Assembly (NCBI GenBank): GCA_963770575.1
Contig: CAVYQD010000001.1
Span: forward strand, 800,569-864,568
Reading direction: 5' to 3'
DNA length: 64,000 bases
DNA from: an uncultured Acidobacteriota bacterium
GTDB taxonomy: Bacteria > Acidobacteriota > Terriglobia > Acidiferrales > UBA7541
Shown here: in pieces, positions 1 through 64,000 of the stretch
Layout: each line of letters opens with the position of its first letter
Position numbering within the stretch: the stretch's first letter is position 1
The notes under the pieces: model-generated
Told to the model about the DNA's origin: nothing
The model's input: only the letters and a program-made list of their open reading frames with translations
Databases searched by the model: none
Position numbers and translations under genes: made by a program

Positions 1-11
1 TCTCGCAGAAA

Positions 12-1154
12 TCAACGATTTGCAGCGGCGACGAAACGGAAAGCGTCCTCGACTGTTTTCTGGCTGGCCTTAGATCCCATCGAGCTTGTTTCCATCTTTG
101 AGAATTGATGCTGGCGGTGCGGCGAAAAGCTTCCTGGATCGAACGTGCCCTTTTCAAACTGAAAGATCCAAACGTATTCGCGGCGCGCTTTATCTGCCTG
201 GGATTCAGGGATGAGCGCGTTGTCGATCATCGTCATCGGCGTAAAGTCCGAAAATCCGTTGGCCTTGTGAACCGGGTCAGGCATCGAGGCGCCAAAAAAA
301 TCCACGTCGTGAGTGAATATGATGACGAAATCCACCGTGGACGGATCGGGAGCGGGGCAAACGCTCGAAAATGCCTTCGCTCTGTTTTGCGCGATCCATT
401 TTGTCTGGTTGGGCGTCAGACCATACGCAGAGAAATAGGACTGACAGGCAGGATCCCCACTTCTCGGTTGCGCGTCGGGAACTTCACTGGAAATGGACGC
501 AGTTTTGGCCGGTGCCGTTGCAACGGATGCGGCCAAAGCCGCCGGGCGGGCTGCGGCACTTTCCCGCGTGGCGGCAGGAGTCGATATTGCCTTTGGCTCA
601 ATGGCGTTCGTTGCCGGGACGGGCGCCGGGTTCGGCGAACTGGGAGCGACAGCCGCTGCAATCGAGGCGCCTGGAGGCAAGGCCCGTTCGCTCGCGCTTA
701 CCGGAGGGGCCGCAACGATTGCATCCGTGCGCGGCGAAATTCCCGCGTAGCTCAAGCCGGCTGGAGCAATCGCAGCCGCATTCGCAGCCGCCGTCGCTAC
801 TTCTTTCGCCTGAATTTGCTTCGCCGCCAATCCGACATCGCGATCCGGCTCTCGATACGATGGGACGGCCGGCAAATCAGCGAACGCAACATCCGGAACG
901 TATCCTTCGACGCCGTTGTGAGCGCGAATTTTCACATAATCTTTGACGCGTTCGATCACTTCCACGCCTTCGCCGCATTTCAGACGGGCATCAACATTGA
1001 AAGTGGTCAAAGAATCGTAGACCCAAATTTGATCGTGTTGCGAATTGCATTTGAGGGTGGCGGTGGCGAAGGTATTGGCCGATGCCGAGGCCGCGAAAAG
1101 AAAACCACTAATCACAAAAGCAGAAAGCAAACCAACGCGCGCCCTCTCGCCCAT
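12..1154 (-). CDS. secreted SH3b-domain protein with Ala/Pro-rich linker and unassigned C-terminal domain
   Basis: Inner ATG at 1154 of ORF 12..1829, preceded by GGGGGAGAA. MGERARVGLLSAFVISGFLFAASASA looks like a signal peptide. SH3b-like segment VYDSLTTFNVDARLKCGEGVEVIERVKDYVKIRAHNGVEGYVPDVAF. The 225 codons upstream of 1154 are Arg/Pro-rich shadow sequence antisense to the EVE gene. Confidence 0.6.
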   Translation of the reverse strand: MGERARVGLLSAFVISGFLFAASASANTFATATLKCNSQHDQIWVYDSLTTFNVDARLKCGEGVEVIERVKDYVKIRAHNGVEGYVPDVAFADLPAVPSYREPDRDVGLAAKQIQAKEVATAAANAAAIAPAGLSYAGISPRTDAIVAAPPVSASERALPPGASIAAAVAPSSPNPAPVPATNAIEPKAISTPAATRESAAARPAALAASVATAPAKTASISSEVPDAQPRSGDPACQSYFSAYGLTPNQTKWIAQNRAKAFSSVCPAPDPSTVDFVIIFTHDVDFFGASMPDPVHKANGFSDFTPMTMIDNALIPESQADKARREYVWIFQFEKGTFDPGSFSPHRQHQFSKMETSSMGSKASQKTVEDAFRFVAAANR

Positions 1155-1426
1155 TTCTCCCCCTAAAATCCCCGCATTCGATACTCTTGTTCGTAGTGTA
1201 GTACTTTGGGACAGGCGAACAACTGGACGATAGTACAGAGAAAGTACAGGTAAGGACAGGTGGAAGGTGCAGGAGTCAATCGTTCCCCAAAATGCGAAAC
1301 AGCGGCACCCCACGGAGAAAGCCTCAATTCCATTGGGCCAACGTAAAAGATCGCTTTCGCCGGGGCGAAGAATCGGGCTGCCGTGTAAAATGCGAACTAG
1401 CGCGACTGAAGCGGAGGCTGGCAAGC

Positions 1427-1807
1427 TTGAATTATCTTCTGAAAACGGAACCGTCCGACTACTCCTTCGCCGACCTTCAACGCGACGAAGAGGTCCTCTG
1501 GGAGGGCGTAACGAGTCCTGCCGGTGTGAAAAACCTGCGAGAGATGGCGGCCGGCGCGCGACTCGTGATTTACGAAACGGGAAGCCGCAAGAGCGCAGTG
1601 GGGACGGCCACGGTGATTTCTGTAGACGCTTCGGATCCCAAAAATCCGAAGGTAAGAATTCGAGCAGGAAAAGTGCTCGCCAAGCCAATCTCGCTGGCGG
1701 AAGTGAAATCCAAGGCGCTATTCGCAAAATCTCCGCTCGTGCGGGAAGGAAGACTGTCGGTAGTGCCATTGACCGACTCCCAGTACAAATTCTTGACGAG
1801 TCAATGA
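1427..1807 (+). CDS. EVE (PUA-like) domain protein
   Basis: ORF 1292..1807. The EVE-like sequence begins at LNYLLKTEPSDYSF and continues VLWEGV..LVIYETG..AVGTATV..RLSVVPLT. In-frame TTG at 1427 lies 9 nt after GGAGG (1413-1417), so it is preferred over ATG 1292. Confidence 0.65.
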   Translation: MNYLLKTEPSDYSFADLQRDEEVLWEGVTSPAGVKNLREMAAGARLVIYETGSRKSAVGTATVISVDASDPKNPKVRIRAGKVLAKPISLAEVKSKALFAKSPLVREGRLSVVPLTDSQYKFLTSQ

Positions 1808-1825
1808 ACTGGGCATCGAAACCGG

Positions 1826-3646
1826 TCACTTGTTTCGTTTTTCGAGTTCACCCCACCGCGCGTACAGATCGTTCACGAGATTTTGAAGCTCCTCGATTCG
1901 ACTCGACGTTTGGTGCAAAAGGTTTCGATCGGCCATGACTGCTGGATCCAGCATCGACGCCGCATGCGCTTCGAGTTCCCTTTCGGCGTCTGCGATGCGT
2001 TTCTCCATCGTTTCAAGTTCGCGAATTTCTCCGAACGACAGCTTTCGCTTCTTGCCGTCGGGCTCAGGCCCGGCTGCTTTCACGCGAGGGCGTTCAGGGC
2101 CCGCGGACGTCATCCTTCGCGAATCCTTCGACTGTTGCGACCGCTGCCATGCATCCCATTGCGAGTAGTCAGCGAATCGCGCTGCTTCACCCAGTCCGTC
2201 GAGTCCCAACACCACCGTTGAGACGCGATCGAGCATGTACCGGTCGTGCGTGACGAGCACGAGTGCGCCTCCGAATTCCAGCAGGCTCTCCTCCAATATT
2301 TCGAGCGTGGGAATGTCCAAATCGTTCGTCGGCTCATCCAGCAGAAGGACGTCCGCCGGCTGAACCATCAGTTGCGCGATCAAGATTCGAGCGCGCTCGC
2401 CGCCGGAAAAGCGGCCCACAGGACGATTCAGATCCTCACCCGTAAACAGAAATCGCGCTGCCCATCCGGCGACGTGAATCACCCGGTCGCGATAAATCAC
2501 CGAATCGCTGTCAGGCGCCAGGGCGCGGCGCAAAGAAACATCCGGATCGAGTTCCCTGTTCTGGTCGAAATAGACGATGCGCAGCGACTCGGCTCTGTGA
2601 ATCGAGCCTTCGGTGGGTTTCATGTCTCCTCGCAGCAGCCGAAGCAGCGTCGTCTTGCCGCTCCCATTCGGGCCAACAAGCCCCACTCGCACCCCCGGCG
2701 TAAGAGTGAAATTGATCCCGTCGAACAATTTGCGCCCGCCGATTGCGTAGCTGACGTCCTCGAGCCGGATAAGCTGCTTCGTTTGGCGGTTCGTCGCGGA
2801 GAAGTCGATATCGGCGGTTGTGATGTTGGCCCGGGCGTTCATTCCCGCGAGTTCGCCGATCATTTTGTGAGCTTTGTCGATTCGCGATTTTGATTTCGTC
2901 GTCCGTGCCTTCGGCCCGCGCCGCAGCCATTCAATTTCTGTGTGGACCCGGTTTTCGAGCGCTTCCTGCCGCTTTTTCTGCGCGTGCAAATATTGTTCTT
3001 TTGCTTCGAGAAACGCGCTGTAATTCCCCCGGACGCGCAGAAAGCCGTCGGCGTAGGCTCGATCGAGTTCGACCATGTCGTTCGCGACGTTCTCGAGAAA
3101 ATAGCGATCATGGGTGACGACCACGCTCGCGAACGACGCACTCTGCAGAAGCGTTTCGAGCCATTGAATACCGGCCAGATCCAGGTGGTTTGTCGGCTCG
3201 TCGAGCAGCAAAATGTCCGGGTCTTCCACCAGCGCTTCGGCAATCGCGAGGCGCTTTCGCCAGCCTCCGGATAACTCAGCTGCGGAAGTCTCTAAATCCT
3301 TGAACCCTGCGCGTCCCAGAGTTTCGGCAAGTTTTGCTTGGCGCTCCGCTTGACGTACACCCGCTCGTTCCAGCGCCACCTCAATCACTGATTGCACTGT
3401 ATCGCCCGGCGCAAATTCCGAAACCTGCGCAACCGTGCTCACGCGGGCACCTTTTCGTATGGCGACATCTCCGCTGTCCGGCTTCACGCGGCCGTGAAGA
3501 ATGCCAAGCAGCGTCGACTTGCCCGAGCCGTTCGGGCCGATGAGGCCGATTCTGTCACCGGCGGAAATTGTGATTGAAATATTCTGGAATAGAGGTGCAG
3601 TTCCGAATCTTTTCGAGAGTCCCTGTGCACTGATGATTGGCGCCAA
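1826..3646 (-). CDS. ABC-F family ATPase (Uup/EttA-type, no membrane domain)
   Basis: 606-aa ORF with two ABC cassettes: GPNGSGKSTLL and GPNGSGKTTLL Walker A, LSGGW/FSGGE signatures, LLLDEPTNHLD/LLLDEPTNDLD Walker B. No TM segments. Charged coiled-coil C-terminus. Confidence 0.9.
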   Translation of the reverse strand: MAPIISAQGLSKRFGTAPLFQNISITISAGDRIGLIGPNGSGKSTLLGILHGRVKPDSGDVAIRKGARVSTVAQVSEFAPGDTVQSVIEVALERAGVRQAERQAKLAETLGRAGFKDLETSAAELSGGWRKRLAIAEALVEDPDILLLDEPTNHLDLAGIQWLETLLQSASFASVVVTHDRYFLENVANDMVELDRAYADGFLRVRGNYSAFLEAKEQYLHAQKKRQEALENRVHTEIEWLRRGPKARTTKSKSRIDKAHKMIGELAGMNARANITTADIDFSATNRQTKQLIRLEDVSYAIGGRKLFDGINFTLTPGVRVGLVGPNGSGKTTLLRLLRGDMKPTEGSIHRAESLRIVYFDQNRELDPDVSLRRALAPDSDSVIYRDRVIHVAGWAARFLFTGEDLNRPVGRFSGGERARILIAQLMVQPADVLLLDEPTNDLDIPTLEILEESLLEFGGALVLVTHDRYMLDRVSTVVLGLDGLGEAARFADYSQWDAWQRSQQSKDSRRMTSAGPERPRVKAAGPEPDGKKRKLSFGEIRELETMEKRIADAERELEAHAASMLDPAVMADRNLLHQTSSRIEELQNLVNDLYARWGELEKRNK

Positions 3647-3869
3647 ATTGATTTCACTTCTCCAGTAGCGAGTTTACACTTGAGAAACCCGGCTGTGACA
3701 GTTGAACCTGCGGAGGATCGGTGTGCGGTAGCGTGGCGGGATTCGCGAGGGTATGCTGTAAAAAGCGTGGTTCATCGCGTCATATCTCGGTTGCAACGGA
3801 TGAGCGCGCATTCACGTTCATGTTCAGTCCGATTTCTAGCGTAAATATAAGTAAAGGGCGTTAACGGTC

Positions 3870-5853
3870 ATGTGTGGAATTTGTGGCGTCGTTGGAATTG
3901 AATCGCGAGAGGTGAGCGAAGCGCTTGTGCGGCGGATGATGGCTGCAATCGTTCATCGCGGTCCCGACGCGGAGGGAATTCTCGTCGCGCCTCCCGTTGT
4001 GGCAGGCAGCCGCCGACTCAGCATCATTGATCTTCCGGGTGGGAGCCAGCCAGTCTGGAACGAGATCGAAACGCTGGCTGTCGTATACAACGGAGAAATC
4101 TACAATTTTCGCGAGCTGCGCAAAGAACTCGAAGCGGCAGGACACAAATTTCGCACGCACTCGGATACAGAAGTAGTCGTCCACGCGTATGAGACCTGGG
4201 GCGAAAAATGCGCCGAACATTTCGAAGGCATGTTCGCCTTTGCAATTGTCGAAATGCCGCAAGGGCCGGCGGGACGCCCGGCGCGAGTGTTTCTTGCGCG
4301 CGACAAACTGGGAATCAAGCCGCTTTACTACACTCTGATCGACGGCCACTTGTTTTTCGCTTCCGAAGTGCGCGCGCTACTTGCGAGTGGTGCTGTGCCA
4401 GCGCGACTCTCGCACGATGCGATCTCGTCCTATCTCCTGTTTGGCTCCGTGAGCGAGCCGCTCACTCTGATCGAGGGCGTTTCGTCGCTTCCTCCGGGCC
4501 ATTTCGTTGATGTCCGAGCCGGCGAGCCAATTCGCGCGGTTTCTCCGCAGCGTTATTGGAGCTCTCCGCAGAAATCTGCGCCCGCGGCGGCCGCCGCCTC
4601 GAAGAGTGTTTCCGGAGCCGAGGCTGCATCGCAAGTGCGAGAGTTACTCGAGCACGCTGTCGCGAGCCATCTCGTCGCAGACGTTCCCGTCGGCGTATTC
4701 CTCAGCAGCGGGCTCGATTCGACGGCGATCGCCGCGCTAGCCTGTCGCGCGCAGAGTGGAATTCACACCTTCACCGTCGCGTTTCCTGATCTCGAATTCA
4801 GTGAAGCGGAAACAGCTCGCCGCACGGCGCGAACGACTAGGCACCAATCACTCCGAATGCACGCTTTCCGGCGACGAGATGCTCGCGCGCCTCGATGAAG
4901 CCGTTGCGTCCTTCGATCAACCGAGCATGGATGGCATCAACACCTTTTTCGTTTCGTGGGCGGCGCGCCAGGCGGGATTGAAAGTTGCGCTCTCGGGCCT
5001 GGGGAGCGACGAGCTTTTCGGCGGCTACGCTTCCTTCCGCGACACCAGAAAAGTGGCACGACTCGCGGCGGCAGCGCACTGGATGCCCAAGCCGCTACGC
5101 CAAATGCTCATCCCGCAATCACAACCTGCCAGAATTCCAGGCGCTTCACCGGACGCATTTCGCAAAGCATCAGCCGCGTGGATTGATCCTTCGGCCCTGC
5201 CGCACCCATATTTTTTCACGCGCTCGCTTTTCACTCCGCAGGTCGTCTCGCATTGGCTGCACGAGAACGAAGACACGTGGAAAGCGACTTCTTGGGGGCG
5301 ATGGCTCGCCGAAGCAGTGCGCGAAACGAACTCGATGGACGAATTCACATCCATTTCATGGCTCGAGCTGCGTTCGTACCTCGTAAATACGCTTTTGCGC
5401 GATACGGATTCGATGAGCATGCGACACTCGCTCGAAGTACGCGTTCCGTTCCTAGATTCGGCGCTCGTCGAATACATATTGTCTCTACCGGAAGCGCAGA
5501 AGCTTGATCGTGGCCAGCCTAAGGCGTTGCTGATCGCGGCGCTAGGCGATCTGTTGCCGCAGGAGCTTGTTAGCCAGAAAAAGCGCACGTTCACATTTCC
5601 GTGGGAGAACTGGCTTCGCGGGCCGCTGCGGGAACGGGTTTCGGCAGGCTTCTCGGATTGGTCCCCGGTTCTCGAAGCGGTTTTTAGAGCCACCCATGCG
5701 CGCCAGATCTGGAGCGATTTCCTCGATGGCAAGACGACCTGGTCGCGCCCCTGGAGCCTTTACGTGCTCAATGAATGGGTGAAGCGAAATATCGGCGCGA
5801 ATCAGCCTGGAAATTCTGATCGCGGGAAAGCGACCGCCGTATCGGTTGCCTGA
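3870..5853 (+). pseudogene. asnB: asparagine synthase (glutamine-hydrolysing) family amidotransferase, apparent +1 frameshift
   Basis: ORFs 3870..4898 and 4756..5853 together give a full-length AsnB-type protein: MCGICG Ntn Cys2 glutaminase start, FLSSGLDST PP-loop, C-terminal synthetase domain. The frame changes near 4828-4831 (..SEAETARRTA | ERLGTNHSE..). Confidence 0.85.
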
Positions 5854-5891
5854 AACACAATCCAATTGCGCGATACAATAGACACCCTGAA

Positions 5892-7686
5892 ATGATCATT
5901 CTCGGCATCAACGCGTACCACGCGAACGCTTCGGCGGCGATCGTTGCGGACGGGCGCCTTCTCGCCGCCGTGGAAGAAGAACGCCTGAATCGCGTGAAAT
6001 ATGCGGCAGGTTTGCCAGCGCTCGCGATTCAATATTGCCTCGACCAAGCCGGGGTAAAGCTCACGGAAGTCGATCACATCGCGATCCCCCGCGATCCGCG
6101 AGCCCGGCTCGCGACGAAATTGCGATTCGCGATTCGCATGCCGAGATTTGCGTTCGAACGCGCGCGCGTGATGGCTCGCTTCGCCGGCATTCGCGAAGAT
6201 TTGGCGTCTGCATTTGACATCGCGCCGGAAACCATTCGCGCGCGGTTTCACCGGATCGAGCATCACACCGCTCACATGGCGAGCGCGTATTTCGTTTCGC
6301 CCTTTGAGCGCTCCGCCGTTCTTTCCGCCGACGGGCTCGGCGATTTTGCAAGCGCCATGTGGGCGGTCGGCGAAGGTCCGCGTATGCGGACTCTCGGCGA
6401 AATCACGTTTCCGCATTCGCTCGGCATGTATTACACGGCTCTGACGCAGTATCTCGGCTTCTGGAAATTTGGCGACGAATATAAAGTGATGGGCCTCGCA
6501 GCCTATGGCCAGCCGGAGTTTCTCGAAGAATTCCGCCACATCGTTCACGCTGACGCACCGCTATCGTTCAAGCTCGGCCTCGAATACTTCACGCATCAGA
6601 ATCAGGGCGCGGAAATGTCCTGGCGCGATGCCAGCCAAACTCCCGTTCTCGGCCGTCTTTTCTCTCCCTATCTCGAGAAGCGTCTCGGCCCCACGCGAAA
6701 GGCCGAAGAACCTCTCGAGCAGCGGCACCTGAATCTCGCCGCCAGCATGCAAGCAGCGCTCGAAGAAGTGCTGGCCGCACATTGGGCGAGCACTTGCGAA
6801 AAAAACCGGCGAAAAATCTCTCTGTCTTGCCGGCGGCGTCGCTTTCAACTGTCTCGCGAACGGAAAAATCTTCGACCGCTCCCCTTTTGAGCGCGTCTAC
6901 GTGCAGCCCGCCGCGGGCGACGCGGGCCTATCTGTCGGCGCTGCATTTGCCGTCGAGCATCAGGTTCTCGGCCGGCCACGGCAGTTCGTGATGGACCACG
7001 CCGGATGGGGCCCGGAATTTTCGCCACAGGAAATTCGCGCCGCGATCGAATCAAGCGGAGCGTCGAACGGCGATCTCCACCTCGCAGAGATGGACGAAGA
7101 CTCCCTGGTGCAAACGACTGCGCGTCATATTGCCGCCGGAAAGATCGTTGGCTGGTTTCAAGGACGCGTCGAGTGGGGGCCGCGCGCACTCGGCCAGCGC
7201 AGTATTCTTGCCGACCCGCGCCGCGCGGAGATGAAGGACGTGCTGAACCGTCGCATCAAGCATCGCGAGATTTTTCGCCCGTTCGCGCCATCGATTCTCG
7301 AAGAAGCGACCTCGGAATATTTTGAGCGCACGCACCCATCGCCTTTCATGACGTTTGCTTACTCCGTGCGCCCGGAAAAACGTTCTGTGATTCCCGCCCC
7401 CACCCACGTGGATGGCACCGCGCGTCTCCAAACCGTCAGCCGCTCCGCGAACCCGCTTTATTGGAAACTGCTGCGCGCGGTCGGTGACGTCACCGGCGTT
7501 CCCGTCGTGCTGAACACGTCATTCAACGACAATGAACCAATCGTTTGCCGTCCTGAAGAAGCCCTCGATTGCTTCCGCCGAACGCAAATGGACGTTCTGG
7601 TGATGGGAAATTTTGTGCTCGAAAAGAAAGCGTCCCTTACGGCAGCCGCAACAAACACAGAGGGATTTGCCGAGCCTTTGAAGTAA
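5892..7686 (+). pseudogene. NodU/CmcH-family carbamoyltransferase, apparent +1 frameshift at an A7 run
   Basis: ORFs 5892..6890 and 6901..7686. Reading 6781-6900 in the second frame gives KTGEKSLCLAGGVAFNCLANGKIFDRSPFERVYVQPAAGDAG, joining both halves into one ~595-aa protein (HHTAHMASAY, WFQGRVEWGPRALGQRSILA motifs). The frame change is at or just before AAAAAAA 6799-6805. Confidence 0.85.
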
Positions 7687-7776
7687 ACTTAAGTAGCAGA
7701 TTGCGTCGGTTCGACGCTGCCGTACTCGTCGCGTCAGTCACCCAGCTCGCGGCGAACCTGAATCGCCAGGCCGTTC

Positions 7777-9000
7777 ATGCACATTTTGCTGTTTAACGAA
7801 TACTATCCACCGGACACTTCTGCCACGGCGAAGATGGCTGCGCTCGTTGCCGAAACGCTGGCGAAGAAGCACCAGGTGACGGTGCTTGCCGGGCGTCCAT
7901 CCTACGACCCTGACGAATATTATCCGTTCGCTTTTCTCCGCAGCGACACGCGCAACAATGTCACCGTTGAACGGGTCGGCTCAACCGCGTTCCCGCGCCA
8001 CAGAATGAAGCGCCGCGTGTCGAATTATTTGACGTATCTCGCTCTCGCCGTTCCGCGCGCGCTCGCAATCCGCGCCGATGTCGTCCTCGCGATGACGGAT
8101 CCTCCCGTCGCGGGAATCGCCGGTGCGTTCATTGCGCGCATGAGCGGCCGCCCGTTCGTTTACAACATTCGCGACATGTATCCGGACATGGCTGTCGGCG
8201 GGGATATCGTTCGCCAAAATTCGCTCGTCGATCGCTGGGAGCAAATGCATCGACACGCGCTGCGTGAAGCCGCTCGGGTGATTGTGCTGGGCGACGATAT
8301 GCGCGACCGCATTCTCGCGAAGGGAGTTTCGCCGGAGCGCGTCGTGATCGTTCGCGATGGATCGTCTCCATCCGGCCCGATGCCGGATCGCGCTCACCCC
8401 GCGGTGCAGGAAGTCCGCAGCGGATTCCCATTCGTGGTCCTCCACGCCGGTAATCTCGGATTTTATGGCGCCTGGTCCACTCTGTTGAAAGCTGCCGAGA
8501 TTTTGCGCAACGAAAATACAGGTGTTGTGTTTGTAGGTGACGGAGCAAATCGCGCCGCGATGCAAGCGTCCGTGAATGGTTCGCCAAATGTTCGCTTCCT
8601 GCCGTTCCGTCCGGCCAGCGAGATTCCCCACGTGATGATGGCGGGCGATTTGCACATCATCACCGTGAAGCGAGGCCTCGAGGGAGTCGTGGTTCCGAGC
8701 AAGCTCTATTCAACGCTTGCTGCCGGGCGTCCGGTGCTGGTTGTCGCCCCGCTTGAGTGCGATGCGGCTCGAATCGTCCGCGACAACGGATGCGGCATCG
8801 CCGTCGATCCAGACGATCCCAATGCTGTTGCCGCTGCGATTCGCGAGCTTCGTGACGATCCCGAGCGCCTCGCCGAAATGGGCCGGCGGGCCCGGGAAAC
8901 AGCGGAGAAATATGCTAGAGTAAATGAGCTGGAAAAATTCGCATTTATCTTGGAAGAAGCCACGAAAAACAGTCCGGGAGGGCGTCATCTGGAATCGTAA
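7777..9000 (+). CDS. GT4-family glycosyltransferase (WcaI-like)
   Basis: 407-aa ORF. MHILLFNEYYPPDTSATAKM N-terminus and C-terminal Rossmann half (GNLGFYGAW.., PSKLYSTLAAGRPVLVV) are typical of GT4/WcaI-type enzymes. Confidence 0.75.
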   Translation: MHILLFNEYYPPDTSATAKMAALVAETLAKKHQVTVLAGRPSYDPDEYYPFAFLRSDTRNNVTVERVGSTAFPRHRMKRRVSNYLTYLALAVPRALAIRADVVLAMTDPPVAGIAGAFIARMSGRPFVYNIRDMYPDMAVGGDIVRQNSLVDRWEQMHRHALREAARVIVLGDDMRDRILAKGVSPERVVIVRDGSSPSGPMPDRAHPAVQEVRSGFPFVVLHAGNLGFYGAWSTLLKAAEILRNENTGVVFVGDGANRAAMQASVNGSPNVRFLPFRPASEIPHVMMAGDLHIITVKRGLEGVVVPSKLYSTLAAGRPVLVVAPLECDAARIVRDNGCGIAVDPDDPNAVAAAIRELRDDPERLAEMGRRARETAEKYARVNELEKFAFILEEATKNSPGGRHLES

Positions 9001-10000
9001 AAAGGTTCTCGTCACTGGCGGTACGTCGTTTATCGGCTCGCATCTGGTTGATGCGTTGCTCGAACGCGGCGCTCAGGTTCGCGTGGTGGACGACCTCACG
9101 AGCGGCCGGCTCAGCAACATCGAGCATCACCTCAAGAGCGGACGCGTCACATTTGTGGAAGCCGATCTCCGCGAGCCGGGTGTCACGCGCGCAGCGATGA
9201 ATGGCATAGAGGTTGTGTTTCATCTTGCCGCTGATCATGGCGGCCGCGGATATGTGGATCTCCATCAGGCAGGGCCTGCTTCGAACTTGTTTCTCGATGG
9301 CCTGGTTTTCTGGGAAGCGGTAAAGGCCGGCGTTGAAAAAGTGGTTTACGCTTCATCCGGCTGCGTTTATCCGAACTATATGCAGACCGACGTGAAGAAA
9401 GAAATTTATCTTCGCGAAGAAGATGTGAAACCGCCGCACGACGCAGACAATATGTACGGCTGGGCAAAATTGATGGCCGAGCTCACGCTCCAGGCCTACC
9501 ACCGCGAGCATAAACTGGGCGCAGCCTCCTGCCGCTATTTCACGGTGTACGGTCCGCGCGGCGTCGAAAATCACGCCGTCATCGCGATGATTGCGCGCGC
9601 ATTTGTCGGCCAGAATCCGTTCGAAGTGTGGGGCGACGGCACTCAAATCCGAAACTGGACATACGTGGACGATATCGTCAGCGGCACGATTCTCGCTGCC
9701 GAAAAAATTAACGATGGCACAGCCGTCAATCTCGGTACCACAGAACGCATTCGCGTGATCGACGCGGCAAAAATGGTTCTGGAGTTCTCAGGACAGAAAG
9801 CAGAGATCCGACTTCGTCCCGACATGCCCACCGGCCCCGCCAACCGCGTTGCTGACAACAAGCTTGCGAAACAGCTTATGGGCTGGGAGCCGAAGACAAT
9901 GTTTCGCGATGGCCTGAAGAAAACGATGGACTGGTATTTCGAGAGCAAGAAAAGAGATGAAGTGCGCGGCGTTCTCGAAAACATGCTAACCGCGCGCTAG
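8924..10000 (+). CDS. NAD-dependent nucleotide-sugar epimerase/dehydratase (extended SDR)
   Basis: VLVTGGTSFIGSHLV Rossmann motif and YGWAKLMAE (YxxxK). ATG 8924 is the only canonical in-frame start, giving a 77-nt overlap with the GT4 gene, so the start is uncertain. Confidence 0.75.
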   Translation: MSWKNSHLSWKKPRKTVREGVIWNRKKVLVTGGTSFIGSHLVDALLERGAQVRVVDDLTSGRLSNIEHHLKSGRVTFVEADLREPGVTRAAMNGIEVVFHLAADHGGRGYVDLHQAGPASNLFLDGLVFWEAVKAGVEKVVYASSGCVYPNYMQTDVKKEIYLREEDVKPPHDADNMYGWAKLMAELTLQAYHREHKLGAASCRYFTVYGPRGVENHAVIAMIARAFVGQNPFEVWGDGTQIRNWTYVDDIVSGTILAAEKINDGTAVNLGTTERIRVIDAAKMVLEFSGQKAEIRLRPDMPTGPANRVADNKLAKQLMGWEPKTMFRDGLKKTMDWYFESKKRDEVRGVLENMLTAR

Positions 10001-10022
10001 TCGAAGTAATCCTGATCCAACA

Positions 10023-11087
10023 ATGACGATCCATGCAGACCTAATTGCATTCGGAGTCGCGCTCCTCGCGTCGCTCGGACTTACCATCCCGGTGCGTCAC
10101 TTTGCGTTGCGCATGGGGCTCGTGGACCATCCGGGACCTCGCAAAGTCCATTTGAAGCCCATTCCGCTTCTCGGCGGAATTGCGATCTATTTGGGATTCG
10201 CTGTAGCTATGTTGCTTTCTCAGCACGGAGCGATGCAGCAGCAAATGGTGGCAATCCTCAGCGGCGCCACGCTTCTCGCTGTTGTCGGGTTCCTGGACGA
10301 CGGAGGTCTGCTCCATCATCAAGTGAAGTTGTTCATTGGCATGCCGGTCGCGGCTCTGTTTCTCCTGGCATCAGGCATCCGAGCGCAGCTTTTTTCGCAA
10401 TTCATTCCCGGAATCTTTGGCGTGATTCTCGATGGCTGCTTAACGGTGGTCTGGGTAGTTGGTATCACTGCGTCCTTCAGCATTCTCGACCACATGGACG
10501 GCCTCTGCGCGGGCATCACTGCGATCGCAGCCGGATTTTTCACCATTTCAGCCCACATGAACGGCCAAATAATCGTTCAGACGCTGGGCGCTGCTACGCT
10601 CGGCGCGGCACTCGGATTTTTGCGTTGGAACTTCAACCCCGCGAAGATTTTTATGGGCGACGGCGGCGCGATGTTTCTCGGCTTCCTGATGGCGACTCTC
10701 GGATTGAAAATTCGCCCGGATGGCGCTCCATTTCCTGCCGGATGGCTTGTTCCGGTATTGATCCTCGGGGTCCCGATCTTTGACACCACTCTCGTCTCAA
10801 TCTCCCGCGCTCGTCGCGGCCTCTTGCCATTCACTTCGCCAGGGAAGGATCACACCGCACACCGTCTCTCGAACCTGGGCCTCGGGCATCGAGGCGCCGT
10901 GCTTGTTCTCTATTCGCTCGCGGCAGTGTTCGGGACAATGGCCGTGTTTATTCCGCGCTTCTCGACCGGCACGAGTTACGCCCTGGTTGGCGCTCTGGTA
11001 TTGTGCGGCCTCATCGCTGTATTTTTCCTCGAAACGGCCCCTTTCGAAAAGCAAGCGAAGCTCCAGAAATCTACTTCGCCGCTTTAG
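10023..11087 (+). CDS. MraY/WecA-family polyprenyl-phosphate sugar-1-phosphate transferase (initiating glycosyltransferase)
   Basis: 354-aa polytopic membrane ORF with family motifs FLDDGG, ILDHMDGLCAG, NPAKIFMGDGGAMFLGF. Confidence 0.85.
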   Translation: MTIHADLIAFGVALLASLGLTIPVRHFALRMGLVDHPGPRKVHLKPIPLLGGIAIYLGFAVAMLLSQHGAMQQQMVAILSGATLLAVVGFLDDGGLLHHQVKLFIGMPVAALFLLASGIRAQLFSQFIPGIFGVILDGCLTVVWVVGITASFSILDHMDGLCAGITAIAAGFFTISAHMNGQIIVQTLGAATLGAALGFLRWNFNPAKIFMGDGGAMFLGFLMATLGLKIRPDGAPFPAGWLVPVLILGVPIFDTTLVSISRARRGLLPFTSPGKDHTAHRLSNLGLGHRGAVLVLYSLAAVFGTMAVFIPRFSTGTSYALVGALVLCGLIAVFFLETAPFEKQAKLQKSTSPL

Positions 11088-11286
11088 GCCTTTTCATAAT
11101 TTCCGGTTGGGTCTTCCTCGTTGGTGGACTCTCACCTGTAGGATATACTTTCTCATCTCTGGTTCTGCGACGCGGAGGCACCTCAGCGAGTGTTTTCTGC
11201 CTTGATAAATGCACGGGAAGCGCCGCGTTGCTTCTTTCCGGAATCATTGCTTACGGGATACGCCAAAGTCATGTTGTTAACTCTGA

Positions 11287-12504
11287 TTGAGGAAGATCGT
11301 GCTCGAATCGCGCGACGTGAACAACTGTTCCACCTCTACCTTGCGCGCAGATAGCCGAAATGTCGCCGTAATCGGCGGGTCCGCCGCCGGGTTATTCACC
11401 GCTTCTATCCTGGCCCGTAATGGTGTGCCTGTTTGCGTGTTCGAACGCGTGGAAACGCTCGAGCCTGCCTCCCGCACTTTAATCGTTACGAATCACATGA
11501 AAACGCTTCTGGGGCACGCGGCGGAGGCCAGTATCGTCAACGAAATCCGTCGCTTCGAATTATTCACCGATGGCCGCACCGCCAATGTCGCTCTGAAGCA
11601 GCCCGATCTGATCATCGAGCGGCGAACTTTGATCCAAGGCCTCGCGGACGACGCTCAGAAAGCGGGCGCAAAATTGGAACTCGGACACCGATTCCACACG
11701 CTTCACCCCAATGGCCGCGGGCTTGTAGTGGAAGTCGAGCGCTGCGCGAACGGCGAACACAAGGAAGTGCGCGCGCAGACTGTGGTAGGCGGAGATGGAG
11801 CTTCGAGTCGCGTCGCGCGTGCAGCCGGCTGGTCGCCGCTTCCCACCGTACCGCTCGTTCAAGCCATCGTCAATTTGCCGAAGGACATGTCGCCGGACAC
11901 CGCGCGCGTCTGGTTCGTTCCGGAAGATACTCCGTATTTTTACTGGCTCATCCCCGAATCACCGACTCGTGGCGCCTTGGGCTTGATCGGCGAGGGCGGA
12001 CCGGACACTCGCCGGCATCTCGAGCGTTTTCTGGAAAAACGAAGGCTCGACCCGATTGAATTTCAGGGCGCAAGAATTCCCGTATATACCGGGTGGGTAC
12101 CGGTGAAGCGGGACGTTGGAAACGGGTCGGTTTACGTCGTTGGAGATGCCGCGGGTCAGGTGAAGGTGACTACGGTCGGCGGAATTGTCACTGGATTCCG
12201 CGGGGCGATGGGAGTAGCGGAGGCTATACTCAACGGCGGCGCAAGCGGTGAGCTGCGCTCGCTGCGCCGCGAACTGAACCTTCATCTTCTATTGCGCCGC
12301 TCGCTCCATGATTTTCAGCAATCTGATTACAGCCGCCTTGTGGACTTGTTAAGTGCTCCTGCGATTCAGTCACTCGGCGAATATTCGCGAGATGAAGCGT
12401 GGAAAATCCTGTGGCGCATTTGCCTGAAACAGCCACGTCTGGTCCTGCTCGGACTGCGTGGGTTATTGACGCGCGGGCGGCCGCTTCGTCAGCCTCGCGG
12501 TTGA
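11287..12504 (+). CDS. FAD-dependent oxidoreductase, geranylgeranyl-reductase-like
   Basis: Dinucleotide fold VAVIGGSAAGLFTASILARNGVPVCVFER, then VVGGDGASSRVAR and VVGDAAGQVKVTTVGG. The track start 11287 is TTG; GTG 11299 after GAGGAAG is an alternative. Confidence 0.7.
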   Translation: MRKIVLESRDVNNCSTSTLRADSRNVAVIGGSAAGLFTASILARNGVPVCVFERVETLEPASRTLIVTNHMKTLLGHAAEASIVNEIRRFELFTDGRTANVALKQPDLIIERRTLIQGLADDAQKAGAKLELGHRFHTLHPNGRGLVVEVERCANGEHKEVRAQTVVGGDGASSRVARAAGWSPLPTVPLVQAIVNLPKDMSPDTARVWFVPEDTPYFYWLIPESPTRGALGLIGEGGPDTRRHLERFLEKRRLDPIEFQGARIPVYTGWVPVKRDVGNGSVYVVGDAAGQVKVTTVGGIVTGFRGAMGVAEAILNGGASGELRSLRRELNLHLLLRRSLHDFQQSDYSRLVDLLSAPAIQSLGEYSRDEAWKILWRICLKQPRLVLLGLRGLLTRGRPLRQPRG

Positions 12505-12654
12505 CTTCTTCGCGTCAAGCCTCCCTCAAGTGAACGAACGCCGGGGGCATTCTGCGGTTCTCCTGCTATTCTGAGTGATGAGAAATCTTGAATTTTCGCT
12601 TATCGTGGGACAAACGCTTGCCGAAATACAGATCATTCTTGGAACCTCGCTAAC

Positions 12655-14367
12655 ATGTACATCCTGGGCCTTTCGGCCATGGAACACGGTCCGGCCGCTG
12701 CGATAATCGGCGACAGCGGTGTGATCGCAGCGATCGAAGAGGCGAAGCTTGCGCGAGCTCGGTTGGTGGAAGGAATACCGCGACTCGCGATTCGGTACTG
12801 CCTCGATCGCGCCGGCGTCAAGTGGCAGGACGTTGATCGGATCGCCATCGCCTCCCGCCCTCCTCGCGCGTGGACTCGGAAAGTTCTCCTCCGCGCACGG
12901 CTCGCGCCACTAGCACCCCTCTCCAGCGTTTATTTTCTCAATAAAGCTTCAGGCGAGTTAGGCCGCGAGCTAAACAATTTCCGAATCGTTCGGGAGATGG
13001 CCGGAGGCCGGCACGACCGAGTGAAGGGCTACGATCATCACCTGTGCCACGCGGCAAGCGCCTATTTCGCTTCGCCATTCGATCGTGCTCTGATCGTCAC
13101 GCTCGACGAACGTGGTGACGGCCGCTGCGGCTTTGCAGGCGTCGGAACCGACCGGCAGATTCGCGAAGTTGCCGGCATTAATTTTCCGCACTCGTTAGCA
13201 TGGGTTTACACGCAGGTCACCCGCTTGATCGGTTTTCGTCCGCATGGCGATGAGCACAAGACCCAGTGGCTCAGCACGACTGGCGATGCCGCCTTTACAG
13301 ATCTTTTTATGGCAATGCTTCAGCGGTCTCCGCAATCTCCTCCCCATTTGAATTCGAAGTATTTTCAGCGCGACTTTGCCGGTGAGCTGTCTTTTAGCGG
13401 CGAATTTTATCGCAGTATTGGAATTTCCCGCGAAGCAGAATTACATCTCGACAGCAAGCTTTGCGCCAATATCGCGGCCGGCCTGCAGCAAGCCTGTACC
13501 AGGATTACCGTCGAATGGCTTGAAGCCCTGCGTAAGCAGACCGGAGAACGGCAGTTGTGTTTGGGAGGCGGCCTCTTCTTGAATCCCCTTCTGGTCGCCG
13601 CGATCGAGAAAACATCAGGGTTCGAGAGTGTTTTCGTCCAACCCGCGGCCGGCAACGAAGGCACCGCGCTCGGCGCGGCGTGGCTCGAATGGCACCAATC
13701 GCAAGCCCAAACGCGAGTTGCGCCCCTAACCAATCTCTATCTTGGTCCCTCTTATTCCAACGAACAGATCAAACAAGTCCTCGACAATTGCAAGGCGACC
13801 TACCATTGGTGCGATTCGGAAGACCAGAAGATCGACGCAATCCTGCGCTTGGTCGAGGCTGGGAAAATCGTGGCGTGGTTTCAGGGAGCGGCGGAATTTG
13901 GTCCACGCGCGCTTGGGAACCGCAGTCTGCTCGCGTCGCCTTGGGCTCCCTACGTGACAGAAAATTTGAACGATTTTGTAAAGCATCGCGAACCGTACCG
14001 TCCGTTCGCCCTATCGATCCCTGCTGAAGACTGCGCAGAGTACTTCGAGTGCTCGACGAATGGCCGATTCATGACGACGATGGCAGTCCCCACCTCCAAG
14101 ATGCGCAAGTTGCTGGAACCGATTCCCGCCGGGTTCGTTGCGCGGGACAGCGTGCGCCTGCATGTTGTCTCGCGGGACGACAATCCGCTTTTCTGGAAAC
14201 TGCTGAAGCGCTTCGGCGAAAAGGGGCCTGCGCCGATTCTTGTAAATGCGTCGTTCAATTTATTCGGCGAACCTCTCGTAGTCACCCCGCGTGACGCGGT
14301 TCGCAGCTACTTCTGCTCAGGCGCAGACGCGCTGGCGGCTGGAAGTTTTCTTCTGACGAAACGATAG
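12655..14367 (+). CDS. NodU/CmcH-family carbamoyltransferase (intact paralogue)
   Basis: 570-aa ORF with MYILGLSAMEHGPAAAII, YDHHLCHAASAYFASPF, WFQGAAEFGPRALGNRSLLA and NASFNLFGEPLV. It is collinear with the 5892..7686 gene. Confidence 0.85.
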   Translation: MYILGLSAMEHGPAAAIIGDSGVIAAIEEAKLARARLVEGIPRLAIRYCLDRAGVKWQDVDRIAIASRPPRAWTRKVLLRARLAPLAPLSSVYFLNKASGELGRELNNFRIVREMAGGRHDRVKGYDHHLCHAASAYFASPFDRALIVTLDERGDGRCGFAGVGTDRQIREVAGINFPHSLAWVYTQVTRLIGFRPHGDEHKTQWLSTTGDAAFTDLFMAMLQRSPQSPPHLNSKYFQRDFAGELSFSGEFYRSIGISREAELHLDSKLCANIAAGLQQACTRITVEWLEALRKQTGERQLCLGGGLFLNPLLVAAIEKTSGFESVFVQPAAGNEGTALGAAWLEWHQSQAQTRVAPLTNLYLGPSYSNEQIKQVLDNCKATYHWCDSEDQKIDAILRLVEAGKIVAWFQGAAEFGPRALGNRSLLASPWAPYVTENLNDFVKHREPYRPFALSIPAEDCAEYFECSTNGRFMTTMAVPTSKMRKLLEPIPAGFVARDSVRLHVVSRDDNPLFWKLLKRFGEKGPAPILVNASFNLFGEPLVVTPRDAVRSYFCSGADALAAGSFLLTKR

Positions 14368-14512
14368 GTAGTGTGGTTGCCACCGAAGAATCCCAAGGTG
14401 AGGATGCGGTAAACGTCCTCCTTCGGACAGCCTTCTGGATGGCAGTGCGAGTGGGGTACCATCTAGAAGTAGATTCGTTTGAGTTTGTCCAAGACCATTT
14501 GCGGGAGATCCG

Positions 14513-15868
14513 TTGAAAATTTCGGTGATTGGAGCCGGTTACGTTGGCCTGGTGACAGGCGGCTGTCTGGCGGAAATTGGACACGAAGTAGTCTGCGCGG
14601 ATAACGATGCCGCGAAGATTGCGACGCTCGACTCCGGGCGCCTTCCCATTTACGAGCCGGGGCTCGATACGGTCATCGCAAAGGCCCGCAAAGCGGGCCG
14701 CCTCACTTTTAGCGCGAAAACAGTCGACGCAATCGCGGCTGGGGACACGATCTTCATATGTGTCGGAACGCCCCCGCTACCCAATGGAGATGCGGACCTG
14801 AGCGCGATCGACCATGTCGCGCGGCTGGTCGCGAGCGAAGCCCGCTCGCCGAAACTCGTGGTCGAAAAAAGCACTGTCCCCGCTCAAACGGGACAGGAAT
14901 TGAAGCGCGCACTTTCCGTTTACGGGCGCAAGAGCGGCGTCACATTTCGCGTGGCCTCCAATCCTGAGTTTTTGCGTGAAGGCACTGCGATCGCTGATTT
15001 TCTGCATCCCGATCGGATCGTCGTAGGCGTGGAAGATGAGGTTGCCGAGCGGCAGCTCCACGAAATTTACCGCCCCGTAATCGAGCGCAAATTTAACTGC
15101 CCGATGCATGCCCCGGCAGCCTGTCCGGATGTTCCCGCCCCGGCATGGCTCGTAACCACGATTAACAGCGCCGAGTTGATCAAACACGCATCGAATTCCT
15201 TCCTTGCACTAAAGATTTCCTACGCCAACATGGTCGCCGACCTGGCGGAGCGTCTCGGTGCCGACATTCAGGAAGTGGTTCACGCAATGGGAATGGATCC
15301 GAGGATTGGGCGCAGTTTTCTAAATGCAGGTCTCGGCTTTGGCGGTTTTTGTTTGCCGAAAGATTTGCAGGCCTTCGTCCATCTTGCTGAACGCACCGGC
15401 GTGGATTTTTCACTCTTGAAGGAAGTGGAAAAGATCAACCACAAGCGCGTGGGTCATACCGTCGAGAAAATTCGTCGTGCCCTTTGGGTGATCAAAGGAA
15501 AGCAAATCGCCGTGCTGGGCCTCGCGTTTAAAGCCAATACGGACGACATTCGTTTCTCGCCTTCCATCGATTTGATCCGGATATTGGATACCGAGGGCGC
15601 GCATGTTCGCGCATACGATCCGGAGGCGATGGAGAAAGCACGGCCGCTCCTGCCCAACATCCACATGCCGGCTTCAGCCTACGACGCTGCGCAAGACACA
15701 GAAGCGCTGGTCATCGCAACCGAGTGGGCCCCATTTCGCGACCTTGACTGGGCGCGCATTCGCGACTCGATGACGCGGCCTCTGATTGTGGACGCCCGCA
15801 ATCTGCTTCCCGCGGCTGAGATGAAATCGCTGGGCTTCGAATACTATTCGGTGGGCCGGCCGGATTGA
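14513..15868 (+). CDS. ugd: UDP-glucose 6-dehydrogenase
   Basis: MKISVIGAGYVGLVTGGCLAE NAD fold, EKSTVP, catalytic GFGGFCLPKD; 451 aa; TTG start at 14513. Confidence 0.85.
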   Translation: MKISVIGAGYVGLVTGGCLAEIGHEVVCADNDAAKIATLDSGRLPIYEPGLDTVIAKARKAGRLTFSAKTVDAIAAGDTIFICVGTPPLPNGDADLSAIDHVARLVASEARSPKLVVEKSTVPAQTGQELKRALSVYGRKSGVTFRVASNPEFLREGTAIADFLHPDRIVVGVEDEVAERQLHEIYRPVIERKFNCPMHAPAACPDVPAPAWLVTTINSAELIKHASNSFLALKISYANMVADLAERLGADIQEVVHAMGMDPRIGRSFLNAGLGFGGFCLPKDLQAFVHLAERTGVDFSLLKEVEKINHKRVGHTVEKIRRALWVIKGKQIAVLGLAFKANTDDIRFSPSIDLIRILDTEGAHVRAYDPEAMEKARPLLPNIHMPASAYDAAQDTEALVIATEWAPFRDLDWARIRDSMTRPLIVDARNLLPAAEMKSLGFEYYSVGRPD

Positions 15869-15893
15869 AATTTGGATGGCGCCCCGCATGGCG

Positions 15894-16838
15894 CTACCGC
15901 GCGGGCTCGGCGACCTTGTCCCGAAAATATTCGTAGGTTCGCTTGAGCCCTTCTTCGAGATTGATCTTCGGTTCCCATTTCAGAATACGACGGGCCTTCG
16001 CAATATCCGGGCAGCGCTGCTTGGGATCATCCTGCGGCAGTGGACGAAACACAATCGGCTTCTTCGACCCAACCAGTGAGCGTACACGTTCCGCAAATTC
16101 GAGAATCGTGATTTCGTGCGGATTGCCGATGTTCACGGGGTCGTGCTCGTCTGACTCGAGCAACCGGTAAATCCCATCCAGCAAATCAGAAACGAAACAG
16201 AAACTCCGCGTCTGCTTTCCGTCGCCATACACGGTGATGGGCTCGCCGGTCAACGCCTGGTACAAAAAATTCGGCAGAGCGCGCCCGTCGTTCAGGCGCA
16301 TGCGCGGGCCATACGTATTGAAGATGCGAACGATGCGTGTGTCCACGCCATGATAACGGTGGTAGGCCATCGTCAACGCTTCAGCGAAGCGCTTCGATTC
16401 GTCATAAACGCCGCGCGGTCCGATCGGATTTACCCTTCCCCAGTAGGTCTCTGGCTGCGGACTCACTTCCGGATCGCCATAGCACTCGGACGTTGACGCC
16501 AATAAAAATTTAGCTTTCTTTGCGAGCGCCAGTCCGAGCGCGTTGTGCGTGCCAAGCGCGCCGACTTTCATCGTTTGGATCGGCATCTTCAAGTAGTCGG
16601 GGGGGCTTGCGGGAGAGGCGAAATGCAGCACCGCATCGACGGGACCAGCGACGTCGATGTAGCGCGAAACATCCTGGCGCGCGAAACGGAATTTTGGATC
16701 CGGCAGCAGATGCGAAATATTCGAATCCGCGCCAGTGACCAGGTTGTCCATGCAGAGAACTTCCCAGCCCTTCCCGAGAATCAGCTCGCAGAGATGCGAA
16801 CCGAGAAAACCCGCCCCGCCCGTTATGACTGCGCGCAA
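15894..16838 (-). CDS. UDP-glucuronate decarboxylase (UDP-xylose synthase), extended SDR
   Basis: [29 protein letters not shown] (YxxxK), 314 aa, typical UXS-like sequence. Convergent with ugd, which supplies its substrate. Confidence 0.8.
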
Positions 16839-16931
16839 ATTAATTGCTCCCTTCGTCGCGACAAACTGGATTCGTGTCCGCTGCGGCCATTATCTCGTGA
16901 ATTTCCGCCTCGCGCTTGCGCTTTGCGGTTG

Positions 16932-17456
16932 TTATTTCGAATCCGGTTTCGGCGTGGCAAACCCTGTGGTGTGGTCGACGACGACGCGCCAGCCTTCCGG
17001 AAATTTGCGCAAGTTTAGAGTAAAGATACCGGCGGGATTGTCTTTCTCGCGCCGCAGATGATATTCGCCAATGGCATACGCCGAGTTTGGACATTCCACG
17101 CGGATTTCCAGATTCGCAAACGAGAGAATTCCCATCGCTTTGCGATCCGGATAGCTGCGCTCATAACGATCGAGCAACGCTTGCCAGCCGCGCGATATTC
17201 CTTCGGCGCTGACGAACTCTGTTTCGTCAGATTTCCAATATCCAGCCATAAAGCCATCTATGTCGCCACGATTCCAAGCGGCAGTTTGCTCCACGAGCAG
17301 GGCGCGAATTTGGTCCTCGTCGGGAGTTTCGGGCGACTTTGCAGATGAGCGCCATGCGGAAGCGATGCAGAGCCCAAGAAGAAGCGCCGTAAACACCGCG
17401 ATCTGGGCGGCACGCCTTCCGCGTCCAAGATTTGGTTGGTTTTCAGGATTCGGCAT
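16932..17456 (-). CDS. SnoaL-like/DUF4440 (NTF2-fold) protein with N-terminal membrane or signal segment
   Basis: ORF 16932..17525. Preferred start is ATG 17456 (MPNPENQ, AAGGA about 8 nt upstream). Hydrophobic AAQIAVFTALLLGLCIASA, then IRALLVEQTAAWNRGDIDGFMAGYW. Confidence 0.55.
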   Translation of the reverse strand: MPNPENQPNLGRGRRAAQIAVFTALLLGLCIASAWRSSAKSPETPDEDQIRALLVEQTAAWNRGDIDGFMAGYWKSDETEFVSAEGISRGWQALLDRYERSYPDRKAMGILSFANLEIRVECPNSAYAIGEYHLRREKDNPAGIFTLNLRKFPEGWRVVVDHTTGFATPKPDSK

Positions 17457-17796
17457 TGAGCGATCCTTTTGCTGCGCTCGAACGGTTTTGACCTCTAAGT
17501 TAGGATTCGGTCCTCGTCCGGCCAAACCGTTTTATACGCACCTTGTAGCTGAATCAACCCTCGCACGTTACGAAGCGAAATTCAAACGGGAGTTGATGGC
17601 ACGATCTTTCTGCAGTAGGGCTCACCGGGCGCCAGACCGGCGCGCTCGGTGGCGCGTTTTTGGCGTGGTTTGGACACCGTGTGGACACCGGGTTTATTTC
17701 GGTGCTGTTTTGTTGGGGTTTCTGATGGGATGAATAGTACCGTCGTTCCATTGCTCGCGGCGATGGTAGGCGCCAAAATGGGGATGGTCAAAAGAC

Positions 17797-18186
17797 ATGC
17801 TTACTTCGGCTTTCATTCTCGTGATCTCAATGGCGGCGCTGATGCAGTTCGCGGCGTTTACGTGGCGCGCTGCGTTCTTGAGCATCGCGACCGCCGAACT
17901 GCCCGAGAATCGAGCTAAGTACATTGAATTGAATAGCTTCCAAGACGCATCGACCTATGAACGGCTGCTACCTGAGCTTGGAGCCAGTTCCGACGGCAAT
18001 CTTCGCACCGTCAGCATCTACCACGGTTTCTTGCAGTTCCTGGCTTCAGTGGGGGACACAATTCTTCCCCCGGCGTCCGGTTGGGCACAGCGCGAAATGG
18101 CGCTTTGCACGCGTTATGCGACCGTGGCGCTGGCTCAGCGGATGGAACGCAATCAGTTGATGGCTGCTGAACTTACCTCGTTTTAG
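17797..18186 (+). CDS. hypothetical small protein with one N-terminal TM segment
   Basis: 129-aa ORF with normal-looking composition and no recognisable motif. Confidence 0.35.
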   Translation: MLTSAFILVISMAALMQFAAFTWRAAFLSIATAELPENRAKYIELNSFQDASTYERLLPELGASSDGNLRTVSIYHGFLQFLASVGDTILPPASGWAQREMALCTRYATVALAQRMERNQLMAAELTSF

Positions 18187-18270
18187 TCACCTTCGAAGTT
18201 TCCGTTTTTGCGCGCTTGCCATGTTTCAAACCTCGACGCAGAATCGCCAACGCACTCGAGAGGAGGCAGA

Positions 18271-18696
18271 ATGGCGCGCCCCGCCGCTACGATTGACGAA
18301 ACACTAAGAACTCTTCGAACGATCCACGGCGCCATGTTCTTCGCGATGGTTCTTTACGTGTACATCGCGGAAAAGGTGATCCCTCACGAACTCAGAGATC
18401 TCAACAGCACGATTCCGGAATCATTTGGGATCGTTAGTTTCGCGCTCGTCGGGTTGGCTGTGTTCTTCCGGAAAACAAAAATTCAACCTGCTCTCGAAGC
18501 TTTGCAATTGAAACCGGTCAATCCTACGGCGCTTCAGCGATGGAGAACAGGCGGGATCTTGACCGCAGTGCTACTCGAAGGCGTAGTTCTATTTGGTTTC
18601 ACCCTTCGGTTTCTTGGAGCCTCATCGAGGGTATCGCTTCCATTCTATATTGTCGGAATTGCGTTGATGGTCCTGTGGTGGCCTCAGCGGCCTTGA
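18271..18696 (+). CDS. hypothetical membrane protein (about 4 TM)
   Basis: ORF 18208..18696. ATG 18271 follows AGGAGG (18261-18266). Hydrophobic segments include FFAMVLYVYIA, FGIVSFALVGLAVFF, ILTAVLLEGVVLFGF, FYIVGIALMVLWW. Confidence 0.5.
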   Translation: MARPAATIDETLRTLRTIHGAMFFAMVLYVYIAEKVIPHELRDLNSTIPESFGIVSFALVGLAVFFRKTKIQPALEALQLKPVNPTALQRWRTGGILTAVLLEGVVLFGFTLRFLGASSRVSLPFYIVGIALMVLWWPQRP

Positions 18697-18727
18697 AACC
18701 GAACGGACGCGCCTTGCAGCGCCCTTC

Positions 18728-19840
18728 CTACGTCTCAATTAACCCTTTCAGCGATTCTTCGAATGGAGCACGGGCTACGCCTCGCTCGGTGATGATGGCT
18801 GTGATGTAGCGCGCTGGCGTTACGTCGAATGCCGGGTGCGCGGCTTGCACGTCGTTCGGCGAGATCTGAATGCCTGCTAAATGCGTGACTTCCTGCGAGG
18901 AGCGCTCCTCGATCGGAATTTCTTCGCCAGACGCGAGCGACATATCGAGCGTGGAGATCGGCGCGGCCACGTAAAACGGGACACTGTTTTCGCGGGCGAG
19001 GACGGCGATGCCGTACGTTCCGATCTTGTTCGCCGTGTCACCATTGCTCGCGATCCGATCGGCGCCGACTACAACGGCGTTCACACCGCCAGTTTTCAGA
19101 AAATGTCCCACCATGTTGTCAGTGATGAGCGTAAGCGGGATGCGGTCCTGCTGCAATTCCCAGGCGGTGAGGCGCGCACCTTGTAGGTACGGCCGCGTTT
19201 CGGGCACCAGCACTTCGATGCGGTAGCCGCCTTCGACAGCCATTCGAACGACGCCGAGCGCGGTTCCAATTCCGGCAGTGGCGAGGGCTCCTGCGTTGCA
19301 TTGCGTCATCACGCGGCCGGATTTGCCCAGAAGTTCCGCGCCAAATTTTCCGATGCGGCGATCCGCTTCGCGGCGCTCTTCGTGCACCTTCTGCGCTTCT
19401 TCAACGAGTGCAGCGCGTAGGGTTGCGAGGCCGCCGCTTCCGTTGCTGGCAGCGGCTGCTGCTAACTCTTCAAATCGCAATTTGAAACGATTGATCGCCC
19501 AGAACAAATCCACGGCGGTGGGGCGCGTCCGCGCGAGTGTGTCGCAGATCGTCGCGAATTCAGCGCGCAGATCCGGCAGCGATTTTGCCTGCGACCGCTC
19601 GACGCCCAGCGCTGCTCCCATCGCTGCGGCCACGCCAATCGCGGGCGCGCCACGGATGATCATGTCCTTGATCGCTTTCGCGACGTCGCGATAGTCCGTG
19701 TAGGTGTGGTAGACAACTTCGCCGGGCAGACGAAGCTGGTCGAGGATTACGACGCCTTCGGGCGTCCAGCGGATCGGTTCGACGGTGTGCAAGTTCTTCT
19801 TTCCTTGCTGTGATGGACGCAACGTGATGCCGCGTCGCAA
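18728..19840 (-). CDS. mtnA: S-methyl-5-thioribose-1-phosphate isomerase
   Basis: 370-aa ORF with [56 protein letters not shown]. MtnA/eIF-2B family pattern. Confidence 0.85.
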
Positions 19841-19939
19841 ATTCTATTCTAACTGATTCCGGGATTGCTTATTCTGCGCGAACCTACAACTACGTCAACA
19901 CCTGCCGGTCTGAAGCCCGGCGCTACAAAAGCGCTAAGC

Positions 19940-20850
19940 CTATGTTGGGCCAACGGGAAGGTGTCGTAGGCCGTGCGATGCGACGAGAAATGCGATAAAC
20001 AGGAACGAATTGTAGCTGACGTGGAGCAAGTAGCTTGCGACGACTGTTTGCGAAATCGCTCGCGCCGCTGTGAAGACGATGCCAACGACGATTAGAAGCG
20101 CGATCTGGCCCCACCCTCCCCACAGTTGCGGCGCGTGGAGAAGGCCGAACATCGTCCCGTGATTACAATGCCGGCGCGGATTCCAAAACTTCGCGCGACG
20201 ACCGGATAAATATATCCGCGGAAAATTGTTTCTTCCACGAGCGGCGCGACCAGGACACCCATCAGCATCAGCAGAAACGCGCTTCGGCGATCCTGAAAAA
20301 ATGTCTCGATCGGCATCTTGGCTTTGTTTTGAAGCGCGGCCGAAGCGATTTGAATCAGCAGGGAAAGCGCGAAGCCGCCGAGAATCAAGCTGAGATACAC
20401 CACGCGTCGCGGAATCGTTCCCGTGTCCAGCGGGCGCCACCCGATCGTTCGCCAGAACGGCGATTGAAAGCGGACACGCATTTGCGCTGCGAGATAGGCA
20501 AGCAGGCCGAGTGAGAGCAGCGTTTGGTTGATGATCAGGAACAGGCTCTTATCGTTCGCGGATTTTTGCAGCACGGAGGGCGTCAACCCAAACGCAGCAA
20601 ATCCTCCGACGAGAATAATACTGATGACAAATGTTCCGGCGAACGTGATCAGCACAAGAAGGAGCAAATCGATCCAGTTCCACGGGCCGCGCAGGTCTTC
20701 GGGAAACTGGCTGTACAACGGCGCTGAGATTTCGCCCGGTACCGGTGCCAGCTGATCCTGAAGTAATTCCGCTTCCGGCGCACCAGAATGCGTCGGGGGT
20801 GCGACCGAAAAGTGATCCGGCAGGAGCGGGTCTTGATCGTCAGGAATCAT
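19940..20850 (-). pseudogene. CPBP (CAAX) family intramembrane metalloprotease, apparent frameshift
   Basis: ORFs 20092..20850 and 19940..20440 join as ..VEETIFRGYIYPVVARSFGIRAGIVITG | TMFGLLHAPQLWGG..SYLLHVSYN. These carry the EExxxR and FxxxH CPBP motifs. The frame changes at the CCC run 20156-20158 (+ strand). Confidence 0.75.
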
Positions 20851-20862
20851 TATTATTCGTTT

Positions 20863-23728
20863 TCAGACGTGCGAACTTTGAATTGAGCTGGCGTGGACTG
20901 CGCCACCCGGTTCAGCGCCGTTTCCATTCCCATCTGCGGCTGCGTGCAGGGCGCGAGCCAGAATCTGGCCGGTGAATGATTTTTTCACGCGCGCCACTTG
21001 CTCCGGCGTGCCCTGCGCGACGATTCGCCCGCCGTCATCGCCGCCTTCAGGACCGAGATCGATGATCCAGTCCGCTTGTTTGATCACGTCGAGATGATGC
21101 TCGATGATCAGCACGGTGTTGCCGAGCGAAACGAGACGATTGAGCACGTCGAGAAGTTTTTTTACGTCGTCGAAGTGCAGGCCCGTCGTAGGCTCGTCGA
21201 GAATATACAGCGTGCGGCCCGTCTGGCGGCGCGAAAGTTCGCGGGCCAGTTTGGTGCGCTGCGCTTCGCCGCCGGATAGCGTGGTGGCAGACTGGCCCAG
21301 CTGAATGTAACCCAGACCAACGTCGACGAGCGTTTGCAGCTTCTGCTGAATCGCAGGAATATTTTCGAGCGCCTTCAATGCTTCTTCGATGGGCAAGTCC
21401 AGCAGGTCGGAAATCGTCAGCCCCTTGTATCGGACGGAAAGCGTTTCCGCGTTGTAGCGCTTGCCGCGGCACACTTCACACGTGACGTAAACATCGGGCA
21501 GAAAATTCATTTCGATGCGGCGCTGGCCGTCGCCCTGGCACGCTTCGCAGCGGCCGCCTTTCACGTTGAAGCTGAAACGTCCGGGGCGATAACCGCGTTC
21601 GCGCGATTCCGGAAGCATGGCGTAGAGTTCGCGAATCGGCGCGAATACGCCCGTGTAGGTGGCGGGATTCGACCGCGGCGTGCGGCCGATCGGGGCTTGA
21701 TCGATTTGAACTACCTTGTCGATGTGCTCGATACCCGTGATCGAGCGATGCGCGCCGGGCTTTTCCATTGAACGATAGAGTTTGGCGGCAAGCGCGCGAT
21801 ACAGGATGTCGTTAATCAGCGTCGATTTGCCTGAGCCGGATACGCCGGTGACAACGGTGAGCAAGCCGAGCGGAAACGTGACGTCGATATTTTTCAGGTT
21901 GTGCCCGTGCGCACCCAGGATCGTGATCGCTTTACCGTTGGCGGCGCGACGATGGTCAGGCACAGAAATTCTTGCGTGACCCGAAAGATACTGGCCCGTG
22001 AGCGAAGCGGGATTCGCGGCAATTTCCTCCGGTGCTCCGGCGGCGACGAGATATCCGCCGGCGCTTCCAGCGCCCGGGCCGAGATCGACCACATAATTCG
22101 CGCGGCGAATCGTCTCTTCATCGTGTTCGACAACGAGCACTGTGTTGCCGAGGTCGCGCAGAGTTTCAAGCGTGCTAAGCAGCCGTCCATTGTCGCGAGC
22201 GTGCAAACCGATCGAAGGCTCATCGAGCACGTACAGAACACCGCGAAGGCGCGAGCCGATTTGCGTAGCAAGCCGAATGCGCTGCGCTTCTCCGCCGGAC
22301 AATGTGGCGGCCGAACGGTCGAGCGTGAGATAGCTGAGGCCCACAGCGAGCAAGAAATCCAGGCGCTCGGCGATTTCCGCCAGCGGACGACCGGCAATCT
22401 TTCGCTGGCGCAAGGAGATATGGCCGCGAATTTTGTCGACGGCAGCGCGAGCATCCGTAAGCGACAGCCCGGTGAAATCCGCAATCGAGAGTCCCGCAAT
22501 CCTCACGGCGAGGCTTTCCGGGCGCAGACGCCGTTCGTTGCACGCCGCGCACGGCGCAGGTGACATGTACTGCGTCAGCCATTCTCGGTAGGTATCTGAG
22601 TTCGATTCGTCGAGACTCTTTTCGAGATGCGTCAGCACGCCCTGGAAATTGAGTCCTTTCACGCCCGTTCCGTCGGAAGGATTGCCGTGGAGGATCAGAT
22701 TCTGAACCTTGCGCGGAAATTTTTCGAATGGCGTATCGAGATCGAACCCATGCGCAGCGGCAGCGAGCTTCATCGTGCGCTGCACAAATGTGGATCCGGA
22801 CCCTGGTCCGAGCCCTCCTTCGAAGAGCGGCTTCGACCAATCGACAATTACTTTGGACGGGTCGAAATCATATTTCGAACCCAAGGCCGTGGCATTCAGG
22901 ACACGCGCCGTAAGGCGAATTGAAACTGAACGAACGCGGCTCGAGCTGCGGCACGGAAATTCCGCAATCCGGACACGCAAGCTTTTCCGAATAGACGTGC
23001 TCTTCGCCGCCAACCACTGAAATTGTGACCAAACCGCCGGTGAGTTTCAGCGCCGTTTCTACCGATTGCTCGAGGCGCTGCGCGATTCCGTTCTTCAAAA
23101 GCAGGCGGTCAACGACCACTTCGATCGTATGATTCTTGCGCCGGTCGAGAGGAATGGGCTCGTCGAGGTTCACGAGCTCTCCATCCACGCGCGCGCGGAC
23201 ATAACCTTCCTTCGCATATTTCTCAAATTCCTTCTTGTACTCGCCTTTGCGCCCGCGAACCACCGGCGCGAGAACCATGATTCGGTCTTCCGGCTTGAGA
23301 GCAAGAACGGACTGGACGATCTGCTCGGTGGATTGCCGCGTGATGGGCAGGCCGCACTTCGGGCAATGCGGAGAGCCGATCGCGCTGTATACAACACGCA
23401 GGTAGTCGTAAATTTCTGTAATCGTGCCGACGGTCGAACGCGGAGATCGCGTCGTGGTTTTCTGCTCGATCGCAATCGAAGGCGAAAGGCCCTCAATCGA
23501 ATCCACATCCGGACGTTCCATCTGGTCGAGGAATTGCCGCGCATAGGCGGATAGCGATTCCACGTAGCGGCGTTGGCCTTCGGCGTACAGAGTGTCAAAC
23601 GCGAGCGAGGACTTACCCGAACCGGAGAGCCCTGTAATGACCGTTAGCGAATTTCGGGGAATCTCAAGGCTGATGTTCTTCAGATTGTGCTGCCGCGCGC
23701 CGCGAATGACGATTTTCTTTAGACCCAT
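20863..23728 (-). pseudogene. uvrA: excinuclease ABC subunit A, apparent frameshift
   Basis: ORF 22868..23728 ([19 protein letters not shown].., [23 protein letters not shown]) ends at ..[16 protein letters not shown] 20863..23013 continues in another frame with [17 protein letters not shown]... to a normal UvrA C-terminus. The junction is 22878-22882 (AACCC on + strand). Confidence 0.9.
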
Positions 23729-24007
23729 GGGATGTCGGTAACCGGTTGATCCTCCCTCCTACAGACGGGAGCAATGCACAGTGGGCAAATTGCGCCCAAG
23801 CTAATCTTTAAACATAGCAAGCGTGTCAAGCGCGGTCAAGAATTCAGCGTGAGAATTCGCAGGCGAAAGTGGGCGAAACGCGTTCTAATATTTTTCCTCC
23901 GGATATTTTACCGGGGGGCTTGGATTTTTTACGCATCAGGTGATTCTGAAGCCGTTTGTTTTCAGGTCGTTAGTTTGGTTTCCTGCGTGCGATATGTATC
24001 AGGGTCA

Positions 24008-24130
24008 GGGGGAGGAAAGCCGAGAATCCCTTCGGGGATTGAGGGCTGGGCCGGCTTCCTTCCCCCGGCCACCTACCGCCGCTTCCCCTTCCTACCCCTC
24101 TGATATCGGTGGCGGAGGTGTCTTCTTTCT
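24008..24130 (+). ncRNA. candidate structured small RNA (two hairpins plus U-rich tail); family unknown
   Basis: 15-bp imperfect stem 24008-24022/24052-24066 encloses a 6-bp helix capped by a C(UUCG)G tetraloop (24025-24040). A second bulged stem 24070-24083/24108-24120 has a CU-rich loop and is followed by TCTTCTTTCT. It lies in a 470-bp spacer between two minus-strand genes. Confidence 0.25.
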
Positions 24131-24199
24131 ACGGCCTCGCCTCTCCCAGACAACGACCCACCAAGACGTCTACTGTTTGCGATCCGGCGAGTATCCCTG

Positions 24200-25201
24200 C
24201 TAGACCGTGACAACAATCTTGCCAATCTGCTCGTTTGATTCCATATAGCGGTGCGCTTCGACGATCTTCGCCAACGGAAACACGCGATCGATGCGCGGCT
24301 TGAATTTACCAGCCTCGATCTGATCGAAAACGTATTTCTCAGCCGTGGCTTTCCGTTTGGGATCCGCAAATACTTCCCGGAGCGTGTACCCACGGACGGA
24401 CAGCCCTTTGCTCAAGGCCAGAAACAATGGGAACGGAGTGGGCTCCGGCGCGAGCGCTCCGTATTCGAAGATCGTTCCGCCGGGAGCGGCGGCTTGCGCC
24501 AGCAGCTCAATACCTTTTCCTCCGATGGGATCGAAGATGACGCGCGCCCCTTTGCCGCCCGTGATTTGATTTACGCGCGCAACGAAGTCTTCTTCACCGG
24601 TTGCAATCACGTGCGTCGCACCGACTTCCGTCAGGACGGCTTTCTTCTTGGATGTCCGCGTCGTCGCAATGCTGATTGCGCCTTCCGCTTTCGCCATTTC
24701 GATCGCGGCAATTCCCACGCTGCTGCTCGCGGCCGTGATTATGACGAAGTCGCCTTTTGTAATGTGGGCATACTGGATCAGCGCTCCGTAGGCCGTCAGA
24801 TACTGCATCCAGATGGATGTTCCCTCTTCTGGTGTGAGCTTCCCCGGATAAAGCGCAAGCGCGGCCACCGGAACGATTGCCACTTCCCCGTACACGCCGT
24901 AGCTCGTCATCACGAACGCCGGAACGGTGCTGGCTTTTTTTCCAATCCAGCTCTTGTCCACATCGGGCCCCACCGCCTCCACTACACCCGCCGCTTCGTA
25001 GCCAAGCTTTGAAGGCAGGACAGCGGTCTCCAGATACAGGCCACTGCGAAACATCACTTCCGCCCGGTTCAGCCCAATTGCCTTAACTCTCAGCCGAACT
25101 TCACCCTTGCCCGGCTCGGGGATTGGCTCGTCTTGTATTTTCAATACCTCTGGACCACCTACAGCATGGAAACGGACAATCTTTGCAGTTTGATTCGCCA
25201 C
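24200..25201 (-). CDS. zinc-type alcohol dehydrogenase-like / NADPH:quinone oxidoreductase (MDR family)
   Basis: 333-aa ORF with GEVRLRVKAIGLNRAEVMFRSGLY and a Rossmann ITAASSSVGIAAIEMAK. zeta-crystallin-like pattern. Confidence 0.8.
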   Translation of the reverse strand: MANQTAKIVRFHAVGGPEVLKIQDEPIPEPGKGEVRLRVKAIGLNRAEVMFRSGLYLETAVLPSKLGYEAAGVVEAVGPDVDKSWIGKKASTVPAFVMTSYGVYGEVAIVPVAALALYPGKLTPEEGTSIWMQYLTAYGALIQYAHITKGDFVIITAASSSVGIAAIEMAKAEGAISIATTRTSKKKAVLTEVGATHVIATGEEDFVARVNQITGGKGARVIFDPIGGKGIELLAQAAAPGGTIFEYGALAPEPTPFPLFLALSKGLSVRGYTLREVFADPKRKATAEKYVFDQIEAGKFKPRIDRVFPLAKIVEAHRYMESNEQIGKIVVTV

Positions 25202-25288
25202 GTGAGTCTCCTCGCGTATTTTGATCGCGCGGAAAGGAATAAAGATTCATCGAATCTCGGACAGATCGCTTGCGCCAGCGTGCGATCG

Positions 25289-25819
25289 CTACTGCTCCGG
25301 CAGCTTGTCCTTCAGCTCGCTCGCGAGCTTATGCACGTCCGTGGTGGCACTGAATCCCGCTACTTGTTGGCTGGAAGACTTCACGTCGACGCCAGCGTGC
25401 TCGCAGAGTTTGTGAAGCATCTGGATCATCACGGTGAGTTCCTGCTCGGCAAGCATGCCGACTTGCAGGTCGAGATGCGAGCGCCGTTGCGCTTCGCGAG
25501 CCATCCGGTTCTGGCTGATCAGCACGAAAATGGTAAGGAAAACGCTCTCCGCAGCAAGCAATAGCGCCAGAATTCCGAATGGAAACGGATCGAACGCACT
25601 AACGCCGGGGATCAGACTCAGGTTTACGGTACTCCAAATCGCAACCAGCAGGACGTGCAGCAACAGGAATGGCGTGCTTCCGATCGACTTTACAATTTCG
25701 TCGCTGGCTCGCTCCGCACTCGTACGGCGGCCGAGAGCTTCTTCCTCCATCTTGGCGATCGCTCGGACGTTGTACTGCGTGGGATTCCTGGCGGTTTCAT
25801 CCGCCGTTGGTTGATTCAT
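25289..25819 (-). CDS. DUF1003 family membrane protein
   Basis: 176 aa; FLLLHVLLVAIWSTVN and DPFPFGILALLLAAESVFLTIFVLISQNR match the DUF1003 pattern. Confidence 0.65.
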   Translation of the reverse strand: MNQPTADETARNPTQYNVRAIAKMEEEALGRRTSAERASDEIVKSIGSTPFLLLHVLLVAIWSTVNLSLIPGVSAFDPFPFGILALLLAAESVFLTIFVLISQNRMAREAQRRSHLDLQVGMLAEQELTVMIQMLHKLCEHAGVDVKSSSQQVAGFSATTDVHKLASELKDKLPEQ

Positions 25820-25976
25820 TGAGCGAGACTCCGGCCTCGACTTTCATATCGGCCGATAACAAGATTTTGCGTAGTCTCGAGCTCGCTCCATTACATGTGG
25901 ATGTACGCGCTCGTGCTGTTGTAACCTGCCGCCAGCGCAACTCAAACTCTAAGATTGGGCTCTGCGAGAGGCAAAA

Positions 25977-26351
25977 ATGCTGGCAAAGAGCAAGATGATG
26001 GGCTTCGTTCCGACGAAGGACTCAAAAAAAGCGAGAGAATTCTACGAGGGCAAACTTGGATTTCAATTTGTGAGTGACGACGAGTACGCGCTCGTCGTAA
26101 AAGCCGGCGACTCGATGATTCGAATCGCGAAAGCCGGAAATTTCGCGCCGGCGCCATACACGATTCTCGGATGGCAAGTGCAGGATATCGAATCGATCGT
26201 GCGCTGGCTCACGGAGCGCGGCGTAGTGTTTGAGAAATATCCGTTCGTGCAAGATCAGGAATTGGGCATTTGGACTGCGCCCTCGGGAGATCGCGTCGCA
26301 TGGTTCAAGGATCCGGACGGAAATGTGCTCAGCGTTAGCCAGCATCAATAG
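25977..26351 (+). CDS. VOC (glyoxalase/bleomycin-resistance fold) family protein
   Basis: 124 aa; FYEGKLGF...WFKDPDGNVLSV is typical VOC-fold sequence. Confidence 0.75.
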   Translation: MLAKSKMMGFVPTKDSKKAREFYEGKLGFQFVSDDEYALVVKAGDSMIRIAKAGNFAPAPYTILGWQVQDIESIVRWLTERGVVFEKYPFVQDQELGIWTAPSGDRVAWFKDPDGNVLSVSQHQ

Positions 26352-26369
26352 CTCAAAAGGAGGAGAGTC

Positions 26370-26945
26370 ATGAAATCTTTGGTGCTCGGAACGATCCTCG
26401 GTGGTCTGGTTGCGTTTGTGTGGAGTTCGATTTCCTGGGAAATGATCGGCTGGCACGAGAAGACGTTGGTTCGCTTTCAGAATGAAGACGAAGTCTCCGC
26501 CGTGATTGCATCGCACGCAGCGGTAGATGGAACGTACCTCCTGCCCGCCGGCCCCTCGACCGATGGCATGGCGCCGGATCAAAAGAAGGCGGTGCAAGCC
26601 GCGACGATGGAGAAAATGCAGAAGGGTCCGATCATGTTCGCGACCGTGCGTCGCGGAGGATTTGGGTCCTTCACGCGTGGCTTGATTGTCCAGCTGCTGA
26701 GCCTCATGGCCGCTGCATTCCTGCTGACGTGGTTGCTGCAACAAACAAGCGGGCTAAGCTACGCGCGAAGCGTCGCGTTTCTCGCGATCGTGGGTCTTTC
26801 GGCCAGCGTGATCATCGATCTGCCGAATTGGAATTGGTGGGGATTTTCCGGTGCTTACACAGCCGTGAGCCTTGTCGACTCGATGATAACGTGGCTGATT
26901 GCAGGGCTTGTGATTGCAAAAATCGCAAGACCAAAAACAACTTAG
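26370..26945 (+). CDS. hypothetical membrane protein (about 4 TM)
   Basis: ATG preceded by AAAGGAGGAGAG; 191 aa with four hydrophobic segments; no family recognised. Confidence 0.55.
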   Translation: MKSLVLGTILGGLVAFVWSSISWEMIGWHEKTLVRFQNEDEVSAVIASHAAVDGTYLLPAGPSTDGMAPDQKKAVQAATMEKMQKGPIMFATVRRGGFGSFTRGLIVQLLSLMAAAFLLTWLLQQTSGLSYARSVAFLAIVGLSASVIIDLPNWNWWGFSGAYTAVSLVDSMITWLIAGLVIAKIARPKTT

Positions 26946-26997
26946 TCCTGCCGCTTCGCTTCCTGGCGTGGTGCGGTTAGAATTGGAGCGCAGCGGT

Positions 26998-27073
26998 TGG
27001 GGCGTGGTCCAATTGGTAGGACACCTCACTGTTAATGAGGACGGTGTTGGTTCGAGTCCAACCGCCCCAGCCA
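26998..27073 (+). tRNA. tRNA-Asn (anticodon GTT)
   Basis: Hand-folded cloverleaf. Acceptor TGGGGCG/CGCCCCA, D stem GTCC/GGAC, anticodon stem CCTCA/TGAGG with loop CTGTTAA (GTT at 27031-27033), T arm GTTGG-TTCGAGT-CCAAC, encoded CCA. Confidence 0.95.
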
Positions 27074-27107
27074 GTTTTCTGTTTTGACTTTTCGCGACTC
27101 GGTAGAA

Positions 27108-27482
27108 TTAGTCGCGGATCGTAGGAAACCCCGCTTCGGTCCAGCCGCGCCAGCCGCCATCCATCGAGATCACGTTGCGGTAACCCATCTTCTGCAGATT
27201 GTCAGCCGCAAGGGCGGAGCGATAACCGCCGCCACAATACAACACCACGATTGCTTCCTTGTCGGGGATGGCTTTTTCGATGTCTCGCTCGATCACGCCT
27301 TTTCCCAGATGCACCGCATTCGGAATGTGACCGCGAGCCCATTCGTTGTCTTCGCGCGTATCTACGACAATCATTTTTTCGCCGGCATCGAGCTTCTTCT
27401 TGATGTCGCGAAAGTCTTCTTCCTTGATGCGCGTTTTTGCTTCTTTCACGAGCCTTAGAAAGCCTTCAGGATGATCCGCCAT
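27108..27482 (-). CDS. rhodanese-like sulfurtransferase domain protein
   Basis: 124 aa; active-site loop LYCGGGYRSALAA and GGWRGW are typical single-domain rhodanese. Confidence 0.8.
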   Translation of the reverse strand: MADHPEGFLRLVKEAKTRIKEEDFRDIKKKLDAGEKMIVVDTREDNEWARGHIPNAVHLGKGVIERDIEKAIPDKEAIVVLYCGGGYRSALAADNLQKMGYRNVISMDGGWRGWTEAGFPTIRD

Positions 27483-27571
27483 ATTTCACCTCTCGGTTCT
27501 ATCGTGGTTCTATGCGCGAAATTTACCATATCAAGCGTCGCCCGACAGTACAGCACGTACTGTACCCACGG

Positions 27572-30226
27572 CTATTTCATGTCGCGCCAGTTAGGACCTA
27601 CCTTAGTCTCAGCAACGACTGGGACGCTTAGTTCGTGAACGCCTTCCATCACTTCTTTCACCAGTTTTTGCAGACGAGGGATTTCCTTTTCGGGACCTTC
27701 GAAAAGAAGCTCATCGTGGACTTGTAGAATCATCTGCGATTTGAAGCCATCCTCAAGACGCTTATGAAGTTCGATCATCGCAAGCTTGATCAGATCCGCA
27801 GCGGCGCCCTGCATCGGCGTGTTCATAGCGGTGCGCTCGGCGAAATTCCGCATGTTCGGTTGGGGCGAATTGATCTCCGGAATTTCGCGGACGCGGCCGA
27901 ACAGCGTCTTTGTGTGGCCGGTTTTCCGTGTTTCGGCAATCTGCCGGTCGAGATATTCTTTTACGCCGCTGTAGCGCTCGAAATATGCGGCGATAAATTT
28001 CGCGGCTTCTTTTGTATCGATATCGAGCTGCTGCGCGAGACCAAACGCGGACAAGCCATAAATCACGCCGAAATTGATCACTTTTGCGACGCGCCGGTGC
28101 TCGCGTGTCTGCGCGAACGGCGCCACATCAAAGACTTCCTGCGCCGTACGCGAGTGAATATCTTCGCCGCGGCGGAATGCTTCCACCAGAATCGAATCCT
28201 TCGAAAGATGCGCCAGAATGCGCAGCTCAATCTGCGAATAATCCGCTGACAGCAGCAAATTCCCTGGAGACGCCACGAACGCAGCGCGAATCTCGCGGCC
28301 CAGTTCCGTTCGTACCGGAATATTCTGCAGGTTTGGATTGGACGAGCTCAGCCGACCCGTCGCCGTTCCCGTCTGATCGAATCGCGTGTGCAATCGGCCC
28401 GAAAGCGGATGAATCAATCGCGGCAGCACATCCGCATACGTCGACTTCAGTTTGGTCAGCTCGCGATACTGCAGCACCTTCTTCGGCATTTCGTGAACGA
28501 GCGCGAGTTCGTCGAGCACGTCTACCGCCGTCGAACGCGCTTTGCCGCGCGATTTGCGTGGTGGCTGCAGGTTCAGCCGGTCGAAGAGAACCTCCGCCAG
28601 CTGTTGCGGCGAATTGATCTTGAATTCAAATCCGGCAAGCTCGTAGATGCTTTTCTCGAGCGCGCTGATTTCCTGCTGCATCTTCGTCGAGATGCGGTCG
28701 AGTTCTTTCGAGTCCACTCGAACGCCCGCCGCCTCCATTCGCGCGAGGACCGGCGCGAGCGGCAGGTCAATTTTCTCGTAGAGATGCAGCAAGCCCTGTT
28801 TTTCAACTTCGGCGCGAAGCAGCGGTGCGAGGCGCATCAGAAAATCGGCGCGCTCGCCCGGAGCGCCGGAAAGCGTGAAATTCAAATGTCGCAGAACTAC
28901 TTCCGCAAACGCGTGATTCGCCGTCGTGGGCCGTAGCAAATACGAATACAACATAGTCGCGTGACGAATCCCGGCCACAGAACCATCGTCATCCTTCGAA
29001 TCCGGCGCGGCAAGCAAGCGGAAAAGCTTCGGATCGTGAACGATCTTCGGCCGCTTCGCGTCCGCGAGCCATTCCTTCATCGCGCCGAGCGCCTTGTTTT
29101 GCACGTCATTCGCAGCGGTGCGAGCCATTCCATGCTTGCTCGAAACTTCGACCTCAAGAACCTGCGTGCCAAATCCTTCGTCGTCAGGTTCCTCGGCGTC
29201 GAGCTTGAGCCAGACGGCCGCCTCATGCCCTCGAGGAATTGCGCCAACGAATTTTCCAAGAGCGAGATGTGAATCGAGCGCGGAGTAGTCGGTTTTGCGT
29301 TCGTCGCCGACAGGCGCAAATTCGCGCAGTAGCGACGTGAATCCCAACTCGCCAAAAAGTTCGCGCAAGGCGTTCAGATCGGGCTGCGGCATTTTCAGTT
29401 CATCTAGGACGAGAGGCACAGGCGCGTCGGTGGGAATCGTCGCGAGCTGTTTGCTTAGCATCACGAACTTCGCGCACTTCTCCAGAGCCTCGCGATAGTT
29501 CGCGCGTTTCACTTCGCTCGCATGCTTCAGCGTTTCTTCGGCGCTGCCGTACTGCTGGATCAGCTGCCGCGCGCCTACTTCGCCTATTCCGGCTTTGCGC
29601 CGCTCACCCGGGGGCGGCTTGTCATTCGGATCACGCGCGCCAGGAATGTTGTCGATCGAATCGCCCATGAGCGCCATCACGTCGGGAACCTGGCTCGGCG
29701 GCACGCCCATCAGCTCTTCCACTTTTTTCGCGTCGATGAGCAAGTCGCCTTTCGCAGGATTGAGCATCAAGACGCGCCCGCCTACAAGCTGCATCAAATC
29801 CTTGTCGCTCGTGACGATATAAACGTCGATGTCTTCCTTCTCAGCTTGTTTCGCGAGTGTGCCGATCACATCGTCTGCTTCGTAGCCGGGATATTGGAGC
29901 ATTGGCAGGCGCATCGCTTCGCAGTATCTGCGTACGAACGGGAGTTGCAGCGCGAGTTCCTCCGGCATCGGCTGGCGCTGCGCCTTGTAATCGGCGAAAA
30001 GCTTGTCGCGGAAAGTCGGCGCGGAAACGTCGAAGACCACGCCGAGATAGTCCGGCTTCCAATCTTTCAGAAGCTTGCGAATCATGTTCGCGAAAACATA
30101 CGGAACGTTCGTGGGAACACCTGCCGCGTTCCGCAGGCGCATCGGCATGGGCGCATAGAAGGCGCGAAAGATGTAGCCCATCGCATCAATCAAAAAGAGT
30201 CGTTTTGGATTTTCGGCAGGCATCAC
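27572..30226 (-). CDS. polA: DNA polymerase I
   Basis: 884 aa; 5-prime nuclease N-terminus (LFLIDAMGYIFRAFYA), polymerase motifs RLHTRFDQTGTATGRLSSSNPNLQNIP, LLSADYSQIELRILAH, QVHDELLFE. Confidence 0.95.
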   Translation of the reverse strand: MMPAENPKRLFLIDAMGYIFRAFYAPMPMRLRNAAGVPTNVPYVFANMIRKLLKDWKPDYLGVVFDVSAPTFRDKLFADYKAQRQPMPEELALQLPFVRRYCEAMRLPMLQYPGYEADDVIGTLAKQAEKEDIDVYIVTSDKDLMQLVGGRVLMLNPAKGDLLIDAKKVEELMGVPPSQVPDVMALMGDSIDNIPGARDPNDKPPPGERRKAGIGEVGARQLIQQYGSAEETLKHASEVKRANYREALEKCAKFVMLSKQLATIPTDAPVPLVLDELKMPQPDLNALRELFGELGFTSLLREFAPVGDERKTDYSALDSHLALGKFVGAIPRGHEAAVWLKLDAEEPDDEGFGTQVLEVEVSSKHGMARTAANDVQNKALGAMKEWLADAKRPKIVHDPKLFRLLAAPDSKDDDGSVAGIRHATMLYSYLLRPTTANHAFAEVVLRHLNFTLSGAPGERADFLMRLAPLLRAEVEKQGLLHLYEKIDLPLAPVLARMEAAGVRVDSKELDRISTKMQQEISALEKSIYELAGFEFKINSPQQLAEVLFDRLNLQPPRKSRGKARSTAVDVLDELALVHEMPKKVLQYRELTKLKSTYADVLPRLIHPLSGRLHTRFDQTGTATGRLSSSNPNLQNIPVRTELGREIRAAFVASPGNLLLSADYSQIELRILAHLSKDSILVEAFRRGEDIHSRTAQEVFDVAPFAQTREHRRVAKVINFGVIYGLSAFGLAQQLDIDTKEAAKFIAAYFERYSGVKEYLDRQIAETRKTGHTKTLFGRVREIPEINSPQPNMRNFAERTAMNTPMQGAAADLIKLAMIELHKRLEDGFKSQMILQVHDELLFEGPEKEIPRLQKLVKEVMEGVHELSVPVVAETKVGPNWRDMK

Positions 30227-30419
30227 GTTTCGGAACGTCCTGGGCTTGAGCGATTCGCGACGGTCAAATCGCGCTCATCGAATCGCACAGTACGAGCAAG
30301 CGAGTATAGCAGACGGTTCGCAGCGATTTCGGTAACCGAATTCAGGGAAGAGATTTCGTCGTGTCGATTCCGTCGCCGGATCTTCCGCATCGCGATGACG
30401 CACAATCAATAAAGTTGGC

Positions 30420-30449
30420 TTGACTCTCCGACCGTTCGGCGCTTATAGC
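30420..30449 (+). promoter_or_regulatory. putative sigma70-type promoter for the TonB-dependent receptor gene
   Basis: TTGACT (30420-30425), 18-nt spacer, TATAGC (30444-30449), about 130 nt upstream of ATG 30582. Sequence resemblance only. Confidence 0.3.
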
Positions 30450-30581
30450 TATTGCATAGCTTTTTCGGGTGGTTGGGGGTTGAGCTGTGACTGAGGGACC
30501 GACAATCGCGCACCGAAGTCCGCCTGCCGCAATCTTGCGCCTGAATCCTGTGTTTGTTGCGAATTCTCGGAGGAAAAAGCC

Positions 30582-33500
30582 ATGAGCAATCTGACTGGTA
30601 AAGGTGTGCGCTCTCTCTTTATTTGTTTTGCACTTTTGCTGCTCGCGCTGAGCGTCACGTCCGCTTCAGCGCAAACCTTCCGCGGAACCATTCTCGGCAC
30701 AGTGACCGACTCGAGCGGCGCCGCAATCCTCCACGCCAAGGTCACAGTCCGAAATGTCGACACAGGTATCGAGCGCATAACCGATACGAACGCCGACGGC
30801 AGTTTTTTAGTCCCCGAGCTCGCTATTGGCACTTATACGGTGACTATCGAAATGGCCGGATTTCAGAAAACAGTTACCACCGGGGTGACGGTCGACATTG
30901 CTTCCGAACGGCGCATCGATGTTTCACTGAAACCCGGACAGATTAACCAACAGGTGGTCGTAGAAGGAGAAACCCTCCCTCAGGTTGATACCACCTCTGA
31001 CACTCTCGGTGGAACGATCGAAAGCCATCAGATCGAAAGCCTGCCGATCAATGGCCGCGACTATACCAAACTGCTCATCATGGTTCCCGGTGCCGTCGGC
31101 GAGCCGAACGGCGGCGGCGATTCTCCCGGGTCGTATGGCCTGTTCAGCGCGAATGGGAGCCGAGGCCGCTCGAACAATTACTTGCTGGACGGTACGGACA
31201 TGAATGATGGCTATCGCAACCTTCCGGCGATCAATCAAGGCGGCGTGTTTGGCGTACCCGGGACGATTCTTCCCGAAGACTCCATCTCCGAATTGAGTGT
31301 TCAGTCTAACTTTCAGGCCGAGTACGGACGTAATTCCGGCGCTGTCGTAAATATCGTGACGAGGAGTGGAACGAACACTCTCCACGGCGCAGTCTTCGAG
31401 GATTTTCGCAACGCCGTTTTGAATTCGAGAAATTATTTCAACACGACCGACCAGCCGAAAGATGCATTCCGCAACAATCAGTTTGGAGGGGCAGTCGGCG
31501 GACCAATTGTGAAGGATAAAGCATTTTTCTATCTCTCCTACGAAGGCCAACGGGAAGGCATGGCGATCACGTCGATCAATTCAGTTCCTACCCTCAACGA
31601 TGGTGTGGAGAATGATCCCAATGACTACGCGCAAGCGATTCAAAGCATCGGCGGCAATCCAGCCGTTTGCACCACCACGGTTATCGCTTGTATCGACGGG
31701 CAAGCGCCGGGAGTAATCAATCCTGTAATCAAGAACCTCTTCGATCGGTGCGCAAGCACGGGCGGATGCTCGGGCGGGCAAAATGTGTGGCCCACCACGT
31801 CCCAGATTGGCGGCCCGGCGAGCAACAACCTGGACAGCGTGATCGCAAAGATCGATTACAACCTGAATCAGTCCAACCAGATTTCAGGGCGATATTTCTT
31901 CGGCAACAGCCATCAGAGTTTCCCGCTCGGCGTAGGAGGAGGAAACAATCTTCCCAACACCAATACCGATGCGCCTATCCGCACACAACTCGTGTCGGTG
32001 AGCTGGATTAAGAACATATCAGGTGACAAGACCAATGAGGCTCGATTTGGTTGGAACCGTTACCGCAATGGTTTTTTCCCTCAAGATGCCGGAATCTTTG
32101 GAAATCCGAATGACACGCTGGAAATGAACACAGGTATAACCGACCCCCGTGATTTTGGGCTACCCACAATTAAGGTTGGCGGACTGGCTTCGCTTGGCTC
32201 CTCTGCCTTTGCCAACCCTCGTAATCGCGTGGACAGCAACTGGCAGGCCTTCGACAATTTCACATGGACGCTGAATCGCCACGCAATCAAGGTTGGGTTC
32301 GAGTTTCGTCGAACAACAGTTGATTCCTTCAATGATTTGAACGAACGTGGCACTCTGAAATTTTCAGGCGGCCTCGCGGACTTTCTTACCGGAGACTTGA
32401 GCGGCGGCACGCTCGTGGCGGGCAACACATCGCGAAACACATCTCAAAACTCGGAAGCGCTGTACATTCAGGACAGCTACCGCGTGACGAGCCAGATCAC
32501 TGTGAACCTCGGCCTTCGCTGGGATTATTTTGGAGTCATTGGCGATAACGGGCAGTTCAGCATTTACGATCCAAACGTCGGCCTGGTTCTGAAAAGTCAG
32601 CTGTACCCGAAGGACTTCAATAACTTCAGCCCGCGTGCAAGCGTAGCGTGGGATGTGTTCGGGAAGGGAAAGACCGTAGTCCGAGCAGGCGTTGGCATTT
32701 TCTATGACGGTTTTTCGCAGGATTTCTTCACCGGCCAACTCGCCGAGAACACATTTAACACGGGCCCGGCATATAACGCGATCGGGCCGAATCCCGTCTT
32801 CATTACGACGGCGCTCAACACCCCTACCTTGCAGCCAGGCGTACCCATTTTTACCGGGGTTGCTCCCGGCGAAGGAAACTCCACGACCGATGCATTCAGC
32901 GTTGCACGAAACCTTCGCACGCCTTACGTTTACAACTACAACTTGAATCTCCAGCAGGAGATTTTCCGCAATACTGTCTTGCAGGTTGGCTACGTTGGAT
33001 CTGCGGGAAGAAAACTATTTCGCTTCCGGGACATAAACCAGCCGAATCAGGCGCAAATCACCGCGATCGACACGTTCTGCGGCACTACGGACGATCCAAA
33101 CGCACGCGGCTCGGAGGAATGTCCCGGTGCTCCGGTGCAGGGCTTCACCACTCCGCTCGGTGCGCTTGCACCGAACCTGCCCTTCTACGTAAATCAACTC
33201 GAGACGGAAGCGACGTCCAATTACAATTCGCTTCAGGTGTCACTCTCGCAACGAAATTGGCATGGCCTTAACACTCAAATTGCATACACGTGGTCGCATT
33301 CGATTGATACCGCGAGCGACGGCCAGGACTTCGTCCCCAACGCGGCTCAGCCGAATGACAGCACGAATCCGGGCGGGAACAAGGGACCTTCCAACTTTGA
33401 CGCTCGCAATCGACTCGTTTGGTCGTCCACGTATGACATACCCAAGTGGGAGAAGATCGGAAAATTCGGGGAAGGCTGGTCGCTCAGCGGCATATTAACG

Positions 33501-34037
33501 ATAATGTCCGGCCACCCATTCAATCTGAACTATGCGTTTGAAGACGACTACAGCGGTAGCGGCGAGTTCTTCGATCGGCCGGATGTTGTAGGGCCAATCG
33601 TCTACAATCGAAGCAACCCTTCGCAATATCTGCTGATGACTTCCTTTGCCACGCCCTGCACGATGCAGGAACCCTTCGACGGTTTCGCGGATTCTTGCGT
33701 TCCTGGCACCCGGCACTTCGGCGACATGGGGAGGAACTCGTTGCTGGGTCCCAACTATCGCAACTTCGACTTTGCGATCAGCAAGATGACCTCAATCAAT
33801 GACCGGTTCAAACTGCAATTTCGAACCGACTTCTACAACCTGACGAACCATCCAAACTTCGCGAACCCGCTGATGCCGGCGTTCTTTGCCGATGCCGGAT
33901 TTAACGGTATCGGCGGCGATGGGCGCAGTCTCGGGTTCTATCCCATCACGGCGACTTCGGACGTCGGCTTGGGGAATCCCGTACTCGGCGGCGGAGGACA
34001 GCGCAGCATTCAGTTCGGCTTGAAGCTGCTGTTCTAG
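30582..34037 (+). CDS. TonB-dependent receptor with N-terminal carboxypeptidase-regulatory-like domain
   Basis: 1151 aa; signal peptide ..LSVTSASAQ; GTILGTVTDSSGAAILHAKVTVRNVDTGIERITDTNADGSFLVPELAIGTYTV (CarboxypepD_reg pattern); plug region (INGRDYTKLL); beta-barrel ending ..IQFGLKLLF. Confidence 0.9.
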   Translation: MSNLTGKGVRSLFICFALLLLALSVTSASAQTFRGTILGTVTDSSGAAILHAKVTVRNVDTGIERITDTNADGSFLVPELAIGTYTVTIEMAGFQKTVTTGVTVDIASERRIDVSLKPGQINQQVVVEGETLPQVDTTSDTLGGTIESHQIESLPINGRDYTKLLIMVPGAVGEPNGGGDSPGSYGLFSANGSRGRSNNYLLDGTDMNDGYRNLPAINQGGVFGVPGTILPEDSISELSVQSNFQAEYGRNSGAVVNIVTRSGTNTLHGAVFEDFRNAVLNSRNYFNTTDQPKDAFRNNQFGGAVGGPIVKDKAFFYLSYEGQREGMAITSINSVPTLNDGVENDPNDYAQAIQSIGGNPAVCTTTVIACIDGQAPGVINPVIKNLFDRCASTGGCSGGQNVWPTTSQIGGPASNNLDSVIAKIDYNLNQSNQISGRYFFGNSHQSFPLGVGGGNNLPNTNTDAPIRTQLVSVSWIKNISGDKTNEARFGWNRYRNGFFPQDAGIFGNPNDTLEMNTGITDPRDFGLPTIKVGGLASLGSSAFANPRNRVDSNWQAFDNFTWTLNRHAIKVGFEFRRTTVDSFNDLNERGTLKFSGGLADFLTGDLSGGTLVAGNTSRNTSQNSEALYIQDSYRVTSQITVNLGLRWDYFGVIGDNGQFSIYDPNVGLVLKSQLYPKDFNNFSPRASVAWDVFGKGKTVVRAGVGIFYDGFSQDFFTGQLAENTFNTGPAYNAIGPNPVFITTALNTPTLQPGVPIFTGVAPGEGNSTTDAFSVARNLRTPYVYNYNLNLQQEIFRNTVLQVGYVGSAGRKLFRFRDINQPNQAQITAIDTFCGTTDDPNARGSEECPGAPVQGFTTPLGALAPNLPFYVNQLETEATSNYNSLQVSLSQRNWHGLNTQIAYTWSHSIDTASDGQDFVPNAAQPNDSTNPGGNKGPSNFDARNRLVWSSTYDIPKWEKIGKFGEGWSLSGILTIMSGHPFNLNYAFEDDYSGSGEFFDRPDVVGPIVYNRSNPSQYLLMTSFATPCTMQEPFDGFADSCVPGTRHFGDMGRNSLLGPNYRNFDFAISKMTSINDRFKLQFRTDFYNLTNHPNFANPLMPAFFADAGFNGIGGDGRSLGFYPITATSDVGLGNPVLGGGGQRSIQFGLKLLF

Positions 34038-34067
34038 CCAAGGTTCGAGGCCACTGTAGGAAACAAG

Positions 34068-34110
34068 GCGGCTCGGGGCCCGAAATGGCCACCGAGCCGC
34101 TTCCATTTTT
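34068..34110 (+). terminator. Rho-independent terminator after the receptor gene
   Basis: GCGGCTCGG (34068-34076) pairs with CCGAGCCGC (34092-34100), followed by TTCCATTTTT. Confidence 0.7.
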
Positions 34111-34233
34111 GAAGCATTCCAAAACTCCCCGCGTATTTGCTAGGCTGATGCCGTAGCGCGCCTTCAACCGGCGCCAAGCCCATCCATTTGCAATACATCT
34201 GTAATATTTCGAGGGTTCGCTGCGTATTACTCC

Positions 34234-34851
34234 ATGGAGAGGCGAAATATCACCGGAGAGATGAGCGCCGCGGAATTAGCGGAGGTGCTTGCACAGGTCC
34301 GGGGCGGTGACTCGGAGGCCTGGGGAGAGCTCTATCGCCGCTATGCTCCGGCGATGTTCCGCTTCTGCCGGCGCGCGCTTCCCACGCCGGAAGACGCAGA
34401 GGACGCGACCACGGAAATCTTCATGAAAGTGCGGCAAAAACTCGGCACGTACGACGCTTCGCGGCCCTTCACCTCCTGGCTCTACAAAGTCGCGAGCAAT
34501 CACTGTTGGGACCTGCTCCGCCGCCGCCGCATTCGACAGGATCTCGAAACCGGTGACATCGAAACGATGCCGCTCGAACATCCCGATCCCGGCCAGCTCG
34601 AGCGTTTGCAGGCCGAGCACAGCACGAAAGAAGTTCGCACAGGACTTGCGAAGCTGCCGGACCGCGCGCGCATGGCGCTCGTCCTGCGCTATTACTCGGA
34701 TATGAGCTACGACGAAATTGCGGAAACGCTCGGCGTGCGCCGTGCGTTTGTAGGTGTGCTGCTGCTCCGCGCGCGGCACCAGTTGCGCGAAGTGTTGGCC
34801 GGAAGCGGAGCCTCCAGCGAGTTTGGCGCCGCGGCAGGGAGAAGGGCATGA
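34234..34851 (+). CDS. ECF-type RNA polymerase sigma factor
   Basis: 205 aa; region 2 (YRRYAPAMFRFCRRAL..EDATTEIFMKV) and region 4 HTH (LRYYSDMSYDEIAETLGVRRAFVGVLLLRARHQL). Confidence 0.9.
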   Translation: MERRNITGEMSAAELAEVLAQVRGGDSEAWGELYRRYAPAMFRFCRRALPTPEDAEDATTEIFMKVRQKLGTYDASRPFTSWLYKVASNHCWDLLRRRRIRQDLETGDIETMPLEHPDPGQLERLQAEHSTKEVRTGLAKLPDRARMALVLRYYSDMSYDEIAETLGVRRAFVGVLLLRARHQLREVLAGSGASSEFGAAAGRRA

Positions 34852-36449
34852 ATCATATCGACGAGATGAACGTGCTTCTCTATCTCGAAGGCCAGCTCGA
34901 TGCCGCTCATGCGCAAGATGTGAGGGCGCACGCTGCGTCATGCGCAGAGTGCCGCGAGTTGCTGCACGCGCTTGAGACGGAAGGTGTCTGGCTCCGCCAA
35001 TCGCTCGGCGCCGAAGACGAATCCGTTCCCGCGCGCCTGGTCTCTGCTCCCGAGCGCGGCTCGGCACCGTGGGGATGGCTCACTGCTCTTGGGCTCGGAG
35101 CGGGCGGCGCCTACACAGTTTGGACTGGGATTGTCGAGCCGTGGCAAACGCAAGCGGCGCAAGCCGGCTTTACGCAGGGAAATTTGCTGACGATGCTTTT
35201 CTTCAGCGGTGCATTCTGGAAAGGATGGGACGCGATGCGAAGCCTGATGGAATTTCTGGCGATGGGAACTTTGGGACTCGTTGCGATATGGCTGCTGCGC
35301 CGCCACTTTCGCCGCGCGACGGCGCTCGCCGTCGTGATGAGCGCAGCTCTCTGCGCGCTCGCGCTTCCTCGTCCCGCCTCCGCCGGCGAGATGCGTCGTG
35401 GCGATCCCAGTTACACATTGCCGGCCGGGCAGGAAATCAAGAACGATCTCTTCGTTACTGCCGATCGCACCATCATCGATGGCGATGTGGACGGCGATCT
35501 GTTCGTTTTCTCGCGGAACGTTGTCGTCAACGGCCACGTGAAGGGCGACATTCTCGGCCTCGCGCGATCGCTTGAATTCAACGGGATCGTCGACGGCAAT
35601 ATCCGTATCACCAGCGAAGAAATCACAATTGCGGGCACCGTCGGTAAGAATGTCACCGACTGGAGCGGCCATCTGACTCTCGATCCCAAGGGCAAAATCG
35701 GCGGAAGTCTCACGGTCGGTGCCGGTGACGCGAGCCTCGACGGCCACATCGGCGGCGATCTGCTCGCTTTCCTGGGTGAACTCGAAATCGATGGCTCCAT
35801 CGGCGGCGGCGCGCGCATTCAAGGGCGCAAACTTACGATTGGTTCGGGTGCGGTCATTGCCGGCGCAACACACTTTGAAGGCCGGAATCCGGCCGAAGTA
35901 GCTTCGGGCGCAAAGCTCGGAAGCCCGATCGTGTTCGTTGAGCACAAGCACGGACCCGACCGCGCGTCACCGATCTACTTTTGGCATCAGGTGCTGCTGT
36001 GGGGCGCGAGTTTCGTTTTCGGTCTCGTCTTGTTGCTCGTCGCTCCGGGATTTTTCTACGATGTTGCCAACGCCTGCAAGCGAGTCGGCCCCACGTCCGG
36101 CCTCGGCGTGCTGTTCCTGCTGGCCACACCAGTGGCTGCAGTTCTGATTTGCATTACGATCGTGGGAATTCCTGTGGGGATAGCCACGATTCTTCTCTAC
36201 GTGATTGCGGTGTACTCCGCGCAAGTTTTCGTGGGTACGTGGCTCGGCGAAAAGATACTCGGCGCTGCCGTCGGGATTGGCCCCACGCTCGGACGGCTCG
36301 CTCTCGGGCTCGCGATCCTACGCGCCATTCGAATCGTCCCTTACTTGGGAGTCTTAATCGGATCGATGGTCGTCGTCTGCGGCTTGGGCGCGCTCGTGCT
36401 CACACTGTACCGGTACATGCGCCCGCACCTTGCGCCCGCGGCGGCGTAG
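34848..36449 (+). CDS. zf-HC2 anti-sigma factor fused to a bactofilin-like repeat region and a C-terminal polytopic membrane domain
   Basis: ATGA overlap with the sigma gene. H-x3-C-x2-C (HAASCAEC). Several TM segments. About 190 aa of repeats of the type GDVDGDLFVFSRNVVVNGHVKGDILGLARSLEFNGIVDGNIRI..IDGSIGGGARIQG. Then 4-5 more TM segments. Confidence 0.7.
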   Translation: MNHIDEMNVLLYLEGQLDAAHAQDVRAHAASCAECRELLHALETEGVWLRQSLGAEDESVPARLVSAPERGSAPWGWLTALGLGAGGAYTVWTGIVEPWQTQAAQAGFTQGNLLTMLFFSGAFWKGWDAMRSLMEFLAMGTLGLVAIWLLRRHFRRATALAVVMSAALCALALPRPASAGEMRRGDPSYTLPAGQEIKNDLFVTADRTIIDGDVDGDLFVFSRNVVVNGHVKGDILGLARSLEFNGIVDGNIRITSEEITIAGTVGKNVTDWSGHLTLDPKGKIGGSLTVGAGDASLDGHIGGDLLAFLGELEIDGSIGGGARIQGRKLTIGSGAVIAGATHFEGRNPAEVASGAKLGSPIVFVEHKHGPDRASPIYFWHQVLLWGASFVFGLVLLLVAPGFFYDVANACKRVGPTSGLGVLFLLATPVAAVLICITIVGIPVGIATILLYVIAVYSAQVFVGTWLGEKILGAAVGIGPTLGRLALGLAILRAIRIVPYLGVLIGSMVVVCGLGALVLTLYRYMRPHLAPAAA

Positions 36450-36485
36450 GAGACAGCCCTCTGCGGCTAGTGGAAGTAAGCCGTT

Positions 36486-36526
36486 GTCATCCTGAAGGCA
36501 TCCGACCAGGATGCCTGAAGGATCTC
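36486..36526. repeat. REP-like palindromic element / bidirectional terminator hairpin
   Basis: ATCCTGAAGGCATCC (36489-36503) and GGATGCCTGAAGGAT (36509-36523) form an imperfect inverted repeat between convergent genes. CCTGAAGG occurs twice. Confidence 0.4.
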
Positions 36527-36549
36527 AACGTTCAGCCCATGCCACCGCG

Positions 36550-37752
36550 TCACACCACGCCGAGCTTTTTCCCCGCTCGCCCGATAATCTCCGCAGCGCG
36601 CTCCAAATCCGCGCGCTTGTGCGTCGCCGTCACGATCGTGCGCAGCCGCGCCTTCCCTTCCGGCACGGTGGGAAAACCGATCGCCATCGCCAGCACGCCT
36701 TCGGCAAACAGTTCGCGCGAAAATTCGAAAGCCTTGCCTGCGTCACCCACCATGATCGGCGTGATGGGGGTTTCGCTTTTACCGGTCTGAAACCCGAGCT
36801 TTTTCAGCTTGCGCTTGAAGAATTTCGTATTCGACCACAGTTTCTTGATCAGCTTTTCGCCTGCTTCCGAATCAAGCAGCTCAAAAGCCGCCTGGCACGT
36901 AGCCGTCACCGACGGCGGATGCGACGTCGAAAAAAGAAATGGCCGCGCGCGATGGTACAGAAATTCGATCAGATCCTTCGACCCGCAAACGTACCCGCCA
37001 ATCGAGCCAATCGCCTTGCTGAGCGTGCCCACCTGAATATCCACGCGCCCGTGAACTCCGCAATGATCGATCGTTCCGCGCCCGCGGCTCCCCAGCACGC
37101 CCGACGCATGCGCGTCATCCACCATCATGATGCAATTGAACCGTTCCGCTAGATCGCACAGCTCGCGCAGGTCGGCCACGTCGCCTTCCATCGAAAACAC
37201 GCCGTCGGTAATCAGCAATTTCTTACCGGGCCAGTTTTCCGTTTCTTTGAGAATGCGCTCGCAGTCCGACAGATCCTTATGCTTGAAAACTTTGATCGTG
37301 GCACGCGAAAGGCGGGCACCGTCTATGATCGACGCATGATTCAGTTCATCCGAAATAATCAAATCTTCTTTGCCGAGGATCGCAGACACCGTTCCCGCGT
37401 TCGCCGCAAATCCCGATTGAAACACCACGCACGCTTCCGACTGCTTGAATCGTGCAATCTGCTCCTCAAGCTCCATGTGGATTTTCATCGTGCCGGTAAT
37501 CGTTCGCACCGCACCCGATCCCACTCCATATTTTCGAGTCGCGTCAATGGCCGCTCGGCGGAGCCTGGGATGAGTGGTGAGGCCGAGATAATTGTTCGAG
37601 CTGAGGTTGATCACTTCCTTGCCGTCAAACGTCGCGACCGGCTTCTGCTCGCCATCGAGCACACGCAGATGGAAATACTGGTTCTTCGTCTTCAGGTCGT
37701 CGAGAGCCGTTCGCAGATACTGAAGTTGCGGACGCGTGCCGGTCGTCGTCAT
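36550..37752 (-). CDS. kbl: glycine C-acetyltransferase (2-amino-3-ketobutyrate CoA ligase)
   Basis: 400 aa; alpha-oxoamine synthase pattern, PLP-lysine region GTLSKAIGSIGGY; directly downstream of tdh. Confidence 0.9.
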   Translation of the reverse strand: MTTTGTRPQLQYLRTALDDLKTKNQYFHLRVLDGEQKPVATFDGKEVINLSSNNYLGLTTHPRLRRAAIDATRKYGVGSGAVRTITGTMKIHMELEEQIARFKQSEACVVFQSGFAANAGTVSAILGKEDLIISDELNHASIIDGARLSRATIKVFKHKDLSDCERILKETENWPGKKLLITDGVFSMEGDVADLRELCDLAERFNCIMMVDDAHASGVLGSRGRGTIDHCGVHGRVDIQVGTLSKAIGSIGGYVCGSKDLIEFLYHRARPFLFSTSHPPSVTATCQAAFELLDSEAGEKLIKKLWSNTKFFKRKLKKLGFQTGKSETPITPIMVGDAGKAFEFSRELFAEGVLAMAIGFPTVPEGKARLRTIVTATHKRADLERAAEIIGRAGKKLGVV

Positions 37753-37794
37753 GATTCCCCCAAATCGGAATTTGCAGCAGCCTTTAGCGGCGCG

Positions 37795-38880
37795 TTACTT
37801 CGCAGAGCCATTCGGATAAAACAGGATTTTCCCGGCCTGGCCGGATTCGAGAAGCGAAAACGCATTTTCAAACTTTTCGAGCGGCATCCGCTCTTTGAAC
37901 AGCGGCTCGAGGTTTAGCCGTCCATGCTTCAGCAACTCCGTCATCTGCACCCACGTCTCAAACATTCGCCGCCCGTAAATTCCCTGCACCGTCGCTCCCT
38001 TAAAAATCACGTCGTTCACAAGATCGAGCGTCACCGGATCCTTTGGAATTCCCAGCAGCGACGCGCGCCCGCCCGGCCGCAGCATCTGAAATCCCTTGTG
38101 AATCGCGTCGGGATGGCCGCTCATTTCGAGCATCACGTCGACGCCCGCACCATCCGTCGCATCCAAAATGTGCTTCACCACATCGCCGGTAGAAGGATCG
38201 AGCGCTTCGTCCGCGCCCATTTTCCTCGCGAGTTCGCGCCGGTGCGCATTCACTTCCGTCGCGAAAAGCGTAGCGCATCCGGAAGCACGCGCCACCGCAA
38301 TGGCCATCAACCCAATCGGCCCCGCGCCCGTTACCACCACGTTGAGCCCCGCGATTTCTCCAGCGAGAACTGTGTGCACCGCGTTTCCGAGCGGATCCAT
38401 GATCGCCGCGTAATGTTCCGGAATCGCAGGATCGACCTTCCAGATATTTCGTTCTGGAATGCGAACGAATTCGGCGAAGCAGCCCTCGGAATCGATGCCG
38501 ATGATCTTCACGTTCTGGCAAACGTGCGGCTGCCCCATGCGGCACGGCCGGCAGTGTCCGCAATTCACGTGCATCTCGGCGCTGACGAAATCGCCCGCAC
38601 GGACCGTCGTTACTTCATCGCCCACCGTTTCAACCACGCCGCAGAATTCGTGCCCAAACGTGAGCGGCGGATGAATTCGCGACGCCGACCAGCGATCCCA
38701 TCCGTAAATATGGAGGTCCGTGCCGCAAATCGACGCCGCGCGCACGCGAACCAGAACGTCTGTGGGACCAAAAGCAGGGATGGCGATATTCTCGAGCTGT
38801 GCGCCTCTTTGCGGGCGCATCTTGCGCAGAGCCTTCATCGTTGCAGTGGGCATTCGGCTATTCGGCGCGGCAAACGGCAT
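37795..38880 (-). CDS. tdh: L-threonine 3-dehydrogenase
   Basis: MKALRK..VLVRVRAASICGTDLHIYGWDRWS and GHEFCGVVETVG zinc-ADH motifs. Alternative starts at 38853 and 38838 (MKALRK). Confidence 0.88.
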   Translation of the reverse strand: MPFAAPNSRMPTATMKALRKMRPQRGAQLENIAIPAFGPTDVLVRVRAASICGTDLHIYGWDRWSASRIHPPLTFGHEFCGVVETVGDEVTTVRAGDFVSAEMHVNCGHCRPCRMGQPHVCQNVKIIGIDSEGCFAEFVRIPERNIWKVDPAIPEHYAAIMDPLGNAVHTVLAGEIAGLNVVVTGAGPIGLMAIAVARASGCATLFATEVNAHRRELARKMGADEALDPSTGDVVKHILDATDGAGVDVMLEMSGHPDAIHKGFQMLRPGGRASLLGIPKDPVTLDLVNDVIFKGATVQGIYGRRMFETWVQMTELLKHGRLNLEPLFKERMPLEKFENAFSLLESGQAGKILFYPNGSAK

Positions 38881-39109
38881 CCCGCCAAATTCAGGATGTT
38901 AGCACACGCCCCCAAGGTGCCGAAAGCAGGCACCTCACAGCTCAATCGTACACTTCGTTCGGAACATTGCAGCCCTCGCCGACGTACCTAACATATCGAA
39001 GCTGCGCCGGCGTTTGCGGGAGTTGAAGGATTGCTTTCGCGCAAGCGAGCGGAGGGCTCCGAATCCAGATCCGCAGGAGGCCGGGCTTACGAGTTCCGGA
39101 TAGACAATC

Positions 39110-41581
39110 ATGTTCAGCGATCAGCTCAGGCAGGTTCTGCGGCGGCTGGGGCGTGCTCCGCTTTTCACCGCCATCACTTTGATTACGCTCGCTGCAGGAG
39201 TCGGCGCCAACACCGTGATCTTCAGCGTCGTCGAAGGCGTGCTTCTGAAGCCGCTGCCCTACCCGCATCCTGAACAGCTCATAGGCGTCTGGCATACCGC
39301 CCCAGGCATCGGCATCAAAGATCTCAACATGGCTCCTTTCATTTATTTCACCGATCGAGAGCAGAACACAACCTTCCAGGATATTGGCGCTTACACAAAC
39401 GATTCGTTCAGCGTCACAGGTGTTGGCGAACCTGAACAGGTCCGCGGTCTCGACGTCACCGATGGCACGCTGCCGCTCCTCGGAGTAAAACCTGCGCTCG
39501 GACGTCTCTTCACTCGTGAAGACGATTCGCCGGGCACGCCTGAAACTGTGCTGCTCTCATACGGCTATTGGCGGCAGAAATTCGGCGGCGCAACTTCCGT
39601 GATTGGCCGCTCGATCACCGTCGATGGAAAGCCGCGCGAAATCATTGGCGTGCTACCGCAGCAATTTCAGTTTCTCGACGAGCGGGACGTCTCACTGATC
39701 GTTCCGTTCAAATGGGACCGCAACAAACTCAAGCTCGGCAATTTCAGCTATCGTGGCCTGGCGCGGCTTAAACCCGGGGTCACGATGGCGCAGGCCAGCG
39801 CGGACGTCGCGCGGCTGCTGCCGGTCGCCGTTCGAAGTTTTCCTGCACCGGAAGGGTTCAGTGCCGCTCTCTTTGACAAAGCTCAATTGTCACCAAACTT
39901 GCGTCCGCTCAAACAGGACGTGATTGGCGACATCGGCAACGTGCTGTGGGTGCTGATGGGATCGATCGCGCTTGTGCTCCTGATCGCCTGTGCGAATGTG
40001 GCGAACTTGCTGCTCGTCCGCGTGGACGGCCGCCGCCAGGAGTTGGCAATTCGCGCCGCTCTCGGCGCTGGCTGGAAGAGAATCGCTGGAGAACTGCTGT
40101 TCGAAAGCCTCGTTCTGGGTGTGCTCGGCAGCCTGCTCGGATTAGCAGTTGCTCTCGTCGCGCTGCGCGTGCTCGTCGCCATGGCGCCAACAGGACTGCC
40201 GCGCCTCCACGAAATTAGTATTGACGTTCCCGTGCTGCTCTTCACTCTCGGAATCGCCATCGTATCGAGTTTGCTTATCGGTTTATTTCCCGTATTCAAA
40301 TACGCCGGCTCGCAATTGAACACTGGACTGCGCGAAGGCGGACGCGCGCTGAGCCAGAGCCGCCAGCAACATCGCGCGCGTAATGTGCTAGTGGTCGTCC
40401 AAGTAGCGCTCGCCCTGGTTCTGCTGATTTGCTCGGGCCTGATGATTCGCACGTTTCGCGCCTTGATGCACGTTCCGCCGGGGTTCACCGGGCCAGACTC
40501 TGTCCAGACATTTCGATTCTATTTGCCGGAGACCGAAGTGCCGGATTCGGACGGAGAGCGCGTCGTCCGCACGGAACAGCAAGTAACCGACAAGCTCGCC
40601 GCGATTCCCGGAGTCTCTCAGGTAAGCTTTGCAACCACGGTCCCGATGGACGGATACGATTCGAATGATCCCGTCTTCGCGCAAGATCGCGCTTATGCCG
40701 AAGGCGAGATGCCTCCCTTGCGGCGTTTCAAGAACATCGCGCCCGGTTTCTTCTCGACGATTGGAACTTCCCTCATCGCAGGCCGCGATCTCACTTGGAC
40801 GGAGACGTACCAGAAGCTTCCCGTCGCAATCATTTCCGATAATTTCGCTCGCGAGTACTGGCACGATGCGTCGAATGCGATCGGCAAACGAATCCGCGTC
40901 GGCACAAATGACGATTGGCGCGAAATCATCGGTGTTGTCGCCAACACCTACGACGATGGAGTGAACATGCCGGCGCCCACTTCCGTGTACTGGCCCGTAA
41001 TGATGGATCGCTTCGAAGGCCAAAAACAAACAGTCCGGCGAAATATTGTGTTCGCAATTCGCAGCCCAAGAGCCGGCTCGGAAGAGTTTCTCAAAGAAGT
41101 CCGGAAGGCGGTATGGTCGGTGAATTCATCCATTCCTGTGGCCGACGTCCATACGCTCGGATATTTCTACACGCAATCGATGGCGCGCACTTCGTTTACA
41201 CTCGTGATGCTCGGAGTTGCGGGATCGATGGCCCTTCTGCTAGGCATCGTGGGGATTTACGGCGTGATCGCATATTCGGTGTCGCAGCGCACCCGGGAGA
41301 TCGGCATTCGCATGGCCCTCGGTGCGCAGCAGCAAACGCTCACCTCAATGTTCGTCCGCCATGGATTGTTGCTCACGGGAATTGGCGTCGCCTGTGGCCT
41401 CGTCGCATCGTTCACCGTAATGCGGCTGATGTCCTCGCTGCTATTCCATGTGAGTCCAGTCGATCCGATTACATACATTGCGGTAACCGCCGGCGTGATC
41501 GCAACGGCGTACCTCGCCTGCTATCTGCCATCGCGCCGCGCCGCCCACGTCGATCCAATCGACGCTCTGCGCGCCGAATAA
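39110..41581 (+). CDS. ADOP-family duplicated FtsX/MacB-like ABC permease
   Basis: 823 aa; LRRLGRAPLFTAITLITLAAGVGANTVIFSVVEGVLLKPLPYP N-terminus; two MacB-periplasmic/FtsX halves; ends DPIDALRAE. Matches the acidobacterial duplicated orphan permease pattern. Confidence 0.88.
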   Translation: MFSDQLRQVLRRLGRAPLFTAITLITLAAGVGANTVIFSVVEGVLLKPLPYPHPEQLIGVWHTAPGIGIKDLNMAPFIYFTDREQNTTFQDIGAYTNDSFSVTGVGEPEQVRGLDVTDGTLPLLGVKPALGRLFTREDDSPGTPETVLLSYGYWRQKFGGATSVIGRSITVDGKPREIIGVLPQQFQFLDERDVSLIVPFKWDRNKLKLGNFSYRGLARLKPGVTMAQASADVARLLPVAVRSFPAPEGFSAALFDKAQLSPNLRPLKQDVIGDIGNVLWVLMGSIALVLLIACANVANLLLVRVDGRRQELAIRAALGAGWKRIAGELLFESLVLGVLGSLLGLAVALVALRVLVAMAPTGLPRLHEISIDVPVLLFTLGIAIVSSLLIGLFPVFKYAGSQLNTGLREGGRALSQSRQQHRARNVLVVVQVALALVLLICSGLMIRTFRALMHVPPGFTGPDSVQTFRFYLPETEVPDSDGERVVRTEQQVTDKLAAIPGVSQVSFATTVPMDGYDSNDPVFAQDRAYAEGEMPPLRRFKNIAPGFFSTIGTSLIAGRDLTWTETYQKLPVAIISDNFAREYWHDASNAIGKRIRVGTNDDWREIIGVVANTYDDGVNMPAPTSVYWPVMMDRFEGQKQTVRRNIVFAIRSPRAGSEEFLKEVRKAVWSVNSSIPVADVHTLGYFYTQSMARTSFTLVMLGVAGSMALLLGIVGIYGVIAYSVSQRTREIGIRMALGAQQQTLTSMFVRHGLLLTGIGVACGLVASFTVMRLMSSLLFHVSPVDPITYIAVTAGVIATAYLACYLPSRRAAHVDPIDALRAE

Positions 41582-42055
41582 ACTCGATCGGCGGCGTCTT
41601 TCGCTGCGCAATGAGAGGCGGACGATTGCGCGGCCCTCTGCAGGTTTTGCATCCGCGAGCAAAATCGACCAAGAGCTCCGCCCTTCCGGACGCTTCAGTT
41701 GCAGACCCGTAACGCCAGCTTGCCCTGAGCGCAGTGAATGGACGTCTCGCTGGCTCTTTTCAATTTCGAGCCGGCCCGCCACACCAACAATCAACGGAGA
41801 ATCCGCGCACGAGCGAGATGCTCGCAAACGTAAAATCTGCCTAGGCCTAGTACCTCAAGATTACCTCGCAGTTACCCTCCCAATTCGACGTTAAGCCTTG
41901 TGTACTCAATAGATTGAACCAAATCCACGTTCCTGGCCCTCCAAATGCCACCTATCAATCCGTCGACGGTGTTTAGCTCCAATTCGCATCAGGTAAACAC
42001 TTCAGACAAATTTTGCAGTTTTTAGAAGATTCGGAGATGTTGGAGGAATCACAAC

Positions 42056-42523
42056 ATGAGCCACCATCAAAGAATTCTTGAATCGCAGCCGAAAGTTATA
42101 CAGTTCCCGCAGAATCAAGAACCCGACGATCGAAGCGAACGCGACGAAGAGCACAGTGAGTTCGAGAATGACGTAAAAGATCGCTTGCAGCATGTAACTG
42201 ATCTCGTCGCGGGATTTGCCACATCTCCCTCAAACCTCGTTCTCGTCGAAAAAAGACCAGTGCGTGAAGCGCTCGAAGAACTAATGGTCAAAGAAGCTGC
42301 CCTGCAGTGGATCGTGCGAGTCGCTTCCCACTCGGAAGGCCCGGTAAGAGAAAAACTCTGGGCTGACATTGATAAGGCTGTCGCGGATCTCGAAAAAATT
42401 GCAAATGTCTATCAAGACCTACGCGAAGATGGTAATCAATTATTCCGACTCGACCGAGCTCATCTTCCAGAACGAAAAAGGCGGTCGCGTCGCTTCATGA
42501 TCATCTCTTCTCATCGAGACTGA
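42056..42523 (+). CDS. hypothetical protein (acidic N-terminus, helical, no family recognised)
   Basis: 155-aa ORF preceded by GGAGG-containing sequence, in a visibly AT-richer spacer. Confidence 0.35.
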   Translation: MSHHQRILESQPKVIQFPQNQEPDDRSERDEEHSEFENDVKDRLQHVTDLVAGFATSPSNLVLVEKRPVREALEELMVKEAALQWIVRVASHSEGPVREKLWADIDKAVADLEKIANVYQDLREDGNQLFRLDRAHLPERKRRSRRFMIISSHRD

Positions 42524-42664
42524 TTCAATCAACCACACGCCGCGGACGCGACGAAAAGCCCTGCCTCGGCCCTCGAAAGAAATCCCACAGCCCAGCCAAG
42601 AGATTCCGATACAATCGCGCCCGGCGCGGCCTGCAATCAGACAAGCCGCGTCGAGGAGCGCCTT

Positions 42665-43952
42665 TTGAGTTTCTCCCAGCGGCTCACAGAAATTCGCGAA
42701 GGCTTCGAACCCGCGTTCTGGGTCGCCAACTTCACCGAAATCTTCGAGCGCGTCGCGTACTACGGAACCACAGCAGTACTCGCAATCTACCTCAACGAAC
42801 AACTCCATTTTTCGAGCGAACTGACCGGCTGGCTGTTTGGCACGTTCGGTCTGGTCGTTTGGTTTCTTCCGATTCTTGGCGGCACTCTCGCCGATCGTTT
42901 CGGATTCCGGCGTGCGTTGATGTTCGCCTACCTGATCATGGCGCTCGGATACTTCCTGCTTGGTTCGCTCGCGGCGCCGTGGATGCAGCCGCTGCGCCAA
43001 GCGCTCACCGACAAATGGCTTGTGCTCGCAATCCTGATGATTCCGGCACTCGGCCCCGGCGTCGTGAAACCCTGCGTCGCCGGAACTACCGCCCGCGCGT
43101 CGAATGAAAATGTCCGTTCGATCGGCTATTCGATTTACTACACGCTCGTAAATATCGGCGGAACCATCGGACCGGCGATGGCCTTTCTCGTCCGCAAGCA
43201 GCTAGGCTGGGGAATTGAAAGCGTGTTCCGAGTGGCGTCTCTCAGCGTTTTTCTGATGTTCTGGGTTACGCTCTTTTTTTATCGCGAACCGCAGCGTTCC
43301 GGCGAGGAACAAGTCGCGAGCGTGGCGACTGCAATCAAAAATATGCTCGTCGTTCTCCGCAACGTGCGATTCGTGGTGTTCCTGTTGATCTTCTCGGGAT
43401 TCTTCGTGATTTTCTGGCAGCAATACATTTCGATGCCGCTCTTCATTCGCAAGTTCGTGAATCCGAATGCGGATGTCGACTTGCTTCTGATCGTCGATGC
43501 AGCCACTGTCATCTGTTTTCAAATCGCCGTCACCTTCCTCACGCGCAAATTGCCCGCGTTTACTGCAATGGCGCTCGGATTTCTAATCACCAGCCTCGCC
43601 TGGATCATTCCCGCGCTCCGTCCCACCGTGCCGATGTTTGTCGTCGCACTTGTCTTCGTCGCGCTCGGCGAAATCACCCAGGTCTCGCGCTACTACGAAT
43701 ACATCTCGCGGCTCGCACCGGCTGGTCAACAGGGTCTTTATATGGGCTACGCGTTTCTGCCCATCGGGATCGGATATTTTATCGCGGGCCCGCTCGGCGG
43801 CTATCTGGTGGAACACGCCGGTTCGATGAGCCGTCCTCAACAAATGTGGTGGGTAATTGCGGGAGTAGGAATTCTTTCGACGATCTCTGATGATTCTCTA
43901 CGATCGGATCGTGAAACCGGGTACGGCGGCCACGCCATCGTCAGGAACTTAG
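42665..43952 (+). pseudogene. POT/PTR2-family (MFS) peptide transporter, apparent C-terminal frameshift
   Basis: ORF 42665..44098 starts with the POT signature (FWVANFTEIFERVAYYGTTAVLAIYL, GGTLADRFGFRR). After ..GVGILSTI the sensible C-terminus SLMILYDRIVKPGTAATPSSGT* lies in the +1 frame, with stop 43950-43952. The track ORF instead reads through the antisense TPR gene. The shift is within 43878-43890. Confidence 0.8.
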
Positions 43953-43966
43953 CGCGAGCACGCGTT

Positions 43967-44449
43967 TCAGTTCAACATGCGGCGAATATTTTCAATGCCC
44001 TGTCGCGCCAGCGTGTAATCCGGCTCGATGCTCAGCGCTTTCTGAAAATATTCGCGCGCGCGATTGATCATGCCCTTCGAATAATAGGCGCGGCCTAAAT
44101 TGAAGTAGGGATAGTGCCGAGGCTCGTAGCGCGGCGCTTCGAGCGCGCGTTCGAGCCACGGGATCGCTTCGTCGTAGCGCTTCAGCTCGATCAAGTACGA
44201 TCCAATGTCGTTGTAAGGATTGCCGAAATCGGGATCCACTTCGATTGCGCGTTTGCACTCTGCGATCGCTTCGTCGATTTTTCCCTGGAAGTGATATGTC
44301 CAACCAAGAAATGTGTGCGCTTCAGCGGTGGGATGCTTCTCAAGCGAATCCTTGTACAGCGTGATGGCCCGATCGTATTCGCCTTCCATCTGCGCGCGGT
44401 ACGCCTGCCGCAGCAACTCCCACGCTTGCGTAATATTTTCAGATGGCAT
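43967..44449 (-). CDS. tetratricopeptide repeat protein
   Basis: 160 aa with 3-4 TPR units (YDRAITLYKDSLEKHP, AHTFLGWTYHFQGKIDEAI, YFNLGRAYYSKGMINRAREYFQKAL). Confidence 0.8.
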   Translation of the reverse strand: MPSENITQAWELLRQAYRAQMEGEYDRAITLYKDSLEKHPTAEAHTFLGWTYHFQGKIDEAIAECKRAIEVDPDFGNPYNDIGSYLIELKRYDEAIPWLERALEAPRYEPRHYPYFNLGRAYYSKGMINRAREYFQKALSIEPDYTLARQGIENIRRMLN

Positions 44450-44524
44450 TGTCTATCCAGAACGGTGCGAAAGGCGCAAATTCAATTTCATTTCCAGCGG
44501 ATCGATCGCGAAGGCGCTCACCGG

Positions 44525-45142
44525 TCAGCCGGCAGCGGCTAGCCGGACGGCCTCTTCGGTGGTCAACAATTGCGCGCCCAGTGCTTTCAGTTCGCCAAGC
44601 GCCCGCCCGCTCTCTTCCGCTTTCAAAGTCTCGATCGCGTCTGTCACGACAAAAACTTTGCGGCCGCGATCCAGCAAACCCTTCGCCGCGAAATGCACGC
44701 AATATTCCGTCACCACTCCAAACACAACAAATTCCGCCCCGTCGCCAAGGCGTTTGACGATCTCGTTCGTGTGCGGATTGCTGAAAACGTCGAGCTCCTG
44801 CTTTTGGATCAGCACCTGCTCGTGGTCAAACACGTCTGCGGGCAACTTCGATGCGGCGTCATTCCGAATCACGACGAAATCCGGCGCGAGCCCTTCAGGA
44901 ACGATGCGAGCGCCGTCTGTCCCGCGAATACAGTGCGGCGGAAACGTCGCAAATTCCGGATCGTCAGCCGCGTGCGCGCATCCACTGGAAACCAGCAGGA
45001 TGTGCCCTTCACGCGCCGCATCCACGAGCCGCTTGATGTTCGGTATGATTTTTTCAGCTCCGGGAACGTAGAGCTTTCCGCCCGGGAGCATGAAATCCTT
45101 CTGTGCGTCTACTTCCCAAAAAACAATCCTGCGCGGAGCCAT
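44525..45142 (-). CDS. pncA: isochorismatase-family hydrolase, probable nicotinamidase
   Basis: 205 aa; WEVDAQKDF, HCIRGTDGA, GVVTEYCV catalytic-Cys region; 3 nt downstream of pncB. Confidence 0.7.
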   Translation of the reverse strand: MAPRRIVFWEVDAQKDFMLPGGKLYVPGAEKIIPNIKRLVDAAREGHILLVSSGCAHAADDPEFATFPPHCIRGTDGARIVPEGLAPDFVVIRNDAASKLPADVFDHEQVLIQKQELDVFSNPHTNEIVKRLGDGAEFVVFGVVTEYCVHFAAKGLLDRGRKVFVVTDAIETLKAEESGRALGELKALGAQLLTTEEAVRLAAAG

Positions 45143-45145
45143 TGC

Positions 45146-46522
45146 TCACCGCCTCTTCCGGCGGCGGACCGGCTTCGAAGCCGATCGCCGGACGCGCTGC
45201 CGCACTTTTTCAAGCAACTTCTCGAGTTCCTTGCTGTATTTCACGGGATACTGGGCGCTGCGGTCGATTCGCCGGTAACGCTCAGGAAGCCGCGCGAGCT
45301 CGGCCACGCACCGATCGTGCAATGCAGTGATAGGTTCCGGCGGAGCGATGCGTTTTCCACTCCGCATCACCTGCACCAGTAGTGGCTGGCCACCGTTCGC
45401 AGGTTCGCCTTCGAGCGCGATCCGGTCGTGCTCGTACTGGCCCGCGCGATTCGAATAGCGAAACACCTGCTTGCGTCCGGGATATGTCACTTTCGCTTGC
45501 GTGAGTTTTGCGGCGCCCTGAATTTTTCCGGCGCGGTCCACTTCCACGAGTTTGTAAACCAAATTCAGAAGCGGCGCATCGCTCGGCGTTGCAAGCGCGG
45601 AACCCACGCCGAACGAATCAATCTCAGCGCCCTTCGCAAGAAGCTCCGCAATTTTGTCTTCGTCCAGATCGCCCGAAGCAAATATTCGAACGTCCTGCCA
45701 TCCTGCCTTATCGAGCTCCCGGCGAACCCATCGGCTGTCTTTCGCCACGTCACCGCTATCGAGTCGAACGCCGGCGGGCTTGCGTCCCATTCCAATTATT
45801 TTTTTCACGGCATCGTGAACGTTGTACGTATCGAGCAACAAAAACGCCCGCTCCGGAAACGCATCGAGAAAATGTGAGAACGCGTCCGCCTCATCGTCGT
45901 GCGCCATCACCCACGAGTGTGCCTGTGTGCCATACGTATAAATTCCATATTGCTGCCCGGCGAGAACATTCGAAGTGCCAACGCTGCCGCCAATCGACGC
46001 GGCCCGCGCAGCAAAGAGCCCTGCTTGCGCGCTGTGCGCTCGACGCGCGCCAAATTCCACCACGCGCCTGCCCTGTGCAGCGCTCACAACGCGCGCCGTC
46101 TTGCTCGCAATCATGGTTTGGTATCCGAGCGTCGCGAGGAGATATGTCTCCATGATTTGCGCTTCTGCAATCGGCGCGGACAATCGAAGCATCGGTTCGC
46201 CCGGAAAAACGAGAGTGCCTTCCGGTACGGCCCAGACGTCCCCTGTGAAATGAAATGTGCTGAGGTATTCGAAGAATTCGCGCCCGATATAACTAAAAAC
46301 GTGGTGGGCTCGCAGGTACGCTATTTCTTCCGCGTTGAAATTCACATGCTCGAGAAATTCAACGGCCTGCTCGAGTCCAGCGGCGACAAGATAGTTCCGG
46401 TGCGGTGGAAGATTCCGCACGAACAATTCGAACGTGGCGCGCGCTTCAAAGCCGGTCTGCAAATAACCGGCGGCCATCGTGAGTTCGTACAGATCGGTTA
46501 ACAGCCCTGAATGTTCGCGCAT
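45146..46522 (-). CDS. pncB: nicotinate phosphoribosyltransferase
   Basis: 458 aa; LLTDLYELTMAAGY N-terminus; SNVLAGQQYGIYTYGTQAHSWVM; RLDSGD. Confidence 0.88.
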   Translation of the reverse strand: MREHSGLLTDLYELTMAAGYLQTGFEARATFELFVRNLPPHRNYLVAAGLEQAVEFLEHVNFNAEEIAYLRAHHVFSYIGREFFEYLSTFHFTGDVWAVPEGTLVFPGEPMLRLSAPIAEAQIMETYLLATLGYQTMIASKTARVVSAAQGRRVVEFGARRAHSAQAGLFAARAASIGGSVGTSNVLAGQQYGIYTYGTQAHSWVMAHDDEADAFSHFLDAFPERAFLLLDTYNVHDAVKKIIGMGRKPAGVRLDSGDVAKDSRWVRRELDKAGWQDVRIFASGDLDEDKIAELLAKGAEIDSFGVGSALATPSDAPLLNLVYKLVEVDRAGKIQGAAKLTQAKVTYPGRKQVFRYSNRAGQYEHDRIALEGEPANGGQPLLVQVMRSGKRIAPPEPITALHDRCVAELARLPERYRRIDRSAQYPVKYSKELEKLLEKVRQRVRRSASKPVRRRKRR

Positions 46523-46556
46523 CGCTGTGTGGTTTACCTGTTTGAGTTAGCCGCGC

Positions 46557-47384
46557 CTACCCGCGATCGCGCCGCAAAGTGAGTCCGCCATCCACCACGA
46601 GCGTTTGACCCGTGATGTAGTTGTCCGGTTCCAGAAAGAATCGTACCGCACGAGCTACATCTTCGGGATGGCCAAATCGCGGAATCGCTCCGCTCGCCAC
46701 ATGGCGATCGTACTTTCCCGATTGAACGCTCGCGGCTGCCATTCCGGAAAGTGTTGCGCCCGGCGCCACCACGTTCACGCGCACTCGATTCCATTGTTGC
46801 GCCAGTATCAACGCGGCATGTGCAAGCGCTGCCTTCGGCGCAGCATAATTCAGGCTCGAAGGAAACACCGCGTGCGCTTGCATCGTGGTGAGCAGCACGA
46901 TGCTGCCGCCCGAAGTCGATCCCTCCAACCTTTCGCCCAGATCTTTTGCCAGCAACACTGGCCCAACGTAGTTCACGTCGAGCGAAGCAGTGATCGCTTC
47001 GCCGTCCAGCTTCTCAAACGCTACGCGCGCCGGATCACCTGCAAAAATTGCTGCCCCCGCGAAAGGAACGCCCGATTTGTCCGTCGCTTCGATGTACTTG
47101 CGGCGAACTTCCGCAGAAGCGATATTGCCTTCGATCAAAATCACTTTCGCGCCGTATTGTTGCGCGAGCGCGACAGAACATTTCTCCGCGCGATCGCGGT
47201 CCTTGCGATAACCAATAATCAGTTGCGCGCCTTCGCGCGCAAGTAACGAGCGGTGGCCGACTCCCAGTCCGCCAGTCCCACCGGCAACGATAACCGCCTT
47301 GCCCGCGAGCGTATTTTCGGGGAAGTCGAAGCGAAACTCAGAATAACCATGAGCGCGAGCGTCATCCCAATACGGCGACGTCAT
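46557..47384 (-). CDS. SDR-family oxidoreductase
   Basis: 275 aa; GKAVIVAGGTGGLG cofactor motif, YAAPKAAL (YxxxK). Confidence 0.8.
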   Translation of the reverse strand: MTSPYWDDARAHGYSEFRFDFPENTLAGKAVIVAGGTGGLGVGHRSLLAREGAQLIIGYRKDRDRAEKCSVALAQQYGAKVILIEGNIASAEVRRKYIEATDKSGVPFAGAAIFAGDPARVAFEKLDGEAITASLDVNYVGPVLLAKDLGERLEGSTSGGSIVLLTTMQAHAVFPSSLNYAAPKAALAHAALILAQQWNRVRVNVVAPGATLSGMAAASVQSGKYDRHVASGAIPRFGHPEDVARAVRFFLEPDNYITGQTLVVDGGLTLRRDRG

Positions 47385-47460
47385 TTCCCCTCGTGTTTCA
47401 TTGGGATTTCTCGCATTTGACTGTCCGCGGATTCTGCGAAAAATGCTCGCTCAGACGCCT

Positions 47461-47516
47461 AGAAAGACAAAACCCCCAAGCCTCCGGTCGTTTTTCGGAC
47501 CGGGCATGCTTGAGGG
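47461..47516 (-). terminator. probable Rho-independent terminator of the HU gene
   Basis: Nested stem CCAAGC..CCGGTC / GACCGG..GCTTG(A)GG (47476-47515). On the minus strand it is followed by GTTTTGTCTTTCT. About 30 nt after the HU stop. Confidence 0.45.
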
Positions 47517-47546
47517 TTCTACCTCGAATCTGTGCGCCGGGCCGAA

Positions 47547-47849
47547 CTACTTCAATACGGCGTCTTTGAATGCTTTCGCTGCGCGCAAGCGCACAACGGT
47601 CTTGGCCTTGATCTTGATGGCCTCGCCTGTAGCCGGATTGCGGCCCATGCGAGCCTTGCGGTGCGCCTTCACTGCGCGACCGATACCGGGAATTACGAAT
47701 TTTCCTGCTGACTTCGCTTCTTTTACCGCCAGGTTAAACAGCTCATCAAAAAACGCGACGACCTGCTTCTTCGACACAGGCTTTTCCTTGCTGCTCAACT
47801 TGTCAGCCATGTGCGCAATGATCTTCGACTTGCTCATCGGGTTTGCCAT
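47547..47849 (-). CDS. HU/IHF-family DNA-binding protein
   Basis: ORF 47547..47945. Start ATG 47849 follows GGAGGAG. MANPMSKSKIIAHMADKL..GKFVIPGIGRAVKAHRKARMGRNPATGEAIKIKAKTVVRLRAAKAFKDAV is a canonical HU fold sequence. Confidence 0.88.
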   Translation of the reverse strand: MANPMSKSKIIAHMADKLSSKEKPVSKKQVVAFFDELFNLAVKEAKSAGKFVIPGIGRAVKAHRKARMGRNPATGEAIKIKAKTVVRLRAAKAFKDAVLK

Positions 47850-48009
47850 CGAATTGCGTTCTCCTCCTCGGATGTAGTTACAACGATTGGTCCCGGTCTC
47901 CGGGATACCGCGTGGGACTATAGCCGCACCACCGCGTGAACGCAAGCGAAAAGCGTTAAAAAGCCCGGAAAACAGGGCGTTTCTTCACTCTGCGATCGGG
48001 CACCGAAAA

Positions 48010-49374
48010 TTACTGCGCGGCGAGTTCCTGATAAAAAAGCGCGACGGCTTTGATTCCGCCAAAATAATTCTCGAGCGCGATGTGTTCGTCGGGCGCGTGC
48101 GCGTTTTCATCCGGAAGTCCGAAACCCATCAGCACGCACGGCACCTTGAACGTATCGTGCATCTGCGTAACAAACGGAATCGAACCGCCTTCGCGAATGA
48201 ATACCGCCTTCTTCCCAAAGCCCGCTTCGAGCGCGTGTATCGCTTTCTGAAAAATCGGATGCGAGTACGGCGCCACCCACGGCTTGCCCATGCTGAGAAC
48301 TTCGAATTTGCACGTGACGGTCTTCGGCAGCAGCTTGCGAATGTGCTTTTCCACGAGTTTCGCAATTTGAACGGTGTCCTGCTTCGGCACAAGCCGCGTG
48401 GAAATTTTCGCGTATGCTTTCGACGCGATCACCGTCTTCGCACCTTCGCCCGTGTAGCCGCCCCAAATCCCGTTCACTTCGAGCGTGGGTCGAGTCCAAA
48501 GCTGTTCGACGATCGTATATCCTTTTTCGCCGCACAGGCCGGGAGCGCCAACCGTCTTTCGAAATTCCTTTTCCTTCCACGGCAGCGAATTGAGAGCCTT
48601 CCGTTCCTGTTTCGATAGCGTGGCCACTTTGTCGTAGAAGCCGGGAACCGTCACATGAAAATTCTTGTCGTGAAGTTTCGAAATCATCTCCGCAAGAATC
48701 GTAATCGGATTCGGCACCGCGCCACCAAAAACTCCTGAGTGCAAATCCTGCGCCGGCCCCGTGATCTCCACCTGGTAATAATTCAGGCCGCGCAGCCCGT
48801 ACGTAATCGAAGGAACACCTTTCGTCAGCATTGATGTGTCGGAAACCACCAGCGCATCCGCCTTTAATCGCTCGCGATTTTTCTGCACGAAATCCCACAG
48901 GCTCACGCTGCCGACTTCTTCTTCTCCCTCGATCATCACTTTCACGTTCAGGGGCAGTTTGCCGGAAGTTTTCAACAGCGCTTCGAGCGCCTTCAGGTGG
49001 ATGTGCACCTGGCCCTTGTCGTCCGCCGTGCCGCGACCAAAAAGATTCCCATCGCGCACCGTGGGTTCGAACGCAGGGCTCGTCCAGAGATCGAGCGGCT
49101 CTGCCGGCTGCACGTCATAATGGCCGTAAAAAAGAATCGTCGGCTTCCCCGGCGCGCGCAGTGATTCGCCGTAAACAAGCGGGTGCATTTTCGTGGGGAC
49201 AATCTCGATGTTCTCAAGCCCCGCCGCTCGTAATTTTCCAGCCACCCATTGCGCGGCGCGCTCCACGTCCGGCTTGTGTTCGCTTTTTGTGCTGACGCTC
49301 GGAATGCGAAGAAATTCTTTCAACTCGTTCAGATTTTCGTCACGCTTCGAATCGATATACTCAGTTAGGTTCAT
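48010..49374 (-). CDS. M20-family metallo-dipeptidase
   Basis: 454 aa; LKEFLRIPSVS, FYGHYDVQPA, GRGTADDKG, EGEEEVGS motifs of peptidase M20. Confidence 0.85.
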   Translation of the reverse strand: MNLTEYIDSKRDENLNELKEFLRIPSVSTKSEHKPDVERAAQWVAGKLRAAGLENIEIVPTKMHPLVYGESLRAPGKPTILFYGHYDVQPAEPLDLWTSPAFEPTVRDGNLFGRGTADDKGQVHIHLKALEALLKTSGKLPLNVKVMIEGEEEVGSVSLWDFVQKNRERLKADALVVSDTSMLTKGVPSITYGLRGLNYYQVEITGPAQDLHSGVFGGAVPNPITILAEMISKLHDKNFHVTVPGFYDKVATLSKQERKALNSLPWKEKEFRKTVGAPGLCGEKGYTIVEQLWTRPTLEVNGIWGGYTGEGAKTVIASKAYAKISTRLVPKQDTVQIAKLVEKHIRKLLPKTVTCKFEVLSMGKPWVAPYSHPIFQKAIHALEAGFGKKAVFIREGGSIPFVTQMHDTFKVPCVLMGFGLPDENAHAPDEHIALENYFGGIKAVALFYQELAAQ

Positions 49375-49571
49375 GCTGGGCCCCCAGGAATGCCGCTTCT
49401 CTCGCGAGTTTGCGCCCCGTGTACCCCAAGACTCCCCGCAAACCCGCTAAGACAAACATGCCATTCTAGGAACCTTACTCAATTTCAGCAAGCTATTTAC
49501 TGACTGTGTTTTTGGACACGCGCCCGTTCCCCGCCGTTGACTCGGCTCGCCGTGCGTTGCACGATAATCAC

Positions 49572-49940
49572 ATGACGCCCGACATCGAACCGCAAGGCAG
49601 CCAGCGCCGCAGCTCCCGCGTTTTCACCCGCATTCCTGTGAGCGCGGCCGGCAAAAACGTCCTCGGAAAAAAATTCCGCGAGAATAGCCAGACGATCGTG
49701 ATCAACGCTCACGGCGGCCTGCTCTATTTGCAGGAAGAGATTCAAATCGGCGCGGACGTGGTGCTCATCAATCCTGCCACCGAAGAAGAGCAGGAATGCC
49801 GCGTCGTATATTTGGGCGACACGTCTGAAAAAGGCACGCGCGTCGGCGTTGAATTTCTTTCGCCAGCCCCGCATTTCTGGGGCGTTGAATTCGCTCCGCA
49901 GGACTGGCCGTCCCGCGCCGCTCCCCGGCCTGTCGCCTAG
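49572..49940 (+). CDS. PilZ-domain-like small protein
   Basis: ORF 49506..49940; inner ATG 49572. RRSSR (RxxxR) followed by INAHGGLL resembles the PilZ c-di-GMP motif pair. Weak call. Confidence 0.4.
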   Translation: MTPDIEPQGSQRRSSRVFTRIPVSAAGKNVLGKKFRENSQTIVINAHGGLLYLQEEIQIGADVVLINPATEEEQECRVVYLGDTSEKGTRVGVEFLSPAPHFWGVEFAPQDWPSRAAPRPVA

Positions 49941-50097
49941 AACTGCTCCCGCCCCGCGCCTGGATTCAGCGAATCGCCATCTTGAAATCTTATCGGTCCG
50001 GCTTGCCATCGTAATTTACGGCTGTGCGCAATCTTGCCGACTCGCGATACTATTGGATTGAATCCAGGCGTTTTTCTAGGGCGCGCGCCGGCGGCAC

Positions 50098-51606
50098 ATG
50101 ACACTTCAAAATACTCTATTGGACGTCTTGAATTTTGCTCCCGGCGATCACACCGCCATCATCGTTCCCGAACTCGATCGGCGCGTCTCCTACGATTCGC
50201 TCCGCCAACAAGTTATCGATCTCGCTGACGCTCTCGCAGGTGCAGGCATTCGCCGGAGCGATCGTGTCGCGATGGCGTTTCCGAACGGTCTCCCCGCCAT
50301 CGTGAGTTTTCTCGCCGCGTCCATCTGCGGAACGGCCGCACCACTCAACCCCGCGTACAAATATGACGAGTTCTGTTTTTTTCTCGAAGACACCTCTGCC
50401 CGCATTCTCCTCTGCCCGCCCGACGGAGCAGATGATGCTCGCCGCGCTGCCGCCGACCGCAGCATTCCCGTTTATTCCGTCGAGATGGATTCTGAAGCTC
50501 GTGTTCGTCTCGCACTGGCTCCCCAGGAATCCGCTTCACCCACGCCAGCCGCGGGCGACATCGCTCTTATCCTGCACACGAGCGGAAGCACGGGCCGCCC
50601 GAAGCGCGTACCTTTGCCGCACGCCAACGTCGCCATTTCCGCAAAAAATATCGCAGCCACATACGCGCTTTCGCCCAGCGACGTCTCGCTCTGCCTCATG
50701 CCGCTATTTCACGTGCATGGACTCGTCGCTTCCACGCTTGCCACGCTCGTCTCGGGCGGAACCGTGGTGGCCCCGAAAAAATTCGACGCAACCGCATTCT
50801 GGCGGCTCGTTCGCGAGTATCGCGTCACTTGGTATTCGGCTGTGCCAACAATTCACCAGCTCCTGCTGGCGCGTCTCGGTAACAAAGAAAAACCAGCGGG
50901 AGCGGAATCGCTTCGCTACGTCCGCTCGTGCAGCACTGCGCTCTCGCCCGAAATTATGCACAAACTCGAAAATATGTTCGGCGTCCCGGTGCTCGAAGCC
51001 TACGGCATGACGGAAGCCGCGCACCAGATGGCTTCGAATCCCCTGCCGCCGCGCGCGCACAAAGCCGGCTCCGTTGGTCCCGCTACCGGAATTCGCATCA
51101 GCATCATGGACGATGCCGGCAATCACCTCGCTGGTGACGAACGCGGCGAGGTGGTGATTCAAGGTCCCAATGTTTTTCATGGCTACGAAAACAATCCTGA
51201 AGCCAACGCGAAATCATTTTCAAATGGCTGGTTCCGCACCGGCGATCAGGGCTTTCTCGATTCCGACGGCTATCTGCATCTCACCGGGCGTCTCAAAGAA
51301 CTGATCAATCGCGCCGGCGAAAAAATCGCACCCCGTGAAATCGATGAAGTTCTTCTCACGCATCCAGCGATTGCCGAAGCCGTCACGTTTGGCTGTCCGC
51401 ACGCCACTCTTGGCGAAGAAGTGGCAGCGGCAATCGTCCTGCGCCATCCGGAAGCCACCGCCGAAATCCTGAAATACTGCCGCGAGCGGCTCGCCGAATT
51501 CAAATGCCCAAAAAAAATCTACGTGGTGCAAGCGATCCCGCTCACCGCCACCGGAAAAATTAAACGTAGCGCAGTTGCCGAAGCCGTCTTGAGCGAGAAC
51601 GCGTGA
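50098..51606 (+). CDS. AMP-dependent acyl-CoA synthetase/ligase (oxalate-CoA-ligase-like)
   Basis: 502 aa; LHTSGSTGRPKRV AMP-binding motif, YGMTEAA, TGDQGFLDSDGYLHLTGRLKELI, TATGKIKR. Confidence 0.85.
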   Translation: MTLQNTLLDVLNFAPGDHTAIIVPELDRRVSYDSLRQQVIDLADALAGAGIRRSDRVAMAFPNGLPAIVSFLAASICGTAAPLNPAYKYDEFCFFLEDTSARILLCPPDGADDARRAAADRSIPVYSVEMDSEARVRLALAPQESASPTPAAGDIALILHTSGSTGRPKRVPLPHANVAISAKNIAATYALSPSDVSLCLMPLFHVHGLVASTLATLVSGGTVVAPKKFDATAFWRLVREYRVTWYSAVPTIHQLLLARLGNKEKPAGAESLRYVRSCSTALSPEIMHKLENMFGVPVLEAYGMTEAAHQMASNPLPPRAHKAGSVGPATGIRISIMDDAGNHLAGDERGEVVIQGPNVFHGYENNPEANAKSFSNGWFRTGDQGFLDSDGYLHLTGRLKELINRAGEKIAPREIDEVLLTHPAIAEAVTFGCPHATLGEEVAAAIVLRHPEATAEILKYCRERLAEFKCPKKIYVVQAIPLTATGKIKRSAVAEAVLSENA

Positions 51607-52607
51607 GATTCCTGATCGCAGGCGCTGGCGCCATCGGCGCTTACATGGGCGCGCTCATGGCTCGCGCCGGGCAGGACGTCACGCTCTTTGCTCGCGGCCC
51701 GCATCTGCGCGCGATGCAGGCCAACGGAGTGCGGGTAAAAAGCGTCGACGGCGATTTCGACGCGCATCCCAAAATTGCGGGAGATTTAAGCGAAGTAGGC
51801 CCGGTCGACGTCGTCTTCCTCGGCGTGAAAGCCCACGGCCTCACGCAACTCGCGCCCCAACTCAAGCCTGTGCTGGGTCCGGATACGACTGTCGTCGGCA
51901 CGCAAAATGGAATCCCGTGGTGGTTTTTTCAAGATTGGCAGGGCGGGAACAAGAATTCTTACGACGGAATGCACCTCGAACGCGTCGATCCGGGCGGCGC
52001 GATCGCATCGGCCATCGAACCACGCCGCGTCCTCGGATCGATCGTTTACTTCGCCACGGAAATCAGCGAGCCTGGTGTAATTCGTCACACGGCAGGCGAT
52101 CGCATCTCGCTCGGCGAACCGGACGGCACGCGCTCCGATCGTAGCCGCCAGATTGCAGAAACATTAATCGCCGCGGGACTGCGCTGTCCCGTCACCACAC
52201 ACATCCGACAGGAAATTTGGGTAAAAATTCTCGGCAACGTCGCTTTCAATCCCATCAGCGCGCTCACCGGCGCCACGCTCGTTCAAATGGCTCGCGATCC
52301 GGACGTCCGCGCGCTCGTTCGCAAAATCATGGAAGAAACCGAAGCCGTCGGCGCAAAACTCGGACTTGAGCTCCCCATCACAATCGATCAACGCATCGCG
52401 GGCGCCGAAAAAGTCGGCGAGCACAAAACTTCGATGCTGCAGGATCTTGAAGCTGGCCGTCCCATCGAACTCGAAGCCGTAGTAGGCGCCGTCGTCGAAC
52501 TCGGCGAACGCCTCAACATTCCCATGCCGCACACCCACGCCGTCTACGCCTGCACGAAACTCCTCGCACACACCCGTGCCGCGGCGCAATCTTCGCGTCC
52601 AAAATAG
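51603..52607 (+). CDS. panE: 2-dehydropantoate 2-reductase family (ApbA/PanE) oxidoreductase
   Basis: GTG start overlaps the ligase stop (GTGA). MRFLIAGAGAIGAYMGALMA NAD fold, EIWVKILGNVAFNPISALT, TSMLQDLEAGRPIELE. Confidence 0.75.
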   Translation: MRFLIAGAGAIGAYMGALMARAGQDVTLFARGPHLRAMQANGVRVKSVDGDFDAHPKIAGDLSEVGPVDVVFLGVKAHGLTQLAPQLKPVLGPDTTVVGTQNGIPWWFFQDWQGGNKNSYDGMHLERVDPGGAIASAIEPRRVLGSIVYFATEISEPGVIRHTAGDRISLGEPDGTRSDRSRQIAETLIAAGLRCPVTTHIRQEIWVKILGNVAFNPISALTGATLVQMARDPDVRALVRKIMEETEAVGAKLGLELPITIDQRIAGAEKVGEHKTSMLQDLEAGRPIELEAVVGAVVELGERLNIPMPHTHAVYACTKLLAHTRAAAQSSRPK

Positions 52608-52677
52608 TTTGTCGTTGATGGGACCGCGGTGCAGTAAGCGTCGGACTGCGGCTCAAATCAAGAAGTATTGCTGGTAG

Positions 52678-52710
52678 CCACGACGAGCGCACTCCTCGTC
52701 GTGGGTTTTT
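52678..52710 (+). terminator. Rho-independent terminator after panE-like gene
   Basis: Perfect 10-bp stem CCACGACGAG (52678-52687) / CTCGTCGTGG (52695-52704), followed by GTTTTT. Confidence 0.75.
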
Positions 52711-52731
52711 GCCGCGCGTGCGAATTTGCAG

Positions 52732-53238
52732 TTATTTCGCGCCGTGTGCGGCGGACGCAGCCGGCGCTGCGTCATACTTCTTCAAATCCACTTGCTTCCA
52801 TTTGCCGGCCATGATTCCGGCGCGGATTTCGGCGGGCGTCTTTCCCAATTTCGTTTGCTGATACGAGTACGCGGCTTCCTTCTGGCAAACTTCGCAAATC
52901 GATCCGTGATTGTCGCCAAAACAATCGAGCAGGCTGGTGTGGCCCACTTCGCGATCGCAGTGGCAGTAGCAGGGCTGCTGATAGAGGACAGGTTTCACCT
53001 TCGCGGCGAGCGCGTACAGATTCTGCGTGCGCGCGTCGGGGAATTGCTTCGGGTCGAGCGTCGCGGGCAGAGGCCCTGTGGGAGCGGTTGCGTGATACGC
53101 CGGAGTGTCGTCTTGCGCGCTTGGAGTGGCAGCGGATTGCGCGGCGGAGGCGCTCTGTTGCATGAATCCAAATCCCAATCCAAATCCGGCCAATGCCATC
53201 GCCAGCACAACGCCAAAAATGAGAGCTCTTTCTTTCAT
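52732..53238 (-). CDS. secreted Cys-rich protein with CYCHC motif
   Basis: ORF 52732..53307; inner ATG 53238 after GGGAG. Signal-like MKERALIFGVVLAMALAGFGLGFG. QQPCYCHCDREVGH...CFGDNHGSICEVC. Confidence 0.55.
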   Translation of the reverse strand: MKERALIFGVVLAMALAGFGLGFGFMQQSASAAQSAATPSAQDDTPAYHATAPTGPLPATLDPKQFPDARTQNLYALAAKVKPVLYQQPCYCHCDREVGHTSLLDCFGDNHGSICEVCQKEAAYSYQQTKLGKTPAEIRAGIMAGKWKQVDLKKYDAAPAASAAHGAK

Positions 53239-53419
53239 CTCGCATCTCCCTGCCAGCCGGCCAACGACTGAATACCGGCTCGTTTTCGACGCCTCAAATC
53301 GTATCACGGAACCAGCGGCGCTCAGCTTCGCCCCGCGCGTTCAGTAATGTTGACTCGCGCGTCTCGCTGGCATAACGTTTCCGCGAGCACAAGCCGCAAA
53401 CACCCTCGAGGACAACAAC

Positions 53420-54439
53420 ATGGCTGACTTCCCGATCGTCGACCTTTCTTCATTCGCAAATGCGTCGCCCGCCGAAAAGCAATCACTCGGCCGGCATGTG
53501 GACGAAATTTGCCGTCAAACGGGATTTCTCGCTATCACCGGCCACGGCGTTCCCGACGAAACAATCACGCGCGCGTGGAACGCAGCCCGCAAGTTTTTCG
53601 ATCTGCCCGAAGAAAAAAAACTCGCGGTGAAAATGCGATATGCTGGCTATCCGTACGGCTACTCGCCGCTTCAGTCCGAAGCGCTCGCGAAATCAAAAGG
53701 CGAAGAAACACCACCGGACATCAAGGAAAGTTTCAATATCGGGCCGCTCACGGTGCCGCCGCACACGGGAAACGAGCCGTTCGCCGATTTTCGCTACGCC
53801 ACGAATATCTGGCCGGCGGAACCTGCCGATTTCGAGGCTGCGTGGTCTGACTATTACCGCGCGCTTGGTGCGCTTGCCGGCCGAATCATGCGAGTGTTTG
53901 CCGTCGCGCTGAATCTGCCGGAGAATTTCTTCGACGCTGCGGTTGACGATCCTATCAGCGCGGTTCGTGCGCTGAATTATCCTCACCAGAACGTCGCGCC
54001 CAAGCCGGGCCAGCTTCGCGCCGGCGCCCATTCCGATTACGGCAGCCTCACAATCCTGCGCGCCGACGCCGCGACGGGCGGCCTTGAAATCTTCAACCCG
54101 CAAAAACAGTGGCAGGCCGTTCCGGTGATCCCAAACGGTTTTGTCGTCAACATCGGCGACTTGATGGCTCGCTGGACGAACGACCGCTGGGTTTCAACGC
54201 TCCATCGCGTCGTGAATCCCGCGCCCGATGCAAGCGGCTCCACGCGCCGCCAGTCCGTCGCCTTCTTCCATCAGCCCAACTGGGACGCCGAAATTTCCTG
54301 CATCCCCACGTGCCTAGGCGCGGGTGAGAAAGCGAAGTACCCGCCCGTCCGCTCCGGCGAATACTTGATGCAAAAATTTCACAGCACCGTGAAAATCGGC
54401 GCCGCTGCGGCAATTCCGGGAAGTTCAGCAGGCACTTAG
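53420..54439 (+). CDS. 2-oxoglutarate/Fe(II)-dependent oxygenase (isopenicillin-N-synthase family)
   Basis: 339 aa; FPIVDLS start, GFLAITGHGV, HSDYGSLTIL (HxD), STLHRV distal His, RQSVAFF. Confidence 0.8.
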   Translation: MADFPIVDLSSFANASPAEKQSLGRHVDEICRQTGFLAITGHGVPDETITRAWNAARKFFDLPEEKKLAVKMRYAGYPYGYSPLQSEALAKSKGEETPPDIKESFNIGPLTVPPHTGNEPFADFRYATNIWPAEPADFEAAWSDYYRALGALAGRIMRVFAVALNLPENFFDAAVDDPISAVRALNYPHQNVAPKPGQLRAGAHSDYGSLTILRADAATGGLEIFNPQKQWQAVPVIPNGFVVNIGDLMARWTNDRWVSTLHRVVNPAPDASGSTRRQSVAFFHQPNWDAEISCIPTCLGAGEKAKYPPVRSGEYLMQKFHSTVKIGAAAAIPGSSAGT

Positions 54440-55368
54440 GAGTTGGCGAGCGAGTTATACGCAACGGCAATTTGTGCCGCCACGCGCGCGTTGTTCAGAA
54501 GCAATGCTACGTTCGTCGTCAACGTTTTTCCGCCGCTACCCTTCGACATTGACTCGAGCAAGTACGGCGTGACGCGTTTGCCTTGAATTTTTTCGGCGGC
54601 GGCGGAAACGAGAGCCTTCTCGATCAGTGCTTCGAGATCATGCCGCGATAGCGCGCTTTTCTCCGGCGGCGGATTTCCGAACACGATTCCGGCTGAAAGT
54701 CCCAAGCCCCAGTGTGTGGCCATTAGTCGCGCTGCTTCCTTGGGAGAATCGACGCGGCATTGCAGCGCGAGGCCGCTTTCGCGGGAATAAAACGCAGGCA
54801 ATTCGTTCGTTCCGTAGCCGACGACGGGCACGCCAAGCGTTTCGAGCATTTCGAGCGTCCGCGGCAAATCGAGGATTGCTTTTGCACCTGCGCACACGAC
54901 GGCTACCGGGGTTCGGGCAAGTTCGGTGAGGTCGGCGGAAATATCGAGCGTTTCCTCCACGCCGCGATGCACGCCGCCGATTCCACCCGTTGCAAACACG
55001 CGAATGCCCGCGCGGGCTGCGATGAAAGCGGTCGCGGCAACTGTAGTAGCTCCTGGTTTGCCGGACGCGACCACGGAAGCCAAATCCGCGCGGCTAACCT
55101 TTGCGACGTTTTTCGATTCCGCAAGGAATGCCAGCTCTCCGGCGGATGTTCCGACGACGAGTTTTCCGTTGAACACGGCAATCGTCGCTGGTACCGCGCC
55201 GCCTTCGCGAATCGCAGCTTCCATGCCGCGCGCTGTCTCGAGATTGTGGGGCTGCGGCAGACCGTGCGAAATCACGGTGGATTCGAGCGCAACGACCGGC
55301 TTCTTTTCGGCAAGAGCCGCAGCGACTTCTTCATGGATGAACAGCAAGTTATCCAATCCGCCCTCCAA
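54436..55368 (-). CDS. psuG: pseudouridine-5-prime-phosphate glycosidase (IndA-like)
   Basis: 310 aa; ALESTVISHGLPQPHNLETA, GATTVAATAFIAARAGIRVFATGGIGGVHRG, DISADLTELARTPV. Confidence 0.88.
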   Translation of the reverse strand: MEGGLDNLLFIHEEVAAALAEKKPVVALESTVISHGLPQPHNLETARGMEAAIREGGAVPATIAVFNGKLVVGTSAGELAFLAESKNVAKVSRADLASVVASGKPGATTVAATAFIAARAGIRVFATGGIGGVHRGVEETLDISADLTELARTPVAVVCAGAKAILDLPRTLEMLETLGVPVVGYGTNELPAFYSRESGLALQCRVDSPKEAARLMATHWGLGLSAGIVFGNPPPEKSALSRHDLEALIEKALVSAAAEKIQGKRVTPYLLESMSKGSGGKTLTTNVALLLNNARVAAQIAVAYNSLANS

Positions 55369-55401
55369 AGCCCGGACGCTCTTGCGAATTAGTTGTGATT
55401 G

Positions 55402-56325
55402 TCATGAATGCGACGAAGCACGCGCTGCCGCTGCTTCGCGCGCCGGCATCACATTTTTCATCAGCGCGCGAACGCGATTTACGTCGACTTCATTTTGCAT
55501 CACGCCATCTTTTTTCAGGCTCGTACCGACGATGATGCCATCGGCGTGCTGGAGAAATGCCGCGACGTTCTCCGCGCTTGTGCCGCTGCCAATCAGGATG
55601 GGGCGCTTGGCGAAGGATTTTGCTTCGCGCACTTTTTCGACGTCCGGGGCGCTGCCGGTAAATCGTCCGGAAACGATCAGCGCGTCGGCGCCGTAAAATT
55701 CCGTCCATTCGATGTGCGTGCGCAGATCGATTCCCGGAAATGGCACGGAGTGTTTCTTGTCCACATCGGCAAAAATGTGGATTCCCTCGGCGTGCAGTTC
55801 TTTGCGTTTGCGCATCAATTCGGCGGCACAGCCATGATCGAATTCGCCCGTGTCCCAGACGCGCGCGCCGGTGAGAATGCAGACTCGAATCCATCGGGCG
55901 CTGGCGGCGAGAGCGATCGAAAGGCACACGGTGCCGCCGTTGTGAATCACGTTGATGCCAACGGGCACCGGAAAATTCTTCACTACTTCGGCAGCAGCGA
56001 CGGCATGGGCCGTCATCGCTTCGGGCTTCACGTCGTTGCCGACGTAGTACGGCAGGTCCCACATATTTTCGACGGCGAGGCCATCGACGCCGCCTTGCAC
56101 GAGCGCGTCCGCGTCGCGGAGCGCGTTGTCGACAATTTTCTGCATGCCGTAGCCGGTGTAGCCCGGCGCGCCCGGCAGCGGCCAGAGGTGGACCATGCCG
56201 ATGACGGGCTTAGGAACCGGGAAAAGATCGGCGAGCGATTTCAAGCGCGGGCGATCCAGTTCTTGTTTCCATTCGGGCAGCGAATTGCGATCCGGAAGCT
56301 GAGTTCTGTCAGGCGACGGCGTCAT
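55402..56325 (-). CDS. BtpA/SgcQ-family TIM-barrel protein
   Basis: ORF 55402..56529. Sensible start is ATG 56325 (MTPSPDR), overlapping the kinase stop as ATGA. VIGMVHLWPLPGAPGY, VDGLAVENMWDLPY, GINVIHNG, ALIVSGRFTGSAP, ILIGSGTS. Confidence 0.7.
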   Translation of the reverse strand: MTPSPDRTQLPDRNSLPEWKQELDRPRLKSLADLFPVPKPVIGMVHLWPLPGAPGYTGYGMQKIVDNALRDADALVQGGVDGLAVENMWDLPYYVGNDVKPEAMTAHAVAAAEVVKNFPVPVGINVIHNGGTVCLSIALAASARWIRVCILTGARVWDTGEFDHGCAAELMRKRKELHAEGIHIFADVDKKHSVPFPGIDLRTHIEWTEFYGADALIVSGRFTGSAPDVEKVREAKSFAKRPILIGSGTSAENVAAFLQHADGIIVGTSLKKDGVMQNEVDVNRVRALMKNVMPAREAAAARASSHS

Positions 56326-57356
56326 GTGGACCTCTTTTCGAGCGATTTGCGATTTTGAAGGAGCGCGAGAACTTGCCGCCGTACGGCGTCCCACTCGCCG
56401 CGCATTTTTTGCGAGCGAAGCAGCGCTTTCACTTCTCGCGCACCGGGAAGTGTTTCTCCGGCGCCGACAAACGAGACGGCTGCAGCACCGCCGGCAGAAG
56501 CGGCAACGGCGGCCTCCGCGAGCGGCCATCCGCGCAAGCGCGCTTGCAAGAATCCGGCGACGAAGGCATCGCCTGCTCCGGTGGAATCGACCATTTTCAC
56601 GTCGAACGACGGCACAAGCCGCGCCGCGCCATTTTGCGATATCAAGCAGCCGCGCTTTCCGAGTTTCAGAACCAACTCGCGCGCGCCGGCCTTTTTCAGC
56701 GCGGCAAACGCGCGATGCGGGTCGCGCGCGCCCGTGAGCAGCGTGGCTTCGTCCAAACTCAGCAGGAGAATATCGACGCTGGGAATGATTTGCAAAATTT
56801 TTCGCGGGATTTGCTGGCTGGGGGCCATACCCACGTCAAGCGAGACCCAGCCGCCGCGCGCGTGAATCGTTCGCATGACTTGCCGTGCGGCAACAGCGGG
56901 GCCCGGATTGAGAAAATTGTAGCCGACCAAATGCGCGGCCGCTGCTCCTTTGCAGAGAGCTTGCACATCGCGCAATTTCTTCACGTGGCCATTCGCGGCG
57001 CGGCTTCCGAAAAATGTGCGTTCGCCGTCGGGCGTGACGTTGATATAGAAAAATCCCGTCATCGCGTCGGAGGTTCGTTGAACCCAGCGCGTGTTGACGC
57101 CGCCATTTTTCAGGCCTTCGAGCACGTAGTCGCCGAAGCGATCGCTGCCGACACATCCTGCAAGTCGAACGTCGAGTCCCCAGCGCGCGAGAGCGAGCGC
57201 AGAATTTGCTCCCACGCCGCCGCAATGCATTTCGAGGTGCGGCGCAAGGCAATCCTGGCCGGGCTTCGGCCAGGCGGCAACGCGGCCGAGCATGTCGACG
57301 TTGATGTCGCCGAGAACGACGATGGAGGGATGGGGAGGAGCGGAGGCGCGCGTCAC
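56322..57356 (-). CDS. PfkB-family carbohydrate/nucleoside kinase (pseudouridine-kinase candidate)
   Basis: 344 aa; IVVLGDINVDM, GGVGANSALALARWG, C-terminal DSTGAGDAFVAGF PfkB signature. First gene of a three-gene operon ending in psuG. Confidence 0.75.
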   Translation of the reverse strand: MTRASAPPHPSIVVLGDINVDMLGRVAAWPKPGQDCLAPHLEMHCGGVGANSALALARWGLDVRLAGCVGSDRFGDYVLEGLKNGGVNTRWVQRTSDAMTGFFYINVTPDGERTFFGSRAANGHVKKLRDVQALCKGAAAAHLVGYNFLNPGPAVAARQVMRTIHARGGWVSLDVGMAPSQQIPRKILQIIPSVDILLLSLDEATLLTGARDPHRAFAALKKAGARELVLKLGKRGCLISQNGAARLVPSFDVKMVDSTGAGDAFVAGFLQARLRGWPLAEAAVAASAGGAAAVSFVGAGETLPGAREVKALLRSQKMRGEWDAVRRQVLALLQNRKSLEKRST

Positions 57357-57417
57357 GATGGCTCCGCAGAGCGCAAATGGGAAGCTGCTTGCGGTAGCGC
57401 GAGTAGGCGAATACCGC

Positions 57418-57491
57418 CGATTAGAAAAACTTTAGTCCTTTGGATTGAGCTAGTTAATTCGAATTCTAATCGCGGAATCGCGATTAGAAAA
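57418..57491. promoter_or_regulatory. operator-like repeats upstream of the kinase-BtpA-PsuG operon
   Basis: Perfect 11-bp inverted repeat TTCTAATCGCG (57464-57474) - GAAT - CGCGATTAGAA (57479-57489). CGATTAGAAAA is also repeated directly at 57418-57428 and 57481-57491, 63 bp apart. 60-135 bp upstream of start 57356. Confidence 0.45.
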
Positions 57492-57772
57492 CTCGTGCAG
57501 GGCCTGGTAAGGGCGAGGCGCGCACGCTGAAAATCTTGTTCGCACCTCGGCTGCGGACGCCCGGGCGACTTACCTACCGAGGTGGCGCAGACTGCCTCAA
57601 TTGGGCTCATTAGTGACACACGAGGACGCTAGCACGGTGCAACGCGCTTCGCCACTGCATGTTGGTGTAAGGATTTTAAAATCGATGCGTAAGTCGAACG
57701 CACTACAGTTCTTAACTGCGTGCAAAAAAATCGAAAGGGTTGCCGAATTGCGAATATTCGGCAGGAAGAGAA

Positions 57773-58600
57773 TTATTTCGCGCGCGCGAGCGCGTTGATT
57801 TGGTTTTGAGCGAGTGCAATCCGCCATGGATAGACGTCGCTATGCCATTTGGTCGCCTGCAAGTACGATTGCAGTTCGCTCTTGGCGAGCGCGTTCTGCC
57901 CCGTAGCTTCATACACTTCGGCAAGCTCCCAATGGACTTTTGAGTTGTTCGCGAGGTCGCCGGTGAGAGCGATGCTTTGCGATGTGACGGGCGTGAGCGC
58001 GAGCTCGGCTTGAAACGCGGTGATCGCATTTGCGTACGCCTGCTGCTTCGCCGTTGGATCGCTGGCTTGCTGCGCTTCGATCACGTAGGTTTCGGCGATC
58101 AAGGTATTGACGCCAAGTTTTTGCGGATCGATTTGCAGCACTTCCTGGAACAGCTCGATCGCGTTGCTGGGATTTGTTTCACGCAACAGGTTGCCGAGCC
58201 GCAGCCGTACGGTGAACATGCATGGCGCAGGAGTCATCTGCTGCGGAACCGTGCCGTTCACTAAACTCGCTGCTGTGACGATCTGGCACGTGTGGCTTTG
58301 CAAGCTGTTCATCGCAAGTGAGGTCTGGTAGTCGTTGATGGCGTCCGGAATATCGTCCATGTCGTCCTGGAAATGGATGCCGCGTTCCATGTAGTCCCAG
58401 GTGGTTTGCGGCTGCGGGATATTGATCAAATTCCAGTCGATCTTTCCTTCGAAGTAGAAAGGATTTGGTTTTGGATAGTAAGGATTCGCGCTTTGAAATT
58501 CTCCGGGCGTGTACGTAGGGGAGCTTTGCGCGAAGACGGCGACAAGCACGAGCGCAACGGCTATCACGATCAAGGCCGGATATCGGTATCGAATTTTCAT
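57773..58600 (-). CDS. membrane-anchored/secreted TPR-like protein co-transcribed with the 5-haem cytochrome
   Basis: 275 aa; N-terminal hydrophobic ALIVIAVALVLVAVFA; helical-repeat C-terminal half (AIELFQEVLQIDPQ.., YANAITAFQAELAL.., ELAEVYEATGQNALAKSELQSYL). 4-nt overlap with the upstream gene. Confidence 0.55.
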   Translation of the reverse strand: MKIRYRYPALIVIAVALVLVAVFAQSSPTYTPGEFQSANPYYPKPNPFYFEGKIDWNLINIPQPQTTWDYMERGIHFQDDMDDIPDAINDYQTSLAMNSLQSHTCQIVTAASLVNGTVPQQMTPAPCMFTVRLRLGNLLRETNPSNAIELFQEVLQIDPQKLGVNTLIAETYVIEAQQASDPTAKQQAYANAITAFQAELALTPVTSQSIALTGDLANNSKVHWELAEVYEATGQNALAKSELQSYLQATKWHSDVYPWRIALAQNQINALARAK

Positions 58601-60772
58601 GGCGTCGTCAGACTCACAGTAATGTCGTCGGAAGTGATGTTCTGAACATTTTTCAACAATGTGTCGATGCGATGTTCGTTCACGAGATTTAGATCGTGAC
58701 CCGCTGGCCCGTTCGGGCCGGTGACTCCCGCTAGGAACCTCAAAAAGAGCGGCGGGAAATGCTCGAAGTTGATTTGTGCATGGACGTGCAGCGGGCCCTG
58801 AATCGTTACGCCCATGGCCTGAAGCTGCTGCTGGGTGGGAAGTTGAATTTCGTAGTTGTACACCCGCGGATGCAGCGGCTGGAGCGAACGGAAATTATCA
58901 ACGGAGTTCGCGAGCGCCGCTTGAAACGTTTCTTCGAAGTGAGCGCCCTTGGCAGTTATTGGCTGTCCAGTATTTGGATCGATGCGTCCGATTGCCTGCC
59001 CCGGAAGGAAAATGTGCGTCAACTCATTGCGGAAGAGGACGAGGCCTTCCTGCGCGCCGACAAATACGCGCGCATCGGGACCATCGTCCGGGCCTGACTC
59101 GAACAGCAAATTGTTGCCGCCGTTCGTCCCGGTACCTGCCGTGAACGTGGCTGTATGAGTGCCCGGATCGACGATGGCGTGGAGATGTTCGAGGTCTTCG
59201 TCGTCGAGATTGCCGTCGGGCGCCGCCTCGCCCGTATTCGGATGCGGTTTGTCGACCAGATAGCCGGACTGGTACAGAAGGAATCCGTTGTTGTCCGTGA
59301 CGGCCATTTGGACGTAGACGGTTCGCTCTTGCGAAAATCCCGCAGGGAGCCGGTGGCCGGTGAGTGAAACTGCTTCGAGCCTCACTGTGAATTTCTGGCC
59401 CAGTTGCGCGGATGTATCTGTCTTGCTCAGCGTGAGCCGCGCGGCCGCCTTCATCAGATCTTCGCGACGAGTAGAGAGGCCGTTGGGCACGCCGTGCGTG
59501 TCCATTCCGGTTGCGTTGGGATCGGGATAGGGACCCAACCGTGAGCTCAATTCATTTACGGTGAGGAGGGGAACGTCGACGCCCGTGAAGTAGTGTTCGA
59601 CGACTTTGCGTTGCGGAAGCGCAGCGTTCTGGTCCGTCGAAACTCCCGGAACCGCGGCGTAAGTCGGTGGCAAACATACCCGGCGTGGGAGTGGTCACGG
59701 TCATATCGCCGACCTGATAGGTGGTGCTGCCGGCGTATGGGAACAGCGACATGTGGCAATCCTGGCAACGAACGATCTGGCCGAATGGATTGCTCGTGCT
59801 GTTATAGGGACCGACCTGCCACTCGGTGCTCAAATTTTCGAGGCGGAAGTAGCTGACGTTTTGACCGCCAGGATTCATGTTGTGCTCTTCAGCGGTCAAG
59901 TTCCGGTTAGGAACGCGCACGTCATGGCAAGTGTTGCAGAAAGCTCCTGCGCGCAGGAATGCGATCTTGCCGGAGTCGTTGCTCACGACGTGGAAATTAT
60001 TTTTGACGGCTACGGGAAACAGGAACGGCCCGGTTTTCAGGGTCGTCTGGTTCAGCAACAGGCTGGTGTTCGCGAAGCCGTCCATCTGCAAGCTGCGATG
60101 GAGGTCCGGCCCGTTTTCGTCGTGGCAGAAGTCGCAAGAAATTCCGGAAGCGGCGAGAGAAGGCATAGAGCCCGCCGGCGGATCGCCACCCGGTACCGGC
60201 GGCAAAGTCTGATTTCCATTCGCGTCGACGAGCACATAGTCCCGCAGCGGCCGGAACAATTGCGGCTGAAAACATTGCTGGCCCGGGGGCGGCGCAGGAT
60301 TACAGGTGCCCAGGCCGGGAATCTGCGGAACTTCCCGCAGGGCTGGATTTTCGCCCAATACTTCGGCATTCGCATTGTGACAAGTAAAACAAAAACCCGC
60401 CTGCACCTGGCGCGTTTCGGTGAGGACCGGCGAGCTATACATGTTCGTATTCAGAAGCGTGCCATCTGGAAGGACGATAGTGCTGTCCTTGTATACGGGG
60501 CGCAGCAAGCCGCCATTCACGAGATTGCCGGCCGATTCGAGGCCATTGAACAACGGGCTGACGTTGCGGTAGCCCGATTTCACGGCACTGTGAAGCTCGT
60601 CATACTGGCGCTGGTGGCACGGCAAACAATTTTCCGACGGTTGAAACGACTGCGGCTGAAAAGAAACGACCGGAGGATTGGGAACACTTTCAACCTGCGT
60701 GCCGCTGCACCCGAGCTGCAGGATGCAAAGGAATGCAGTACCAGCAGTCGCAATGAGAGCCCGGAGACGCAA
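58597..60772 (-). pseudogene. lipoprotein-like multihaem c-type cytochrome (5 CXXCH) with a Cys-free C-terminal domain; apparent frameshift
   Basis: ORF 59552..60772: MRLRALIATAGTAFLCILQLGC (signal plus possible lipobox). Motifs CLPCH, CFTCH, CDFCH, CNTCH, CQDCH. ORF 58597..59673 continues in another frame (..TPTPGM | LPPTYAAVPGVSTDQ..). The junction is at the AAA run 59672-59674 (+ strand). Confidence 0.75.
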
Positions 60773-61154
60773 AATCGTTTACCTGCCGGAAAAGATGCTG
60801 GAGAGCGTATCGCAGTCGCTCGGATTATTGCAATTGAAATGAGTCCGCGAGGGCTTATATCCGGCGCAGAATTTCATTCATGTACCTCTGTGAAACTCAG
60901 CGAAGCGAAAACAGACGCTGCATCACAGACAATCTAGTAAGGTCGGATGCGGGTGATTACGGAATGATCGCAGCGGTCAAGATTCGAAGAGCTTTTCAGT
61001 TGTGAAGTATATGTTCCTATGTAAAATGAGGCCCCAACGGGGGTTGTGCCCGATGGATACCGCTCAGAGCTGACCCTCCGGTTTTTGTTTTTGCGACAGC
61101 GCTTCGTGTAGTGCGCCATTCAATAGATTCGAATCTGTCAGCAGGTAGATCTGG

Positions 61155-62852
61155 ATGTTGCCGTGGATTTGGAGCAGCGTTTTTGCCGGTCGAATCGCGA
61201 CCGCAGGAAAAAGCGTGCCAAGGCAGTCTCGATATCTACTTTCGTTGAGCGTTTTCGCGCTGGCGCTTTCGTTCGCAAGAAGCGCGGGCGCACAGCAAAG
61301 TTCGTCTCCGCCACTTCCCGATAAAGCCGAGAAGTCGAATCAGAATATTGCGGACGACTGGGGAAGCCTGCTGCACGACACGATTCCACAGACGCAAGTC
61401 GATCCCAACCTCGCGGTTCCTCAAAATGCATTCGAGCACACCGCCGGGCAGGATTTTCTGGACCACTTCTTCTACGAAAGCCGCCTGGATTATATTCGAA
61501 CGCAAACGTATTTTACGGGGAACCCAACTGCGACGGGCGTAATCGACGGTCCGCCCAGCCCGGTGCAGAACCCTAACGGGATTGTCGATCCGGCAGTTTT
61601 TCAGCCCAGTACGAACATGATGTACGCGTTTATGAATTGGGGCACGCGCGGCTGGCTATCGGACCGTCTGAACACAAATTTTTCGTTTCGCTACGAGCAG
61701 AATCTCACGCATGTGGACGACGGATCGCCTGGGCAAAGCATTCTCACCACGTTTCCTTCGAGCCGGAGATTGGAATTGCTTTCAGGCTATGCGGAGATTC
61801 AGGGGCGCGCTTCGGACGGGGTGTTTGCCGGAACTTCGCTTCGTCTGGGGCGGCAGAATATTTATGGCGCGGAAGTGGCGTCGCTGGACGGCGCGTCGTT
61901 TACGATGGCCCGAAAGAGATATTCGTACACGATATTCGGCGGGCGGCGTTTCACGTACTACTCCGATCCGGCGCAGCGAGCGATCGGCGGCGGGAGCCTC
62001 GACCTGCACTTCGGAGATAGCGGAATTTTTCAGTACGAAGCGCTTTTCTACATCAAAGGCAGCCAGGTGTTTTCGTACCGGCAGCGATTCGGCCGCTCGT
62101 GGATGTTCAGCACGTACTACAAAATGATTGGCGGCGCGGCGATCGACTACGGCGCGAATGCGATCTGGACTCCCGGCGGCAGCGGGAAAACGATGGTGCG
62201 CCTCGGCTACCTCCAGAAGCTCACCGACCAGGATTATTTTTACGATTACACGGAAGGCGCGCGGGACCACGATATTCACAATCCGGTGTTGCGTCTGAAT
62301 CTGGGTACGTTTTCGCCGTACAGCCAATTTCTGGTGGATGCGCGACGGACCGTAAATTCCCGAGTTTTGTTGAGCGGCGGAGTGATTGTCCTTCACCTGA
62401 ACGATTCGAGCCAGCAGGGGCCGTTCGATACTTCGTACCAGGATTATCGCGCCGACGCGCAGGTGTATCCCGGCAGGCAGTACGTGTTGTTTTTCGAGTA
62501 CCACGAAAGAGACTCGGATCGATTGAGTTCCGCCAACGTGACGCAATTGAGCGATATCAGCACGACGGGCGAAACGAAAATCCGCGATTTCAGCGTAGAG
62601 CTCGGCCACACATATATGGATGGAAGGCTCACGCTAAAAGCCGGCGGCTTCTTCCGGCTGCTCAACTTTCAAGACGCGTTCACGATCATCAATGGCGCGC
62701 ACGATTTCGGAATGCTTGCGACCGCGCAATTCAAACTGGACCGTCGAACGCGTTTCTATCTCGATTACGGGCTCGATAGCGATTATTTTGTGTTCCGGCC
62801 GGATATTCAGAACGCCCAGACGTTCCGTGTGGGCATGGCGTGGACATACTGA
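61155..62852 (+). CDS. predicted outer-membrane beta-barrel protein (porin-like), family unassigned
   Basis: 565-aa ORF. An alternative GTG at 61215 after AGGAAA gives a cleaner signal peptide (PRQSRYLLSLSVFALALSFARSAGA|QQ). Many alternating amphipathic strands (NTNFSFRYEQ, ASFTMARKRYSYTIFGG, WMFSTYYKMIGG, YVLFFEYHE). C-terminal ..FRVGMAWTY. Confidence 0.65.
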   Translation: MLPWIWSSVFAGRIATAGKSVPRQSRYLLSLSVFALALSFARSAGAQQSSSPPLPDKAEKSNQNIADDWGSLLHDTIPQTQVDPNLAVPQNAFEHTAGQDFLDHFFYESRLDYIRTQTYFTGNPTATGVIDGPPSPVQNPNGIVDPAVFQPSTNMMYAFMNWGTRGWLSDRLNTNFSFRYEQNLTHVDDGSPGQSILTTFPSSRRLELLSGYAEIQGRASDGVFAGTSLRLGRQNIYGAEVASLDGASFTMARKRYSYTIFGGRRFTYYSDPAQRAIGGGSLDLHFGDSGIFQYEALFYIKGSQVFSYRQRFGRSWMFSTYYKMIGGAAIDYGANAIWTPGGSGKTMVRLGYLQKLTDQDYFYDYTEGARDHDIHNPVLRLNLGTFSPYSQFLVDARRTVNSRVLLSGGVIVLHLNDSSQQGPFDTSYQDYRADAQVYPGRQYVLFFEYHERDSDRLSSANVTQLSDISTTGETKIRDFSVELGHTYMDGRLTLKAGGFFRLLNFQDAFTIINGAHDFGMLATAQFKLDRRTRFYLDYGLDSDYFVFRPDIQNAQTFRVGMAWTY

Positions 62853-62856
62853 CGAA

Positions 62857-64000
62857 ATGAGCGGACGCCTCCAACGAATTGCCGTCGCGCTGCTTGCGCT
62901 CGTGGTGTGGCTGGGGTGCGTTCGAATTTCCGGCGCGCAACAGAGTGCGCCCGCACCGGCTGCAGCAGCGCCCGGACCTGCCGCCGCGCCTGCTGCGAAA
63001 CCTGCTGCGCCAGGCGCTGGCGCGCCCGCAACGCCTTCGAACGAACCTTTTTTTCTGCACGCGTACCACATGAAGACCGTCGGCCTTGAGTGCGACACGT
63101 GCCATGTCCCGCAGAAAGAGGGTTCGGTGGTGTTGCAGCGGCCCGGCCACGACCAATGCACTCCATGCCACGAAGAAGCGTTCAACGAAAAGCTAAATCC
63201 CAAAATTTGCGCGCAGTGCCATTCGGATTTTCCGCCCACGAGCTCGGACGGCTTGTTTCCGTATCCGCGTTTCAAGGGCCAGCGCTCACTGCTGATCGAT
63301 TTCGCGCATTCTCGCCACGTGGATCCGCAAGGGCGCAACGATTCCAGAACCGGTTTTCGCGCGGATTGCGCTTTCTGCCACAGCTTCGACGCGCAGGGGC
63401 TCTATGCGAAATTCCCGACTCACGCGCAATGCACTTCGTGTCATGCGAAGCCCGGCTTCAAGCCGGTATTGAGCGCGAAATCGACGACTGCGGATTGCCG
63501 CGGCTGCCACGCGCCGGAAGAAATTGAGAATCCGGATTCGGCTACGCATCACGCGGAGCTTTCTGCGCAGGTGCTTACCGGAACTTATGCGGGAATTCGT
63601 TTCTCGCATGTGGCGCACAACAAAGTTCGCGATGAATACCACGTGAATTGCACCACCTGCCACTCGGATGTGTTGAAGAGCACCGGCCTTGCCGATCTCA
63701 CGCTTCCGAAAATGATCGATTGCGTCGGCTGCCACGACACGTCGAAAAGCATTCCGGCACAATATTCAATGTCCAACTGCAACGTCTGTCACGTGGATGT
63801 GAAGAACGGCCCGATGCCTCCGAGCCACAGCCGCTACGTGAAGCCCGCTTTCCACGATGAAAGTTTCCGCCAACATCACTCGGAACAGGCGTCTGAAGCC
63901 AACGCGAAATGCTTTGTGTGCCATACGAACGTTTCTCCGTCGGCGACCGTGAAGCAGCAATGTGTTTCGTGCCACGAGGTTTCGCGCCCGATTTCCCACA
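62857..64000 (+). CDS. multihaem c-type cytochrome (at least 11 haems), concatenated c7/c3-like modules; 3-prime partial
   Basis: Not in the ORF track (no stop before 64000). Hand translation from ATG 62857: MSGRLQRIAVALLALVVWLGCVRISGAQQ, an Ala/Pro linker, then CDTCH, CTPCH, CAQCH, CAFCH, CTSCH, CRGCH, CTTCH, CVGCH, CNVCH, CFVCH, CVSCH within 381 aa. Starts 4 nt after the beta-barrel gene stop. Confidence 0.85.
   Translation, partial: MSGRLQRIAVALLALVVWLGCVRISGAQQSAPAPAAAAPGPAAAPAAKPAAPGAGAPATPSNEPFFLHAYHMKTVGLECDTCHVPQKEGSVVLQRPGHDQCTPCHEEAFNEKLNPKICAQCHSDFPPTSSDGLFPYPRFKGQRSLLIDFAHSRHVDPQGRNDSRTGFRADCAFCHSFDAQGLYAKFPTHAQCTSCHAKPGFKPVLSAKSTTADCRGCHAPEEIENPDSATHHAELSAQVLTGTYAGIRFSHVAHNKVRDEYHVNCTTCHSDVLKSTGLADLTLPKMIDCVGCHDTSKSIPAQYSMSNCNVCHVDVKNGPMPPSHSRYVKPAFHDESFRQHHSEQASEANAKCFVCHTNVSPSATVKQQCVSCHEVSRPISH

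What the first reader, a model, noticed from the sequence alone, without database searches (positions are those of the whole stretch)
57773..64000. Divergent multihaem-cytochrome / beta-barrel locus: candidate outer-membrane electron conduit
Seen: the minus operon encodes a lipoprotein-like protein with 5 CXXCH motifs (60772->58597). It overlaps by 4 nt a TPR-like membrane-anchored protein (58600->57773). Across a visibly AT-richer ~380-bp divergent spacer, the plus operon encodes a 545-565-aa signal-peptide protein. That protein is built of alternating amphipathic strands and ends in ..FRVGMAWTY, an aromatic terminus typical of BAM-inserted OMPs. Four nt later comes an ORF with 11 CXXCH in 381 aa that is still open at the window edge. 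Established: Geobacter Pcc (porin-like OmbB plus multihaem OmaB/OmcB) and Shewanella MtrCAB / Rhodopseudomonas PioAB carry electrons across the outer membrane with these same components. Inference: this is a porin-cytochrome-type conduit, for metal/humic/electrode respiration or electron uptake, in an acidobacterial background. The barrel has no MtrB/PioB-style N-terminal CXXC. The barrel-first gene order also differs from both paradigms, so it may be a separate lineage.
Basis: partly seen in the sequence, partly recalled or inferred. Interest (0 to 1): 0.78.

Follow-up and report, generated by a model that had tools for sequence, protein, structure and literature searches.

The report
Acidobacterial porin–multihaem cytochrome gene module
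This is one rearranged copy of a four-gene set (five-haem protein, TPR protein, 22-strand outer-membrane barrel, 15-haem protein) that soil Acidobacteria keep together. It most likely carries electrons across the outer membrane, but nobody has tested it.

Summary
The genes are real, with two corrections. The "5-CXXCH lipoprotein" is split into two frames by one extra T at 59661/59662, probably an assembly indel. The last ORF is about 81 aa and 4 CXXCH short of a 15-haem protein.

The barrel (no Pfam, NCBIfam or PDB sequence match; AF2 model with 22 strands) defines an uncharacterised OMP family. In 72 acidobacterial loci that hold all four genes they are always together, and 66 have the order cyt5–TPR–barrel–cyt15 on one strand. 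All five distant family members whose contigs were long enough also sit beside multihaem cytochromes. About half of the loci add a membrane-anchored NapC/NirT tetrahaem, a monohaem c, a cNMP-binding membrane protein and an NDH-2-like flavoprotein.

The window copy is atypical. cyt5–TPR is inverted. The locus is also a mosaic: cyt5 and TPR are ~80–85% identical to one clade, but barrel and cyt15 only ~54% to any clade.

The porin–cytochrome reading is supported by composition and synteny, not by membership in Mtr. The "barrel-first is new" argument is wrong, because Geobacter ombB–omaB–omcB is also barrel-first.

The pentahaem protein is c552-like, the most conserved component, and not always lipidated. 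It may therefore be an enzyme rather than a surface metal reductase. The closest described system is the uncharacterised marine ptdABCDEFG cluster.

The parts
57773..58600 (-). TPR-repeat protein, 275 aa. It has one N-terminal hydrophobic segment (signal peptide or anchor, ...AVFA|QSS) and is predicted to be periplasmic. Proposed role: assembly or scaffold partner of the pentahaem protein.
   Evidence: ORF. Pfam TPR_19/TPR_2 hits. Orthologues lie next to cyt5 in 66 of 72 complete loci. It co-varies most with cyt5 (partial r 0.60).
58597..60772 (-). Pentahaem c-type cytochrome with a large beta-rich C-terminal half ('cyt5'; 724 aa once repaired). Here it is interrupted by a +1 frameshift. CXXCH motifs are at residues 49, 128, 213, 279 and 336. 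The N-terminus is ...LQLGC|SG.
   Evidence: frames, extra T; 502 homologues, the best 85% identical, nearly all about 720 aa; 117 of 119 have 5 CXXCH; the only significant fold match is 5ZE8, pentahaem c552 (TM 0.60 on the target); no PDB sequence match.
59661..59662 (-). TT where relatives have a single T. This 1-nt insertion shifts the frame of the pentahaem gene. It is a probable long-read assembly indel; a recent pseudogenising mutation is the alternative.
   Evidence: Comparable split genes occur in about 10 related loci, mostly long-read 'MFD' MAG assemblies.
60773..61214 (.). AT-richer divergent intergenic spacer between the starts of cyt5 and the barrel. It presumably holds promoters for both units. 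No similarity to the intergenic regions of relatives.
   Evidence: GC 0.49-0.52. No blastn hit in 79 loci. One sigma-70-like site at 61000-61027(+), no more than chance.
61215..62852 (+). Outer-membrane beta-barrel, 545 aa (an alternative ATG at 61155 gives 565 aa). It has a signal peptide, a conserved N-terminal extension of about 85 aa, 22 predicted strands, the C-terminal beta-signal ...FRVGMAWTY and no Cys. It is a member of an unannotated OMP family.
   Evidence: P0001, 100% identical, 545 aa; invariant W543, near-invariant Y545. AF2 pLDDT 70.8, 22 strands; no Pfam, NCBIfam or PDB sequence match; only generic barrel fold matches; 220 representatives at E<=1e-3 among 1.84 billion.
62857..64000 (+). 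The first 381 aa of a c7/c3-type multihaem cytochrome ('cyt15'), with 11 of an expected 15 CXXCH. It has a signal peptide, an Ala/Pro-rich linker and then triplets of haem motifs. It is cut off by the window edge, with about 81 aa missing.
   Evidence: Cytochrome_C7 E=1.9e-16 in 3 stretches; 67 of 73 orthologues have 15 CXXCH, median length 452 aa; spacing 22,17,53,21,22,51,24,19,44,17 is identical to L086.

Best explanation
The window carries a rearranged, mosaic copy of a conserved acidobacterial porin-cytochrome module.

Proposed mechanism (inferred, not shown):
1. The 15-haem c7-type cytochrome is exported by Sec to the periplasm.
2. It inserts into, or docks under, the 22-strand barrel and so forms a haem wire across the outer membrane.
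3. The c552-like pentahaem protein, with its beta-sandwich C-terminal half, is the terminal redox partner at the barrel. It is lipid-anchored in most lineages.
4. The TPR protein acts in the periplasm as chaperone or scaffold for the pentahaem protein and its docking to the barrel.
5. In many relatives a membrane-anchored NapC/NirT-type tetrahaem cytochrome, a monohaem c and an NDH-2-like flavoprotein encoded next to the module would connect it to the quinone pool. In this genome those genes, if present, lie beyond position 64000.

The direction of electron flow and the substrate are unknown. In this particular copy the pentahaem gene reads as frameshifted, most likely through a sequencing indel.
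For: Shown here:
- All four genes exist and are exported-type proteins.
- The four genes co-occur in every one of 72 sufficiently long loci from Terriglobia (Acidiferrales, Terriglobales, Bryobacterales, Versatilivorator). 66 have one fixed order and 6 have shuffled orders, and the flanks are not conserved. Linkage that survives rearrangement argues for joint function.
- Distant barrel homologues (21-32% identity) are each adjacent to multihaem cytochromes in L080, L083, L084, L085 and L087. L085 has all four genes in the same divergent layout as the window.
- The barrel model has 22 strands, which corresponds to a C-alpha diameter of about 40 A.
- cyt15 has 15 CXXCH in about 450 aa with c7-type triplets.
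- The barrel-cyt15 and cyt5-TPR pairs co-vary beyond the shared phylogeny (partial r 0.55 and 0.60). They also behave as separate inheritance units in the window's mosaic. This echoes the porin/periplasmic-cytochrome co-evolution reported for Pcc (PMC4245776).
- NapC/NirT tetrahaem (4 CXXCH, signal peptide plus transmembrane helices), monohaem c, cNMP-binding protein and NDH-2 genes adjoin the module in about 40 of 79 loci.

From the literature:
- The operational definition of an electron conduit is a periplasmic multihaem cytochrome, an outer-membrane barrel and an outer-membrane redox lipoprotein (PMC6148476).
- Pcc porins have 18-22 predicted strands and their periplasmic cytochromes 5-14 haems (PMC4245776).
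Against: - No experiment exists, and no complex model could be run.
- The pentahaem protein is the most conserved component (mean p-distance 0.34, against 0.48 for the barrel). Surface cytochromes of known conduits are the most variable component (PMC6148476, PMC4245776).
- 28% of its orthologues lack the lipobox Cys, and position -3 is E or Q.
- It has low haem density, many invariant non-haem residues and a c552-like fold. These features look more like an enzyme than a wire.
- The barrel model is only moderately confident (pLDDT 70.8). Its conserved N-terminal 85 residues and long loops are unmodelled and could plug the lumen.
- There is no sequence link to MtrB/PioB, and none could be tested for OmbB or the Ext porins.
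- The accessory inner-membrane genes are not visible in this window.
Confidence: 0.55

Rival explanations
1. Periplasmic multihaem enzyme system with a dedicated substrate or product channel. The c552-like pentahaem protein would be a catalytic reductase or oxidase for a specific small molecule, for example a sulfur, nitrogen, selenium or quinone-like species. The barrel would be the channel for that molecule. The 15-haem protein would be a periplasmic wire or capacitor fed from NapC/NirT. This resembles what is now emerging for Geobacter ExtHIJKL, where ExtKL is the periplasmic polysulfide reductase MccSep.
For: - The only significant fold hit for cyt5 is 5ZE8, pentahaem c552.
- c552 is the stated structural neighbour of MccSep, which has a pentahaem cap and an Ig-like beta-sandwich stem (bioRxiv 10.1101/2025.11.18.688581).
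- cyt5 is the most conserved gene and has many invariant His, Asp, Arg and Tyr residues outside the haem motifs.
- The lipobox is absent in 28% of orthologues.
- PtdA, a c552 homologue next to a porin, falls in the NrfA COG (bioRxiv 10.1101/2023.11.21.568154).
Against: - No cysteine outside the five CXXCH is conserved, so the MccSep chemistry (haem-ligating Cys plus Sec/Cys) is excluded.
- There is no Pfam hit to NrfA, HAO or MccA-type families.
- A 22-strand barrel is far larger than a small solute needs.
- A 15-haem wire immediately downstream of the barrel, and co-varying with it, fits a conduit better.
Confidence: 0.25
2. The TPR protein and the barrel form a translocon or assembly machine that exports the pentahaem (lipo)protein to the cell surface. 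This would be analogous to Slam, or to TPR-plus-barrel secretins such as AlgK/AlgE, PgaA and BcsC. The 15-haem protein would be only a neighbouring periplasmic carrier.
For: - A TPR protein plus a barrel is the recurring logic of those exporters (established knowledge).
- The best fold hits for the barrel are AlgE entries.
- cyt5-TPR and cyt5-barrel co-vary (partial r 0.60 and 0.41).
- TPR genes recur near distant barrel homologues in L084, L085 and L087.
Against: - The AlgE match is generic: TM 0.36, 7-9% identity, 18 strands against 22.
- There are no Pfam hits to Alginate_exp, DUF560/Slam or any other exporter family.
- No polysaccharide genes lie nearby.
- The barrel's tightest partner in both gene order and covariation is cyt15.
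- This reading does not exclude the conduit: MtrB is itself needed for MtrC display (established knowledge).
Confidence: 0.1
3. In this genome the module is decaying and non-functional. The pentahaem gene would be a true pseudogene, and the inversion and mosaic structure would be scars of a rearrangement that broke the operon.
For: - Frameshift at 59661/59662.
- A gene orientation unique among 79 species representatives.
- Discordant identities between the two gene pairs.
Against: - Both halves of cyt5 remain fully open and 79-85% identical to orthologues, with no further lesions.
- The same kind of split occurs in about 10 other loci, mostly long-read assemblies, which points to indel errors.
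- The distant L085 has intact genes in the same divergent layout.
- The barrel, TPR and cyt15 ORFs are intact.
Confidence: 0.1

Closest known systems
ptdABCDEFG putative porin-cytochrome cluster of marine Alphaproteobacteria, Gammaproteobacteria, Nitrospirales and Planctomycetes (Elbon et al., bioRxiv 10.1101/2023.11.21.568154); function unknown
   Same: [quoted passage not shown]
- In both it sits beside a porin (PtdB; the barrel here).
- Both have a long periplasmic multihaem protein (PtdG).
- In relatives of the window there is also a tetrahaem (PtdD-like NapC/NirT), an FAD/NAD(P) oxidoreductase (PtdC-like NDH-2) and cNMP-binding proteins (PtdE-like). L080 even has the cNMP plus 2x[4Fe-4S] protein.
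   Different: - 15 haems here, not 10.
- A conserved TPR gene that is not described for ptd.
- No ferric-reductase-like PtdF was found.
- The monohaem c is extra.
- The hosts are soil and peat Acidobacteriota rather than saline-water taxa.
- Sequence homology to the Ptd proteins could not be tested because no Ptd sequences were on hand.
Geobacter sulfurreducens Pcc and Ext conduits (OmbB-OmaB-OmcB; ExtABCD; ExtEFG), PMC6148476 and PMC4245776
   Same: - The same three-part logic: a barrel of 18-22 predicted strands, a periplasmic multihaem cytochrome (5-15 haems) and a small redox lipoprotein.
- ExtEFG in particular has a 21-strand ExtE, the pentahaem lipoprotein ExtF and the dodecahaem periplasmic ExtG.
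- The barrel gene lies directly upstream of the periplasmic cytochrome gene, as in ombB-omaB.
- Barrel and periplasmic cytochrome co-evolve.
   Different: - No sequence relationship has been demonstrated.
- The pentahaem protein is 724 aa with a large non-haem half, and it is the most conserved component rather than the most variable.
- A TPR partner is present.
- Lipidation is not universal.
Shewanella MtrCAB / Rhodopseudomonas PioAB
   Same: The concept is the same: a cytochrome sheathed by a barrel, and a NapC/NirT-family (CymA-like) quinol dehydrogenase upstream in the chain.
   Different: - No match to the MtrB_PioB or DmsE/MtrA/MtrC family models.
- 22 strands rather than 26.
- No N-terminal CXXC; the barrel has no Cys at all.
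- 15 and 5 haems rather than 10 and 10.
Acidobacterial EET1 (porin-NHL-13-haem) and EET2 (MtrC-DmsE-porin-4-haem) clusters of Fiorito et al. 2026 (bioRxiv 10.64898/2026.05.27.727921)
   Same: The same phylum and orders (Terriglobales, Bryobacterales). These are also conserved porin-multihaem clusters interpreted as extracellular electron transfer machinery, and they are transcribed in peat.
   Different: The gene content differs. There is no NHL propeller and no MtrC/DmsE-family decahaems. Instead there is a TPR protein, a c552-like pentahaem and a 15-haem c7-type protein. This appears to be a third acidobacterial architecture not described in that study.
MccSep (ExtKL) pentahaem selenocysteine polysulfide reductase and T. 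tepidum pentahaem c552 (PDB 5ZE8)
   Same: An N-terminal helical pentahaem domain followed by a beta-sandwich domain. 5ZE8 is the only significant fold match of cyt5.
   Different: - No sequence-level match.
- No conserved Cys or Sec outside the haem motifs.
- cyt5 is about 270-340 aa longer.

Membership tests
MtrB/PioB decahaem-associated outer-membrane barrel | Sequence match to Pfam MtrB_PioB (PF11854) or NCBIfam TIGR03509 | tested here: not met
   No hit at E<=0.1 for the window barrel or for 10 distant family members. The barrel profile has no PDB hit at E<=10, although MtrB (6R2Q) is in the PDB.
MtrB/PioB decahaem-associated outer-membrane barrel | 26-strand barrel (28 by older predictions) with an N-terminal CXXC | tested here: not met
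   The AF2 model has 22 strands. The barrel contains no cysteine.
Outer-membrane electron conduit, operational definition of Jimenez Otero et al. 2018 (PMC6148476) | (i) A periplasmic multihaem c-type cytochrome encoded in the cluster | tested here: met
   cyt15 has 11 CXXCH visible and 15 in orthologues, with a Sec-type signal peptide. Localisation is predicted only.
Outer-membrane electron conduit, operational definition of Jimenez Otero et al. 2018 (PMC6148476) | (ii) An integral outer-membrane beta-barrel encoded in the cluster | tested here: met
   Signal peptide, 22 predicted strands and an aromatic C-terminal beta-signal. Fold hits are to outer-membrane barrels only.
Outer-membrane electron conduit, operational definition of Jimenez Otero et al. 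2018 (PMC6148476) | (iii) An outer-membrane lipoprotein with redox cofactors | tested here: inconclusive
   cyt5 has 5 CXXCH and ...LQLGC|SG, but position -3 is Q or E. Only 83 of 116 orthologues keep the Cys, and only 30 fit a PROSITE-like lipobox rule. No LipoP or SignalP tool was available, and there are no localisation data.
Geobacter Pcc (OmbB/OmaB/OmcB) and Ext porin families | Sequence homology to OmbB, ExtB/ExtE or ExtI porins, or to OmaB/ExtA/ExtG cytochromes | not testable with these tools
   No reference sequences or HMMs for these proteins were available. An attempt to reach named relatives with a profile of distant barrels returned only 3 hits.
Geobacter Pcc (OmbB/OmaB/OmcB) and Ext porin families | A porin of 18-22 predicted strands immediately adjacent to a periplasmic cytochrome of 5-15 haems (PMC4245776, PMC6148476) | tested here: met
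   22 strands. The cyt15 start lies 4 nt after the barrel stop. The adjacency is kept in all loci whose contigs extend past the barrel.
Ptd (penta/tetra/deca-haem) cluster | [quoted passage not shown] | tested here: met
   5 CXXCH and a beta-rich C-terminal half in the AF2 model. 5ZE8 is the only significant fold hit. The gene is adjacent to the barrel. The similarity is structural only, with no sequence hit.
Ptd (penta/tetra/deca-haem) cluster | PtdC-G accessory set: FAD oxidoreductase, tetrahaem, cNMP plus 2x[4Fe-4S] protein, ferric-reductase-like membrane protein, decahaem | tested here: inconclusive
   Relatives have an NDH-2-like flavoprotein, a NapC/NirT tetrahaem and a cNMP-binding membrane protein. 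L080 has the cNMP plus Fer4 protein. No ferric-reductase-like gene was seen. There are 15 haems, not 10. None of these genes is inside the window.
MccSep (ExtKL) polysulfide reductase family | Five CXXCH plus a conserved Sec/Cys and a haem-ligating Cys (bioRxiv 10.1101/2025.11.18.688581) | tested here: not met
   In a 50-sequence alignment the only invariant cysteines are the ten of the CXXCH motifs.
AlgE/AlgK-type or Slam-type exporter | Sequence or close fold match to Alginate_exp or DUF560 barrels; exporter gene context | tested here: not met
   No Pfam hit. The AlgE fold match has TM 0.36 and 7-9% identity. The neighbours are cytochromes, not polysaccharide genes.
c7-type multihaem polymers (Cytochrome_C7, PF14522) | Repeated c7-type haem-binding units | tested here: met
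   PF14522 E=1.9e-16 with 3 stretches. CXXCH triplets are spaced 22/17, 21/22 and 24/19 with gaps of about 52 residues. There are weak PDB hits to cytochrome c7.

The most novel reading that the evidence does not exclude
Soil and peat Acidobacteriota, among the most abundant soil bacteria, carry a widespread and previously undescribed trans-outer-membrane redox machine. In it, a highly conserved c552-like pentahaem protein would be a substrate-specific enzyme. It would be wired through a 15-haem cytochrome housed in a new 22-strand barrel family, and assembled with a dedicated TPR partner. This would be a respiratory or detoxifying pathway distinct from Mtr, Pcc and Ext. It would be evolutionarily linked to the marine Ptd system and would act on an unknown non-metal substrate such as organic-matter quinones or sulfur or nitrogen species.
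Probability: 0.25. Interest if true: 0.8.

Novelty: new variant of a known kind. Interest (0 to 1): 0.6.

Why it matters
Terriglobia dominate acidic soils and peat. Whether they respire extracellular acceptors (Fe(III), humics, particulate organic matter) is an open question, and it bears on soil iron and phosphorus cycling and on peat methane budgets (PMC7980381; bioRxiv 10.64898/2026.05.27.727921).

This module appears to be a third conserved acidobacterial porin-cytochrome architecture, distinct from the two described in 2026. It is found across Acidiferrales, Terriglobales, Bryobacterales and sponge-associated Versatilivorator. Its barrel family has no annotation in Pfam or NCBIfam, so current annotation pipelines miss it.

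It also gives a terrestrial counterpart to the unexplained marine Ptd cluster. It offers a defined four-gene target (plus NapC/NirT) for heterologous expression.

Tried and rejected
- **Extending the contig.** Exact look-ups of the 565-aa and 545-aa barrel failed. The genome-contig scan did not return the source genome; the best hit was 56% identical. What lies past 64000 is therefore inferred from relatives only.
- **PDB sequence searches.** The barrel profile, the cyt5 profile and full-length cyt5 gave nothing. cyt15 gave only weak c7 hits.
- **Fold search of the barrel.** It gave only generic barrels, so AlgE was rejected as a meaningful relative.
- **Scars of the inversion.** No flanking inverted repeats. 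No similarity of the spacers to relatives. No left-flank synteny. The promoter/terminator scan did not exceed chance.
- **Programmed frameshift.** Rejected, because all relatives read straight through with one T fewer.
- **MccSep-type chemistry.** Rejected, because there is no conserved extra Cys.
- **Identity with EET1 or EET2 of Fiorito et al.** Rejected on gene content.

Full report
**1. What is in the sequence**

ORF listing and translation confirm four exported proteins at 57773-64000.
- A 275-aa TPR protein lies at 57773..58600 on the minus strand, with Pfam TPR_19/TPR_2 hits.
- Its start overlaps by 4 nt the stop of an upstream cytochrome gene.
- That cytochrome gene is not one ORF. The span 60772->58597 is 2176 nt long and reads as two overlapping frames. 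The first, 59552..60772, encodes 406 aa and holds all five CXXCH. The second, 58597..59673, encodes 358 aa and has no Pfam hit.
- Six close relatives read GCCACCGACTACGCC at the junction, where the window has GCCACCGACTTACGCC.
- Removing one T at 59661/59662 restores a 724-aa protein with CXXCH at residues 49, 128, 213, 279 and 336.
- About ten related loci, mostly from long-read 'MFD' MAG assemblies, show comparable splits in one or another of these genes. An assembly indel is therefore the most likely cause, but a real pseudogene cannot be excluded.

Across a 442-bp spacer with lower GC (0.49-0.52) lies the barrel ORF.
- A database copy identical to the window starts at 61215 and is 545 aa long (P0001).
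- It has a signal peptide, no cysteine and the C-terminus FRVGMAWTY.
- In a 29-sequence alignment the Trp is invariant and the final Tyr is nearly invariant.

Four nucleotides after its stop, an ORF starts at 62857 and runs off the window.
- It has 11 CXXCH in 381 aa and strong Cytochrome_C7 hits.
- Orthologues have exactly 15 CXXCH in 67 of 73 cases, with a median length of 452 aa.
- The window's haem spacing is identical to the nearest full-length relative over the first 11 haems. The alignment stops at residue 365 of 446, so about 81 aa and four haem sites lie beyond position 64000.

**2. The barrel**

- No Pfam or NCBIfam model matches it, including MtrB_PioB/TIGR03509.
- Ten distant relatives also have no match apart from sub-threshold generic OMP_b-brl hits.
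- A profile of the family finds nothing in the PDB sequences at E<=10.
- AlphaFold2 on the 29-sequence alignment gives a moderately confident model (pLDDT 70.8, pTM 0.61) with 22 strands. The conserved N-terminal ~85 residues and several long loops are poorly modelled.
- Foldseek finds only generic outer-membrane barrels. The top hits are AlgE at TM 0.36 and 7-9% identity. Ushers, porins and TonB-dependent receptors score similarly.
- For 22 strands the standard barrel geometry gives a C-alpha diameter of about 40 A. That lies between an 18-strand barrel (33 A) and 26-strand MtrB (47 A). It is the size that houses the plug domain in TonB-dependent receptors (established knowledge).
- An exhaustive HMMER search of 1.84 billion representative proteins finds only 220 family members at E<=1e-3. 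This is a small, unannotated family.

**3. Conservation of the neighbourhood**

A scan of one genome per GTDB species returned 79 loci. All are Acidobacteriota (Acidiferrales/Acidoferrum, Terriglobales, Bryobacterales, Versatilivorator), apart from one sponge MAG labelled Chloroflexi.
- tblastn with the four window proteins shows that every locus with enough contig carries all four genes.
- Of the 72 complete loci, 66 have the order cyt5-TPR-barrel-cyt15 on one strand. Four have TPR-barrel-cyt15-cyt5, and two have other orders.
- Flanking genes are not conserved.
- The window's layout, with TPR and cyt5 on the minus strand facing barrel and cyt15 on the plus strand, is unique in this set.

Five distant barrel homologues (21-32% identity) had usable contigs, and all five lie beside multihaem cytochromes.
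- L080: a 1546-aa 9-haem LVIVD protein, the barrel, then a 452-aa 15-haem protein.
- L083: the barrel, then 12-haem and 10-haem proteins.
- L084: a TPR protein, a 9-haem protein, then the barrel.
- L087: the barrel followed by three cytochromes, with a TPR gene nearby.
- L085: all four genes in the same divergent layout as the window. Its 811-aa protein has 5 CXXCH and is 40-44% identical to cyt5.

**4. An extended cluster in relatives**

The nearest barrel relative (L086, 63% identical) continues after cyt15 with four more genes:
- a 253-aa NapC/NirT-family tetrahaem;
- a 189-aa membrane protein with a cNMP-binding domain;
- a 125-aa monohaem cytochrome c;
- a 546-aa NDH-2-type flavoprotein with a cNMP-binding domain.

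Homologues of these genes directly follow or precede the module in about 40 of 79 loci. The tetrahaem proteins have a signal peptide followed by transmembrane helices and 4 CXXCH in 37 of 40 cases. This is what is expected of an inner-membrane quinol-linked cytochrome (established knowledge of the NapC/NirT/CymA family). None of these genes is inside the window. If present, they lie past 64000.

**5. The window copy is a mosaic**

- cyt5 and TPR are 79-85% and 74-81% identical to one clade (L001, L002, L004, L007, L022, L037, L068). This is within that clade's own range.
- The barrel and cyt15 are only 51-56% and 53-55% identical to that clade, and are about as distant from the other Terriglobia clades compared. 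Barrels within the clade are 63-87% identical to each other.
- The barrel's nearest relative (L086) has a cyt5 only 73% identical to the window's.
- So barrel+cyt15 and cyt5+TPR have different histories here, and the inversion coincides with the junction between them.
- Across 56 loci, partial correlations of pairwise distances are highest for cyt5-TPR (0.60) and barrel-cyt15 (0.55). cyt5-barrel is intermediate (0.41) and cyt5-cyt15 is nil.
- This is only suggestive, because linked genes are also recombination units. It does match the porin/periplasmic-cytochrome co-evolution described for Pcc (PMC4245776).
- I found no inverted repeats or sequence scars of the inversion.

**6. The pentahaem protein**

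- 117 of 119 full-length homologues have five CXXCH.
- A lipobox-like L-[E/Q]-x-G-C-G-T is present in 83 of 116. The others have a plain AxA|QTP signal. Lipidation is therefore plausible for the window's lineage but is not a family constant.
- The AF2 model (pLDDT 66.5, pTM 0.70) has a helical N-terminal half and a beta-rich C-terminal half.
- Its only significant PDB fold match is 5ZE8, the pentahaem cytochrome c552 of Thermochromatium tepidum (E 2.6e-6, TM 0.60 on the target). There is no sequence-level match.
- Two preprints make this informative.
  - c552 is the structural neighbour of MccSep (Geobacter ExtKL). MccSep is a periplasmic pentahaem selenoenzyme with an Ig-like beta-sandwich stem that reduces polysulfide (10.1101/2025.11.18.688581).
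  - c552 is also the cited homologue of PtdA. [quoted passage not shown]
- cyt5 has no conserved cysteine outside its haem motifs, so MccSep chemistry is excluded.
- cyt5 is the most conserved of the four proteins: mean p-distance 0.34, against 0.40 for TPR, 0.44 for cyt15 and 0.48 for the barrel. For Geobacter conduits the extracellular component is reported to be the most variable one (PMC6148476, PMC4245776).

**7. Interpretation**

The composition meets the operational definition of an outer-membrane electron conduit (PMC6148476). A periplasmic multihaem cytochrome and a barrel are present; the third element, a redox lipoprotein, is uncertain.

It is most like ExtEFG in outline: a 21-strand barrel, a pentahaem lipoprotein and a dodecahaem periplasmic cytochrome. 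It is most like Ptd in the nature of the pentahaem protein and in the accessory genes.

I therefore favour a porin-cytochrome conduit (0.55). In this reading cyt15 occupies the barrel, cyt5 is the terminal partner and the TPR protein assists assembly. Every mechanistic step is inference.

The main rival (0.25) keeps the same parts but makes cyt5 a substrate-specific enzyme and the barrel its channel. cyt5's conservation, low haem density and c552-like fold favour that rival. The size of the barrel and its tight coupling to a 15-haem wire count against it. A TPR-barrel export role and decay of this copy are minor alternatives.

**8.

- The conduit idea is reasonable.
- The 'separate lineage' conclusion is right with respect to MtrB/PioB, where the membership tests were not met.
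- The gene-order argument is wrong, because ombB-omaB-omcB is also barrel-first (PMC4245776).
- Homology to Geobacter Pcc/Ext porins and to PtdB could not be tested.
- The 2026 survey of acidobacterial EET clusters describes porin-NHL-13-haem and MtrC-DmsE-porin-4-haem architectures, not this one.
- Ca. Acidoferrum was proposed as an iron cycler on the basis of Mtr-type TIGRFAM hits (PMC7980381).
- I found no description of this TPR/c552-like/15-haem module in the searchable literature. That library is incomplete.

**9. Verdict**

This is a real, conserved and unannotated acidobacterial porin-multihaem-cytochrome module. The copy seen here is atypically rearranged, mosaic and apparently frameshifted. 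It is a new variant of a known kind. It is worth structural and biochemical follow-up, chiefly because of its hosts' abundance in soil and because its pentahaem component may be an enzyme rather than a wire.

Noticed in passing
window 59661-59662: One extra T relative to all relatives examined splits the pentahaem gene into two frames. Similar splits occur in about 10 related loci, mostly long-read MAG assemblies, which suggests indel errors in such assemblies.
   Followed up: yes
window 57773-64000 compared with L001-L079: The locus is a mosaic. cyt5 and TPR are ~80-85% identical to one Acidiferrales clade, while the adjacent barrel and cyt15 are ~54% identical to every clade compared. The junction coincides with an inversion of cyt5-TPR that is unique among 79 species representatives.
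   Followed up: yes
window 62857-62925: The N-terminus of the 15-haem protein (…ALLALVVWLGC) formally fits a lipobox rule, unlike its orthologues. In this genome the long cytochrome might itself be lipidated.
   Followed up: partly
L086:6686-10367; about 40 of L001-L079: A conserved accessory set lies beside the module in many Terriglobia: a NapC/NirT tetrahaem with transmembrane helices, a cNMP-binding membrane protein, a monohaem c, and an NDH-2-like flavoprotein with a cNMP-binding domain. Two cNMP-binding domains hint at cyclic-nucleotide control of this pathway.
   Followed up: partly
L080:1348-13845 (JGI 3300006865): A distant version of the module: a 1546-aa 9-haem protein with LVIVD repeats, the barrel and a 15-haem protein, followed by a cNMP plus 2x[4Fe-4S] protein and an FHA/Fer4/flavoprotein. 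This resembles the PtdE and PtdC components of the marine ptd cluster.
   Followed up: partly
L063 (VXPS01000256.1, labelled Chloroflexi, sponge MAG): It carries the acidobacterial-type four-gene module in the canonical order. This is probably a mis-binned acidobacterial contig, since other sponge hits are Versatilivorator/Acidobacteria.
   Followed up: no
window 52732-53307 (-): A small exported protein with a Cys-rich C-terminal motif (…CYCHCDREVGH…C…C..C…), next to unrelated metabolic genes. Its function was not examined.
   Followed up: no
window 54436-57356 (-): The left flank encodes a PfkB-family kinase, a BtpA-like protein and a pseudouridine-5'-phosphate-glycosidase-like protein. It has no synteny with the flanks of related loci, so the module's position in the genome is not conserved.
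   Followed up: partly

Follow-up and report, generated by a model that had tools for sequence, protein, structure and literature searches.

Cytochrome gene at the window edge

In this work, the 5' part of a gene for a 15-haem c-type cytochrome was observed on the plus strand (62857..64000) at the very end of the analyzed stretch of DNA, a 64-kb segment referred to here as the window. Translation from the ATG at 62857 gives 381 codons with zero stops up to the window end, in agreement with the original prediction of an open reading frame (ORF) at this position. The frame contains 11 CXXCH motifs, at residues 79, 101, 118, 171, 192, 214, 265, 289, 308, 352, and 369 (nucleotide starts 63091, 63157, 63208, 63367, 63430, 63496, 63649, 63721, 63778, 63910, and 63961). 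Its translation is 100% identical, across all 381 residues, to the public protein P0001, which continues to 468 residues with 15 CXXCH. The window thus holds 81% of the gene (381 of 468 codons) and 11 of the 15 motifs, and the prediction of at least 11 haems was borne out; the downstream extent and the total haem count come from this identical protein, not from DNA. The cytochrome was missing from the ORF list because the gene runs off the window edge, as had been suspected, and the lesson for annotation is that stop-to-stop ORF lists miss genes that are cut in this way.

By counting all six frames, 22 CXXCH were found in the window, 11 of them in the cytochrome ORF, five in a neighboring five-haem gene, and six elsewhere, while the window background would give about 0.02 CXXCH per 381 codons by chance. 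More than 100 homologues of the cytochrome were found with E<1e-115, and related loci occur in Terriglobia and Bryobacterales with 41–57% identity in the best tblastn segment. In an alignment of 47 homologues (50–63% identical to P0001), all 15 CXXCH are invariant, and so are 14 further His residues and M286. The GC content by codon position in the cytochrome frame (0.61/0.50/0.66) follows the same pattern as in the confirmed neighboring genes, and that of the minus-strand and alternative-frame ORFs is unlike it. The frame at 62857 is therefore a real gene and the coding frame, and the minus-strand ORFs are its shadows, as originally proposed. The reverse reading, in which the CXXCH-rich frame is a non-coding artefact or itself the shadow of an opposite-strand gene, could draw on the overlap with the minus-strand ORFs 62634-63338 and 63286-63762, but it is refuted for practical purposes by the identical full-length protein on record, the hundreds of homologues, the invariant haem motifs, the significant Pfam matches, and a real-gene codon-position GC that is seen in the cytochrome frame only.

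Domain architecture of the cytochrome

The chain begins with a signal peptide and a linker that varies among homologues, after which come three c7-like modules of three haems each and then a tail with six haems; nine of the 15 haems thus lie in c7-like modules. The signal peptide, read from the sequence and the homologue alignment, covers residues 1-27 (62857..62937, plus strand), MSGRLQRIAVALLALVVWLGCVRISGA, and is followed by QQ; signal peptidase I probably cuts after SGA. The N-termini of the homologues align here with a hydrophobic core and then A-x-A before Q, which agrees with the export signal that had been predicted. The LGC lipobox that had also been suggested is present as a motif, but it is not conserved: Cys21 is not kept among the 47 homologues, a lipobox-like motif was found in five of these close homologues, and in 20 of them Cys is absent from the whole stretch ahead of module 1. 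The lipoprotein reading was therefore rejected for the family, whose members are probably exported and not generally lipidated. The WLGC motif of the window cytochrome is off-consensus at position –3; despite the family pattern, this one protein may be a lipoprotein. The Ala/Pro-rich low-complexity stretch at residues 28-62 (62938..63042, plus strand), taken at first for a tether, does exist, and across the family it is a variable linker of 0–58 residues (median 26 in the 47 homologues).

Module 1 (residues 63-125; 63043..63231, plus strand) carries the ligands H68, H71, C79xxCH, H98, C101xxCH, and C118xxCH, all of them invariant, and when searched alone it matches Pfam Cytochrome_C7 (PF14522) with 30.4 bits against a cut-off of 24.8, over positions 3-67 of the 67 of the model. 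The same invariant pattern recurs in module 2 (residues 143-221; 63283..63519, plus strand) with H151, H154, C171xxCH, H189, C192xxCH, and C214xxCH, although this module is more divergent and reaches only 17.3 bits, below the same cut-off. Module 3 (residues 243-315; 63583..63801, plus strand) scores 30.2 bits alone against 24.8 and has H251, H254, C265xxCH, M286, C289xxCH, and C308xxCH. Here the invariant M286 stands in place of His, at the position equivalent to H98 and H189, and one haem of module 3 is probably His-Met ligated. Over the whole chain, the 14 invariant His and the one invariant Met could supply the 15 distal ligands. The window fragment as a whole matches PF14522 with 60.1 bits against the gathering cut-off of 24.8 in three stretches, within a set of c7-, c3-, and MtrC-type Pfam matches, and modules 1 and 3 pass singly, so that the search with c7/c3 models had a positive outcome. 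Moreover, the ligand pattern F-x-H-x2-H ... CXXCH ... H-x2-CXXCH ... CXXCH aligns with the sequence of PpcA. The His pairs FLHAYH, FAHSRH, FSHVAH, and FHDESFRQHH are present exactly as they had been quoted. The assignment to c7 modules consequently stands for haems 1–9 and fails for the last six.

The C-terminal six-haem region covers residues 325-468, of which the window includes those up to 381 (63829..64000, plus strand), with the ligands H333, H341, C352xxCH, C369xxCH, and H381. Beyond the window, the full sequence of P0001 shows two tandem 40-residue two-haem repeats of the pattern P-x-S-H ... H ... CxxCH-x4-5-CxxCH, and all ligands of the region are invariant in the 47 homologues. No curated family of Pfam or NCBIfam reaches its cut-off here. 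The two-haem repeat unit of this tail occurs many times in relatives with 25–32 haems. A spacing of one CXXCH every 25–35 residues had been described, which is a loose account, since the gaps are 17–24 residues within a module and 44–53 between modules; the haem density of the mature protein is about 29 residues per haem. The AlphaFold2 (AF2) model made from the 47-sequence alignment is poor (pLDDT 57, and below 50 in the C-terminal third), and a Foldseek search of the PDB with it gave two matches only, neither of them significant. Because this model is poor and the Foldseek result unusable, the shape of a wire is proposed from the haem density and the domain homology alone.

Predicted outer-membrane barrel gene and conserved gene block

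Directly upstream, at 61215..62852 on the plus strand (the ORF opens at 61155), lies the gene of a 545-residue protein, which is 100% identical to the public protein P0121; the contigs given for P0121 and P0001 have one and the same stated length, 2,037,994 bp. Its stop codon is followed by 4 nt and then by the ATG of the cytochrome. The signal peptide ends with AGA before QQ, and the C-terminus (...FRVGMAWTY) has alternating hydrophobic residues and a terminal Y. The AF2 model contains 22 strands (pLDDT 74). A Foldseek search with it gave 325 matches at E≤0.001, and the matches listed were outer-membrane barrels of a generic kind (MOMP, FimD, BtuB, AlgE), with MtrB (6r2q_B) at rank 42 (E 1e-6, TM 0.40). 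The family has no match in Pfam or among PDB sequences and only sub-threshold matches in NCBIfam, and the PDB profile search returned nothing meaningful. On the basis of the model, the protein is thus predicted to be an outer-membrane beta-barrel that belongs to no established family. The conserved partnership between this gene and the cytochrome had been overlooked in the original prediction.

The barrel gene is followed by the cytochrome gene, abutting or overlapping, in all 18 related Acidobacteriota loci, which come from Terriglobia, Bryobacterales, and Ca. Versatilivorator. Two further genes of the block lie on the minus strand of the window. The first encodes a five-haem cytochrome with a C-terminal domain of about 360 residues and unknown fold (58597..60772), recognized by its five CXXCH and by homologues. 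It was found in 16 of the 18 loci, which are all 16 that have sequence upstream, and in 11 of these 16 it is a single ORF of 714–774 residues with five CXXCH; the protein of the relatives has about 725 residues. In the window, one extra nucleotide, a T near 59661 that was spotted on reading the sequence, shifts the frame and breaks the gene into two ORFs that overlap, 60772-59552 and 59673-58597. The window copy of the system may thus be partly defective, or the assembly may have an indel here. An LGC motif follows the signal sequence of the five-haem protein in the window and in the loci L001-L004. The PDB profile search found zero relatives of this protein, and NCBIfam gave only sub-threshold matches. 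The second gene encodes an exported TPR-repeat protein of 275 residues (57773..58600, Pfam TPR matches), which is present in all 18 loci, mostly between the five-haem and barrel genes.

By gene order, the five-haem/TPR pair and the barrel/cytochrome pair diverge from an intergenic region at 60773..61214, which presumably holds the promoters. A promoter and terminator scan of this region gave one weak sigma-70-like site (61000-61027, plus strand), which is not above shuffled expectation. A gene for a cNMP-binding regulator was observed upstream in related loci, and for that reason an FNR/CRP-type box was sought; none was found in the intergenic region, and across the window such boxes are no more frequent than expected by chance. 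In the loci L001-L005, a NapC/NirT four-haem protein is encoded upstream of the block, and it is possible that this protein is the inner-membrane feed of the block; the 64-kb window contains no NapC/NirT gene.

Natural fusions of the two protein types

Three distant relatives join both types in one chain, namely P0320 (982 residues), P0357 (870 residues), and P0389 (1003 residues, 59% identical to P0320). Their N-terminal regions are c7-type, with 11 CXXCH in this region of P0320 and of P0357, and match the cytochrome profile with E 1.6e-34 for P0320 and E 3.3e-29 for P0357. By comparing the C-terminal domains with the barrel profile in hhalign, probabilities of 89% (E 2e-6) for P0320 and 87% (E 4e-6) for P0389 were obtained, which are good but not overwhelming values. 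The barrel similarity of P0357 is limited to a weak BLASTP match (E 0.002 over 88 residues). P0320 and P0389 were found on three independent contigs. In the locus L019, the gene after the fusion is homologous to columns 177-452 of the cytochrome profile (probability 99.9%, E 6e-37), so the order of barrel and then cytochrome is kept even there. Fusions of this kind, as recognized by profile similarity, provide Rosetta-stone-type evidence for a pairing of the two proteins.

Comparison with known electron transfer systems

The block resembles Shewanella MtrCAB (PDB 6R2Q), MtoAB, and PioAB in that the gene of a haem-dense exported cytochrome stands beside that of a large outer-membrane barrel, with an additional multihaem protein encoded in the same block. 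On the other hand, the components differ one by one. The cytochrome is a c7-built 15-haem protein and not a ten-haem protein of the DmsE/MtrA type; TIGR03508 reaches 12.7 bits against a cut-off of 192.2 and is not listed for the whole cytochrome in the NCBIfam search. The barrel is predicted to have 22 strands, while MtrB has 26 (quoted in the supplement of Fiorito et al., bioRxiv 10.64898/2026.05.27.727921), and searches of PDB, Pfam, and NCBIfam reveal no similarity between its sequence and that of MtrB. In the place of MtrC, there is a five-haem protein with a 360-residue domain of unknown kind, and the block includes a TPR protein. The OmbB-OmaB-OmcB and ExtABCD systems of Geobacter likewise combine a barrel, a periplasmic multihaem cytochrome, and a further cytochrome, which is a lipoprotein in some lineages. 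The haem numbers are 15 and 5 here against 8 and 12 there, and the two are set apart by Pfam and NCBIfam models only, in which no match ties the block components to the Geobacter porin-cytochrome families.

Within the same phylum and orders, syntenic blocks of porin and multihaem genes that diverge from the model systems have been described as EET1 (porin, NHL, 13-haem OmcE-like protein) and EET2 (MtrC, DmsE, porin, four-haem protein) (bioRxiv 10.64898/2026.05.27.727921). Compared with these published descriptions, the present block is without an NHL propeller, an OmcE-like 13-haem protein, MtrC (TIGR03507), and DmsE (TIGR03508). Identity with EET1 or EET2 was rejected on gene content, since the block instead encodes a 15-haem protein of c7 type together with five-haem and TPR proteins. 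Identity with PCC3 or PCC4 of iron oxidizers (PMC5566968) was rejected too. Those systems have a conserved inner-membrane protein with five helices, and the median haem count of their cytochromes is 21–34; both features are absent here. The fusion proteins described above have a likeness to Cyc2. Cyc2 is a fused porin-cytochrome with one haem, whereas the fusions P0320, P0357, and P0389 carry about 11 haems and the window system consists of two separate genes.

Proteins of the GSU1996 type consist of four tandem three-haem domains with 12 haems in total. With GSU1996 and GSU0592 of Geobacter, the cytochrome shares tandem c7-related modules on one exported chain and one probable His-Met haem, and it could accordingly be a free periplasmic nanowire or capacitor, that is, a soluble protein that stores or relays electrons with no tie to a barrel. 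Such a role would suit the three c7-like three-haem modules and the signal peptide without a conserved lipid anchor, and also the one module with an invariant Met for His, as GSU1996 has one His-Met haem in each of its domains (PMC10138318). We nevertheless consider it unlikely. The chain has three modules instead of four, and its remaining six haems lie outside c7 modules in a tail of two-haem units; by sequence, Met replaces His only in module 3, with His retained in modules 1 and 2. TIGR04257 (nanowire_3heme, cut-off 40) gave at best 24.7 bits, for module 3, with 16.4, 11.8, or no listed score for the other segments, and it is absent from the whole-protein matches at E≤0.01. In the PDB, neither the single-sequence search (E≤1) nor the profile search (E≤10) matched a solved GSU1996 chain. 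The original likening to the poly-c7 cytochrome GSU1996 is therefore not upheld. The cytochrome is linked to an outer-membrane barrel, whose gene abuts in 18 of 18 loci, and natural cytochrome-barrel fusions exist. This conserved partnership points to a porin-cytochrome conduit and not to a free periplasmic nanowire.

The closest solved sequences, which have a c7/c3-like module in common with the cytochrome, are those of Desulfovibrio HmcA (16 haems) and ActA. A second alternative role would be that of a periplasmic electron-collecting subunit of an inner-membrane complex (HmcA-, NhcA-, QrcA-, or ActA-like), which passes electrons between enzymes and the quinone pool. Such proteins do supply the best matches in NCBIfam and PDB, namely QrcA (35.8 bits), HmcA (21.8 bits), TmcA, ActA of alternative complex III (8k9e_A, profile E 3e-7), and the 16-haem 1z1n (E 0.013). 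However, all scores fall well short of the family cut-offs (180, 400, and 114 bits; 21.8 against 400 for NF045713, the HmcA model), and the similarity spans one c7-like module only. In place of hmcBCDEF-type genes, the conserved neighbors encode a barrel, a TPR protein, and a second exported cytochrome; the membrane partners of the HmcA and ActA complexes are absent, and no partner gene of the block encodes a recognizable membrane, Fe-S, or quinone-reactive subunit. We regard this role as improbable, and more so than that of a free nanowire.

Proposed function of the block

We hypothesize that the barrel and the 15-haem cytochrome form an electron conduit of the porin-cytochrome type that has no sequence relation to Mtr, a reading that we hold with moderate confidence. 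Direct support exists for the gene, its haem-motif architecture, the motif conservation, the predicted barrel fold, the conserved block, and the fusions; for haem ligation, physical insertion into the barrel, the outward-facing protein, and the direction of electron flow, we infer from these. The 15-haem cytochrome would be the haem wire of the conduit and may sit inside the 22-strand barrel or dock onto it, and electrons would be relayed between the periplasm and the cell surface. The five-haem protein of about 725 residues would act as a further redox partner, located either on the surface or in the periplasm, and the TPR protein as an assembly or scaffold factor. Both the reduction of Fe(III), Mn(IV), or humic substances and the oxidation of Fe(II) are possible functions.

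A description of exactly such a gene set was not found in the literature, although the general kind is known. It is conceivable, though we lean slightly against it, that the barrel, 15-haem, five-haem, and TPR proteins represent a third, undescribed family of trans-outer-membrane conduits in Acidobacteriota, in which the barrel evolved independently of MtrB/OmbB, the wire is built of c7 modules, and some lineages have a single-chain multihaem fusion as a many-haem analogue of Cyc2. Many soils and peats are dominated by Acidobacteriota, whose respiration in the absence of oxygen is poorly understood, and Terriglobia and Bryobacterales rank with the most abundant bacteria of soil and peat. If the hypothesis is true, this abundance would make the block a potentially significant, unrecognized route to iron minerals or humic matter. 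A working conduit would give these bacteria a concrete and testable way of reducing iron minerals or humic matter or of taking up electrons, with a bearing on soil carbon turnover and on the suppression of methane formation. For protein science, the cytochrome would offer a compact 15-haem wire of recognizable c7 modules, and the fusions tell which of the parts belong together. For annotation, the conserved block shows that genes now carried as "cytochrome c3 family" or "hypothetical" are members of a single system.

Open frame and full-length protein

The frame starting at ATG 62857 (+) runs to the window end at 64000 through 381 codons with zero stops in translation, as originally predicted, and the public protein P0001 matches it with 100% identity across all 381 residues and continues to 468 aa. 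Eleven CXXCH motifs lie in this frame (residues 79, 101, 118, 171, 192, 214, 265, 289, 308, 352, and 369) and 15 in full-length P0001, so the proposed minimum of 11 haems holds. Across the six reading frames of the 64-kb window there are only 22 CXXCH motifs, of which 11 are in the cytochrome ORF, five in a neighbouring gene, and six elsewhere; the chance expectation from the window background is ~0.02 for an ORF of such length. More than 100 cytochrome homologues were found with E<1e-115. Codon-position GC resembled that of genes with solid Pfam matches in the cytochrome frame only, and the overlapping minus-strand ORFs, which had been regarded as shadows, did not have this pattern. The 62857 frame is the coding one because of the identical P0001, the homologues, the invariant haem motifs, and the codon-position GC.

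Haem ligands, modules, and N-terminus

In an alignment of 47 homologues, each 50-63% identical to P0001, all 15 CXXCH motifs were invariant, as were 14 further His residues (68, 71, 98, 151, 154, 189, 251, 254, 333, 341, 381, 390, 421, and 432) and Met286. The candidate distal ligands therefore number exactly 15, equal to the CXXCH count. Haems 1-9 are arranged in three c7-like modules with the repeated pattern F-x-H-x2-H ... CXXCH ... (H or M)-x2-CXXCH ... CXXCH. Scanned alone with the Pfam Cytochrome_C7 model (PF14522; cut-off 24.8 bits), module 1 (residues 63-125) scored 30.4 bits, module 2 (143-221) 17.3 bits, and module 3 (243-315) 30.2 bits; the window fragment as a whole scored 60.1 bits. 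All three align with the three-haem cytochrome PpcA. In module 3, the invariant Met286 occupies the position of His98 (module 1) and His189 (module 2), which by analogy with c7 suggests that haem 9 probably has His-Met ligation. Haems 10-15 belong to residues 325-468, a region unlike the c7-like modules that matched no curated family at its cut-off. After a CXXCH pair (352 and 369) come two 40-residue units in tandem, each with the pattern P-x-S-H ... H ... CxxCH-x4-5-CxxCH.

The original prediction of concatenated c7 modules as in GSU1996 was thus upheld for the modules but not for the analogy, given that the GSU1996-type domain model reached only 24.7 bits against 40. GSU1996 chains were also undetected in PDB sequence searches. 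A free periplasmic capacitor resembling GSU1996 would agree with the c7 modules, but with these results, and with a conserved barrel gene alongside, we regard it as unlikely. The closest solved sequence in a profile search was ActA of alternative complex III (E 3e-7), followed by a 16-haem cytochrome (E 0.013) and c7 (E 0.07). The ActA match would suit a subunit role in an inner-membrane redox complex of the Hmc, Qrc, or ACIII kind, but each of the three matches covers one module, and this role appears quite improbable. The AF2 model of the cytochrome was poor (pLDDT 57), and Foldseek with this model gave no usable match.

The translation contains the described His pairs, LGC motif, and Ala/Pro-rich stretch, but the proposed lipobox and tether were not confirmed. 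Cys21 is not conserved among homologues, a lipobox-like motif of any sort occurs in only 5 of 47, and 20 of 47 have no Cys ahead of module 1. The N-terminus is a signal peptide, with SGA|QQ as its probable end, and the Ala/Pro stretch serves as a linker that varies from 0 to 58 residues.

Upstream barrel and conserved gene block

The gene context had been missed in the original prediction. Directly upstream lies a gene for a 545-aa protein (61215-62852, +), the stop of which is 4 nt ahead of the cytochrome ATG; the public protein P0121 is 100% identical to the window translation over the 96% of the ORF that it covers, and the stated length of its contig equals that of the P0001 contig. It had no sequence match in Pfam, NCBIfam, or PDB. 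The AF2 model contains 22 beta strands (pLDDT 74), and Foldseek returned 325 matches at E<=0.001, those listed being outer-membrane barrels, with MtrB at rank 42. The C-terminus (...FRVGMAWTY) has alternating hydrophobics and a terminal aromatic residue, as outer-membrane barrels typically do. The window encodes another large barrel, which (30582-34037, +; 1151 aa, CarboxypepD_reg and OMP_b-brl_4) is of the TonB-dependent-receptor type and unrelated to the cytochrome block.

The minus strand of the window carries genes for a five-haem cytochrome and a TPR protein (57773-60772). By scanning one genome per species, 18 related loci were found, all in Acidobacteriota (Terriglobia, Bryobacterales, and Ca. 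Versatilivorator). The order barrel to 15-haem cytochrome and the TPR gene were present in 18/18, the five-haem gene was present in all 16 loci with upstream sequence, and every intact cytochrome homologue has 15 CXXCH. The commonest order runs from the five-haem protein (~725 aa) through TPR and barrel to the cytochrome. Most related loci have the four genes on one strand; the window has a divergent layout, with the five-haem/TPR pair turned round against the barrel/cytochrome pair, and L008 has two five-haem copies downstream of the cytochrome on opposite strands. The five-haem protein has an LGC motif after the signal sequence in the window and in L001-L004, which is absent in the Bryobacterales loci L005 and L007.

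Of the 16 related loci with the five-haem gene, 11 have it as a single ORF of ~725 aa. At 59552-59673 (-) in the window, one extra T near 59661 splits the gene into two overlapping ORFs; the site reads GACTTACGCC, where GAC TAC GCC (D-Y-A) is expected. This may reflect an indel in the assembly or a genuine pseudogene. The L002 gene has a different 1-nt insertion, ~30 nt upstream of that in the window.

Just upstream of the block, L001-L005 encode a cNMP-binding protein and a four-haem protein of the NapC/NirT type (e.g., L001 3527-4947, L003 3518-4940, L005 2050-5111), and both were absent from the window by tblastn. L005 additionally encodes an NDH-2-like flavoprotein fused to a cNMP-binding domain.

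Cytochrome-barrel fusions and proposed function

Of the family members, three are the most informative: P0320 (982 aa) and P0389 (1003 aa, with 59% identity to the former), which unite cytochrome and barrel regions in one chain, and P0357 (870 aa). The N-terminal parts of P0320 and P0357 each have 11 CXXCH and match the cytochrome profile (E 1.6e-34 and 3.3e-29, respectively). In hhalign, P0320 and P0389 match the window barrel family profile with their C-terminal halves (probability 89%, E 2e-6 and 87%, E 4e-6) over 286-388 columns, sharing motifs such as LRVGRQ.VY and (F/Y)GG.R. For P0357, similarity to the barrel was seen only as a weak BLASTP hit (E 0.002, 88 residues). Barrel-like termini end P0320 (...AAGFNF) and P0357 (...SLMWRY). 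Genes of the P0320/P0389 type, with a c7-type multihaem region and a barrel, are located on three independent contigs (L019 235-3183, L020 188-3136, L021 1037-4048). Another multihaem gene follows each fusion gene; that in L019 is homologous to cytochrome profile columns 177-452 (99.9% probability), the C-terminal two-thirds of the window cytochrome. The one-chain fusion and the barrel-then-cytochrome order retained in a distant lineage are the strongest evidence available here that barrel and cytochrome would form one working unit.

The analyses directly support a conserved, haem-dense, exported 15-haem protein, an adjacent conserved barrel, two further conserved exported partners, and natural fusions. 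We hypothesize, as the somewhat favoured reading, that the cytochrome and the adjacent barrel form a porin-cytochrome conduit with the cytochrome as its wire. Seated in or on the barrel, the cytochrome would pass electrons between donors in the periplasm and the cell surface, with the five-haem protein as a possible second redox partner. Electrons could be fed in, in some relatives, by the NapC/NirT-type quinol dehydrogenase encoded upstream. Flow may be in either direction, in metal or humic reduction or in Fe(II) oxidation.

Comparison with known systems

Such a conduit would work like MtrAB and Geobacter Pcc, but the block falls outside the MtrAB family: TIGR03508 scored 12.7 bits on the cytochrome against a cut-off of 192, and the barrel had no sequence match to MtrB. 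No Pfam or NCBIfam match links the components to Geobacter Pcc. The P0320/P0389-type fusions may be a many-haem analogue of Cyc2. [quoted passage not shown] PCC3/PCC4 of iron oxidisers were also considered and differ from the block. No description of this gene block was found in full-text literature searches, and public annotations of its proteins read "cytochrome c3 family protein", "Cytochrome c7 and related", or "hypothetical". Porin-cytochrome conduits as a class are already known; it is plausible, wholly from comparative genomics, that the block is a widespread, seemingly undescribed electron-transfer module of abundant soil bacteria.

Wider family and other window features

With the cytochrome profile, a search across 1.84 billion representative proteins gave 108 relatives at E<=1e-30, rising to 2061 at E<=1e-3. 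The sampled sequences show a modular family with 15-haem forms, 14-haem forms (~600 aa) that have an additional domain at the N-terminus, 11-12-haem forms (307-356 aa) without module 1 and mostly with a lipobox-like N-terminus, 8-9-haem forms of three c7 modules alone with lipobox-like N-termini, and 25-32-haem forms with many repeats of the C-terminal two-haem unit. The last (P0321, P0326, P0330, P0350, and P0352) consist nearly entirely of ~40-residue two-haem units as in the tail of the window cytochrome, and several start with a hydrophobic stretch resembling a membrane anchor. Distant members with 8-15 CXXCH (P0270, P0273, P0278, P0281, P0303-P0347, and P0310-P0370) mostly have clear lipobox-like N-termini, such as VAAC|RG, AIAC|GG, and IAGC|RS, whereas the close Acidobacteriota homologues differ; the anchoring mode seems to have altered within the family.

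Elsewhere in the window, a 605-aa ORF (12-1829, -) had no Pfam match at E<=1e-5, and a 191-aa ORF (52732-53307, -) with a PCYCGC-motif domain (PF13798) overlaps a plus-strand ORF of similar size.
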